Shown piece by piece: positions 1 through 64,000 of a DNA stretch of 64,000 nucleotides. Made by a program: the position numbers and the translations under genes. This DNA comes from Gekko japonicus (Eukaryota), in assembly GCF_001447785.1 (NCBI RefSeq), contig NW_015171536.1, positions 483,102 through 547,101 on the forward strand. The letters run 5' to 3'. Each line of letters opens with the position of its first letter. The stretch's first letter is position 1. Under the pieces are notes generated by a model that saw only the letters and a list, made by a program, of their open reading frames with translations, did not search any database and was not told where the DNA came from.

Positions 1-1804
1 AGAATCTTTTTAGCTAAAGCGCTCCTCTAGCAGACGCTATTAAAGGCCTTTTATGAAATGCCCTATTTGACTGCAGCTGAAAAGTTAATCACAATATGAA
101 GCTGTGCCTCGATATCAGGATTTCCTCCAGTAAGCTGTATGAACTGTAAAGAAGGCTCCACCATAGCATTTCTGTGCTTTACATGCTATGGCCTGAACCC
201 ACAAAAATTATTTTATGCTGGGAAGAAAGGAAAGAAACACGGTAATCAGAACTTAACCTAATACAGGAGCATGAAAGGATCTATATAATCATGTACTTAG
301 TGAAAGCTGCTTGTGCAGTAATTCTCACTAAGCACACGTTCCTAATGTCCTTAGTAAAGCACTGCTTAAATAGACTGGGAAACTATTCCTGTCAGCAACT
401 AAAATTAGTGCAAGCACAGCAGTTCTTAAAATATTTTCAAAAAATTTCAAAGCTCAGTGAAATTGCTGCAGAGTAATCTAGTGGTCTGGGGAGACGGCAC
501 TGGAATGCAGATAGAGGTATTCCACTTTTAATGTCATGGCTGATTAACTCATCTCTGACTGAAATTTGGAGCCATATCTTGAATATGGTTGTATTGGCCT
601 GAGTAATCAAGTGTAATTCTAGATTTAGTGACTGGCTACAGCCCAACTCTGCGTGTTGCATACCAGAAAGATGCACTTTCCCCAGGAATTAACCTTCTCC
701 CCATATTAGGAATAAGATTAGGCTGCTTGAAGTTCATCCAGCATGGGGAATAGTTATTACCTATAATAAAAGCCCTCTATGCTCTTTCCTCTGAACTTTT
801 TGCAGAACTACTAAGGGCACTGGGTCGAAATATGGCTAAGGAGAAGCAAATGCAGCTATCATATTAGGGATAAATGGAAGTTACATATTTTGCTTGTTTA
901 TATTTGTTTATATTGCTGTTGATGTTTTTACTTTTCTTCTTTTCACTGTGGGGGTTGAAGTCTGGTTTGCATTGCGTATGCATATGTTGTACAGAATGCA
1001 CATGAATTGTTATATGAAATAGACGTGATGTTTATCATGCACAGAATGCTGGTTTATTAATGCACGGATAGCACTTAAGCATGCATACATATTAGGAGGA
1101 AAATATGATATGAAGAAACAGGCAATGGCATGAAAACAAAGTATTGTGAGTTTGGTTCTCACAAGGAAGAAACAAAATCAAAGAAGGAAATGTCAGGGTG
1201 AAATATCAGTGATGACAAATTCCAGCCATTTTCTTTGTTTTCATTGCTTAAGCCAGCATATGCTAGATATGCTACCAAGGGGGGTGGGTAGAGCATGCAG
1301 ATGGTGCTATGTTGACCTTAGACTTCTCCACAGCTGCACTGAAGCTACTTGTCCATTTGCAGATCTCATGTGTACAGATGAAATACCCACATGGATGGCC
1401 TGATCCCATGGACCTTTTCTGTACACTAAAGGCCTATGCAATCAGCCCTGCTCATTCAGACATTGTCCTTTCTCACATGTCATTATGGGTAGATATCTAA
1501 AGGACACCCAAGTAAGCAAGTGTTCACATATCAGTTGTTCAAGGAAAAAAGCAGTTCATACCATACTGAGAGGAAGGTGGTAGACTTTATCCCACTGCAT
1601 AAAGTACTGTATATGATAATATGAATGCTAATTAAAGTTCCTCAGTCTTGTCCCACCTTGTTGGAGCTATCATTCACTATTGCAACTTTCTCTTCCTGAC
1701 AACTATTGTCCTCCTTCTACACCACCTTAGAGTGAGGAAACCTCAGGTTGTGGGAGGAGGACATCGCTAGATTTCCTCAGCAGAAAGAGGAGGAGGCGGC
1801 GGCT

Positions 1805-2065
1805 GCAGGGCCTGCAAGATGAAGCTGTTCTGCCAGGCTTTTGGTAGAGGCAGCAGGCGTCCACACATGGCCTCCCCGAGGTTACTGTTACCCACCCACC
1901 GGTTATCCATCCATCGGTAACCGGCCATATCCATCTGTATTAATGAGCCAGAATCTTCACTGGTAAGCTGTAACCATTGATTTTAAAAGTTTACATTGTG
2001 TTTTTTTAAAATTTTATTATAATTATTGAAATATGATGTGGCCCACCCTGAGCCTGCTCACACAA
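1805..2065 (+). mobile_element. L2-like LINE 3' end fragment
   Basis: agggcctgcaagatgaagctgttctgccaggctttt...gcccaccctgagcctgct tail; a similar tail occurs at 27700-27750. Confidence 0.5.
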
Positions 2066-3391
2066 GGCTCCTTTCACAATATATATATATATATATATAT
2101 AAAATGAGGAAGAGGAAGACCAGCTCTGGTTTGAAAGGAGCAGGGAGCACCTTACTATTAGCTCTCTTTATTATATTACTTACCCTGTATTCATTACATA
2201 ACTGTTTTCTAGCAACACATATTGGGGGGGGGGTCACAATCAAGCTCTCAAGTCCTGCCCCTAATCTATTCTATTCAGCTGAAAATCAGCACAGAGCCAA
2301 GGTGCATAAACTGCCTTGCTGCAACCCCCCTGTTCCCGATGGTGCAGAGGGAGCCTGGACACGTACAGTTTTCTAGGTTCTGTGCTGAAACTGGGGTGAA
2401 TTGAATGGGGGCAGGGGTAATGGGCATGACATATAGGGGTAGTGTTTCTCGTATATGGCTTCAATCAAATTGTTAATAATGGCAAACAAATTTTCCTGAC
2501 ACATACCTTCTCTACTACTGTCAATTTCCCCTGGCAATGCAAACTTCAAGAGTGTTTAGGGGACATTTCGCATCACACCCTCAGTTTTCTCTGATGAGAA
2601 GGTAAATCTGTTTCTCAAGTATACTACTTCAGACTGCAGATGGGGCCTCACATGACAGAAAATTGCTTCATACTCCCCCCAGACCCCGGATATAGACATT
2701 AGTACATCAGGGAAAAGACTAGGCTAGAGCCCTCATTCCCGAGTTTTTGTTCTGCAAGGATTCTTCCTGTATGGAAGACCATTCAACCTACTGCCTGAAA
2801 TGGGCCTACCTCCACATCTGTTGCTGGTGATAACTAAGCTCAGTTCATAAGGGTGTCACAGTTCTGGTCATGTGGACTGACCATCTGAACTGCTCCTATG
2901 CAAAAATGAGTTCTATGGAAATAAAAAGGTTGAAAACCACTTATTAAAGACCTCTAAGTCTAAGTCTTGCATATATTAACAAAAAGACAACCATGATTGA
3001 AAAGATGGCTTTCCTCCCCTCCCCCCACCCCGTGAATAGAAAGAAAAGGAACCAAACCTATACAGGGAATCATCTCCCCTTTTATGCCTTTAAATGGCTT
3101 ACTGGGCTGTTCTGTTACATTTTCACCATTTTCTTAGTTGAGTATAGTAAAGTTCTTTCTTTGTCATCATTTAATGTCACAGAAACCATTCCACTTAGTA
3201 TCCAGAGCAGAGGTTTCCCACATAAAAAGGATGTACCATAAGTGATTTTAATGCATAACAATGAACTCAACCTTTACTTTTTATCGATGCACTGCTCTAT
3301 TTTTATATTCACAATGAGTGGGTTTCCAATCTGAATAATATATTTAAGAACTCCATTTGAAATGTATACAAAATTTACAAAAATGCTACAT

Positions 3392-3488
3392 CAGCGGTGC
3401 AATCCTAAACAGAATTATACTGTTCTAAATCCATTTAAGTAAATGGTGTAACAAGGAGGGTATAATTCTGTCTAGAATTGTATGGTTA
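3392..3488. repeat. Short palindromic MITE-like repeat
   Basis: gtgcaatcctaaacagaattatac ... gtataattctgtctagaattgtat inverted arms; a related copy lies at 44335-44395. Confidence 0.55.
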
Positions 3489-4486
3489 ATGTAGCAACTT
3501 TGTGATTTTAGTATGCATGTTGAGGTTTTTTTCATCTTCAGCGGACACAGAAGAGTGTCCCCATGATCTTCAGTACTATTTGAGTTCTGCTAATGTAAGT
3601 GACCCCCCCCCTCTTGGATGCACACCTTAGCATGGTGAGGGGGTTGTGTGTCGGTGAAACTGAGAGCAATATCATAAGGAATTTAGACTCTGTCAAGAGG
3701 CTTAACACCTAGCAGAGTCATTTAAGGCAGAATAGTCATAGCTGAAACATCATACTAAGTTGCATGTACCCTCTTCAGGAATCAAGGACTACATCAACAG
3801 AAGAGAATGGACAGTTCCAATGGTGATGGGGTGGAGGAATTCTTGAAGGGTAGCTACTGGGTGGCAGCAGCAGTATAAGGTGATACTGGCAGAGGATCTT
3901 TCATAGAAAAAGGCAGTGCCACTTCAGCTGATCCTGATTAGTACTGCACAAAAGAACGCAATGGGAAACCACTTCTGATCATCTCTTACCTCAAAAAACC
4001 CTACGACGAGTCCTCCCCAACAAAAGATGGAACCTCCAGGTTGGATGGCACTCAATCTGCTAATGGGGAAGAACTGAAGACTCTTAATGATGCAACTGGA
4101 CTAAAGCTGAAAGGACCTTCAGTTATTGATATGAGTGGATTCAAAAGGAAAGTTCAAAGCTGTTTGATTCAGATAATGGAAAAATGGAATGTGAGACGTA
4201 TGAATTGAGGTAAACTCATACTGTAAAAGAAGAAACTGAACATTTAAAAATTACTGTCCTGTGAGTGGGTGAACCAAAGTGGACTGAATTAGGATTTTTT
4301 CAGTCAGAAAATTACAAAGTGTTTTATTCTGGAAATGACAAGCACCGAAGAACTGGAGTTGCTCCAATAGTGAGGTGAGATGTAGCACAAGCAGTCAGGA
4401 GTTATAATGCATCTCTGACCAAATAATATCAATCAGACTTCACAGAAAGCTCATCAAAATAACTATCAGTCAGATTTATGCCCCAA

Positions 4487-4716
4487 AGTTTTGGTTTTGA
4501 CCTATAAGGCCTTAAGTGGTCAGGGACCAATGTATCCAAGGTAGCGTCTTTTCTGTTATGTCCCTGGAAGGGCATTGTGCTCCTTGGACAACAACATGCT
4601 GGTGAGCCCCACCCCCAAAGATATCTGGCTGTCCTTGACCAGGGCTAGGGCCTTTTTGGTCCTGGCCCCAACCTGGTGGAATTCTCTGCCAAATTCCATC
4701 AGGGCCCTGCAAGACC
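4487..4716 (+). mobile_element. L2/CR1-clade LINE 3' fragment
   Basis: VLTYKALSGQGP..RAFLVLAPTWWNSLP..IRAL-type terminal ORF2 sequence. Confidence 0.6.
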
Positions 4717-4719
4717 TTT

Positions 4720-5280
4720 GAAGGAAACAAAGTTGAATCAAAGACATTGCAGACTTGGCCAACTTGAAAAATCAGCAGTGGTTGAACATAGCCTAACTCA
4801 AACAGGAGACAGTATCTTATTCCAAGACACTGAAATGCTGGACAACACATCCAATTACCATGTCAGATTACACAGGAAAGCCATTGAAATTCATAAACAT
4901 AAACACAATTTCAACAGGAAAGAAGAGATTTTAAAATAAAAAAGGGCATGGTTTCCTGTCCTGAAAAATACAAAATCTTACAACAGCACTACAGATAAGA
5001 TTAGAATTTCAACAGCCAATCCATATGCAAAAGAACCTCCTTAAGAAAGCTCCTCCATTAGCATGTCACAGTCTGGGAAACTCCTAATGACTCAGCCCTA
5101 CCCCACCTTCCTGAGTAGATATAAATTACCTACCTACCATTTTTCTTCTCACCTTGATATAGAGAGTACTCCATCTTTCTGTGTTACACCTCTGAGGATG
5201 CCAGTCACAGCTGCTAGTGAAATGTCAGATCCTACAATGCCATGACTACAGCCATAAAGTCCAGAAAATCTACAACAACT
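4720..5280 (+). mobile_element. Penelope-like element fragment (GIY-YIG C-terminus plus 3' region)
   Basis: RHCRLGQLEKSAVVEHSL..GDSILFQDTEML...RLHRKAIEI..HNFNRKE, followed by a ctgaggatgcc...gaaatgtc terminal motif. Confidence 0.75.
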
Positions 5281-5405
5281 AAAGAATCAAAGATTGTTGG
5301 AAGATTTGGGGTAGGAGCACAAAATGAAGCAGGAGAGTGACTCATAGAATTCTGTGAAGACAGACTGTTCATTGCAAACACATGTTCAAGGCAACCAAAC
5401 AAATG

Positions 5406-6223
5406 TGTCATGGGCCAGCCAGCTGCCACCTCCTCCTCCTCCTTGGGTTCTGAAGAAACAGGCCCCACACCGATGGAATCTTCACCTGAGCAGATGGATC
5501 CAGAAGCAGATCCAATGGGGGAAAGCATCGGGAAGTGAAAACACCTCACAGCCAGGGCCAGGCTGCTCAGTTTTTCAGGAGAAGGAAGAGAAGCCACAGA
5601 CGCCTGCTTCCCTGCCAGCCTCTCCTGAGCCAGTAGAGCATAGAAGAAGAAAGTGCTTGACAGCTCAGGAGAGACATAGGAGCATCCACTTGGCTGCTCA
5701 GTAACAGTCAGTATTAGTTCCTGGAGTGGAGTCCTTGCAGGACCAGGACTGACAGGCTGATAGGAAAACAGTACAAGACCCGCACCTGTAGGAAGGTGAA
5801 CATGATAGTAAGGAGCAACACCTGACCTTCTGGGTATGAGTTAGCCAAAGGTGTAAATAAAAGGAGCACACTGAACCAGGCTCAGTGTGGAGTCAACCTT
5901 GCTTGTCACCCATTTGTGCACTCATCTGTTTAGCAAACAGAGCTCTACCCTGACCCTGCTGCCTTGTGCCTTGTCTATGGTAATCTGTCTTTGCTCATGA
6001 AGCCTGGGACCCAGACCCCTGTATCCTGCACCTGTTCTTAAGTCTTGGAACTGGATCCCTGGACACTCCTACCCTGACTCTTGAACTGCATCTTCGGATA
6101 TCCAGCTCTGGACCAGTTTATAAACCTTGCCCCTGTGTATTTTTGTACTTGTTGTCATTGTATTTGTGTATTCAGAAAACCCCAGGTAGAGCAACAGCAC
6201 TAGACTTTGCCTTAAACATGACA
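5406..6223. mobile_element. Solo LTR (818 bp)
   Basis: TGTCATG...CATGACA termini; 5-bp TSD aaatg/gaatg; interrupts the RTE coding sequence, which resumes after it. Confidence 0.8.
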
Positions 6224-6699
6224 GAATGACTGTATATGTGGATATGACTGGATGGCCAGTATAGAAATCAAATATATTACATAATAGGAAGCAGAAGACA
6301 GAGAAGGTCTTTTCTCACTACTAAAACAAGACTATGATTTGTTAATATCAACAATTAGAATGAATCTGAAGAAAAACATCAAAACATTCATAGTGCAGAA
6401 AATACAATCTAAACGACATTCATGAAAAATTTAAAGACCATTTAAAGAATACATTTGCACTACTAAGTTCAAGTGAATGGGAATGGGAATGGGAAGAACT
6501 AGGGGTTAAAACCAGCAATATCATCAAGGAGGAACATGGAAATACTATTCTTGTAGCCAAAAGAGATGAAAAGTCTCCAGGGATAGCTGATGAAACTCTT
6601 AAAATCGCTAAAGACAGATGAGAAACAAAAGTAAAAGGGGACAGAAATAGAATCAGAAATCTAATTGCAGCATTTCAGCCACTTGTGTGTAGAGACTCA

Positions 6700-7211
6700 G
6701 GCCAAGTTCAGACTGGCAGTTTGGCCTGGCAGCCAAACGTTTCAGGGGCGTTTCAGTAGCGGATTAAAGGGGCGGGTTCACACAGGCACATTTTTCCGGC
6801 GTCCCCCAGCCATACTCAAGTCATCTTGTGCCGCTTCCCTCCCACGTTTAAAAAGTACCACGTGAAAGTGGTAGCAAACCGTGTGTCAAGTAGGTTGATT
6901 CCAGTTCCCTAAGTGTGAACACAAGTGCTGCTAAGGCGGGAACAACCCAAAGTCATTGATAAGAGGTGCTGGCTGTTTCTGCGGCAGGCGCCCATATGCC
7001 CATGCGCATAGGTGTATGTAGCGGAGTGCAGAAACAGCTGCTAACAGCCCGCCAGGGGCGGGCCAACAGTGCAAACACTCCCTTGTGCTTCCTCCATGGT
7101 ATCCTCCTGCTTAATTCGCTGTGGTGTGAATGGGAATACCGCAACCAAGCTGTTCTGGGTCTTCTTTGCCACGACTCCATAGTGCTTCAAATTGCCAGCC
7201 TGAACTTGGCT
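6700..7211. mobile_element. Non-autonomous DNA transposon (probably PIF/Harbinger MITE)
   Basis: ~22-bp TIRs gccaagttcagactggcagtt / aattgccagcctgaacttggc; interrupts the RTE. Confidence 0.75.
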
Positions 7212-7339
7212 AAAGATAACTATTATAATGACCAGTGGAAAGAAACAGAAGAGAACAACAGAGAAGTAAGAACAAGAGGTTTGTTTCACAAGAATCAAGA
7301 AATCAAAGGGAAATTTAAAGCAAAGTTGGGCTTGCTGAA

Positions 7340-7827
7340 CAGGGGTGGGTACAAACCAGAAAAATTTGGTTCACGTTGGTTTGTAGTTTGTGGCTGAACC
7401 ACAAACCAAACTGGGAGGTTTGTTCATGAATCGAACCAGTTTGTGGTTTATGGTCCTGAAACCCCCTTTGAACGGGACAGCAGTCCTTTTAAATAGGATT
7501 GGCAGAAAGCAAAAAAACAAACAAACAAAAAACAGCTGAGTGATGGGAAGCAGCCTGCTCCATGCCATTCAGCTGTTTCGGGCTGTCTTGTGCAGTCCCT
7601 TTAAACTTTATATTTTTTCTGGCTTTCATGGAGAGCAGAAACCAGAGATTTAAAGGGGCTCAGATTCCATTTAAACCCCTGCTTTCTGCTCTATCCAAGA
7701 TCTGCCATAAACTGCCACAAACTGTTTTAAAAGTTCATGGAAGTTCATGAACTTTGGTTAGTGAACCACAAACAGGGCAAAATTGGTGACAAAGTTTTCT
7801 TCATGATTCAGTTTGTGCCCATCCCTG
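7340..7827. mobile_element. hAT-type MITE
   Basis: TIRs caggggtgggtacaaac / gtttgtgcccatccctg; 8-bp TSD ttgctgaa/atgctgaa. Confidence 0.85.
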
Positions 7828-10800
7828 ATGCTGAAATTTCAACACGGTAATACATTAACTGAACAGGATAAAGAAAAGATGGGAACAATATACTGAAGAA
7901 CTATACAAAAATATGAAAGAATGACAGATTCCTTCCCAGAAGAGACTTTTGAAGAAGAACTTACAACTTTAGAAAGTGAAATGGAAACTGCACCCAGAGC
8001 AATTGGGAGAAACAAATCACTAGAAATAGATGGGATTTCAATACAGTTATTACAAACCACAGAAATGGACTCCATCAAACTCTTAACAAGAATATGCCAA
8101 CAAATTTGGAAAACAAACAAGGAAACAAAAAAAATGGCAAACAGACTGGAAATGTTCAATTTACATTCCAGTTCTGAAAGAAAAGGAGATGTCAAAGACT
8201 GCAGCAACTATTGCACAATTGCATTAATTTCTCATGAAAGCAAAGGGATGATCAAAATCTTACAACAAAGACTGTCACCATATATGGAATGAGAAATACC
8301 AGATGTTCAAGCTGGATTCAGAAAAGGAAGAGGCAGTAGAGATCATATTACAAATTTACGCTGGTTATTGGAGCATACGAAAGAACTTCAGAAGAAAATC
8401 AGTTTATGTTTAATAGATTACAGGAAAACTTTTAACTGTGTGGATCATGAAAAGCTATGGTTGGTTGTAAAAGAAATTGGTGTGCCACAGCATTTGATTA
8501 TTTTGATGTGCAACCTTTACTGTGGACAAGAGGCTACTGTTAGGGCAGAATATGGGGTATCATAAGGAAAGCTGGATTAGATTTAGATGAAGGTGGACAT
8601 AGCTTTATAAACCATGAACTGGCTAAAATTTATGACAAATTTTAGTTCATGAGCCAGTCCGTACCCATGCCTAGCCACAGTCCTCCATCTGCAAGACCTG
8701 AACAAAGCTGTTAATGATAAGATGTCTTAGAAATCATTAATTCATGTCAGAAACATGACAGCACTCAACAATGTAACTGAATAAGTCATCATTACCCCTT
8801 TTAAAAGCCTGACCTATGATGATGAAATATTTCTTCTCAGACTCATTGTGATTGTTTGCTTTACATCCTCAAACTTCTAAAAAATGAAATCTGTGACACC
8901 AATGAAGAGATTTGGGAGGTCAATCAATGAATTCTTCCTATGATGTAATCCTTCTGATGTCGTGATGAATGATCACAAAGGAAGACCAGCGAGTTTCCAT
9001 TGCTTTTATTATATTCAGTCTTACCTAATGTTACCACACCATCTTTTTTGCCCTTAGACTTCTCTTTTGCATCACATACCCTGGTTGTCAGTTTGTTTCT
9101 CTTGTTAAGGCAACTTGCATTTCTCAGAGGGAATAATTTCTTTTCCTCCCCTCTGCCAATATTTCTCTTACCTCCTTGATTTCATTTTGAATCTTATCTT
9201 TCCCTGGTGTTTCAGTATATCCCATATTTATCATCAGCAAATGCCATTAAAATGCTGTTTATCTACTTTTCCAAATCATTTATGTAGGTATTATAAACAA
9301 CGTGAATCCTGCTTTGCCCCAGAGAGCATTTTCCTCCATATGATATATTGAAATTTATCATCTTCTCTTATTTATGATCCTTCAGCTACTTTCCAGTTCT
9401 CCTGACAAACTCGGTAGGCATAATCCTTGAGAAAATAGAATAACCTACTGTCTTATTTACCTTGAGGCTTTGATTGGTTCCCCCCCCTCCTGCTTGTTTT
9501 CTCCATTCCTGGTATTTCGTGTTAGATTTCATTAACGATATATAAAGCACTAGTTAGCTCATAAACGTGGTGTGCTTTCAAGTGCCACTGAAATTACTGG
9601 TTCCTCCTTTGCTCAACATGGTTCTGTTCTGGGCTGGTTTTGTGTAATGTCTGGAAGCGCCTGCATGTTCATAAATATGGAGTGCCACACAATCTATGTT
9701 AGACAGTCAATCTAAGAAAAAAAAGGAGTGTCTGATGACAACGTATTGAACATCAATTACATATTTCTCAAGAACCAAGTGCTTACACATTACAATGCAG
9801 CTGGACTGAGTGGAAAGTATTCTGTATGAACAAAATTTGAAATGTTCAAATGTTGCTTTGCTGCACTTTTTAATGTCAAGCCCAAACCTATTCATTAGTG
9901 TATGTATTTAAGACTTCCTGTATTTATCACTCTGACATACCATAACCCAGATTCAGTGGAAGGTACAAGCCCATTTAATGCTATCAAATGGAATATGAGA
10001 TACTGAAGTGTTCTTCATGATAAAGACGGTGTACAGTTATATGCTACACAGAGAGATACACAAGTGTACAATTGCACATAATGGACTGATATGTCCCTTC
10101 ATGATTGCATCTTTGTGATTGGGTTTTTCTATTGGAACATCTAATGCATTAATTAGAAGAAATTAATTGGCCCTTCAGTTAGATACAGTAGTACATATCA
10201 ACCCATCCATGGATTACACAGAGCACTACCTTCCTGCTTGTCCCTCTTGCTGCATTTCACAGACACCCCCCCCCATATTTTTCATGGGGATCTGAAGAAC
10301 TTCAGTATAGCATGGGTTAAAGTGGAGGGTCTGCAGTGTGAGGGGGAATTGACAGAAATTACTGTTCTATCTTCTGCAAATGAAAACGTCATTCCATCAA
10401 AGGAACTGTTTGCCTGTAGATGGCTCAGACCTGGAATTAAGATCACTGTACCCAAAGCTCGTGCCCCCATTTTTATTTGATTGTTGGGATTTAAAGAGGC
10501 CAGAATGGGGGGACTGGGCATTCTTCAATCCAGAAGGCAATTGCCTCAGAGCCTCCTCCCACCTCAGCCCATAGTCATCACAGTACCAAGTGGAAATCCT
10601 GGCAGCAATTTGGGAAGTGAATCCAAGAGGGGCCAGTGATCAAAATATGTAGAACTGGAGTGAGGGGGAGCTAACAAACGTATACCCTAAGGATATATAC
10701 ACATGAGTTGAAAAGCTGAGGGGTAACTCATGTTATAGAGGTTGTGGAATAATAGAATCATTTGATTTTCATGTGGTTAGAAGAAGTTGGAGGTGTCAGA

Positions 10801-10941
10801 AAAAAATCCCACGAATTAGCTGGACTGGGGGGGAGGGTCATAAGGAGAGTGTATTTGAGAGGGGTTTTTCAAAGGGGAACAGGCAACTCTGCTTTCCTAA
10901 TATACACCACATTGTATCCAGTGTTTTATTTATTCCATTAT

Positions 10942-11146
10942 TGCAGTGTTCCCAGTTACTACTTAACAGCTTACTAGAGAAATAACCATGTTTGCTAAAT
11001 ATTTTCCCACCAAATATTGTGGTGGATGTATAACCTCTTGCTGATAAAAGCACAAATAGTCTGCAGTGTTCCCAGTTAGTATTTAACAGCTTACTAGAGA
11101 AATAACAGTGTTTTGCTAACCTCTTGCTGATAAAAGCACAAATAGT
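10942..11146. repeat. Local tandem duplication (120-bp period, second copy internally shortened)
   Basis: tgcagtgttcccagtta...aacctcttgctgataaaagcacaaatagt starts at both 10942 and 11062. Confidence 0.85.
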
Positions 11147-13405
11147 ACCCAAAAAACTGAAAGTACCATCATCTAACTATTTTATTTGCTTTTCTAGCAT
11201 CATGATTTCTTCTGACTGACTGGGGACCTCACATTCCATATATAGATGGTGTTTAGCTTCTAGCATCAAATGTACTGACTTGATTCACCAAAGCCCAACA
11301 GGAAACAAAAGTGTACAAACATGCCTTTCTATCCTTTGTGCCGGATTTGAAAGAAAGTGCAGGGAATGTTTGGAAGCTGAAAAAGTGTTATGCTATATCT
11401 TTATTTTTATTTATCTTCTTAACCGCCCAGTATCCTCAGAATGGGCTGAAAAGGGTATACATCATCCAAAGGTCTTGGGTAAATTCCATGGCTGAGTAGG
11501 GGTGTGAACTTATGGCTGAGCTCAGCATTCTATCCACCACTCTGCTATCATTAAACAATTGTGGAGTTTCACTAGACGGACCTAAAGTAGTATGAGAAGC
11601 TTGCTGTTTATGAAGCTCAGTAATGAAGCAAACTGGCTAAAAGGATTGTGGTGTCTCCTTCTGTGGACATTTGAAGAAAAGCCTGGATATGAAGCCACCA
11701 GGTGTGGTTTTGTTCTTTATATCACCAATATAGTTCCCTTCCAGTTCTAATATACTACAGTTAACATGGATTTTTACTGGCACCTTTTCTTTTACACACT
11801 CCCTCCCCTTTTCTTTCTTTCCTAGTACAAACAGTAGTAGTACAAACTCTGGTGTGTGCAATTCATTTGGCTCTTGCTTTTTCACTTTTGCATGCATTGT
11901 AATACACCAGAGATTTCCTGGCTGGTGTAAAAATAAAGTAGCTAATTGCCCAGTTTTCCTTATCATAATGCAAGCTTCCAGGCATGGAAATGTTTCAGTT
12001 GATTACATGAAGCTAAGGGTATTAAACAAAACCTAGTGGGGAAAATAATAAATAAGAGGCAGGGATGTGTTCATTGGATGCCATTTGAATGCATTTGATG
12101 TCTTTTAGATCACTACCTTTTGTGCTGATAGCTATACAGATAAAGTGACAGGGAATCATAGTTCTGAGTCAATTTGATACCAACTGTTGACTGTGCAAAC
12201 AAAAATACAGTAGGGAAATTTAATTCTGAAGCCTGACTTGATTCCTGAGAAATGAAATAGAAAGGGATCATTTTCTGAAGAGCTGGATTAACATTAAAGT
12301 GTTTTACTATCTTATTATCTAATGTTATACATAAAGTTTTATGTTCACCAGCTTAGCATTTTAAAGATCTTTAATACTGTAACAATAAAATTGAGTGCTC
12401 CAGCTAATTTTATATTCCATAATAATAAAATAAAAATAAATCTGTTCTGGGAAATCAGTCATCTTTTAAACTCTTAATAAAAGAAAAATGCCCAGATGTG
12501 AATAGTATTGGGTTTTATACAACACAGTTGATAACAATATTTAAGCTGAATATTGATTCATTCTTGAACTTGGTCCATTTTTACTCTTATTTTAGATTCT
12601 GCCCATGAGAAATTAATTGGGACTGTAACACATTTCTCAGTAGTTTAATAAAAAACCCACATTTAATTGTGAATAAATGTTGGCTGTTACAGAAAACTAT
12701 ATTTTAGCGTTGATAAATTAAATTTACTTAAAGATATTTTTTCACGTGATATCAGTTTTCCGAATGTATATTGGGTGTCTGAATCAATAGGCAAAGTCCA
12801 AATCATACCTACATCTGAATACATTTGAAGCAATGTAGGATAAAAGTGAACATAAAATAGTAGTCATGTTTTGAGAAGACATTCCTAAAATTGGTCTCAT
12901 GGGCAAATTACATTTTGTTCTGATTTCCCCCAATATTTCCATCCAGGTTTTCTATGTTTCTAAAGTGATCCATAGCTTATAGTAAAGTTATACAAAATTA
13001 TGTTTCTGTTATAAAATATAATATATTTACATTAAATCTGTAATTTACAGTTGTCGTTATTAAATTGCAATTGAAACAGCTGTGTAACTAGTTTGGAGGC
13101 TTAAATTGTACAGAATATTTACAACTTCCCTTTGTGGATTTTTAAAATGCTGTTAATATAGTCTTCTTTTCAGCCCAGTACCAGTAGCTAGATACCTTTC
13201 TATAATATGAGGGTCCCATACTTGCTGAAGTACAGAAAATGCTACCTTAGCAGTAGCTACACAGTGACACTATTTCCTGATCCTAACCTCTTTCCTTCTC
13301 GTAGAAGTGGGCTACCACATATTCCAGTACCAGCTGTTACATCCTGCACATATCTGCTAAGCATATTCCAGAAATACAGTTTAAACAATAAAATTGTATG
13401 ATGTG

Positions 13406-13473
13406 ACAACAACAACAACAACAACAACAACAATAATAATAATAATAATAATAATTATTATTATTATTATTAC
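13406..13473. repeat. Compound (CAA)n(TAA)n(TTA)n microsatellite in the presumed CDH19 3' UTR
   Basis: Read directly from the sequence. Confidence 0.95.
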
Positions 13474-13480
13474 TAAGCTT

Positions 13481-13486
13481 TTTATT
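13481..13486 (-). terminator. Candidate poly(A) signal (AATAAA on the minus strand) for CDH19
   Basis: TTTATT about 290 nt downstream of the stop. The region is AT-rich, so other sites are possible. Confidence 0.3.
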
Positions 13487-13774
13487 TTTAATAAAGGTAT
13501 AGTTGGTTTAATACATTTATGATACTGTGGGTTTGTATATATTTGTTTGGTATTAGGATTCTTGTTAAGTTCTTATTTGTTGGTATGATGAATTGTTTAT
13601 GGTTAAGATATAAATGTACATGATTTCATAGAATAAAAAAAATGTGCTGCATTTCAAAGTGCTTGCTATCTACTTCCCTTAGGCTCCTTTTCCCCACCTG
13701 CTTTATATAACACTACTCTTTTTGTAACTACTTTCCCACTTTTCTACCAGTTGTGTTGTGACCATTGATGGTTC

Positions 13775-14259
13775 CTAATTCCATTTAGTATTTACAGATC
13801 CATGAATGCTTTCTTCTTGCTTGAAGCCCAATTGAACAAAGTCATCATAATTTGTAAACAGATCGAGTGAACTTGATCCCAGTGAGCTAAGAGATCCAGC
13901 CAGTGACCCAGTGCCTTCAAAAGCATAAGTCTGAAGGGAATCATAAGGGGGAACATCTGGATCTGAGTTGGCTTCTTCCAGCTTTTGTGAAATGAATTCC
14001 CGGAATACGGCGCTCTCAGGACCGACTTGCAGAGATTGCCTGTAAAGGCTCTGTATTTGTGTTGTGATGTTTCTTCGAGGCTTGTGTTCCCTCAAGACTG
14101 AATGATTTCTCAGTGTTGGAATATCAAAAGCCTCAGTGTCTTGTTCTCCACCTCCTTCATCATCATACTTAACAATGTTCTCTCTGAACTCTTCTCCTTT
14201 CTCATGAAATAGAGATTTCTTCTTCTGCTGCCTGAAGGCCAGAATTGCCAGAACAAACA
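13775..14259 (-). CDS. CDH19: CDH19 last coding exon: end of the transmembrane helix and cytoplasmic domain
   Basis: RENIVKYDDEGGGEQDTEAFDI, SLYRQSLQVGP (diagnostic of recalled CDH19) and PPYDSLQTYAFEGTGSLAGSLSSL; stop TAG at 13775-13777. The nine exons total 1808 nt and splice into one open frame. Confidence 0.93.
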
Positions 14260-15793
14260 CTGGCAAGCAAACAAAAAAGGGTGAAAGAACATTGGTATGG
14301 GTCTAAGAACTCCAAGAAACGTAGAACATATTAATAGTGATGTCACTGCAGATTTGAGGTCTGATCAATGTTTCGTATGAACTATAATTACAGGGCATAA
14401 AAGTAACATCATGTTGGCTTCAATGAGATTTATAAAATATGAAAAGTGAAAGGATCTATTTGTAAGCCAGTAAGAACGTGAAATGGTAAAACCATCTTGC
14501 CTAATTTTAAACTCAGAACATTTTGCACATGATGCATCAAAGTTCTGCTGAAATTTTTTTGATTCCTCGTCTCAGACCAAGACTTGGAGAATGCAGTGTA
14601 ATTATCAATTTTAATGTGTAAACTTGTTTTAATCCAGTGCATACATGTGTTACATCTTTGTATATATGTATTCAAAGCAGTGGGCCACTCTAGGGCTCAG
14701 ATGAAATGTGGGACATAACTGGTGGATTCTAGAGCCCCTCCAGCAAATAGAAGGTAAAATGGGAGATTGACAAAGCAGGCCTCTGCTCCTCCCACACAGG
14801 CATTTGCCATGTGCTGCTATCCATCTGCCCCACTGTGGGATATCATGGGATTAACTGGTCGCTTCGGTATGAAGAAGGAATTTGGGGACACTTTCCTTAT
14901 TGGCTCTTGGGCAACCTTTTTTCAGCTGCTTCATGATTTCTCTGGGGATGGGTATAAATAGGCCTGGCCTTTAATAGGTTTGGCTATAACTAGTTTGGAA
15001 GGAATGGGGCATCTTGCTCATGATAGGTAGGGGAAATTAGCAAACCTCCTGACAAACTGGGTGTGATAGAGGATTGTTTGGTAATGGCATCGGTTGAAAA
15101 GGATGATAATCAAGGCTGAGAATCACTGGCTGAGTTTGGAGCCAGGGTGGATTTGCTCAAATAATGGCTGCCATGTTAAGGCTGCTTTGAACAGCCTACC
15201 CCGTAAAATGTGTTAGCTTATTTAGTCATGAGCTAGATAATCCATTTAAATAAACCAGCTAAACCCATGTTGTTGTCTTGCATTTTCATGGGCGATGGGC
15301 TGGTAACAACTAATTTCAAAGTTAAAGCCAGCTTTGGATGATCTGGACAGGCACAGCTATAATTATAATGAAACAAATAAAAATATGATATTAAAGCACA
15401 GAACACATAGACTGCTGCAAACCCCCAAAATTATCCATTCTTCTGCCTATTTTCCTCCTCGCTCATGCAAATCCAAACAAAGGCAAAAAATCTAAGGTAA
15501 ACACAGGCTACAGCTGACATTTATATTGCTATTGGATAAGAATTCTTGATTGAAACAATCCATCTCTGGGGACAGCAATATTTTTGAAAATTCCAGCTGT
15601 GCAAGACCCATGGACAGATGAGTTTGCTGGTAGAAGGGGTACAGAAATGGACGAAGACTGATAACTGATAACTGAAGAGAACTGGTGCTTTATGTGTGAA
15701 ATAATGCTACACAACTGGTGGACCAGATGAGAATTGTATGAATGAATATTTGTGGAATAGTAGTGGAGCATGTGAGCTGTATGAATGGGTTGG

Positions 15794-16235
15794 CATAGAA
15801 ACATAGAATCATAAAGTTGGAAGGGATCTCCAAGGTCATCTAGTCCAACCCCCTGCACAATGCAGGAAATTCACAAATACTTCCCCCTCCACACACACAG
15901 TGACCACTGTTGCACGCCCCGAAGATGACAAAAACTCTAGGGTCCTTAGCCAAACCAGCCTGGAGAAAAATTGCTTCCTGACCCCAAAGTGGCAATCAGC
16001 ATTTCCCTGGACATGTAAGAAAGGGCCATGAGAACGAAGCACTGACGCAACCCTTCCTGCCCTCTCTCTCATGAACTGCCTAAGTTCACACAATCAGCGT
16101 TGCTGTTAGATGGCCATCTAGCCTCTGTTTGAAAACCTCCAAAGAAGGAGAGCCCACCACCTCCCGAAGAACTGCTCTGTCAGGAAGTTCTTCCTAATGT
16201 TTAGCTGAAAACTCTTCTGATTTAATTTCAACCAA
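15794..16235 (-). mobile_element. CR1 LINE 3' end
   Basis: catagaatcataaagttggaagggatctccaaggtcatctagtccaacccc is the reverse complement of the CR1 3' terminus; KSFQLNIRKNFLT peptide. Confidence 0.85.
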
Positions 16236-16989
16236 TTAATAGTCATATATGAATGAGGTGTGTAAGTAGTATGAACATGTTTTTTGTGCATGTGACACAG
16301 AGGGAGGTAATGGACCATGTACAAAGAGAAGATATTTTAAGCCCCCTTCGAATTTCTGGCCCTAGGTTAGGATAACAACTACATACGTAGTATATCTGTA
16401 AACCACTCTGAGACCCCCTAGGGGTCAAGGGCGGTATATAAATCGAATAGTAAAGTAAAGTATATATCTAAAAACTTTCCTCTGGAATTCCTTTGGAATT
16501 AGGCAAACCATTTCATATCAAAAGCAGTGTCATTGGCTCTAGCAAGGGGGAGGTGTTGGACATGGCTTGTTTCTGTTCTTGCCTCCAAGATGTACACAAC
16601 TGCCAACCAAGTCCAATGTGAGCCCCTGATGCACTGGTAGCAAAAATTAAGCTTGACTTTATTTTAATGGCTTGAAACCAGTGACACTCAAGCAGAAACT
16701 GCTTTCTGGACTTAGTGGAGTTCTGCGTATGCAAGATCTTGTGCAACACCTAGAGTTTTCCTCCTTTTTATATTATAGTGCTAAGGAATTGGTTGCACAA
16801 GATCTTGGACAAGTGGAAACACAAGTGGGGATACATGACTTAGCACAAGCTGTTACCATGATCGTTTTCTTTTTGTACAAGAGATCTAGCACAAGCAGAA
16901 ATATTGTGCTGCATCCAACTCAATGTGTTTGGTGAAGTATAACTCTCATCTATTCCATCTTTTGTTGTCACACCACCATACTCTCAGTT

Positions 16990-16993
<4 letters not shown>

Positions 16994-17077
<84 letters not shown>
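16994..17077. repeat. (TG)n(AG)n compound microsatellite
   Basis: Read directly from the sequence. Confidence 0.97.
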
Positions 17078-17080
<3 letters not shown>

Positions 17081-17154
17081 AACTGGTTGACTTCTACCAA
17101 TTAAGCAAACATATATATTTAAGCAGAATGAAGGCACCTAACTCTTTTCCTTAC

Positions 17155-17394
17155 CTAATATAATTAATGTGCAGGCCACCACAGCAACAAATGCTTCCAC
17201 ACTGATGCCCAGGGCTCCATATCTACAGTATTTAGGATTGACTTCAGTGTCACAGTCACACACAAGAACTGTTAAGGTGCTTGTGCTGGCAAGGGGTGGA
17301 ATTCCATTGTCTGCAATTAGGATTGGCAAGGCAAAAACAGACTCCTTTTGACGATAGAAGCCATTTCTTTTGGTAAGAATTCCAGCTGTATTAT
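17155..17394 (-). CDS. CDH19: CDH19 coding exon, EC5 end and start of the transmembrane helix
   Basis: ORF 17138-17464 gives NTAGILTKRNGF...ILIADNGIPPLASTSTLTVLVCDCD...AFVAVVACTLIIL; AG acceptor and GTAAG donor; 240 nt. Confidence 0.93.
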
Positions 17395-19906
17395 CTAAAA
17401 AAAACAAGATGCATACATAACTTAAAAGTCTTTGGGAATTCAAGAAAATAGACAACCAATTCATATTCAGTTAGAATTAATTCTCATTTATTCTCTATAA
17501 ATATATAGAGACTAGTGACTATTACATGCTTTATATGCTTGGGTAGGTTCCAGCTACCTAGCTGCTACCAACCATACAATTATATGCTGCACCACAGCCA
17601 ATACATTTAACCATGTGTAAAATTAGGTTGATATATTTATAATTCTTAACGACTTGGGTTAGATCTATTAGGGGTAACAGACTACAGTTTGGATATGAAT
17701 GTCAATGGACATGATTTGGCTAGTTAGATGTTCTGTGTGCACAAACTGTATGTTTATGGGGTACAGTTGCTGGGATGACAGTTACATAATATTAAGGCCA
17801 TATTATAGATTTGCTGAATTGGCTTAAAGCTTTCAGCTACAGTAGATGGTAGTAATGAAATAAGCATACATCACACAGAAGTCCTTACAAACCCACTGTA
17901 AGATAGGTCAGTACTGTCTCTAGACTATGATTGGAAAAGCATAGGAATGCAGGGTACAAGATAGTGGCTTGCATACAAGCCAGACCATTTGAGCCTGAAG
18001 TCTAAAGGAGTAATTTCTTATTCAGAATACAGTGAACTTTCCAAAAGTTAGCTGTATTGATTTATTCACCTAGCCAGAACATTCAAATAATTAGCAAAGC
18101 CAATATGAGCAATGTATACTTTAGCTGAATTTGAAATAGCTCTTCTTCTAACTCTCAAAAGGCTGCCTTTAAGTGGTCTTCTTTCCTACAATTTCATCAG
18201 TTGTTGAACTTAGGTTTTCCCTTCAGATTAGTTTCGATTGGTGTCCCCCCCATACGATTCTTTCTCAGCCTCTAGGATCAATACCAATGCTGCATAGCAT
18301 TGCAACACAGAAAAGTCATTCATATGATGTCATCAGTATATCGATGAAAACAGTGTAATCGGGAACAGGAAACAAAGTTAAATAATTGTTAACTATGCCT
18401 TTGTCTATAACTTTGTTTTAGCGGAACTAAATGCCATGTACAGATTTCTATATTAATATTAAATGTTCGTTTCATTTAAAAACCTGCTTGCTCTCTCCCA
18501 TTTTTTAAAAATATTACTAGCATTTGGTAGGTTAAGAGATATTGGGAAAGTTATCACTCCTACAATATGCCATACTTAGAAAGCAATTTTTAAAAGATAA
18601 AATAGGATTCTGAGATTGTTCTGAGTATTTTTTTGAACTTCAGCATACTGTCTGCAGATCTATGAAAAAGCTGTTCAAATAAGGATCTGCTATCAATGCT
18701 TTATAGAAAAACAAAGGATCAATGCTGGATTAGTCCAATAGTCCATGTACTCCAACTTCCTATTGCCTACAGCATCTGGACTGGTGTTTCTGGCAAGTCT
18801 ACAAGTAGGATATAGTGGCAGTAGCCTTTTCCAACCCTTTGAGCCCTGTATTATTTTCTGCTCATGGGGGATCCATTTATCTGTCACTGATAGGCCTATT
18901 CCACTAACTGGATAAATTCCTGGAGTATAGGTTTGTGTGTGTGTGTTTTGATTCATGAGTTCTATATTTGTATGCCTAACAAATGGCTAAAGCCAAGTGG
19001 GAATATAGTTTTGTCTCTGACTACTTTCGAACAGACTTTTCAAAGTGCAGTGGGCTTTTGTGTACCTTTCTCACACAAATCGTCTAATCTGTTTTCCTCC
19101 TCTGTGTTCCCCCTGGGGTCTTCCAAGACACCTTTGATGCAATGTTTCTCTTTGATGCAATATATCTGTTGGTTGATTGCCCAGACTATTTCTTTATACG
19201 GATTGCCTCTGCAAACTTGAGCAATCTTTGTCTCCTAGCTACAGTTTATCTGTGTGAAAGGGGCTGCTTTGCCACAGTAGGCTGAGACTTTGGCAGTGCA
19301 TTCCTTTTAAGTGCTGACTCCCCTTTTCCTTCCTCCTCTGGGTAAGATAGCAGTGAAAGGTGCCCTCATTGTGTAATATGTTGGGTAATATTTTCTAGAA
19401 AATTCAATAAAAGCAAATTTTAAAAAGAGGGAACTAATCCAAAGCTCTGCTGTCATTGGTTTCACATATGGAACTTGCGTGAGCTCAGGCTTTCCCATTT
19501 ATTGCAGTTTTGGAGCAACTCTTCACATGCAATCAAGATGAGTATTCCTAGTTGTCTAGGTTCACTGATGCCCAGATTTTACATACTAGAGGGTTTATGG
19601 CATACTTGCAGGGTGGATGCATTACCTTGCTATCCTGCTACTTCTACAAAAAGTTCAGAAATAGCAGAGTAGCTTTACAATAATTCTATGGAGCAGTGAG
19701 ATGCTGATGTCCTAAAAACAAAGGTTTAAATGTGGAGTTCCCAGATCTAAAACCAGTGCTTTAATTACTGAACTTCAATGGCTCTCAAATCTGCTTTCTA
19801 CTTGGTATAGATAGTTCTGTGAAGGATGAAACAGACTAATGATTAACGTGGTTAGGTTAACTATCCTTTACAAGAATATTTCAAAACTGACTCAAGGGAC
19901 ACCTAC

Positions 19907-20024
19907 TTTGATTATCCTTGACAGCAAAACTGGAGCGGTTTGAGGTGTCTTCAGCCAAACTGAAGGAGAACTGATGGTGTTCCATTGGACTGTCTTTATC
20001 CACTGCACTGATGGTCTGAATGAG
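19907..20024 (-). CDS. CDH19: CDH19 coding exon, EC5 (LIQTISAVDKDSPMEHHQFSFSLAEDTSNRSSFAVKDNQ)
   Basis: Manual translation gives the IQTISAVDKD hallmark; AG acceptor and GTAGG donor; 118 nt. Confidence 0.92.
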
Positions 20025-21512
20025 CTAATATTAAGTTGGAAAAAATTAGGTTTAGAACCAAATACTGTTAGATGCCTTTTAACACAATGGGCCACAACGG
20101 CATGTAAGACATTCTATTGAATTAACAAGGTTAGAATCTTCCTCTCTCTCTTTTAAGGGCAGGAAATTTGTAGCAGCTTCTACTAAAGCCCATTACTTAG
20201 CACAATACTGTCTGGCTTGTTGATTTTCTAATGTTTTACAATTATGCCACTTGATTTTGTATTGATTGGAAAGAAATAAGCACTAAATTCTTGGGCTAAA
20301 GCAAATGGCTTCTGGGATTGAAATGCAAAGCTTAAATAAAGTTTCCATAAGCAAAAATATATAAAAAAACATTCTGCCCTTCCTTTGTTCTCCAAGGTGA
20401 AAAGTATATCATTCTGTATTTGAACACATCCTTCAATACAAAAACCTATTTCCTTCCAGCCCACAAACATCATAGGCATCACTCAAATGATGTATTATAG
20501 TTGCCGTGACCGCAAGATTGTGACAAGTTCATGTGCTGAATTGTTGATTCTTCGAGATTGTAACAGATTGATTATGGAAACACTTGGTGTGTTTTCAAAG
20601 AAGCAAAATAGCCTGTATTTCCAAACACATAGAACCAGATTGCCATTTGTAAGAGAACAAAGTTAAAATTAGCAACTTTGCATTCAAAATCATAGATTCC
20701 ATCTTCTTCAATAAACAAGCCATGTTGCAGTTGTTATAACAAGCACTTGCTTCTTTTGCAAAGAGTAAATATTTGTTGCCATTATCTGTTGCTGCTGTTC
20801 TGCAAATCATATGTTATCATTGACATCATTTTTATTCCACTATTTCAGTTCAACATTATCTTGCCATTTCAATGCAAAGCCACTTCATTTCTTTCATTAG
20901 CAGGGTAAGTCTTCTAAAGTAGTCTTTAATGGCTAATTATTTGGAGCTTAAAATAGGTGCAGGGTCAGAAAAGCCTATATACTGTTACTGAAATCACTTT
21001 GAGATTAGGCCACAAGCATAGTTCATTTCAGTGATGCTATAGGCTAATAGAGACTTTAGAAATATGCTTCTTTTATCTATAGCTGAAAGCATAAGTTCAT
21101 CAACTGCTATTTTAGTGCTGTAGGAAATGTGTTTTATTGCACCTGTATCACTTGAACCAATGTGGTATAATTGTAACACCTGTCCCTCTTGTTCAGGTTT
21201 TCAAGCAGTGTATATCCAGTTCAACTCTGAGGCTTGGATACAGATTGTCATTTCTGTAGGCACAAGGATATCTACCCCCAGGAGGTTTATGGGGGGCATT
21301 CTGATCTGCCATACAGGGGTAGGTGAGAAAATCACATTTGGCAGGCATAAATCCTTGGGTACAGAGAAACACTAGTCTGCATTCAAGAATATGCCTACAG
21401 AAGAGAATCAAGGAAATTGTCCTTATGTAATCACTCCCCACTATTTTCTGTCAGAAGCCTTAGCATTATCAGAGAATATTTACATGGTGGCCATTTAAGC
21501 TTCTTCTAATGC

Positions 21513-21928
21513 TAGGGATGCCAGTCCCCAGGTGGTGGGGGGGGATCCCCTGATTTTGCAGGCAGAAGCCTGCCAGCAACTTGCTGGCCAGCAGGGGAAG
21601 CCCTGCCCCCAATCCCCACCCCCTACAGCGACCACCAGCAGCCACCCCTCTTCCTTCCCTTCTACAAGTTTTAAATGGTCCTCCGGTAGATTGGCAGGAG
21701 CATGTAGCCCACTGATCAGTTGGAGGGCCCTTTAAATCTTGCAGGAGGGGAGGGAGAAGGGAGGCCATTGGCCGCAAATTTGCCACTTGGAGTGCAAGCG
21801 TGCGGAGTGTCTGTGCCCAATGTGATGATGTCACTTCTGAATGACATCATGTTGGGGACATCCCTGCCCCCTCCAGAAATGCACCCCAAAGTCCCCCACT
21901 GGGGACTAGGAAGGACCTGGCAACCCTA
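21513..21928. mobile_element. hAT-type MITE (TAGGGTTGCCA-type ends)
   Basis: tagggatgcca / tggcaacccta ends; 8-bp TSD tctaatgc/tctaaggc. Confidence 0.8.
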
Positions 21929-22583
21929 TCTAAGGCCTGGTCTACTTATGAAGCAGAATGAAGTAGATGGAGAGGCTGTACCACGTCAGTCTGCAGGTGG
22001 GAGCATCATATTTTAAAGCTTCCCCATATAATGACTCCAATTTTTGTTGTTGTTGAAATGTTAACCTGCCCTTCACATGCTGTGTAAGTTCTTCTCTTAC
22101 AGGGAATTATTAATGTATAGAAATGCTAAAAATGTTAATTCCTTTCTTGCAGTCTGAAAGAGTACAGCCTGTTCTAACTACCTCGGCTACCCCATTATTC
22201 TCTTATTCTACAGCACTGTACAACAGGCCTAAAAGAATTCATAGCAGTGAAGAGTGTGTGGAGTGAATGTTTTTGTGTACCAGGCTGTGTCTAAAGTGTG
22301 TTGTTTGGTTGAAGAGTGTTTGAAGCTGTAAGAAGGGATATAAGTTAACTCTACAGAATTCACTCCACCCCATCCCACCTTCTGTCCTATTTAGCCCCCT
22401 TCACATAGCTATTGATGGTGAAACTGGTGGATTCACAGTATATATGTGTGTGGTGAATAATTGGTCTGGTTAGGAGACTCTGCTTTTGGCTGTGCTTCAT
22501 CAGGCATGGATCTATCCTGTGCAGGGGCTGAAGCGATTAAAGGGTGGAGCAGCAGGCTTCAGAGGAATAGAGAAGAAGAGGTG

Positions 22584-23064
22584 TGTCACAATAGCAAAGA
22601 CACCCTCGTGAGTAAACAGGGTTTTGTGCACATACAGGCTGACAATTATGGGTTTAAAACCAAGGATTTTATTCCAAGCTAAAGGAATTCAAAGAGTTTA
22701 CTACAAAAATCAAACAGCAAATCACTTCAAGGAGTACAGAGGAAAACAATAAAACTAACTTGAACTACCTGACTTCTCAGTCCAGTTCTCAGGAGGCACA
22801 ATCATAAACCGAAGCCGACAGGGTAGCGTTGCGTGGGAGTCTCTGCGCACACTGACCAGCCCAGCCGTAAGCTCAAGTGATCTCTCAGGCTGGCTTTCCA
22901 ACAACTCGAGCACCCAGATATACTCTTCTCCCTCTACCAGGTGTGAGGCTTTACAATCAGAGACTGTTCTTTGGTAAAGCAAATGGGCGCCTCTGTCTGA
23001 CCTTGAAATTAATAAAACAAGCCGGCTACAGAATGAGCCAGTTGCACCTGGGAAGAGGCTAACA
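22584..23064 (-). mobile_element. Solo LTR (481 bp)
   Basis: TGT...ACA ends; TSD aggtg/agttg; AATAAA on the minus strand near 22668. Confidence 0.65.
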
Positions 23065-23483
23065 AGTTGTTACATAAATTAACCCTTTATGAACCCTTTT
23101 GCTTCACAAGGTGCGTTGGGGCAGTGACTGCCACTTTGGGGCTCATAGCGATGTTTAACTTGACTGAAGCTGAAGTACCGGTTTGTTCCTACTCTGGGTT
23201 TCAGGACTGGGGGGGGGGGGAGGAAAAAAAAGGAAGACTTACAAAAAAAGAGTATTGTTGCATGCAAGGAGCTCAGTGGCTTCTTTGGCTGCCCCCTGAG
23301 GGTGCCAGGACTTGGGAGCGGCCATCTTGTCAGTATTGGTGTCTGGTGACCATGTTGTTAGTGGAGCCTGCTGACTAAGATTTCTCCTTGTAACTATTGG
23401 AGCCTCTGTGGTGGTCATTTTGTTCCTCAGTCTCTGCCTAAATTCCTAATTCCCCTGCCCCAATTGGGTTAAATAAATAAGAT

Positions 23484-23553
<70 letters not shown>
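23484..23553. repeat. (GATA)n microsatellite
   Basis: Read directly from the sequence. Confidence 0.97.
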
Positions 23554-24639
23554 CACTGAAGGTTAATTAGGTAGATTGGTTAGATATCTACATTCAGGTA
23601 TTCCCGGGGGGGGGGGGGTCGTGCTGGTCAAAAAGCAAGTCAGAGCACTATTAAAAAAAACCCTCAGGGAAGGGAAAGACAAGACAATTTGTTGTGATTT
23701 ATTTTAGGGATGGTGCCAGAGAAAGGCCAGCAGAAGAAGGGCGGCTTGGCAAAACATTCAGTACCACCCTCAGGAAGTCACCTGCCCAGCTATCTTCAGA
23801 TGAAAAAGAAAAACCAGTGTCCCAGATCTTGTGGCCAGGACTGAGGCTTTGGAAAGGGCCACACACCAATCATGTGTTTCTGTTGGCCAAGCAGTGGGAG
23901 TAGTTCCATGCCCAGTGAAAGTGGCTAGGTGTGCCTCTAACCAATCTAATTCTTCTCTAGCAAACAGGATGGCAGCATTGAAACTGGGTCTGTGCCCTGA
24001 GGTGCCAGGGAGAGATGATGTCAGCCACTGACATTCTACGGCTGAGAGTGGAGGTGCTGGAGACCAACTCAGAATACAGTGGCTTCAGATCCAGAGCATG
24101 GAGCTAGTAAGTTTACTTCTGAAGAGAATCGCACACTAAACATGGAGGCTGGGGAAGTGGGCTGGAATTCTTCAGCATCATAATGGGTAGCAGGACCATG
24201 AGGGGGGCAGGGCCTTTTCTGCCATGGTGCTAATGGTGTGGCAGGTGGGGTATGTTGTGGAATCAGCTCCTGCCTTCTCTCCACCAGATTATGAGAGAAG
24301 ACAGTCACCCTGAAGTACTAGTATTGCATCTTTATGAAACCAATCTGGTGCAAAACCAAGGATTTATGCTGACCCACAGGATAATTAGGGAAGAAGGTTA
24401 ATGAATGGTGCCCTGGTGTTGTAATGGTATGGATGGAGCTGCTGTAGAGAAGGGTTTGGAGGGGGCAGTTAAGCCCACCAAAACTGAGAGAGTATGGCGT
24501 ATGGTCAACAAGGCCATTTGCAAGAAAATTCTGGCTGATTGGGAAGCATATAGCCCTCACTAGGCAATTAGATACCATATGCCTCACCAGTACAGGGATG
24601 ATGATGTCCATGTATCACCTGAAGGATACAACACCTATT

Positions 24640-24874
24640 GAGAGCCAGCATGGTATAGTGGTTGAAAGCAGCAGACTAACCTGGAGAACCGGGTTTGATT
24701 CCCCACTCCTCCACATGAAGCCTCCTGGGTGAACTTGGGCCACTTAGAGTTCTGTCAGAACTCTCTTATCCCCACCTCTTGTGGGGAGAGGAAGGGAAGA
24801 AGATTGAAAGCTGCTTTGAGACTCCTTAGGATAGAGAAATGCAGGGTATAAAAACCTACTCATCTTTTTCTTCT
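24640..24874 (+). mobile_element. tRNA-derived SINE (Squam3-like)
   Basis: A box tggtatagtggt and B box gggtttgattccc, L2-like tail, (TTC)-type end; several copies in the window. Confidence 0.8.
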
Positions 24875-26093
24875 GTTTAGCTGATCTACATCAAGACCTG
24901 CAGGATGTTATGCTTAGCAGGTGGGTCAAGGAGTGTTAAACTAGGTTAACCCCCTTGTTTGGCAGGGGTAGGGTGGATTGCTCATGATAGATAGTGATGA
25001 TTGGTGAGCACCCTGAGCCATTGGGTGTGACTGAGGGCATGTCCTGAACAGACCATCACTGGCATTACAACATTATGGGGCTTGGGAAGGACTGTCTTAG
25101 GGGCTGATCAACATCTTTCCGAACCTGGTAGTGGCCTTAACAGCACATTAGAGAAGGGGGAGATGGGGCTTGCCACCTCAGTGCTATATGTGCAGGTGAT
25201 GATAAATGAGGTCAGTGGAAGCCACCAGCTGAGTTTAGAAACTGAACATTAGATCACCTTTAAGACCAACAAAGTGGGGATCCCCACTCTTCAACTTTTA
25301 ACACATAATTTGGATCTACAATATCTCACTAAAGTGATAAATTATTTTATACATAATTAAAATAGTTCAGATTCAAAGGACAGATTCAAAGGATGGGGGG
25401 GGGGATGCTCCAGAAAGTTTAAGTTTAAAAAGTTCTATTTGGGGGGTTAATGTTTCTAAGCTTGCTGAAATGTAAATTAACAAAGGACAGCATATCTCAA
25501 GGAAAGTCAGAATCTCAGTTTGAAAACCAAAATAGCACCCTAATTGTTTTTAAATCAAGGTTTACTGTCTGCATGCTTCATAATAAAGCCAAGTAGCAAA
25601 CATTCTCTGATATTGTATTTGTAAAGCCAGATCAGCTGGTTTATTGATTGTGCTGAAATCTAATTGCAAAGAATTGTGTGATATCAAGGCTCATTAATCT
25701 GAAAACTGCATTAATCTACAAGGCAGTGGGGAACACTATTAACTAGGAAACTTGGCAGGTAACTATTTACATGGAGAATTTATTAGTCTAGAAATTCAAA
25801 TATTAGAATTGAGCAGCACATTACACTTGTGGATCGTAGACTGGCTCAGTCGACTTAGAAACTCAGAGGCTCCCTGACCTCAAAAGGCTTTAAGCCTCAC
25901 TGTAATCACAGGCCAAGTCATTCTGAGCTATGTTTTCTTACACTGTATTTTGCTCTCTACAAATCTTCCCTAATGGTCGTGGGGCAGTTCTTCCACAGAT
26001 TTTGGCTGTAAAGATGTATACCAGGTTCTCAGGGTCACAGAAATGTGCACCCATGGGGCTTGATTCCCCTCCCCCCAATTTTAACATGGTCAA

Positions 26094-26758
26094 TAGGGTA
26101 TGCAAAAAAAGGGGGAGTTGGTTCGGGTCAATTGGACCTGGGGGGAAAATGGTATTTCCGAAAATTCCTGCATCCCAATACCAGTATGGTATTTGGATCT
26201 GGGATTTTTCGGAAATCCCAATTTTTGAGTGTCCAATAGACCTGAGAAGAAAAATACCAATTAAAAAAAGCCAGTCTGACCCTGGGGCTGGCTTGGCTTC
26301 TCTTGCAGCATGGTTTAAACCTGGGAGGCTGGCCTGGGATCTGCGTGCAGTGTGGAGGTCTCTCCCCACAGCACACAGACCTGGCTGGGAGGGATTCTCC
26401 TGTGGCATGGTTTAAACCACACCACAGGAGAAGCTGACCCCAGGATCTGTGTATGGTGGGGAGGTAAGACAGGATCAGCTGGAGGGCAGCGGGAGCTGAG
26501 AGCTCCACGCTGCCTCGGCTGGGGCTGGATTTTCTTGCAGCTCGGTTTAAAGCAAGCTTCAATAAGAGCCCACCAGCCATTCAGTATAGCTGAATATGCC
26601 AAATAAACGCAAAAAGAAAATGGCTTTATTTGGGCTTAGCTATACAGGTAGCTGATCAGATTCTCTGATCTGTATTCAACTTAAATAATACCCAGAAAAT
26701 ACCAGTAAGGTATTTTTGGGTACTTTTTGTCTTAGTTTATGCTTAATGCACATCACTA
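26094..26758. mobile_element. hAT-type MITE
   Basis: tagggtatgca / tgcacatcacta ends; TSD atggtcaa/ttggtcaa. Confidence 0.75.
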
Positions 26759-28329
26759 TTGGTCAACCATTGGTTGTACTCCTCAAAGATCCACAACATT
26801 TGATGAATATTCATCTCAGTGAAACCCCTCTATTAAAGAAGGAACATATGCTAATTGGGATGCAGCTGATGAAATCTGCAAATCCCCAATTTAAATGAGA
26901 TGCTGGTGAGCCCAAATAACTCACTTGTGAAACTCGACTCCTGTATATCCTGGTCTGCTCTCCAGGCAAAGCAGCTACATGTTCTTAGTTAGCATGCCAG
27001 CATAGCATGCACATAGGCTACAGATCTTTGACACACTATGTGCCACTGCTTTGCATGAGTAGAAGCCTAATTAATGAAAAGATGTCTCACCAGCATCAGT
27101 ATGTCACAGACTGACAGATACTGAGAGATCTATCTATGCCCATCCCAAGGTATATAGACATGCCTGAATGTCAGATTGCTAGATAGTTTTAAATATTTCC
27201 CTCATTCAGGAGGTATTTCTTTTCAACAGTGAAGAAGTGTTCTGATTTGAAGAAGAAAAAAGCCAAATAACCCTCCTGTTCTAACATTGTCATTATGATG
27301 TTGCTTCTTGTGACAGTGTTGTAATATGACTACTGGGACTGCCCTGAGCCTGCTCATGGAGGAGGACAGGATATAAATCAAATCAAATAAAATAAATCAA
27401 ATCAAATAGATAGTTCCCCCCCCCAAAAAAAAACACCACTACATACTTGTGTTATGTAGAAGTTATTACCACTACCATCAAGGCCCACAATTAACATCTG
27501 TGGGATAAGGCCAGCCTAACTGACATCGTATTTACCATCTTGTGGAATCCAGAGACTGAGATCCTTAGGTGCGCCTTTACATGGCACCCCATTGGGATTT
27601 CATACTGTGAGCATTTTAAATTGTTTAATTATTTAACTGTTTTAACTGTTTAATTGTTCAATTGTTTTTAACTGTTTATGATTTTGGCGCACTATGCCAA
27701 ACATTGTTAGCCACCCTGAGCCTGCTTGCGGGGAGGGCAGGATATAAATGCAATAATATTTTAAAAATATATTATTCAGGAGATTTGGAGTGGTTGTTTT
27801 ACAAGGAACTAAAGCTAAGTAAGCAGGCTTCATATTTGCTGTAATTGCTGAGTATTTTATTTTACACTAACTGCTGGATAACTCAGTGTTACCTTTCTAT
27901 CTGTGACTCAAAGGTCAGAACACACACTCATATGCTTTAGAACCTACTAAGTAAATTGTCAAGCAAAGTGCTACATCAAAGTCAATTCACTGGTGATTTT
28001 GATATTACAGGCATTTGTGCTAGAATAAATATGGATCAGAGATGACAGTACTAACCAACATGTAGGTGAACTCAGACCCAGTATTCATACACTGAAATCT
28101 GTTTCTTTTGCTTCCTGTAAAACAAGACTAATATATAAAAGAGACTGAGCAGAAAGTTGCCCAGGTTTTCTTTAAGTTTGAAAGTAGGGGTTATTTTAAT
28201 TATTTCCAATTCTCTGTCCTCCATCAAACTCCTTACATCTGCCTTTTTCATGGATGCTTGGCACTGTTTGCAACCATTTCCCCCCTGTTTCATGCCTCCT
28301 CAGGTGATATTATGGCATCATAATAGTTT

Positions 28330-28505
28330 GAGGCTGAGAAAGCTGTCTTGAGAACTGCCCCTGAGAGAGCAGCTCTGTGAGAACTTGTGACTGACCCAAG
28401 GTCACCCAGCTGGCTGCATGTGGAGGAGTGGGAATGAAAGCTGGTTCTCCCAGATTAGAGTCTGCGCTGTTGACCACTGCAGCAAATTGAACCACTACAC
28501 CAAAC
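28330..28505 (-). mobile_element. Squam3-like SINE, partial
   Basis: Reverse-complement match to the other SINE copies (gtggaggagtgggaatgaaagctggttctcccagattagagtc). Confidence 0.75.
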
Positions 28506-29290
28506 ATGTATAGGGATGCATGAGTGTTCTGAGAGTGGAGTGACGGGCCCACAAGTGGAAAGACATGGCCTAAGAACACAATCAGTGCTTTGGGACTGCA
28601 ATGACAGGATAGTTTTTGTAAAGAAGAAACTATAGTAAAGAATGTGGCGGTAGAATAGACTGTACCACTCAGACCACAGGGATGGATTCCAGCTTTGAAC
28701 ACCTCTTCTAAAAGAAACTGTGTGGAAGTAGAAGGCTAATCCACAGAAAGGTTGCATGATCTCAAAGCAAAGACAGTATTGACTCTGTTGTCTCAAGGCC
28801 ACTAACCTTGTTCTCCTCTTCTGCAGTTTATCCTCACAACCACCTTGAGATAGGTTAAGTGGTTGGTGGGCTAAGGTTTCCATTTGCAGGGAGCTGTAAC
28901 ACATCGGAGGGCATCCCAAACTGTGATAATCCATAATGATTCATGTTGTAATTGTCCTACATGCCTGCTCTTTGGAAAGAACTGTCTTGTATGTTCACAA
29001 CTCCAGTGTCTGGATTTAAGTATACATGGATGCAGCCTTGTTGAGAATGAGACATATTGATAAAGCATGTTTAAACTGTAGTGGGGAATCTGCTACCAGT
29101 AGGATTAGATGGTGCAGAGCAAGGTAATCCTGTGATCCAACATTGTTAAAACAGCTTCAGATTCTCATTGGAGAAAGGGGCAGTGGAGAATAGGTGTGAA
29201 GCCTGATAGGTCAGGAAAGGAATTGGTATTGAAATGAGTCTCATAGGTCAGGTCCCACTTTCTGTCTTTCATTTTCCTGTGCTCCACTAC

Positions 29291-30058
29291 CAGGGCTGTT
29301 TTTGGCTTGCTAGCGGTGGGGGGGGGGGCGCAGATCTGCCCTCAGAGAGAAGGGAGAGCTTGAACCTGCAAAAACCTTGGTCTGAAAGGTGCCACTGGAC
29401 TGTTTTGGATTGTTAGCTATGGGGGGGACACACACAGATCTGGAAAGAAATAAAGAAGGAAAGAAGGAGAAAAGGGAAGAAGGAAAGGGGCAAAGAGAGA
29501 AGGGGAGAGAGAGAGAAGGAAAGGAGAGAAAATGAAAGAAGGAAAGAAGAAGAGAGAGAGAAAAGAAAGAAAGGGGAGAGACAGAAGGAAAGAGAGAAAG
29601 AGAAGGAAGGAAGGGGAGAGAGAGAGAAGGAGGGAAGGAAAGACAGAAGGCAAAGAGGCTCTGCCCCCCCCCCCGATCAAGGTCCCACTGCCGCCACCGC
29701 ACACCAGCACTCACAGGGAGCTGGGAGAGTGGAGAAGGGGGCACGGTGAACCTCGATGGCAGCAGCAAGCCACCTGGAGAGATCCGCGACCGGCAAGAAT
29801 GGAGCCCCCGACCTGGGCAGGCAGGGCGGAGCCCAGCAGTGTTCAGGTGGCAGTTGGGGATGCAGGTGAACCAGACTGCGGCTGGAGTGGTGGGGGCTCG
29901 GATTGAAGGTGGTGGCAGGAGGCAGGGAGGCAGGGCCAGAGAGCAAGTAGGTGGGAAGGATGGCAGCGGCCATGGAAGCCAGCCCCATAGCAAGGCGGGA
30001 GGCCTCAGTGGGAGGGGCGGGGCAAGCAAAACCTGGGAGGGCTGGAAAAATAGCCCCA
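29291..30058. mobile_element. hAT-type non-autonomous element with an internal polypurine tract (29445-29655)
   Basis: cagggctgtttttg / gaaaaatagcccca ends; TSD tccactac/tccaccag (6 of 8 match). Confidence 0.6.
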
Positions 30059-30111
30059 TCCACCAGTAAGCAAGACAACGGGCTCCAGGAAGAGGCTGCC
30101 CCCCAGCAAGC

Positions 30112-30595
30112 ATGAGGAGTTCCCGCCACCACCTCCGCTGCCTCCAAGCAGGCTTGGATGCCTTGCGGGTGGAATGGTGCATACAGGACATGACGCTGGT
30201 GGCTGGCAGTGGGCAGGAGTTTGGGGCCCACTGGGGCATACTCGCAGCAGCCTTGTACGACTTTTGTGCCATGTCCAGCAGGGCTCTGCGAGAGGCTCAA
30301 GTGGAGCGGGTGTGGCTGCACGGCGTGGAGGCCGAGTGCCTGATGCCGCTGGTTGACCTCGGCGAGACGGGCCATGTGGTGCAGCTGGTTCCGGAGCTGG
30401 CTGAGTGCCTCCCGTGCGGTGCCGACCTGCTCCAGTTCCCTGGCATCAAGGAGGCATGCGCCCCCTTTGACGAAACACGGGTTACCAGCTGTGTGGGCAG
30501 GACTCAGGCCACACAGTTAGGGGATTGACAGGCATTCGGAGTGGCAGATGAGGCAGTCAACTGATTTTGCCGCACATCGAATCTTGCCACCTCAA
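30112..30595 (+). pseudogene. Decayed fragment of a kelch-like (KLHL21-like) gene covering the BTB domain and start of BACK
   Basis: DMTLVAGSGQEFGAHWGILAAA..F.AM...LREAQVERVWLHGV...ADLLQFPGIKEAC aligns with recalled KLHL21 (DVTL..GRDFPAHRAVLAAASPYFRAMF..LRESRAERVRLHGV...ADLLQFPAVKEAC). Stop at 30526-30528; many R-to-W/Q/C changes typical of CpG decay. Confidence 0.75.
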
Positions 30596-31721
30596 CTGAC
30601 AAATATATATAAGTAGAGATTCTTCTTATATTGCTTCATGTATCTGCTTCTAACTAACCAGGCATTTTCATATTTTATGCATTAGGTAATTGTATTACTT
30701 TCTGTAAACTTTTTTTTGTTTCCCTGCTTTTGGGGTTCATAGCATATTTCAGTCGTCACCTTTTAAAAGTTACCACTTGCTTATCCTCTTTGGGTTATTT
30801 TTTTTTAAAAAAACACCTTATTTATCCATTACAGTGTACGTACAGGAAACCTTCCACTTTTCCTAGCATGATTTTCATTTCCAGTGAGTCTCGTCTTCTC
30901 ACAACGTGATCAAAGTATGATAGCCTCAGTTCAGTCATTTTTGCTATTAGGGAGAGTTCAGGCTTGATTTGATCTAGAAACACTTATTTGTCTTTTTGGT
31001 GGTCCATGATATCCATAAAACTCTCCTCCAACACCACATTTCAAATAAATTAACTTCCTTCCTGTCAGCATTCTTCATTGCCCAACTTTCACACCTATAC
31101 GTAGTAATGGAGAATACTATCATAGGAATCTTGGTCACCAGTGACATATCCTTACACTTAAGGATCTTTTCTCATTATTTCATAGTTGTCCTTCCCGGTC
31201 TCAAACTCCTTCTGATTTTTTGACTGTGGTCTTCCTTTTGCTTGATACTTGAGTGAAGGAACAGAAAATCTTTAACAATTTAAATTACTTTATCATCGGT
31301 CTTAAAGTTGTGTAATTCCCTAGGAGACATTACTTTCGTCTTCTTAATTTCAGCTGTAGAAAAGAGCAAGAGTCCAGTGCCACCTTAAAGACTAATAAAA
31401 ATATGTGGCAGGGTATGAGCTTTCTTGAGTCACTTTTCCACTGCTACAGACAGACTAATGCAGCTAACCATTTTGATCTAATGTTCAGCTGTAATCCTGC
31501 TTTGAAACTTTCTGCTTTATTTATTTATTTATTTACCTTCAACTTCTACCCCGCTCGAACCCCTCACATGGGTCTCTGAGCGGCTTACATAGTTTGTATT
31601 ATCCCTATCTATGGGCACATATATATATCGTATTAGGGGCGGGACTACCTAACGGCACCTGGTGGGATTCAGTTGATGTGTCTTCAGCTCTTTAACTTTC
31701 ATCATAGTTGTTTCAAGTCTT

Positions 31722-33231
31722 TCTTTTTTTTTGGCCCACCAAAGGGGATCTTTTTATTTGCTTTTCTATAAAACTACAACAGAAATTGGGAAGGTAAAAG
31801 TCTACATCTAACGGAGAAAGTAAAGAGAACCTAACTAAAAACCCAAGTGCGTAGGTTTTACAATGCTTAAAACATAGTCATTACACTTATTCATATACCT
31901 TCAAACATGAAGAGTGCCCGCCAATCATCACTTCTGTTGACAAAACCAGCTTATCAGACTAGGCAGAGATAAATTCCAAAACTAGAACACACATAGACCC
32001 AGCCCTTAAGAAAAATTGACATCTCCTTTTACGCTTTGCTCCCCCCCATAGGCAAAATCTTTAAAACCAATGTTCCCTCAGTAAGAACACTTCAACAATT
32101 TATCTTCTTCCGTCTTAGCTGTATCTTCTTTTTCTTCTTCTTCCTCCAATTAGCTTTTACCTTTTATAAGTCCAGATCTGTCCATTCATGATATAGACCA
32201 AGTTCCTTTTTCCAGGGACACCTTCGCTTCCTTAGACGTCTTAAATCAAAAGAGACCTTCCTTTTGTTGCATTAAATACACATTCATTGAAGAATCCAAC
32301 CTTTCTCTTAGCAAATTGATCTTATGAAGTTAGGGTAGCGAGCCCTTTACTAAAAAAAACCCTGCTTTTCGATCTGTTTGCCAGTCCAACCACAACTGAA
32401 CTAAACTTTAGAGTCTCCAACCATTCATAAGTCTCTATGATCAAAGTACGCACCAAATACTGTCCCTTTAAAAATATAGCCACTTTTAGTACAGATCCAG
32501 GTCACTGCTCCATTTTAGCCACCAGAGGGCCCATGATTCACTTTAAAGACAGAGTCTATGGTTAGGTCATATGACCTAACTTTCCACTGTTCTCCTTCCC
32601 TGAAGAAAGCATTGGTCTCGCCTCCCTCTTCGCCTCTCATTGCCATCTTTTGGGGATGTTTACATTCGCTGAGAAAGAATGCCAAAGTCTCTAAGGTCAG
32701 TTTAAATGCTCAGCTTTCTTTCAGAAAAACTCTCCGCTACAGTCCATCGCCGCAATTTGATCAGTCCCTCCAATCATGCTTTCGCATTCGCTTAAAACGT
32801 CGGGAGATAGGGCATCCCCTCCCCCCCTCCGCTTATAATAGAGGGACTTCACTTCTAGGCTTTGGTGTCTCGTTTCAACAAAAGCTCACTCATCAGTCCT
32901 TGAATCGATCCATCAGGTCCTAAAACGGCCCCTGGGATCACACCAGGCAGAGCAAATCGCAAAACCTCCAAACGCTGTCCCGGTCGTTGCTTCTAATCCA
33001 ATATTGGGAATCAGGGCAGGACCTTCAGGGTAGAGAGTAGCCTCCCTGTACCAGCTGTCGGCCAGAGGTAGGGCTCTCCAAAGCCCCCTGGCTAGGAGCC
33101 TATTTGCCTATGGGCTCCATGGGGGAGCGTGCACAATCACACTCCCTCCTAATCCCCGATTCATGGCACACGTCTCTCAGAGGAGCCAAGAGACGCAGCC
33201 ATCGTTGAAGCGCCGAAGACCGGAAGTCAGT
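31722..33231 (-). mobile_element. Short (1.5 kb) L1-like retroelement with CpG-rich 5' end, poly(A) tail and TSD
   Basis: 14-bp TSD ttgtttcaagtctt at 31708-31721 and 33232-33245. Minus-strand 5' end gacttccggtcttcggcg; AATAAA followed by an A-tail at the 3' end. Confidence 0.7.
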
Positions 33232-33874
33232 TTGTTTCAAGTCTTCACTATTTCCTACCAGTAATGTGGTGGCATATGCATATCTCAAAGGGTTAATGTT
33301 TCTTCCACCAATTTCCACTCCACCTTCATTGAAATCTAATCCTGCTTTCCTTATAGATTCTGCATATAGACTGAACAGATAGGTAGATAAAATATATCTT
33401 TGTCTGACACTTTTGCCAATTGGAAACCATTCTGTTTCTCTATATTCTGTCCTAACAGTAATATCTTGTCTAGACTACAGATTGCATATCAAAACAATCA
33501 GATGTTGTGGCACACTCATTTCTTTTAAAACCAACCATGGCTTTTCATGATTCACACAGTCAAACATTTTGCTATAATCTATGAAACACAAACTGATATT
33601 CTTCTGAAATTTTCAGCATAAATTTGCAATATGATATCTACTGCCCCTTTCTTTTTCTGAATCCAGCTTGAACATCTGGCATTTCTTGTTCCATACATGG
33701 TAACAGTCTTTGTTGTAAAAATTTAAACAGCACTTTGCTTGCATAAGAAACTAGTGCAATGGTCCAATAGTCACTACAGTCTTTGACATCTCCTTTTTTG
33801 GAACTGGAATGTAGATTGAGCATTTCCAGTCTGTGGGCCATTGTTTAATTTTCCATATTTGGTGGCATATCCTT

Positions 33875-34458
33875 GGTTGTGGTCACAAGCGACAGAAAAA
33901 ACAGGGAGGGAGGAAGCAACACTATTTCCTCTGGAGGAATTTGACCCTCAGTTGCGCGATCACACAGTCCTTGGAAGCTGCGGGCACAGGCCACCACTGC
34001 GTGATCAGACGCAACCACGGGTGAGTTGGGGTTTTTTTTCTGTTTGTTTCCGATGTACTTAAATGAGGAATCAATTAATCCCATCTCTGCACTGAGGGCT
34101 CCCTATGGAGTTTGAGATGATGCGCACACTGGGGGGGGGGGCAAAACAACGCACCAAAAAAGAACCACCTACCTACGTGGTTCATGGCGAAGGGGCGCAT
34201 CAATCCTGGCCATGGGATCGCCGGCGCGACCTTTCGCCAGCGCATCCCCGGCTCCTAGCTGAACTGCGCATGCTCCGACATGCGCAGTTAGGCAGCCTCC
34301 CCGTCCGGACTGTGTTTTCTCCCCGGCATCTGATCATGCCGGGGAGCAACGCCGCCGCCGCTAGGGGATCTGTGGGATCCCGCTGCGGTGTCTCTATTTT
34401 ACTGTGGCTCTGATTTGCCGCACTCTGCCGGGGTTTTTCTCTGCCGTGTGGCAGGGGC
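33875..34458. mobile_element. Harbinger-like MITE (family also at 58670-58949, inverted)
   Basis: 33875-34030 matches the reverse complement of 58800-58949. Right end gtgtggcaggggcc resembles the 54865-55307 TIR. Interrupts the RTE. Confidence 0.6.
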
Positions 34459-37400
34459 CTCTATTTCTCTGGCTTGGAATAGCTCTATTGATATTCCATG
34501 TACTCCTGATGATTTTCTCTTACAACTGCTTTGAGTGCAGCTTTCACTTTACTATCTATAGCTGCACGATCTTCTTCAAAAGTCTCTTTGAAAGAATCTG
34601 TCACCTTTTAATGACTTCTATATAGTTGTTCAGTGTATTGTTCCCATTTTTTCTTTATTTTGTCCTATTCAGTTAATATATTTTCATGTTGATTTTTCAG
34701 CTTTACTAGCAGAGATGGTCAACTGACATGAACTTTCCACAAACATTCCAGTTGTCTGTGGGGCTTCATGCCAATTCATGAACAGATGCATCTCTAGACA
34801 GACGATCTCTGCTCAATCAAAACATTTGCACAACTTCAAAGCAACACTTGGAGGGCATGAAGAGGAGTGTCGGGGGAGGTGCCCTGCAACTTTGATGTCT
34901 CTAGCTTACACAGGATCCATTCTATACGCTTCTGAACCTTCTGAACCTGCAACTATCAAAACAGGTGGTCATTTTGACAGCTACAGGCTCAGGAGGTTTA
35001 GGAGTGTACAGAACAGATCCTGTGCAAGTTAGAGACACCAAGCTTGCAGTGGACTCCCCCCAGATGCTCCTGTACATGCCCTCCAAGTTTGGTGTCTCTA
35101 GCTTGTACAGTACCCACTGAACCTCCTGAACCTGCTCCTGTCAAAATGACCACTTGTCATTCTGACAGGCACAGGTTCAGGAGGTTCAGGAGTATATAGA
35201 ATGGATCCAGTGCAAGCTAGAAACACCAAACACAGGGGATCTTCAGCTGACTCTTCTCTACCTGCCCTTCAAGTTTGATGTCATTTCCCCAGAAAGCATT
35301 TTCCTGGGGGCACCTTCTTTTGGGGGCCATAACTCAGACTCCATAATCCTCACCAAACTTTGAGGGCACGCCATTGAGAGTCAGTCAGACATCCCCTGTG
35401 AGTTTGGAGGGGCTGGCAGCATCTATAACTCTTGGGATTTTGCAAATGTCACACTTCAATCATGAAAGAGTTAAACTGTTATTTATGTATGCTAATATTA
35501 GTTAATTAGCATAGAACCAATTAGGTTTTAGGCATGCTTTGTTTGTTTTTTCTTCCTGCCAGAGAATTGGATGGATTATTCCTAATGAGATGAGTTTGAA
35601 ACCAGCTATTAGCTCATCAATATATTGGAAGATACTACACAGTGGTGGAGCTTTGGGGGATCTTTTCCCCCCCTTTGTTCTACTCTCAGACCCGAAGAAG
35701 AAGGGTAACCAATATGTAGTTAAGAACTAGTTTGCAAAGGTGTTGTTATTATTTTCTTATAGCTAAATATACACGTGTGCTGTGTTGCTTTTATTCCACT
35801 ATGCATATTAGCTCTGTTAAATATCCAACAGTAATGGTAGCTGTCGGGCACCTGGAGGGGCTTCTTGCCATTGTGAGGGGCATAGATGAGGGACAGGGGT
35901 GCATTGAGAGGCTGCTGGGGGACCTCTCAAGAGTCTCTCCGAGCCCCCACCTCTTTGAGGGGAGGTGTGCTGCAGAGGAGGAATGTCAGTCCTGTGGTCC
36001 ATCCCTCTCCACCCCTTGCCAGTGACAGACACTTGGCTCAGCCTCCTGGACTCATGGCTCCCATTGGTCCTACCTTCCCTGTCTATCACAACAATGCTGG
36101 AACCGAATGCTGTGGCAGGATCACCACAGATGCCACCATGGCAACACTGCTGGGGCATTCATCCCCCATTTGGCTTCCGTGTACCTATCCCCTTAGGGGG
36201 GACACCTAGCTGCACCAGAGCTGTGCCACGGCCGGCTGCTTTAGCGTAGGCACAACACAGGATTTCTCTGCCTCCTATCTTCAGCGATTTATTATTTATT
36301 TATGACATTGTACCATAACTTTCTCCACACTGTGGACCCAAAAGAGCTGACATCATTATCTTCCATTTTATCCTTACAACAACCTTGTTAGCTGATAGGC
36401 TAGGTGGAAAATATGTAACTGGCCCAAGATCGCCCAGCAAGATTCCATGGAAGAGTAGGGATCTGAACCTGAAACTCTCAGATCCTAGTCTGAAACTCTA
36501 ACTACTGCATCATAATGGATTTTGTGGGGTAGCTGCTGTTGAATAGTAACAAGCAGCCAGATCTAAATGAGTCATGCAAATCCAGTGGGATAACAAATCA
36601 CCTGGCAGATTGTTGCCTCCCTTAAAGGCCAAAACAGCCCTGGAAAGGGTCCTGATCTCAGTGCCTTTTACTAACAGAAACCAGGCCAGGAAGACTGCCA
36701 ATACTGTTGTGGGTGCATAGTAACAGCCACTAAGGGTATTCGTTTCTTAAAACTACAGGTTCTACTCCTATTTGGGGGGGACCCCTTGGTGTATTTTTTA
36801 TTATTTTGGATTATTCTGCACAGCTGGGACATTTTTCAGGTTTGTAGAAAACTCTTGTCTAGTCTGTTCATTACTTCAATCTTCAGATTTAAGTATACAC
36901 AGATTTGTTCATGTTGAATATTACATATATGGGTAACAATTCAATTCAAAAATTCAACAATTCAAAACTACTTCAAAGCTAGTTTTAAAAGACAATTTTT
37001 TTGTTATGTTTCAGTTTAAGAATGGGCTTCCTTCTCCCTGTTGTGTCATATTCTCACTCAGCTTTCATGGCTCATTATTATAGTTGAAGAGATCCAATGA
37101 AAACTGTATTTATTAATATTGTTATGTTACATCTGATGCCTGTAGGAGGACCAGGTTTTATTAGATTTTATTTTATTGAACACCTTTCATACACAAGCTT
37201 GTTTTGAAGTGTCTCAAAGAGTAGTGAATTTTACATGAGCAGTGCACTGAAAACAGTTTGTGTAAAAGGAAGTAGGCTATTGTATAGCTGATATGCAGAT
37301 TGGTAGAAGGCACAGAGCTGTAACATAAAAGTATAATGAAACTACATTTAAAGTGTTTGATAAACATGATAGATGCATTTATGAAAAATCCATCTTTTCA

Positions 37401-38827
37401 TGCATTTAGCTTTTATTATCAACCTAACTTTTCATGTGATAGTCCTTAACTCTGATAGATTTTTTTAAAAAAGATCCATTCCCAGAGAGTAAATCAAAAT
37501 GTTNNNNNNNNNNCAGCAGGACCCACAAAGCCCATATGAAAGAAGAATAAGGATAGGGTGATTTAGTTGATATAAATACAGAACTTTTCAAAAACAATAT
37601 TGTACCAGACTGATGCAAACAAAGTGAAATTAGGTAAAAGCATGTTTCTTAGGTAGTTTACAAAGCTACTGTCTCCTTATGTGAGCTAAACAGGTGGCAA
37701 TATCCTGAGGATTCTTTCTTGTTGTGACAGGGAAGAGTAAGGTGCTTGAAATACACCCAGGGAACCCAAATCTCTTGGAAGAACACTCTTNNNNNNNNNN
37801 NNNNNNNNNNNNNNCTTTCCCAAGGAAGGCAGTAATAAACTGCTTAAATTGCCAGCTAAGAAGAGATGAGTTTCCTGCAAGGAGACAGTAATTTGCCCAG
37901 CTGCCAGGAAGGGGCAAGATAGATGGCTATTTGGATAACCTGAGCTGGGCAATAAAGAAGGGAGGCATTCTCTGCAAGGTGACTGGAGAAAGGAATGCCA
38001 GGTGTCCCACAAGGGCATTACTCCCCAAACTTAGGACTGGGTAAATAGACTCTGTCCCAGCTAGGACTGCAAGGGTTAACAAATATGAACATTCTGTTAC
38101 AGGTGCACAAAGAGCCACTGAAGTTGATGAGGGGCAGCTAAAGGAATAAAGGGGCACCTGCCTCTAAGTTCCAGCAGACTTGCTCCCACCTCACAGAGGG
38201 GGATGCCAAAGATAACATCTGTGTCTCTAAAGGTTAGACTAGCCCAAAGGGTTTTTCCCCTCTTTCTTAATTCTGCAATAGTCCTTCAGTGCTGTGATAC
38301 CCTTTTCAGTGCTCCAGAGTGTAAAGTTGTGTTGTAGTAAATAAAGATCTTTCTCATTTAAGAACTCAGACTGTGTTCAAAAAGCCTTAACCTATGTCTA
38401 ACCATTCACTCATGCTTATGCTACAGCTTCTTTGTGAGGCTGGCTAAAGAGAAAGCAAGAAGAGAGTGGGTTCTTAGCAGCATCCTCACTCCATGCACCC
38501 ACACAGAAACCAACCAGTGCCCCAAACCACAGGTGACTGAGAGACACCATATCATTTTGGGTGGTGTCATGCTGGAATACCTGGTGGGAAGAAAGGAAGA
38601 AGTGACAGGGTGCCTTGGCTCATACAAGCATGCACCCTCCCCATTACATCACTGATGTTACAATAGAGAAGAATATGGAATGCTTAGTTACAGCTCATAT
38701 ATTTGCAATGCAACGCTAAGCACAAAGGGCCCGGGTAGGCGAGGCCCGCCATTTGCGGGGCCAGGTGGGGGAGGAAGCGGCTGGCCAATCGTTGGGTCGG
38801 GGGGGCAGGCGAGTGGTGGGAAGTTAG

Positions 38828-40831
38828 GTGCTTCCCCTCCCTCCCCAGGCCAATTGCCAGGCAGCAGGTTGGCCGGAGGGAGAGGCCTGGATATACGTGA
38901 CCCAGGTCACTTGCCGTCCTCATGCCGTCCTCACGCCGTTCCATCGGCAGCTGGAGCTGCTTGCTGCTAGGTTGGCTGGAGGGAGAGGCCTGGATATACG
39001 TGACACAGGTCACTTGCCGTCCTCACGCCGTTCCATCGTGGGGAGCTGCCTGGGTGAAAGAGTGGAGGATGGTGGCCAGGTATGTCCCCCGGGGCATAGG
39101 ACCGCACCATACATGGAAGCCCCCCCCTGCAGCTGCTGGGACCGGCCGGGGGAGGCTGCTGTGCGCAGCTCTTCTTCTGGCCGCGCCAACCAGCATCAGG
39201 GCTCAGGCCAGGTGCAGTCGGCCTGGGGCATTGTGGCTCCCTCTGCTCGGCCACTCGGTCCATCAGGCCTTCCGCTGCCTCACCACTCCCTCCCCTGGGG
39301 CCTAGGGCCGCACCATTCCATGGCGCCCCCCGGCCACTGGGGGCTGGCCGTGGGGAGGCTGCTGAGAGTGGCCCCCTTTTGCGGCCACATGGTCAGCGGG
39401 CTTCGCGCAGCTCCACCCCTTCCGGCCGCGCCAGCCGGCATCAAGGCTTGGCCAGACGTGGGCAGCATGGGGCCTTGCGGATCCTCCGCACGGCGGCCCA
39501 GACCATCAGCCCAGCCACTGCCTCACCACTCCCTCCCCCGGGGCCCAGGACCATGCCATTCAGTGGTGCCCCCCGCCGCTGCTGGGGGGGTGGCTGGGGG
39601 TAGCTGCCATGTGTGGCTCCCCTTTTCAGCCATGGGGCGGTGGGCTGCATGCGGCCATGCCCCTCCCCCTACCAGGCTCCTGCCTGGGCACGTGTGGTTG
39701 GTGGGGGGGCCAGATGGTCCAAACATGGGAGCATGCCCCCCCTGGGCAACAGGCGGTTTAGCCAATAATCTCGGCCCCCTACCACGGGCGCGGAGACCCA
39801 GCGGGCAGCTGATGATGGCACCATTTGCCGCCGTGGGGGGTCCTCCACCAGCACGGCTACTCAGCAGTCGGCACGCAATAAGACCAAGGGGCAGGGGGGG
39901 CTCAGGCTTCTCAGCATGCCCCTGAGTTGAGACTGAGAGTGAGGATTCATCAGGTGAGGTTGCAGCAGGTGGGGACAGGCTGCCGCTGAGCGACTATTGG
40001 GCGGTAGCGGCCCATAAACTGGGGTTGCCGGCTTGGGCAATTCATCGTAGGGCCTTGACTGCCCGGGCCAACGGGGATCCCGGGGCGGTCTGTGATGACG
40101 TGGATGTGTCCGATCCATCCTCCACCTTGTCCACGTATTCAAATGGCGAGGATCCGCCGGGGTGTCACTTAACAGATGAGGTTTGGGATAGTATTTTAGA
40201 TTGGTATTATGTTAATGTCTTTACTTTGCACAAGAAATGAGGGGAAGAGGGTTGCATGTTGACATCAGGCAGGAAGGAAAGGAAGGACAGACACAAGGAG
40301 GTGGAGCACACCTTTCTCAACTGGATCTCTGGCTACTTGTTATACACGGGAGTAGTGGCGATGGTGTATCCGGAAAGGGGTTGGCATCTGCTTTACCACA
40401 TGAACAACGTGGTCAAAGCCAGGGTCCTGGCCAGCGAGGGTCTGGCCATTGACTATGACAAGACGTGCCGTAAGCTGGTGTCATGGGACAACAGGGCATG
40501 GTGGGACTTGTTACAGGACAAAGTTTGGCTCCTGGAGGTAGGACCCTGTATAAAAGGGAAAGGAGAGGTCAAACCCAAACGGGGATCCGTGAGGCGGGAT
40601 CGGGCACGAGGGGTATGCTGGGAATATAACCAAAGGTGGTGCCGGAGGGCATGGTGTAAATTCAGTCACAGTTGCAAACTGTGTGGTGGGGGGCACGGAT
40701 GGATTTATTGTGCGCAGTCATCAGTCAGCTACCAGCCCTTTCGGGGTGGCAAGCCCTCCTCCGGTGGCACCACCAACAAAGGGGGAGGGGGGTCTTCCGG
40801 CACCGCAGCCACTTTTTCGTCAAGACGCTAG
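38828..40831 (+). pseudogene. Ngaro ORF1 (gag-like) with C-terminal Cys/His zinc finger
   Basis: ORFs 38828-39925, 40025-40240 and 40256-40831 share one frame, separated by single TGA stops at 39923 and 40238. Motifs PPGCHLTDEVWDSILDWYYVNVFTL, TFLNW, and CWEYNQRWCRRAWCKFSHSCKLCGGGH. Confidence 0.75.
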
Positions 40832-40849
40832 CACCTCACGGGGATTTTG

Positions 40850-42351
40850 GTCCTGGGCAATTACCCCGGTGCGGGTATCGGCCTTGAGACTGCTCCTGTT
40901 GGCATTCCCCTCCAAGAAGGCTGGCCAATATATTTGGGCTTCCCCATCCCTTTCAAGGGCCTGCGCTGTGCCATGGATTCAGATAATCTGAGGTCAGCCA
41001 AGGACCTGCCTGACGTGGTTGCCAAAAAGCTCCAGAAGGAGCTTTCTGTGGGGCACATCGTGGGTCCTTTTAGTGATCCCCCTTTAGCGAACCTGAGGGT
41101 ATCCCTCTTGGGAGTAGTGCCTAAGAAGACACCGGGCAAGTATCGCTTCATTCATCATCTCTCCTATCGGAAGGGTTCTTCGGTGAACAACATGATTCCG
41201 CCAGAGCTTTGCTCAGTTCGATATGCCTCGTTTGATCATGCTGTCGGGCTGGTCAGAGCATGTGGGTGGGGGGTGCTAATGGCCAAATGTGATATCCAGT
41301 CAGCATTCCGGTTGCTTCCAGTCTGCCCAGATGACTTCTGCTTTCTGGGTTTCAAATTTGGAGCGGCCTGGTACATGGACAAGGCCGCGAGGGGGCGGTC
41401 TGGTACACGAGGGATCACTCATTATCTGGATGATTTTTCTTTGTCGGCCCCAGGGACAATGGCACCTGTGCAGAATCTTTGCGGGCATTTCAAGGGCTTG
41501 CTGAGGAACTTGGTGTGCCGTTGGCTGCGGATAAGACCAAGGGGCCGACAACGCAGTTGACTTATCTTGGTATTCAGCTTGATTCAGAGAGGGGGGCATC
41601 GAGATTGCCGGAGGAGAAGCTCTAGGCCCTTCAGGCGCTCATCACATTAGTACGGGTGTGTTCCAAGTGCACCTTGAGGGAACTACAGTCATTGGTGGGG
41701 CATCTGAACTTTGTGTGCCGGGTCATTTCTCCAGGCAGGGCCTTTTGCTCTCGGCTAAGCCGGGCAACAGAAGGGGTCAGAGCACCCCATCATCGTGTAC
41801 GGGTGACTAATGGCATGAAGGAGGATTTGGGAGTCTGGCTTCAGTTTCTTTTGGGGTACAACGGGGTCACCATTTGGCAACAGCCCCTGGATGTGCAGGA
41901 TGCCATTCAGATACACTCTGACATGGCCGGGGGTGCCATGTTTGGAGTCTTTTATGAAGGCCGCTGGTGTGCACAGCCTTGGCCCGAGGCCTGGGGGGGG
42001 GTTGGAAGTTCTCAAGGATCTCACCTTTTTAGAGCTCTTACCAATACTGGTGGCGGTTGTGATTTGAAGGGATCTCTTTCGGAACAGGAGGGTGCGATTT
42101 GGGTGCGACAACCAGGCGGTTATGCGTGTGATGCGTCTGAACAAGTGATGCGGCTGGTCTGCTGGCTGGCTTTAGTGTGCTTGGTGGATAACATTACATT
42201 TGCAGCCCATCACGTTCCAGGTGTGGATAACAGCATAACGGATGCTTTGTCTTGCTTTCAGGAGGAGCGCTTTCGCGCATTGGCACTGGAAGCCAACCAC
42301 GTTCCAGACCTCTTTCCGGAGGAGGTTTGGGAACTTGGGAAGGTACAATAA
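40850..42351 (+). pseudogene. Ngaro reverse transcriptase / RNase H (frameshifted, with stops and an internal deletion)
   Basis: LGVVPKK..GKYRFIHHLS, MAKCDIQSAFRLLP, HYLDDF (41423-41434), LQSLVGHLNF; RNase H motifs IHSD..GG, FGCDNQAV, HVPGVDNSITDALS. Confidence 0.9.
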
Positions 42352-43248
42352 GGCGGGGAATCTATGCCTCCATTGCCCCCTCCACTTTTCACTCTTACGC
42401 CAGGGCGATAGATGCCTTTTTCAACTTTACGGCGGAAGGCGGGGCCCCACAAACATGGCCCGTGGATGGGGAATGGGTGCTGCATTACATGGCTAGGCTT
42501 CAGGATAAAGGGTTTGCCCAGAGTACCATTCGGTGTCGCATGGCAGCCATTACATTTTTTAGTAAAGCGGAGGGGTTCATGGACCCTGCAACTCATTCCA
42601 AGCTTGTAGAGCGGTCGAGGGGTGGTGGAGGCTAGCAGTACAGTATCTGGATCACCGCAGGCCACTGACATTTAAATTATTAGAGCTAGTGTTGTGGGAG
42701 CTTCCGTCATTGTGTTGGTCCCCATATGAAACCGCGCTGTTCAAAGCTGCATTCGTGTTGGACTTTTTCGGGGCCCTGATGGTTGTTAAACTGGTAGCGG
42801 GCTCCAGACAATCATTCACCAATATGCCCTTGGGGGTTTGGGATGTTTTCATTGGGGTGGAAGGGGTCTCCTTGTTTATCAAGAGATCAAAGACGGATCA
42901 ATTGGGAAAATAAGCAAATTTGCACCTGGGCCCCCCCCCCCGGGGTGGCCATGCCCAGTACAGACCACGAGAGCATTCCTTGTGATGCGGCCACGGAAGG
43001 GCAGCCCCTTGCTCATCGACAGGGATGGGGCCCTGTTGACCAGGTACCAGTTCACGGGCGTGTTCAAGGTGGCACTGGGGGCTATGGACTTGCCCAGCAA
43101 GGAATTTGGGCCCCACTCATTTAGGATTTGGGCAGCAACCACGGCTGTGGGCCTCAGGATGTCCAAGATGCGCATAAGAGCCATTGGGCGGTGGCGCTCA
43201 ATGGCCTTCAAGGCATACATGCGGCCGCACCTGGTGGGTGGCCGATGA
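42340..43248 (+). pseudogene. Ngaro tyrosine recombinase (frameshifted)
   Basis: SIAPST..SY, FFGAL(M), IKRSKTDQ, CPV, HSFR (HxxR), IGRWRS and AFKAYMRP (catalytic Tyr). Confidence 0.9.
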
Positions 43249-43268
43249 GGGCATCTCTGCCTCCTCAG

Positions 43269-43845
43269 TTCCAGATCAGAAATGCATAAAGGCATGGATT
43301 TTTGGGCACAGCATCGTTCATTGGGCTGGTTTGTATGCATTTCTAGCTGGGGCAAGGATTTGGGGCTGGAGGCAGCCATTCGCATCACGTGGATGGCCCA
43401 GCGGGGTATGTGGTGGAGATTGTTACTGCCCTGGTTGGGCCATGTCAGGGCCTGACACTAACCTCCTGATGCATTGGTGCTCCAACTGGGGGAGAATGAT
43501 TTGACAGAACAACCCAGCGTGTGTCTGGAATGCAAGGTGCTGGCTGACTTAGCCTTCTTGCGTCAGGTATTGCCCAACACAGTTTTCTTTTGGTCGGATT
43601 GGCTGGAACGGAGGTCATGGTGAGGAGCGGCCTATCCTGGAAAAGTGGACGTGGCAAGGAGGAAGTTGTCTGGCAGGCTGGGCAAGGCGGTTGAGTCTGC
43701 AGACGGTGTTTGGATCAGCCACCCGAACATCTCCCACAGGTTGGGGGCCTTGTTCCGGGCAGATGGAGTGCACCTGTCAGCATGGGGTATGGACATATGG
43801 CTACAGGGAATACGTTATTCTCTCCACTCTTGGCTACAGCTGTAG
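43269..43845 (+). pseudogene. SGNH/GDSL hydrolase ORF carried by the Ngaro element (disrupted)
   Basis: Block I WIFGHS (43304-43312), block III LQLGEND (43489-43500) and block V DGVH (43762-43773), spread across frameshifts and stops. Confidence 0.85.
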
Positions 43846-45367
43846 AGGCATTGGCGGGAGAAGGACTAAGTGGTTTGTCCTGCTCTCGTGGCCGTGACAG
43901 CATGGGGCCGGATCCGTTTGGCGGAAATCAGCCTGTGTGCCATTTTCCCGAGGTGGGGACCCCGTAAGGGTCTTGGCATGAGGGCTGAAGGGAGCAGACA
44001 AGCTCAAGGACTAACAGCGATAGACCTCACCGCTAGGTGGCAGGGGAGTCCACACAGGGGCAGGCGTCCAGGTGAACCCTGGCAACCTGCCATCCTGCAG
44101 TCTCTACCCATGCTGGCTGGCTGGGTAACAGATATCTCAGCTGGCAGAAGGGTCAGCCGACGGGTCGGATCTGGTGGACCCATGCTGTGCCAATGCCTAT
44201 AACAGCTGTAATCAATAAAGTTGTGGCCAATTTTATCCACCTAATTTCCAAAGAACCTGTGTGTGAGTGGTCATTTGAACGGGGCAGTATAAGGCTGGCC
44301 AAGCCGCCCCATCCCGAATACGACCTGGAACCGCAAACAGAGTTACACCCTTCAAAATCTATGGAAGTTAACGTGTGGTTTAGGACTGCACTGTTAATGT
44401 AGGGTAGGTTCGAAGGGTAGCCGTGTTGATCTGCAGTAGTACAGCTAGGCAGGAAGCCAGTAGCACCTTAGAGAATTCCACTTTGGGAGGAGATGAAAAA
44501 TACTTGAGATAAAATGCTGCAAGAAAGCATTCTTTTTAATTGTGTATTTCAATGGAAGTATCAACTGATGACTCTGAAGAATGCTTAGAACTGTACTACT
44601 GCATGTTCCATAAGCCCAAGGGCAAAATATTGGGGTGGTGGGGAGAACAAAGAGAAGAGCCCAGGCAACAGTAGCTGTATTCAAAATGGTACTGTTTCTG
44701 TTTAACACAAAGATGGACACCTCTTAGCAACAGGGAAATGAGTTCTCATTAATACCTCCTTGCATATGATCTTCGACAAGTCAAACGGATCAAGTGCCCC
44801 CATCCCTCTTCCCTTCCTTGGCTTGGGCTCTGCCATGGGCCCATCTCCTCAGGTTGCTATGAATGATCAGCACAGCACCCTGTCAGCCACACACTTTATC
44901 TCTCCTTTGGAATCTAGCATGTGCAGCAGGCAAAGACTAGGACTGGGTTGTGGTGATGGGCGTCATGTTCAAGCTGCAGAGGTGGCATGTACACAGAGAA
45001 GAAAAGCAGAGGAGAGGGAGGGAGGGAGTAAGAGCCCAAATGAGGAGGACCATGTGCCGTGTACCAGGCTCTGGAGATTGAGGGGCCTGGCTGACATGGG
45101 CTCCAACTCTATTACCACAAAGAGGGAGGGGGGGACAGGCAAAACCACAGGGTATTATGCTATGGATATTATGGAATCTTATTTCCCTATATGTATGAGA
45201 TATACCTATCTACCATACAACAATCTTATAAGATTTGCTGAAACCAATGAGAAGTAATGTTAGAGCAACTTTTCTGAACAGTTATGACATTTCCTGCAAT
45301 CAACCAAATATATGTTAGATCTCATCAGAGAGAAAAAAAGGCATACAGTGAGACGTGCTAGTCTTAC

Positions 45368-45489
45368 CTGTCCAAAGATTGCATTTTCACACACATATAT
45401 TTCATAATATTTGGAAAGTTCTGGTGCATATTCATTGACATCAGCAACTTGGATAGAAACATTCACATTTGATGTTTGTTTGGGGTTCA
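45368..45489 (-). CDS. CDH19: CDH19 coding exon, EC4 end and EC5 start (MNPKQTSNVNVSIQVADVNEYAPELSKYYEIYVCENAIFGQ)
   Basis: ORF 45260-45523 contains YYEIYVCEN; AG acceptor and GTAAG donor; 122 nt. Confidence 0.92.
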
Positions 45490-46812
45490 CTGAATGAAAT
45501 GGAACAAAAACCAGGATCAACATCTTGGACTAAATTCTATGGCATGTGATGTGTTCTAACAGTTGTTACAAATGCTCACCTTTTAGCCAATAACAGTAGG
45601 TAGACAGCAAATATCAAAGGATGAAGCAGAACTATAATCCACATCTCACACTATTCTTCTTATCACAAAGGAAAATGACACATTGTAAGCCATTTGGGTT
45701 ATGTTGTCAAAACTACCCATATATAACAGTGCAGAAAAGACTGCAGAGAGGGGCATAACTTTGTTTGTGGAATAGCACATGCATAGCATAAATAATGTCT
45801 CTGCAATACGTTTGCTACCAAACAGCCCTATTAAAAGTCCCGTGCATAACTGAAAGTCTTACACCATCAAAACCATCACTGGAGACAGTCCACTTATGTG
45901 GATTGGCTGCCCAAGACTCTTACAATTTGGCTTAGCACCTTCCCATGTAGTCATCCTTTTGATGCATTTATATGATTACTAGGAATAAAGCCCATTGTGG
46001 AAATAAATACAATGAGCTCTAGAAAGATGCTCTGGATGGGTACCCTGGCCTTGGGCACTTAGCGTAAATTTGCTGTGGCTACCTCAGCAGGGTATAATGA
46101 CACAAAGTTCACCATTTTCTCCAGGGGAATGGATCTCTGCCATCTAAAGAGCAGTTGTAATTCTTAGTGATCTCCAGCCCTCACCTGGAGATTGGCAGCA
46201 ATGATTCCCCAGTAGAAAATAATTGCTTTGGAGGGCAGACTCAATGGCATTCTATTCAGCTGAGGCCCCTCCCCTCCACAAATTCTGGCTTTCATAGACT
46301 CAATCAAAAAATATCCAGGAATTTCCCAACCTGGAGCTGACAACCCTAGCTCAGGACTGACCCCAATGAGTTTTCCACAAAGGCCAAAGTAGGCCTGGAA
46401 GGGGCCTCCTGCCTTTATCTTTTTACTGACAGAACCAAGCTTGGTTGCCTAGCAACAGCCACTGAGGGAAAAGTTAGCCCCACAGCAGGAGGAGAAGAGT
46501 ATGGTTTGACAGCTGGTGGCCTACCTCAGTAGCCAGCCAGCCACAGAGGAGCCAAGCAGAAGTAGAAGTGTGTTCATCAGGACAGACAGCTGTTTTGGCA
46601 GCTTATTCTGTCAGGGAAGTGTATCCAGGCTGGCAGTGGGTGGGGGAGAGGAGCGGACCCAGCCCCCAGCCAATGGTGGTTCGCAGGTCAATGCCTGATG
46701 GAGTGCACAGCACAGCCAATGGCCAATCGGAGAGCCAGAAAGTGCCAATTTGCTGTGTGTGTGTGTATGATTATTGCTTAAATCATGTAGCCTGAATGGC
46801 TTATCACACACC

Positions 46813-47191
46813 CAGGTCTTTTTTTGTAGAAAAAGCACAGCAGGAACTCATTAGCATAACAGGCCACACCCAACAGCAGAAACACATTAGCATATTAGGC
46901 TACATCCCTGACAGCAGCTAATTAGCATATTATGCCACACCCCACATTGCCAGAAGTGTGGTCATCCAGCCACACTCACCTTTTGCTTCTTATTCTGTTT
47001 ACCTTTGTTGTCAAAACCCAGGGCTTTTTTTGTAGCAGGAACCCTTTGTATGTTAGGCCACGCACCCCAGTCTTAATGAGTTTCTGCTGTTGGGTGTGGC
47101 CTATTATGCTAATGAGTTCCTGCTGGGCGTGGCCAACTCGGGAGTTAGCAGGAACTCCGTTCCTGTGCGTTCCTGCCCAAAAATAGCCCTG
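46813..47191. mobile_element. hAT-type MITE, composite (extra internal left end at 47019)
   Basis: Perfect 8-bp TSD cacacacc; caggtcttttttt / aaaaatagccctg ends. Confidence 0.8.
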
Positions 47192-47540
47192 CACACACCA
47201 ATGATTGTGAACCTGCAGGAATCTGCCCCAGCTCCTTGCTAGAGCACCACTGTGCAGCATTAAAGCCCTTCTCAGTGGCCCATTCTGCACCTAGTATTCG
47301 CTCCATTGTTTTACCAAACCCACACTGGAATACAAAAAGATGCGGCTCAAAACCACATTTAAATACCCTGGGCTAATGCCGTACTGACTGCAAAGTCACC
47401 CCTGAATGGCCATAAAATAGCCATAAATCTATGCAGACAGTACCATAAAATCACGAGATCAAAGAAAGTGAAACTGCATGCAGTGTGGAGGCTACCATAA
47501 AATCTGACAATCAAATAAACTGAAAGTGGCATGCAATGTA

Positions 47541-47800
47541 GAGAAGAAGAAGAGATTGGATTTATCCCCCACCCTTCACTACCCAAGGGAGTCTCAGAAT
47601 GGCTTACAAACTCCTTTCCCTTGTCCTCCCCACAACAGACACCCTGTGAGAGCTCTGACAGAAACTGCTCTTTTTCAAGAACAGCTTTTATCAGAACTAC
47701 GGCTTGCCCAAGGTCATCCAGCCAGGTGCAAGTGGAGGAGTGGGGAATCAAACCCAGTTCTCCCATATTAGAGTCTGTGCACTTAACCAATACATTCCAA
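47541..47800 (-). mobile_element. Squam3-like SINE
   Basis: Near-identical to 50431-50716; (GAA)n tail. Confidence 0.85.
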
Positions 47801-48914
47801 CATGGATTTGGTAAAACAGCGGAGTGAATGCTAAATGCAGAATGGACCAGTGTGAATCAAAGGCTGAAGACTGCTAAGGTTAGTAATGAGTATGGAAAGG
47901 GTACAGATCCCTATCTATCAAATCCCATTTAAACAAAACATCAGGCAAGCCACATGAATAGGGGTGCCAACTTTCTTTGTCTATCAAAGCTCCTGTGCCT
48001 TTGAAAGCTGCATTGGAAGACCACTGGATTCACATCTCACATTATTCCTCTCATCACAAAGGAAAATGACACATTGTGGGTCATTTGGGTTATGGTGTCA
48101 AAACTGCCCATATATAACAGTGCAGTGTATCCCTTGTCCATGATGGGTACAATGGTGGCTGTCAGATTGCTTGCAATGGGACAAGAGCCAGTCTAGAACA
48201 AGAGAATAGGCATGACACAGCAGTACACACACACACATCATTGCAGGTATTGGTTTTTTGCACTGCTAATTGACAGCCAGCACATCATTGGTCACTGGGA
48301 GCAGAAAGGAAAGACTATATTATATGTCAACTAAGACTGCTTATAGTATATTAGACCCCTACAGTTAAAATATACATTGTGATTCTTTTCATGCTATATA
48401 TTTATTTGCTTCATTTATTTCCTATCTTTCTCGCTGAGACTCAAAATGGATTATACAAAGCAAAAATGAGGCATTCAATTAATGATTGAGGATTACAAAG
48501 ATTACAAACAATATAAAAAAGAATCAGACATGATATATCATAAGGAAATGCAGAAAACGGAATTATAAAAGCAGAAGGCAATGCAATAAGATCATAATAT
48601 GTACAATAGACCGTGGAATAGTTTACAGTCCTGTTCCCTTTGTTTTACACAGTCTGTAGAATATTTTTCTTTTGATATTATTTGTTTTTGAGGTCCCTTT
48701 ACCCTGAAAAAACCCAGCTCAAAACTTTGAAAGAAACAGCATCAAGTTATCATTAATGGATCAGCTGGGATTTTCCTTTACTCTTATGTAGGTAGAGATC
48801 AGTATTTTGACACTTGCTGTCCACATTCCTCATTGGATATTGTGCTATCAATGTGCCATAGCAATCACTGTATTCTCCACACAGGAAAATTTAGCTGCAA
48901 ATGAATGCTGTAGC

Positions 48915-49120
48915 CAATGCTCCCTCTAAGCTGTAGAGTCTTGTGAGCAAGAATTCTACTTTGTGAGCTACCAGCATTAAAGTTGTGAGCGAGCGATTTG
49001 GCTACTGCATAAATGAGTTTGCTCTGGAGCCATCCTTCCTGAGCTAAGACTAAAATGTGTGAGCCAGAGGCTAAAAAACCGTGAGCTAGCTCACACTAAC
49101 TCAGCTTAGAGGGAACACTG
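48915..49120. mobile_element. hAT MITE (206 bp)
   Basis: TIRs caatgctccctctaagctg / cagcttagagggaacactg; perfect TSD gctgtagc. Confidence 0.9.
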
Positions 49121-49754
49121 GCTGTAGCACAACCATAGCAAAATATCCAAGTATATGCAAATATAGCTATGTTGTGTTCCACAGTCATAAATATGCATTT
49201 TAAAAAATCTTCTGAATCCAAAGGAATGGTAACTAATTCGCATTTTTAAAAAATATATGAGATCTATATAAGGGGTGCTTTCCAGGTTTAATTGCAACTA
49301 TACAGAAGTCTGACTGATTTAGGCCCTGCTTTCACAACTAACTTGAAGCATGAGTTTCTGACTGGTGTTAAATTAAACCCTGACTGATTTTGTATCTGTC
49401 AAAAAAAAAATCTGCTGTGAAATTAACCAGGGTCTAATTTAGCATAAGATTTTGTACCAGAAGAGTAATTTGTATGCCTTAATATTGCTTAAACAGTTAG
49501 AGATCCCATTCTGTTACATTTCTCTCTCTTCCCCATCTTGTTGGGTAGTCTTTTATGAACGAGTACAAGACCTTGAAGCTCAAACATTATTTTGCTTCCA
49601 CCAAACTCATCATTTGAATAATACCTCAAAATGTAACAATCAATAGTGACAAAATGAGAAAAGAGCAATTCAGAAAGCAGGGATATTTGGAAGATAAGTG
49701 CAATGAAGGGATCCAGTATCTCAAGCAGAGGGTGCCTTAAAAATTCTTACTCAC

Positions 49755-49891
49755 TTGATTCGGTGGCTGCAATAATTAAATAGTGCAACGGTGCTGCCTC
49801 TCGATCCAGGGGCTTAGTTACAATGATTGTTCCATTGTGTTCACTGATGCTGAACCATCTCTTTAAATAATTGTCGGGGACAATAGAATAC
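49755..49891 (-). CDS. CDH19: CDH19 coding exon, EC4 (YSIVPDNYLKRWFSISEHNGTIIVTKPLDREAAPLHYLIIAATES)
   Basis: KPLDRE motif; AG acceptor and GTGAG donor; 137 nt; phase-compatible with neighbours. Confidence 0.92.
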
Positions 49892-50430
49892 CTGCACCAC
49901 AAAGTGAAAAAAATGAGACTTGCTCATGCACCAAAAGGTTCCTACTGAAACAAGGACATATAAGCTATTGTCATCTAGAGAGAGCACTCTATTGACATGA
50001 ATATGGATGTGTGCTCCAAAACTCAGAAATCATGAAAAATGTACACTAATAAACATTTAAACTTCACTGCTGCCAGGATCAAAGCACTTCTTTTTAGAAA
50101 ACTAAATATGCCTCAGACCAATATTAATGTGAACCAAATCTAAAATGTATTATTCATTCTTATTTCACAGGGAGGCTCCCAGCAGGTGAATGATTCAATG
50201 GAAAAGAAACAGCAAAGTGCCACTTGTGAAATGACTAACACTGACAACCAAGTTGGGATGGAACAGTACACTTATTTCATCATGGACTTGATGCAGTGCC
50301 AAAAAAGCACCAGAGGGATGGAGTAACAAAATATCAATTTTAGAATGTCTTCTATTTCTATTCTATATGGTTTTAGAAGGAAATATTTCTGGAGAAATAG
50401 AAATGGGACTGCTTCTTAGAAAGTGTCTCT

Positions 50431-50716
50431 GAAGGAGGAGGAGGAGGAGGAGATTGGATTTATACCCCGCCCTTCACTACCCAAAGGAGTCTCAGAGAGG
50501 CTTACAGACTCCTTTCCCTTCTCCTCCCCACAACAGACACCCTGTGAGGTAGGTGGGGCTGAGAGAGCTCTTGACAGAAACTGCTCTTTTTCAAGAACAG
50601 CTGTGCCAGAACTATGGTTTGCCCAAGGTCATCCAGCCAGGTGCAAGTGGAGGAGTGGGGAATCAAACCCGGTTCTCCCAGATTAGAGTCCGCGCACTTA
50701 ACCACTATACCAAACC
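50431..50716 (-). mobile_element. Squam3-like SINE
   Basis: Full tRNA-like head and L2-like tail; (GAG)n end. Confidence 0.85.
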
Positions 50717-51047
50717 ACTACACCTCTAAGCCAACAGATCATCCCAGAAAAGCTAAAGGACCACCTTCTCCTACAAAAAAAATATATATATCCAGTTACA
50801 TCATAGAGAGTCAGTGTTGTATAATGGTTAGAGTGACAGACGTGACCTGGTAGGATGCAGGTTCAAATCCCCTCCCCTCTTTCAGAGGCTCAGTAGGTGG
50901 ACTTGGACCTGTTTCATTTTCTTTCCACCTAACCTGCTTGCAGGGTTGTTGTGAGGATAAAGAGAAGAGTGTAAAGCAAAAATACTAAATACCCCCCAAA
51001 AAAGCTGCCAGCTTGGATGCTTAGCTATCCCTTATGGATTTGGTTGT

Positions 51048-51176
51048 NNNNNNNNNNNNNNNNNNNNNNNNNNNNNNNNNNNNNNNNNNNNNNNNNNNNN
51101 NNNNNNNNNNNNNNNNNNNNNNNNNNNNNNNNNNNNNNNNNNNNNNNNNNNNNNNNNNNNNNNNNNNNNNNNNNNN
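51048..51176. other. Assembly gap (other gaps at 37504-37513 and 37791-37814)
   Basis: Runs of N. Confidence 1.
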
Positions 51177-52499
51177 TGGGGGGTAAGAAACCAAAACAGA
51201 TTACCTTTGACTTAGGGCACAGCTGCTGTGGCATGTGGCAATGACATAATCACCACAATGCACCTGTGCAGAGTCTCCATGCTTGCCACAGGCTTCCCAT
51301 ACCAAATGGGACTCACCGTGCCATTCCATATTGCAACACTTACAGTGCCAGGGCCCCCCGAGAGACTTTGAGAGGTCCTCCGGTAGCCTCTTGATGCACC
51401 CGTGTCCCACACCCATGTCCCTCACTATGACAAGAAGCCCTTCCAGGTGCCCAGCAGCTGCTGTTACAGATACTGTCAGTCCCTCTATCCATTGCTGCCC
51501 CCTGGAAAATGCCTACTGCCACTCGGATGGCTCTCCAGCTGCTCCTGCTTGGTTGCTGCCCACATGGAGGGTAGGGTTGGTGAGATGGGCTCTCCCGGAA
51601 TACATGAGAGTAATAACAACAGTATTATATCTCTTAAAATACCTCATACATATATGTCTAATTGCAGGCACTACACTATTTTTTAACATTTAAGCGCTGT
51701 CAAAAACATTTCATTACCATTTTCTATTAATCCAGATCTAAGTATATCTTAAAATTTCATAATCACACAAGTCTATAATTTTTGCTCTATTGTTTACTAC
51801 ATTTTATTTTATATGATTTTTTAAAATAATAATTTTTAGTTGCCTGGTGACTTCCCATGAGATGGAAAGGCAGTATCTAAATGCTTTAAATAAACAATAC
51901 AGTCTGCCTCTTCTATGGGTTAATGTGCCCAGGAACTTGTTGGAAGGCTTGTGATACCATTGGTCTTGCTGAAGGTAAGTATATCTGGGTCTGGGACACC
52001 TTCTGGAAATATCCAAGATATCAGGTTTTTGACCTTAGACCACTGAGAGTTAATTCAAACTCTTACTCTGTTTGGCATAGTGATTGCTTATTAATTCATT
52101 TCGATAATCAGAATGTAACCCTATATTGAAAATCAATGAAAATAAAACAGGAAATTTCAATTGTTCTTTTCCCAAAATAATTGACTGGGGGGGGGGAATG
52201 GTTTAAGTGATACTTGGATCCAAAGTGTGTTGGATCCAAAGATCTTTTCTGCCAGAGGCACAACATTTCCATTGGTGGATGAGGAGTGGTAATTATTGCC
52301 TATTCCCCTTCTCACTGCAGACCCCATCTTTTAGACTGTGTATGAGGGTCCCCAGATCCTCAGGAGCAGAAATTGTTGGCTTACAGTGCCATCCTGCACA
52401 GTGTCACATCCTTACAAGCCCAATGCATTCAGTGTACTTGGAACAGTGTAATTCTGTTTAGGATAGGTAGATTCAAGTCCAGTAGCATCTCAGAGACCA

Positions 52500-52975
52500 G
52501 CAAGAATTTTTGGGGTGTAAGCTCTCAAGAGTCAAACTTCCCTTCATCAGATATCTTTATCAGAAGAAAGCTTTGACTCTTGAAAGCATCTACCCCAAAA
52601 ATCGTGTTGGTCTGTAAGGTGCTACCAGACTTGAATCTAGCTATTCTACTGAAACTCTATGCTCTGAAAATCTGCTTGGGATGGCACTGTGAGTGGGCTG
52701 CAGCAGGAAAGGGTGGCAGGAATGTCCCATTTCATGATATTATTCCCCTTTGCAGTCTTTTGAACGCACCACAGTATGTTGTGTTCAATGGTGCAACTCA
52801 AGGCAATGCAAGAATTTTTGGGGTGTAAGCTCTCAAGAGTCAAACTTCCCTTCATCAGATATCTTTATCAGAAGAAAGCTTTGACTCTTGAAAGCATCTA
52901 CCCCAAAAATCGTGTTGGTCTGTAAGGTGCTACCAGACTTGAATCTAGCTATTCTACTGAAACTCTATGCTCTGA
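52500..52975. repeat. 168-bp identical direct duplication (52500-52667 and 52808-52975) containing most of a palindromic MITE-like repeat
   Basis: Direct comparison of the two copies. Confidence 0.9.
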
Positions 52976-53418
52976 GCACTTTATGCTTCATTTGGATGAC
53001 AAAATCCTTACTTCTATATTACTAATCAGCAGCTATTTTCTAGACCCAAATCTCTCACACCTGAAAGGCTTTTTGCATTTTTCTAAATGGAGACAGAATC
53101 TGCAGAAATGTGTTTTTGTTTTGTTTTTTTACACAAGAAACTGTGTTGAAGTGAATGGGGATGCTTTGTGTGTAACAACATACATTTCATTTGGAACATA
53201 GCTTTCAGTGTGATGCAAGAGCCTATGGCTGCAGTCAGATGTGCCATTTGGTGCAGAGGGGAAGTAAGTCTATTTTCCCTGGTTGAAATTGACACAGCAT
53301 TGCATGATCACACATCCTTTGTAGGTTTAGGCTCAGCCCATCACTGCCTGATCAGATGGCATGTTTGTTCCTTTTTTTCCTTTTGTTCCCCATGTGCATA
53401 AATGAGGAATCACACCTC

Positions 53419-53680
53419 CACACTGAGGGTTCCCCATGGAGTATGTGATTATGCATACTGGTAAGGGAGGGGAAAAAACCAGCACGAGTCGCAATGGAAT
53501 GAGCAGACTATCCTGACAGCATGAGAGCATGCTTGAGCAACCAGAGGGCCACACTGAGGATTCCCCATGGAGTATGCGGTTATGCGCATACAGCTAAGCG
53601 AGGAAAAAAACCCAGCACCGAGTCAGGATGGAATGAGCAGACCATCCCGATGGCATGAGAGTGTGCTTGAGCGATCAGGT
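53419..53680. repeat. Diverged tandem duplication with a ~131-bp unit, related to the MITE interior at about 34090
   Basis: cacactgagg.ttccccatggagtatg...ggaatgagcagac...catgagag..tgcttgagc occurs twice. Confidence 0.8.
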
Positions 53681-53937
53681 AGGGGAAAATCTGTCTGTAG
53701 CCCATTGGCAAGCATTAGGACCAGACTTTTCCCAGTGTCTTTTAACTCTGCTTCTGTGGTGGGGCAGCACAGGGTGCTGATGACTGCAGGACCTTTTCCA
53801 GATGTTGCTGTCTGATCATGCCCTTTAGATCTGTCAGGCATTCACAGCTGAGTTGGATCTATAGGCACGTCTGACTGTGACCTATGATTTTTTGGCATTA
53901 TATTCCAAACTCATATCTTAAAAAGTTTTAAATGTAC

Positions 53938-54191
53938 CTGATTGGACTGTTGGCATTATCTGGATCTCTGGCACTCACAGCCCCTACAAATGAACCAACT
54001 GCAGCCCCTTCAGAAATCTCCATTACATATTCCTTTGAGGTGAATACTGGAGGTTCATCAGCATCTTCCACACTGATCTTAAGATTAGTTGTGTCTTCAA
54101 ATGGCCCATCTTGTTGGAAACGCTCATCGATGTATCTGTTGATACCTTTGACTCTAACTTCGTATCGACTTCTGTTTTCATAATCTACTCT
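53938..54191 (-). CDS. CDH19: CDH19 coding exon, EC3 end and EC4 start (RVDYENRSRY...DGPFEDTT...EDADEPPVF...SARDPDNANSPIR)
   Basis: Manual translation shows VDYE, DADEPP and ARDPD motifs; ctacag acceptor and gtacat donor; 254 nt. Confidence 0.93.
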
Positions 54192-54864
54192 CTGTAGAGA
54201 GAGAGAAAATGGAAAGTGGAATATTCCTCTTAAAGCATTAGGAAATTAATTATAGATCAATGATGAGTGGAAGATTAAAGGCAAGAAAGAATGGTACACT
54301 TCTTTGGGGACTGTTTGGAAAGTAGTTAGTGCTTTGTTTTTTTCTTGCTGTAAAAACATGTTAATTATTCATCTTTGCTCTAACTGGGCCCAGCTTTACT
54401 ACTTGGGCTGACTTTCAGGGCTCCATGGTTTCTTCCCATGTCACAGCTAAAATATCATTGTGGTAGAAACAATTTACCCTTTGTCCCTTTCTGGATGATT
54501 TAATGCTGACAGCTGTGTTAATGCTTTTTTGTTTTCCAGGTAGACATTTCTCATTGACATCTCACTAGTAATTTTGATTAAAAACTCTACTGAGGAAATC
54601 ATTTCCTGAAATTTTCTGTTAGTGAATGGGAAAGAAAATATATCAACTTTCATTTGCTTTCAAGCTTCTGGCTAGTAGGGGAGCTGGCAAGGGACGAAGC
54701 AGGAAGGCCCTGCTAGCTGGTTAGCAGAAGATTAATAAATATATAGTGGCTTTTAATGCTCCTCTTTTGACTGGTACTTAAGGCCTGGATTCTAAAGGGA
54801 CATGCAGAAAAGCTCTTGTCTTTCAGGCTATGTGTTGGGGGAAAGTGGGAGAGAGGGAGGCTGA

Positions 54865-55307
54865 GGCCCCGGTCACACTGGGGGAAAAGGCACGGCTAAA
54901 GTGTGGCTTTTTTGAGCCACATCAAAAGAGAAGCACGGTGGCGGGATCAGACAGATCCCCCCAGCCGCCGTGCAGGTCCTCCCCAGCATGATCAGATGCT
55001 GGGAGGAAGCCATGGACCAGAGAGCAAGGCAAGCCCGCTGCGCATGCATGTGCATGCGCAGTTTGGCAGGACCTTGCATGCTGTGGGAGAGACGGGCGTG
55101 CTGGCGATCAGCTGGCCGTCCCTGCAGCGGATTTTCTGGTAGGTACTAGTGTTTTCTAGGTTTTTAAAAATCTGCATCTTCAGCTGGAAGAGACGGATCG
55201 GGGACGGGTGTGCGCCGCTTCCCAGATCTTGCGGTGTGATTGCACCCGCTTGATGCACCTCCAATCCGTCCCTCTTGCGGATCTAATCCTCTCGTGTGAT
55301 GGGGGCC
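54865..55307. mobile_element. PIF/Harbinger-type MITE
   Basis: TIRs ggccccggtcacac / gtgtgatgggggcc; 3-bp TSD tga/tga. Confidence 0.8.
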
Positions 55308-55789
55308 TGAGACTAGCTATTCACCCAGAAGCCTCTCCCCCTCTATGGTTTGGTTCTGTTGTATTTTTTCATTGTAAGGTATTTTTTGTTTCCCATTTGG
55401 AAAGAAAGCAGAAAATAAATAGGCGTTTTGTTACTAAACAAAAAGGAGTCATAATGTGGGGCTTGCAATGTATTCATTTCTCTTATTAAATGAAAACTCT
55501 TCACCAACACCAAAAACATAATTCCGTTTACATGTTAGGTGATTGTGGAAGGCTCTGGTGTTACTATTACAAGTACTCCATATCATAGAATGATGGACGT
55601 GTCCCCTTTTCTCCTATAGGATACCAAATAAGGTTTACAAGTGCCTGGTTGTACTTTAAAACATTCTTGCTTGTAAGTAAGCCTGGTAACTGATGGGTAG
55701 CAACAAAGTGATTGCAGAATGGCAGTAATATGTATGTTCCAGCTAGGTCTCTATAATAACCTAGCTGCAGCATTCTCTACTAACTGGGG

Positions 55790-56040
55790 TCTCCAATCTG
55801 ACATGGAGGGGAGACCTATACAGAGTGCATTACAGTAGTCTAGTCTCCATGTTACCATAATGTGGATCAAGGTGGCCAGATACCTGTGTCAAGGAAGGAA
55901 GCTTGTAAACTAGACTGACTTAGAAGAAAGCTTTTTCGCAGGTATAGTAACTTGCTTTGCCAGCATCTGGTATGACCCTTAGGCTGAGTCAGCAAGGGTT
56001 TGCTGAACCCACATCAAAAGTGAGCAGCCCAATGTCCTTC
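55790..56040 (-). mobile_element. L2-clade LINE fragment
   Basis: Reverse translation gives RLDYCNALYIGLP. Confidence 0.7.
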
Positions 56041-56055
56041 AAGATCTCCACCTCC

Positions 56056-57170
56056 CAATAGAGATCTGGAAAGAAAAACTAGCTGAGTATGCAACACTGG
56101 CAAAATTAACCAATTATATAAACAAAAGACCACTGAATTAATTTCAGCTTATTACTCATACTATGGTGTCCAATTCCCCAGGCATTCAAATAAATCCACG
56201 TTTGTAGCAAAGTAACATTTATTAAAGCGATGGTGAAAACAGGTACACAAGGATTGTTAAGAATGGAGACTACCTCTGGGGTACATGATAATAACCAAAA
56301 TCAAAACAAGCCGTGGCCAATGGGTCCTTTTCCCGCGTGCGGGAAAGCAGGTGAAACAGGCGCCCAAAACCCCTGGGAACAAACTGTCTGAAACATAAAC
56401 AGTAATTCGCTTCCCAAGCCCTAGCCTATTATAATCAAAGCAAAGACAAAACTCCTTCCATCCTCCAGCAGTCGACCTTGGGCATTATCTAAGTTCCAAA
56501 GCAGCCCTAACAAACGGGGAAAGGCATTTACCTAATGAGCACAGTAGAAGTAAAAGCTGGTAATCTTCTAGGGGGGTGGGGAAGTGGATTAGCTCACGCA
56601 GGAAGCATACACAGTTACACAGAACTCCATGGCAGCTTGCTGACATATGGGAATAATTAATCTTTTTCCTTTTTTAGTTCTGGAATTATTTGAATATCAC
56701 ATTAAAGATGATGAAGATATTGATTATAATTTCAGTATTTTATTTTGTACTCCATTAGTATTTAAATAATCAGTAAGAATAAAATTCAGATTTAGATAAA
56801 TAATTAAGACAATCTCAGGATTAAGACAATATTTAGGTTTTTATTATAGAAGTCCATTCAACCGTTAAAGATGTATTCTCTTTTATCATTAATAATATAT
56901 CATTGCTAATTTTAAGAGAGTTTTTGTAAATTCCTTAAAGAGAGAATCGAACCCAAAATTCTGTAATATTGATGCTTTATTGTTTCTATATTTGAATTAT
57001 GTAATACATTTGGTAATGCATATGAGTTTACTTGTTGTATGTAACGATTCATAATATTTAACAAACTTGATGAATCTATATTTTCCCCCTCCCCTTCTTC
57101 CCTTCTGTATTGCCCCTTTTTTCTTCTTGAGAAAATAATTAAAAATAATTAAACAATTAAAAAGAAGAAA
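56056..57170 (+). mobile_element. 5'-truncated L1-like LINE
   Basis: 15-bp perfect TSD aagatctccacctcc (56041-56055 and 57171-57185); A-rich tail; ORF2-end-like peptide WKEKLAEYATLAKLT. Confidence 0.75.
56167..56645 (-). mobile_element. Solo LTR (479 bp) nested in the L1 fragment
   Basis: TGTC...GACA ends; perfect 5-bp TSD tatgg. Confidence 0.85.
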
Positions 57171-58048
57171 AAGATCTCCACCTCCTGAACCAGCATCAGT
57201 TCTATCTTGTCCACTGGGGCTCCTCCCCTTCCCAAACTCCACCCTCCCCAGACCTTCTGAAATTTTCCAACTCAAAGTTGGCAACCTTATCTGAAGTGAT
57301 AGTAATTTCAAAAAGTAATTTGTTATGATACAAAACACATGAAGAAGTGATATCTGCAATACATTACAATGCCAACATGTCTGTTTGTGAAGTACGTTTT
57401 GGTTCTAACTATAAATCTATCTGAATGGAAGAAAAATCCCTGAAATTAGAGGATGGTCTATCCAGGCATTAAGAATCAACATTTTTTTGCCCATTGATGA
57501 CAAATCTATATTAAAATAATTAAACTAGCTCTTTTTCTGCATGCTGCAGCTACTCCTAGACTCTGTTTTTAGGAGAATGGGCACTGGAAATCCATGATAG
57601 TGTTGATCATCCTTTCAAATTTATTTTATTTGCAGTTGCAGCAAGTAAAATATTGGATTGGGAGTTGGGACCACTGTGCTAGAGAGTGGTTACCTTTCCC
57701 TCTCATATATGTACTCATATAGAAAATGTATGGGTATGTTATAACCTATCACAGCAAATAGCTGAAGGGGTTGGGGGATTTCTCTGAGAGAGGTTTGAAT
57801 TGTTTCTCCCAAGGCCCAACTGTAGTTTTGCTCCAATATGATTTCTCCACCCCTGCAACTAAAATGATTTAAAGGGATAAAGGATCCAGTCATAGTCTCC
57901 AGTATGCCATCTAGTTTGGCCCTCAGAAACTGGCTTTTATATGCATATATAGCTCATCACAGGCAGCAAACAATATTATAACAGCCAGAGTATTTGACCA
58001 TGCTATTAGTTTTCATGCTATTTCTTTAAGTATGCCTTGGTGACTCAC

Positions 58049-58233
58049 CTTCTTTAATATGACAATTCCTTCTTGAGTCTTATTGTTGCTAATGATGTAA
58101 AAGACGTGAGAAGCATGTCCTTCTATTTCATATTTCATTGCTGCATTATCTCCTATGTCACTGTCTTCTGCCATGATTTTGCCTACAGTGGTTCCTATGG
58201 GTGCCGCCTCAGAGATACTCATATGATAACGTC
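58049..58233 (-). CDS. CDH19: CDH19 coding exon, EC3 N-terminal half
   Basis: ORF 58013-58222 gives SISEAAPIGTTVGKIMAEDSDIGDNAAMKY...TQEGIVILKK; AG/GT boundaries; 185 nt. Confidence 0.93.
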
Positions 58234-59959
58234 CTTAAAGAAACAGCTGTCAGTATGGTGACAGTCTCAACAAACTCTTGAACATCAACATGAGAACAAC
58301 TAAGAATAAGCCACTCTAGAGTCCTATGGTTAATTGGTCACATGAAGAATGACAGTTAAGAAACTTTTCCTTTAGCTCCTCTTACAAAATCCTTTCTTTG
58401 GTGAGACCTGTCATATCAGTCTTCACGGATTTGTTCAAGACAACATATTCCAACTGCACTTTTCTGTTTGTCTTAAGTTTTCTTTATGTCTGAATAAAAG
58501 GATCAGGGCATGAACTAACTAGCATTATTGTACAGCAAACACATTTCTCAATATGATTCAATATATTTTTCTAGTTGTGTTTTTATTTGGAAATATGTGT
58601 CCTGTATAAAGAATGGGTATTACAAGTGTTTTGAAACACTGGACTGGAAAACAAAATCAGCATCCATGCTGATGCTGTTGTCCCCCCCCCCCTTCTCAGT
58701 ATGTGCATCATCGCATACTGCTGTAGGAAGCCCTCAGTGTGAAGATGCGATTAATTGATCCTCCATTTAATCAAATTAAAAACAAACAGCAACCCCCCCG
58801 ACTCACTTATGATTGCGTCTGATCACGCAGTGGGGGGCTATGTCCGCAGCTTCAAAGAACTGTGTGATTGCGCAACTGCGGGTCAATTTCCTCCAGGGTA
58901 AATACCCTCATTTCCCCCATGCGTTATCTTGCACTTGTCACCACAACCTATAGACACATTGCTCTGAGACATTTTGTATCAACAATCATAAAGAATATTT
59001 AAGCTACTATCCCCAAAAGAGACAGAGAAAGATACTGGGATTAGATTATCCATAGTAAATTAAAGCCCCTCTGCTCAGCATGAGCAGAGAGACAGGGTGG
59101 CTCAGAGCCCTGACAACCAACACCCAAACTCCAGCAGGGAAGTGGAGTTCACAATCAGGAGGAAATGCATGAATGTACTGTGCTATTCCGCTTTTAAGAA
59201 GTTCCCTGCGATGCTAACAGCCAACAGAAAAAACAGTGTGGAACTGAACATATATATAGCTTTCTGATCCCAAAGAGCAGAGTGGGAACAGCCATCAGTG
59301 CCTGTTAAGCTTTGGAGGGGTCCTACTGGTTTTCCAAGGCTGGAGAGTTCCACCCTCCTGTTACCTTGTAGTTTTGTAAACAGTTTAATTGAGTAGAGAC
59401 AATCTGTCTGGAAATGTATCCATTAATGAACCATCACAAACCACCATGAACAGCACCAAAGTTCATGGAATGTTCGTATTGGGCACCCTTCCATGAACAT
59501 TCCTTTGTGAACCATGAACCAGCCAAAATTCATGACAAACTTTAATTTGTGAGCTAGTTAGCCCATTCCTAATTGCAAATAGGGTAAAAATATTCACCTT
59601 GTCTTACCACAGCTATTCTACAAATTTCAACCTGTTTTCAATGGCTTTAAGTGTTATAGGTCCCAAAGAAAAACCTTGAGAACTCTAGGTTTTTTGTAGG
59701 GTTCAGATCTGTTTGTCTTCCAACCCGAAAACTCTTTCTAGGGCACCACTTGGAGGACTTTTATGCCATGAAGGTAATGTATCTTTGAATGGGATCTCAA
59801 ACAGGTAAAATGTTTATGATGTAATCTCTGTACACTAATCTGGTATTAAGCACATGTCACCCTTGTTTGGTTTACTTCTGAGTAAGTGAGCGTAGCACTG
59901 CTCTATGATAAATTGGCAATGGGGTGCTACCAGAATGTGGATGACACATACTACTGAGT

Positions 59960-60900
59960 TGGGAGTGTTTGTGGAAATCCTGAACAGTTGTCAAGAGAAA
60001 GTAGTGGGATGGATGGGGACCAATAAACTGAAGCACATTCCAAAGAACACTGAGCTGCTATTGGCTACTGATACCACCACTCAAGGACTGATGGGTCAAC
60101 CTGTTGTGGAAGGGGTTGTACTCCTCATGAAGGAGAAAGTTCATTGCCTGGGAGTACTGCTGGAGCCTAGCCTACAGTTTGCGACTCAGGACTCTTCTGT
60201 GGTATGTAGCACCTTTTGAGAGCAGTCTGGTATAGTGGTTAAGAGTGGCAGACTCTAATCTGGAGAACCAGGTTTGATTCCCTGATCTTCCATATGCAGC
60301 CAACTGGGTGACCTTGGGTCGATCACAGTCATCTCAGAACTCTCTCATCCTCTCCTACCTCACAGGGTGTTTGTTGTGGGGAGAGGAAGGGAAGGGCATT
60401 GTAAACTATTCTGAGACTCCGAGTGAAGGGCAGGGTATAAATCCAACTCTTCTTCTTTTATCAGCTTTGCCTGATATGAAAGCTATGGCTGTTCCTCAAA
60501 AAGTGTTCCTCTAGTTATGGTGATGCAAGCTCTGATCACATCCAGATTAGATTACTGTAATGCACTTTACATGGGGCTGCAGTTAAAATCTATTTGGAAA
60601 CTTCAGTTGGTCCAAAATGTGATGTCCAAATTACTCTCAAAGGCTGGATACAAGGAATGTGCTGTACAATCTGCACTGTCACCAGATCATTTCTTTTTAT
60701 CCAGGCTTTTAACAGAGAGGGGTATCTTTTACAGCTGTTTTTATGGTTTACTTCTAGTTTGAGGATTGTCTTATCAACATAATTTTATACTGCTGATGTT
60801 ATTTTATGCTGCTTTATTCTGTAGTTTTTATGGTTTGTTGTTATGTTATGGCAATGTAATTTTGTGAGCTGTCTCAAGCATGTCTCTGGAGAGGTGGCAT
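59960..60900 (+). mobile_element. L2-clade LINE 3' fragment interrupted by a SINE
   Basis: WMGTNKLK..PKNTELL, LGVLL and VMQALITSRLDYCNALYMGL..LQLVQN peptides. Confidence 0.8.
60218..60458 (+). mobile_element. Squam3-like SINE inside the L2 fragment
   Basis: A box tggtatagtggttaag, B box ggtttgattcc, cttctt tail. Confidence 0.8.
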
Positions 60901-61013
60901 GTACATTTTCTAAATAATAAATACATTAATGTAAAATGCTGTCTATGTACTGCCGTTTATTGTATGTAAAATATTGAGAATTATCCCCCAAGCTTAGATG
61001 ATTTTCTACTCAC

Positions 61014-61178
61014 GGTGGGGAAATCGTGGAGGGTTGTCATTAACATCTGAGAGGTTGATAGTTACAGTTGTTGTTGCTAAACGTCCACCCATTTGACCAA
61101 TCATGTCTTGGACTTGGATGACAACAAAATACTGATCTATTGTTTCTCTGTCCAATGGAGAAGATGATCTTATCACTC
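61014..61178 (-). CDS. CDH19: CDH19 coding exon, EC2 C-terminal half ([55 protein letters not shown])
   Basis: LDRE and DVNDN calcium motifs; DMIGQ matches recalled CDH19; AG/GT boundaries; 165 nt. Confidence 0.93.
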
Positions 61179-62852
61179 CTTAAAAACATATAAAATTAAT
61201 GTGCTAAAAATATTTCTTGCAGTAACTTTTCTCCTATACTGTCATAAATATATATTCCACATCTTTGTTTGCAGTCCAGGCATGGTACTTCATATTCACC
61301 AACAGGCTTCCACATGTGAACTATTTTCTGCTTGCATGTAGGCTGCAGGAAAGATAATCCCACAACCAGCAAGAAAAGATGACATGGATGGCACCCCGTA
61401 CTGGGACTTTGTGAGTATTAACTGGGGGATAGAAGGTCAGTTCTAGTAGGTAACAAAACCACCAGTGTCAACCACCAGTTCACCAGGAAGATCCCTGTGT
61501 ACTACAGTGTTAGCCATTTGTAAGCAATTCTAAGCAGCTTTAGGGTTTTCCCCCCTTTGTAAGCTCAGTTGTCCTTTGCTCTCATTTTAAATGTGTCTAG
61601 AACACATGGATTCAAAGGAAATCAGTAACATTAATCCTATATTCTTCTGTAAACGCTTAACAGCCTACAATGATGAGATGGCTAGTTAAATGAGTGTTGG
61701 ACTAGGACTAGACTGTTGGGTTCCTTTTCTTTTAACCAAAAAATAGCTTTGAAAAAAAACTAAAGTGTGCATGGAGGAATGGAGAAGGAAGAGACGGTGG
61801 GAATGCTTGAACCCTTTCTCTCCAGTTGTTGTTTTTTTCTGATTAAAGTCCTGTGAGTGATCACCACTGTCCTGGGCTGCATCAGGGAAAGGGGGAAATG
61901 AGGAAAAATCCTTCCACAATAATTTGCAAATACCAATTATCACAAAGACAATATTCTCAGGGTTTTGAATGTGCATCCGATTTTTATGGCTTTGAAGGTG
62001 TATTTGATTTTACATAAAATCCTATCCTGTCCTTATATATCAATGTGTTTTTGCATGGCAACATTCTATGCTTGCCAAAATCAGTTGGCTGTCTGAACTG
62101 CCCATCAGAAGGTGTGCCTGAGTCCCGCCCACAGAGCCAACTCCCACCAAAACTCAATCCAAACAGTTTACTTCAGCAGCCGAGCAGCCATTTGCCTGAC
62201 TAGCCTTCTTCAGTCATCAGGAGAAGATCAGCGGAGGAGCCGCTGCAGCCATTTGCCTGCTGACCATTCTTCAGCCCTCGGGAAAGCCTTGCAGCAGGAA
62301 GGGCCCATCTTCCCCCCCAGCTGGATTCTGAGGTGAGCCAGCAGGGCCTGCCTGGGGGGGAGGGCTGCGGATGGCCTACCTGGGCAGGGGGGGCTGCCTG
62401 GGGGTGGGGGGCTGTGACTGGCTACCTGGGCTGATGGGGCCTGTCTGGAAGGTGGGAGGCCTGCGGCCGGCCTACCTGTTTCCCTGAAACCATCCAGCCC
62501 TAAACTATCTTGCTGGAAAACATTCCTCAGCCACACTTCTCTACCATAAATGACAACTTTCAAAACTATAGACATTTCACAACACTCATTTTCCAAGACT
62601 CTTCCTTCTCATTCCCACATAACCTACTGAGACTTTCATCACGACCACTCACTTTCAACCCACCTTCCCTTGAGACCTCTGCTCTAACAGGGTGGACAGT
62701 GCGACCACAACCACATTGAATGACATGGACATCCAACATAAAATGACTTTAGAGACTGCCCAGTTGTTGACACTACTCCACAGAACCCTGTGTGCAACTT
62801 TTTCTGGCCCACATTATGTGACCTTGGACACTGGCTATTGTGTAACATAAGG

Positions 62853-63597
62853 TGTGACGACCCCTTAACTGGGGAGGTCTGGCTTCCCTTTAAAGTGTTC
62901 TTTATGTTTGGTTCTACTGTGTATATATGGCTGCCACCAGGAAATTTAAGGCTTTCCAAACCTTTATACTTTCTTTTGGCTATCACTGGGTAGGTAGGTC
63001 GAGGTTTTAGGCTTTCATGAGGGTCTATGTGTTTCCTGAGAAATTTCTTTCAGAACTGGTATTTTAAATAAAAGTATATTTATTGATATAATTCGTAAAT
63101 AATATGGTAGAACACTGTAACTAGGAATGGGTAAATACTAAACAATTGCTTTGGGTATTTCACACACTTTTCTCTCCACTGTCAGGGATCTTGGCATGTA
63201 ACCGTGTAACTTTAACTCAAGGTCATGTAAGTTCACTGTTTCTCTCCAAGACATACAGCCTTTCCTAAACTTTGTCTTCAATTACTTTCATTTACATTTT
63301 ACTATTCTCTCAGAACAACCTCAGCTGTTCCTAACTGCACACACACAGACTGCTTCTCTCACAGACTTCAGAATGAACTAACTAACTTAACAATTGTCTT
63401 TATCAACTGTCAAAACTGTAACTGTCACTCTTGACAGACATACATTTTCATCCACTCAGAAACCCTTCCAAAACCCCTCCCCCTCTCTGTCAATCACCAA
63501 TCACACCACACTTGTCTCTTCAATCACTCTATCACAGCCACCATGCAACCAAACTTTTAAAGACACACACACACACATAAAACAAGGAATCATTACA
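62853..63597 (-). mobile_element. Solo LTR (745 bp)
   Basis: TGTGA...TTACA ends; TSD taagg/taagt. Confidence 0.65.
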
Positions 63598-63855
63598 TAA
63601 GTTATGTGAGACTTTACTTCCACATTTGTATCTTTCACTTACAGACTGCTAATATTTACTTTACCTCCTTCCAGCCTATGCATTTGTTACACATCACATC
63701 TTTCTAGAGCTCGTTGTATTGATTTCACAACAAGCTTTACTGCTAGTAAAATTATAATTTCAAATTGAGTTTGCCATTTTGTTCAGCCTTTTCTGTCACC
63801 TAAGTGGCTCCTTAGTGATACTCTAGAAGTTCTATGAAAAGATAACCAGCTATAC

Positions 63856-63957
63856 CTGTTGTTCTCTCCACAGAAAAGTAGGGCTGTCCTTGGAGAATGC
63901 TGTAAAATAGGCGGGCACCTGTATGGTCTGAAGCTGTCACCTGAATCACAGAAGTAC
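63856..63957 (-). CDS. CDH19: Type II cadherin (CDH19) coding exon, start of EC2 ([34 protein letters not shown]); the gene continues upstream of the window
   Basis: Manual translation gives the typical type II cadherin exon (GTSVIQVTA...[12 protein letters not shown]). Flanked by cctcag acceptor and gtatag donor; 102 nt, phase 1/1. Confidence 0.9.
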
Positions 63958-64000
63958 CTGAGGAAGCACAGTTTCTTATTTGCATTCACATAATGTTTGT

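Follow-up and report, generated by a model that had tools for sequence, protein, structure and literature searches.

Layout of the Ngaro copy

The window, a 64,000-nt stretch of Gekko japonicus contig NW_015171536.1, holds an element that we assign, from its domains, ORF order and repeats, to the Ngaro retrotransposons as a decayed copy. Its features, in window coordinates, are as follows.

38718..38925, + strand: 5' split direct repeat A1, matching both A1 and the downstream A2 in siblings L060, L063 and L064
39050..39777, + strand: GC-rich variable 5' region, without similarity to the sibling copies and lacking their ATG and helical segment
39778..39953, + strand: what is left of the shared ORF1 exon, broken; corresponds to residues ~109-167 in the N-terminus of siblings
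39951..39959, + strand: predicted shared splice donor CAG/GTGAGG, phase 1, cut at 39953/39954
39954..40831, + strand: remainder of ORF1, with a gag-like core and a CCCH finger, interrupted by a single stop at 40238-40
40593..42351, + strand: RT/RNase H frame, disrupted by a deletion and by frameshifts
40736..40744, + strand: candidate +1 frameshift site CCC_TTT_CGG, read in the frame of ORF1; RT lies in the +1 frame
42243..42261, + strand: predicted recombinase-exon acceptor, pyrimidine tract and AG 42260-61, phase 1
42262..43248, + strand: tyrosine recombinase (YR) exon, broken, with no ATG before the SAM-like domain
43253..43274, + strand: predicted hydrolase-exon acceptor, main AG 43273-74 and minor AG 43267-68, both phase 1
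43275..43845, + strand: SGNH hydrolase exon with GHS at 43304, broken in the window copy
43885..44341, + strand: 3' end with repeat B, repeated in siblings L060, L063 and L064

Split direct repeats in the order A1...B1-A2-B2 are present in the same three siblings; a repeat search of the window found no A2 or B2 in the window copy, where A1 is partly duplicated at 38969-39031. PF02899 matches the window YR (E 5e-6), and the YR frame of the sibling P0002 matches both PF02899 and PF00589. The RT frames of siblings L052 and L064 match PF00078 (E about 1e-5, below the curated cut-off), as does that of L134 (E 2e-12), whereas the window's own RT fragments have no Pfam match; RNase H was identified from its motif only. 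The L134 RT frame contains RVT_1 alone, with no methyltransferase domain, and its last frame matches PF13472 above the cut-off.

The window copy could not itself make the fusion protein considered below, because it carries an in-frame stop at 39923-25, has lost the ORF1 start with the first ~108 ORF1 codons, and is frameshifted near 43340 in the hydrolase, with three further stops after that. The splice reading holds for the family and not for this decayed copy. A tblastn search with the L052 N-terminus has its only match in the window copy at 39778-39952, and the GC-rich frame upstream of the donor is not the ORF1 start of the family. Neither the ATG ATG at 39812 nor the 365-codon frame 38828-39925 was accepted as an ORF1 start, because sibling ORF1 begins about 165 codons before the donor.

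A predicted shared donor inside ORF1

An earlier note on this DNA had placed a splice donor, CAG/GTGAGG, at 39953/39954 in phase 1 of the ORF1 frame, and both its coordinates and its phase are correct. It is the only MAG/GTRAG within 38718-44340. GTGAG is retained in 14/15 homologous copies of the window family (17 copies less L042, which is not homologous there, and L046, which is the same place as L043). The top-scoring ORF1 donor is in phase 1 in all 13 of the elements that could be scored, that is, those with a donor in an open ORF1 frame, from 22 examined. In a sister family G/GTAAG is invariant (22/22 copies), with third codon positions averaging 76%. Splice scores here and below come from rough home-made matrices, and the locus counts are not independent because the loci are related.

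Predicted acceptors for the hydrolase and the recombinase

The hydrolase frame had been described as lacking an ATG, and there is indeed none between the upstream stop at 43175-77 and the GHS motif at 43304; the YR stop of the window copy is at 43246-48. No in-frame hydrolase ATG is found in 23/39 diverged loci or in 22/30 family copies, and the remaining ATGs are scattered. Both of the AGs proposed as acceptors, 43267-68 and 43273-74, are present and in phase 1 of the hydrolase frame; the first gives the predicted 3315-nt removal of 39954-43268 and the second an intron of 3321 nt. The first AG, on which that junction was built, has the right phase, but we reject it as the main acceptor since it is kept in only 15/30 family copies, compared with 28/30 for the second. 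Tandem phase-1 AGs occur in several families, so the first may be a minor site.

Beyond the window family, the best-scoring AG before the SGNH frame is in phase 1 in 37/39 diverged Ngaro loci, the two exceptions having AT there (L154 and L155, in which the anchor is displaced, were left out of 41 loci for the acceptor and frame-offset counts and the tree). Acceptor scores of at least 3 are reached in 30/39 loci and in 7% of control windows. In 29/39 diverged loci the acceptor is preceded by a YTRAY branch motif; the window family has no clear branch motif there. Donor and hydrolase acceptor thus recur in phase 1 across diverged Ngaro families, the conservation of position and phase for which the earlier note had proposed to look.

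A second phase-1 acceptor, absent from that note, lies at 42260-61 and opens the ATG-less recombinase frame. CAG is present at this site in 19/19 anchored loci, and the YR part of RefSeq YR isoforms begins at the predicted acceptor. Two observations count against it: the CAG also encodes the Gln in a conserved motif of RNase H, and the site is the top nearby AG in only 8/19 loci. The same donor likely serves the recombinase too, and the hydrolase fusion is therefore one branch of a larger scheme. The proposed ORF1-SGNH message that skips RT and YR is supported, as one of two likely messages.

Annotated isoforms and RNA

RefSeq isoform pairs from the same locus, at three loci in two lizard species, share an ORF1 N-terminus and then continue into either YR or SGNH.

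Hemicordylus LOC128347973: shared prefix of 123 aa, then YR or SGNH
Hemicordylus LOC128328362: shared prefix of 139 aa, then YR or SGNH; isoform X3 is XP_053114247.1
Zootoca LOC118082278: shared prefix of 207 aa, then YR or SGNH; isoforms X1 and X2 are XP_060139102.1 and XP_034965332.2

The first divergent residue is G, D or E in 12/12 cases (these three locus pairs and three cross-locus or unnamed pairs); codons for these residues start with G and so fit a phase-1 donor ending in G. Among 79 hydrolase homologues, 17 match the ORF1 N-terminus of sister-clade elements of the Gekko japonicus genome (a clade that includes the intact copies L134, L129, L133 and L142), and 20 of 28 long YR proteins share their N-terminus with a hydrolase protein. 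In the latter count the BLAST matches of P0200 and P0203, which are to YR sequence, were not used, and P0200 was counted from direct comparison. Most annotated fusions fall in the sister clade in a quick hydrolase tree built with no reference elements. The window family's own N-terminus has no matching database protein, and a database search found no longer proteins containing its hydrolase. RefSeq models combine alignments with ab initio prediction, according to PMC12605758, and the annotated isoforms may rest on the same sequence signals as our splice prediction.

We aligned four Gekko japonicus runs to 38500-44500: X1 and X2 are contigs, presumed to derive from RNA, and X3 and X4 are raw RNA, of which 3% and 12% were read. 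They gave 49, 39, 230 and 25 records, respectively, most of them falling on the 3' repeat. The body of the element is covered to a depth of only about 0-4, no read or contig spans a donor-acceptor junction, and none of the three joints listed among the records joins donor to acceptor. Intron-less genomic copies were found neither by a motif scan nor among 218 redundant loci; nearby internal deletions (L003/L040, L037 and L218) leave 236-1342 nt between the pieces. We infer that RNA of the window family is spliced at these sites.

The predicted proteins

The ORF1 N-terminus was expected to be of low complexity, but that of the family is more than this, comprising a basic stretch and one or two predicted helices. 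The SGNH blocks GxS, G, GxND and DxxH align in the hydrolase relatives, one of the alignments having been made with L124 left out. The window-family hydrolase P0001 has no SGNH Pfam match but aligns with these catalytic blocks, while its relatives match PF13472 and PDB 4c1b, and the structure predicted for P0004 matches folds of the PAF-AH and GDSL types (E about 1e-7). By eye and in the model, no signal or membrane-spanning segment is apparent in the fusion product. The comparison with retroviral env therefore stands for the expression route and not for the product, a basic and helical N-terminus joined to an SGNH fold, which by the same inspection has none of the signal peptide, membrane anchor and fusion protein of env.

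The only solved structure matched by sequence is the ZfL2-1 LINE ORF1p esterase (PDB 4c1b; PMC3905857; E 8.8e-6). In the predicted Ngaro fusion, as in ZfL2-1, the SGNH domain follows predicted helices and a basic stretch; unlike the Ngaro fusion, ZfL2-1 is described in PMC3905857 as a single unspliced ORF1 of a non-LTR element. Dimerization, esterase activity and lipid binding are reported there for ZfL2-1, whereas the Ngaro hydrolase is known here by sequence and model.

A possible route to RT

A search for a phase-1 acceptor for RT found none: the best sites in 18 loci are split 4/5/9 over the phases. CCCTTT is present at the candidate frameshift site in 15/18 copies and also in L120, L128 and L150. 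Read in frame with ORF1, and with RT in +1, CCC_TTT_CGG matches the UUU_CGN +1 sites of amalgaviruses (PMC5052127) and influenza PA-X (PMC3498833) by motif only. RT is possibly reached by +1 frameshifting in the window's clade. CCC_TTT_CGG is limited to that clade, and several diverged loci read CCC_TTT_CAG.

Model and alternatives

The best interpretation of these results is that this Ngaro family has one phase-1 donor in ORF1 and two phase-1 acceptors, likely used to make two subgenomic messages; we put its probability at about 0.87. One message would join the ORF1 N-terminus to the recombinase through the acceptor at 42260-61, and the other would join it to the SGNH esterase through that at 43273-74. 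RNA left unspliced at the donor would provide full ORF1 and the genome, and RT would be reached by a separate route, possibly the +1 frameshift. The ORF1-SGNH message put forward in the earlier note is supported by position and phase across families, by the unfixed relation of the YR and hydrolase frames, and by database proteins of the same architecture.

Ribosomes might instead reach YR and hydrolase from the preceding frame, by frameshifting or by reading through a stop; frameshifting is the standing proposal for Ngaro YR (Poulter and Butler 2015, as quoted in PMC13003380). YR does overlap RT/RH in the -1 frame, and the hydrolase frame of the window family extends without a stop about 70 nt back into YR. 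However, the YR-to-hydrolase offset is 0, +1 or +2 in 9, 7 and 9 of 25 diverged loci (the other 14 of 39 have no findable YR end), a variability that speaks against either mechanism, and in the sister clade the spacer after the YR stop extends up to about 90 nt before the hydrolase. The YR frame, moreover, opens only 3-30 nt upstream of its predicted acceptor, and in database isoforms the ORF1 N-terminus is followed by YR or by SGNH. We regard this route as very unlikely, although frameshifting could still add a minor RT-YR product. Splicing would likely replace the frameshift route so far assumed for the YR and hydrolase of these elements.

Alternatively, the hydrolase acceptor may be real but mainly joined to some other upstream exon, such as a non-coding leader near A1, an exon of the host or one from an internal promoter. 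A 5' UTR intron is suggested by six sibling copies in which a pyrimidine tract with AG directly precedes the ORF1 ATG; one Eublepharis isoform, ZNF318-like, has a Ngaro hydrolase at its end; and 16/39 diverged loci have some in-frame ATG. A leader exon would, however, provide no initiation codon, nor is there one in the hydrolase exon of most loci; the ORF1 donor is conserved in matching phase, and the annotated isoforms carry the ORF1 N-terminus. This makes other upstream exons an improbable main partner. The hardest possibility to credit is that coding constraint and base composition gave rise to the motifs as by-products. Neutral decay at 82-91% identity would leave about as much retention as the window family has (28/30 and 14/15), the bases of the donor encode Gly-Glu or Gly-Lys, and a donor of its score occurs in 46/291 windows of 600 nt. 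Yet the hydrolase acceptor lies in a non-coding spacer and recurs in families with 35-63% hydrolase identity, and GT[AG]AG and its phase are kept at the donor though the flanking residues differ between clades.

Related systems and implications

Like the spliced family proposed here, the Xenopus Ngaro elements with an SGNH ORF, DIRS-53_XT and DIRS-54_XT (PMC9210276), have the order gag-like, RT/RH, YR, SGNH, with split direct repeats and overlapping frames. The available text of that paper assigns the hydrolase no function and contains no word starting with 'splic', whereas we predict that one ORF1 exon is spliced alternatively to YR or to SGNH as its 3' exon. Spliced subgenomic RNA is typical for a start-less ORF3, and GDSL-type ORF3s occur in rotifer LTR elements (PMC5408684). 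The predicted Ngaro messages resemble the env/ORF3 messages of retroviruses and LTR elements in that a downstream ORF without its own start would be expressed from spliced subgenomic RNA. They differ in that the donor lies 135-205 codons inside ORF1 and would be common to two enzymes, including the integrating recombinase, and in that the product is not an envelope glycoprotein. A literature search found no paper describing spliced Ngaro messages; older Ngaro papers, supplements and Repbase notes may mention them.

The shared basic and helical N-terminus may serve as a tag by which recombinase and esterase assemble together with Gag, in an esterase layout like that of ZfL2-1 ORF1p (coiled coil, arginine-rich motif, esterase), a suggestion to which we give slightly less than even odds. 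More speculatively, vertebrate Ngaro elements might run a programme like that of complex retroviruses from one RNA, with a 5' UTR intron, a shared ORF1 exon leading to YR or esterase, a PA-X-type +1 frameshift to RT, and an N-terminal packaging tag placing YR and a membrane-binding esterase in the Gag particle, convergent on the LINE ORF1p esterase design.

The splice model bears on how tyrosine-recombinase retrotransposons express start-less downstream ORFs, for which frameshifting is the cited proposal. It fixes the true N-termini of the recombinase and esterase, so that both can be expressed and assayed in their natural form, and it predicts exact junctions that are testable in existing gonad RNA-seq; a newt Ngaro is testis-enriched according to PMC13003380. 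A further suggestion of the model is that many gene models of lizards and frogs named 'uncharacterized' or 'xerD homolog' are Ngaro isoforms, and that the hydrolase acceptor can capture host exons.

Splice signals in the window copy and its family

The window holds a single copy of a Ngaro-type tyrosine-recombinase retrotransposon (38718–44341), and the features tested place it within Ngaro. Repeat A1 is followed by ORF1, RT/RNase H, the recombinase (YR), a frame for an SGNH hydrolase and, last, repeat B. Most homologues come from lizards, and sibling copies in the same 2.5-Gb genome are ∼75–91% identical to the window copy. Every frame of the window copy is interrupted by stops or frameshifts. 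Several siblings have the split direct repeat layout A1...B1-A2-B2; the window copy lacks A2-B2. The features of interest, all on the forward strand, are:

39953/39954, predicted splice donor in ORF1, phase 1
40736–40744, CCC_TTT_CGG in ORF1
42260–42261, AG of a predicted acceptor (pyrimidine tract, CAG) at the RNase H end, phase 1 in the YR frame
43175–43177, stop upstream of the hydrolase
43267–43268, first hydrolase AG, phase 1
43273–43274, second hydrolase AG, phase 1
43304, GHS catalytic motif of the hydrolase

The earlier note had proposed that the donor joins either hydrolase AG to give an ORF1–SGNH hydrolase fusion that skips RT and YR. Its coordinates were all correct on recheck, including the phase 1 of the donor and of each AG; the hydrolase frame has no ATG between the upstream stop and the GHS motif. 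The element contains no MAG|GTRAG other than the donor. Because within-family counts are close to the expectation for neutral decay, they give the state of the family and no proof of selection: GTGAG is retained in 14/15 homologous copies, the second AG in 28/30 family copies and the first in 15/30, a G directly follows the second AG in 28/30, and an in-frame stop precedes the hydrolase in 28/30 (at 96 nt in 21), with an upstream in-frame ATG in 8/30, spread over six places.

Four Gekko japonicus RNA runs mapped on the window copy gave a depth of ∼0–4 in the element body and no donor–acceptor joints, and neither a motif scan of the genome of this species nor a check of 218 redundant loci gave an intron-less copy of the splice product. 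The repeats flanking the element (44337–44474 and 46835–47128) comprise a common short repeat, which drew most of the RNA reads, and a 55-nt inverted repeat pair.

Conservation across diverged families

A protein search of the genome gave 154 hydrolase matches, of which 40 diverged ones, preferably with few stops, were taken together with locus L058; 39 diverged loci (35–63% identity) were usable. Splice sites were scored with matrices that are our own approximations. Donor, acceptor and phase, which the earlier note had proposed to compare between families, are conserved. In 37/39 loci the highest-scoring acceptor no more than 75 nt from the catalytic motif has phase 1, the two exceptions having AT at the homologous site. 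Of 22 elements examined, 13 have their strongest donor in the 600 nt preceding the gag-like core in the open frame with a score of at least 4.5, and in all 13 this donor has phase 1; in the remaining nine, the strongest donor is weak or lies past a break. The acceptor score reaches 3 bits in 30/39 loci versus 7% of coding-region control windows, and a YTRAY motif lies upstream in 29/39 versus roughly 1 in 4 expected by our arithmetic with equal base use.

A quick tree places the hydrolases in two clades, the window's and a sister clade typified by L134, so the splice-signal pattern spans both. The sister-clade donor G|GTAAG is present in 22/22 copies (72–100% identity), two wobble positions included; mean conservation of third codon positions in the same copies is 76%. 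L134, which has all of its four frames open, is largely intact, and so are L129, L130, L133, L137, L138, L140 and L142 (67–87% identical to L134); no near-identical copy of L134 was found. Six other loci (L127, L131, L136, L141, L154 and L155) have hydrolase frames, some of them fully open and most preceded by an intact acceptor, and no RT or YR match was found in the ∼7.5 kb upstream. Truncated copies are one possible explanation, captured exons another.

Routes to the hydrolase, recombinase and RT

Translation from YR into the hydrolase by frameshifting or readthrough would call for a constant relation between the two frames. The offset is 0, +1 and +2 in 9, 7 and 9 of 25 loci, with noise added by decay; since all three occur, no fixed frameshift or readthrough fits. 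For YR itself, frameshifting was the route proposed by Poulter and Butler 2015, as quoted in PMC13003380. The YR frame likewise lacks a start codon, and opens merely 3–30 nt upstream of the RNase H-end acceptor, whose CAG is present in 19/19 anchored loci. This CAG also encodes a conserved Gln, and it ranks as the top local AG in only 8/19 loci, which weakens the case from sequence alone.

No conserved phase-1 acceptor was found before RT. In the window's clade the ORF1 frame carries CCC_TTT_CG, with RT in +1. CCCTTT occurs in 15/18 copies and also in L120, L128 and L150, and three diverged loci have CCC_TTT_CAG. The motif resembles the UUU_CGN +1 frameshift motif described in PMC5052127, and CCC_TTT_CGG is a lead, by analogy, to a candidate +1 frameshift site toward RT. 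The sister clade lacks the motif and has an in-frame ATG instead. Five of its members (L129, L133, L134, L140 and L142) have a strong pyrimidine tract and CAG (5.9–9.9 bits) ∼205 nt upstream of the TP motif of RT, inside ORF1 and just before the zinc finger, in phase 2 of the RT frame and phase 0 of ORF1.

Database proteins and isoform pairs

A hydrolase profile search returned 79 proteins, many of them RefSeq models of 320–365 aa from geckos, other lizards and one frog. Seventeen match the ORF1 N-terminus of Gekko japonicus sister-clade elements, only within the first ∼165 residues of that frame, and in protein P0058 the match stops at the predicted donor. Among the best 120 of 301 YR profile matches, 20 of the 28 YR proteins of at least 360 aa have an N-terminus in common with a hydrolase protein. 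At three loci in two lizard genera, annotated YR and hydrolase isoforms have an identical prefix.

Table. Annotated YR/hydrolase isoform pairs
Locus; isoforms; identical prefix
Hemicordylus LOC128347973; X1/X2; 123 aa
Hemicordylus LOC128328362; X1/X3; 139 aa
Zootoca LOC118082278 (window's side of the tree); X1/X2; 207 aa

The YR parts begin at the position predicted by the RNase H-end acceptor. At these loci, as in three other pairs, the paired proteins first differ at a G, D or E in every case, which is what a phase-1 donor with a terminal G requires. Alternative RefSeq isoforms generally need transcript support. As a limit on this evidence, PMC12605758 describes Gnomon as using alignments where present and intrinsic signals otherwise, and the isoform pairs may rest on the very sequence signals scored here. 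The window family's own N-terminus found no match among database proteins.

The observation in the earlier note is confirmed, and its spliced ORF1–SGNH interpretation is well supported at the family level and extends to the recombinase (probability roughly 0.87). The Ngaro hydrolase ORF was already known, its function unproven (PMC9210276, PMC6681497 and PMC7192593). In the literature covered, key subscription papers and Repbase excepted, no account of spliced Ngaro messages turned up; introns and splicing go unmentioned in the accessible text of a fungal Ngaro paper (PMC3783388). A known counterpart is the spliced ORF3 message of LTR elements (PMC5408684).

Many long proteins end in a Ngaro hydrolase domain, among them P0252 (XP_054845357.1), a Eublepharis ZNF318-like isoform whose hydrolase is close to the window's clade; this suggests host exons spliced to the hydrolase acceptor. 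P0045 has a short YR-exon piece between the N-terminus and hydrolase, and P0022 joins a YR tail to the hydrolase; YR may contain additional donors, or these models may be misannotated.

The shared N-terminus and esterase

In the siblings, ORF1 begins ∼165 codons upstream of the donor (167 codons in L052), and its N-terminus carries a basic stretch as well as a heptad-like segment; of this N-terminus the window copy retains just residues 109–167. The AlphaFold model of a gecko fusion protein has helices at 37–54 and 72–92 (pLDDT 60–73), then a disordered linker leading into an SGNH domain modelled with confidence, which matches PAF-AH and GDSL folds. Among solved structures, only the ZfL2-1 LINE ORF1p esterase was matched by sequence; according to PMC3905857, this esterase sits after a coiled coil that dimerises and an arginine-rich motif, and it binds phospholipids. 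The shared N-terminus may serve to recruit both the recombinase and the esterase to the Gag complex.

A CAG|GTATGT donor near 39080 in the window was not recovered in most siblings. In L048, L050, L051, L052 and L054 (altered in L049 and L053), a conserved pyrimidine tract and AG abut the ORF1 ATG after a variable-length region, possibly a 5′ UTR intron acceptor. Loci L060, L061, L059 and L063 are deletion derivatives in which the YR tail, the hydrolase and the 3′ repeats survive; two of them, L060 and L061, have A1 fused straight to the YR tail, and the joint does not lie at the splice sites.
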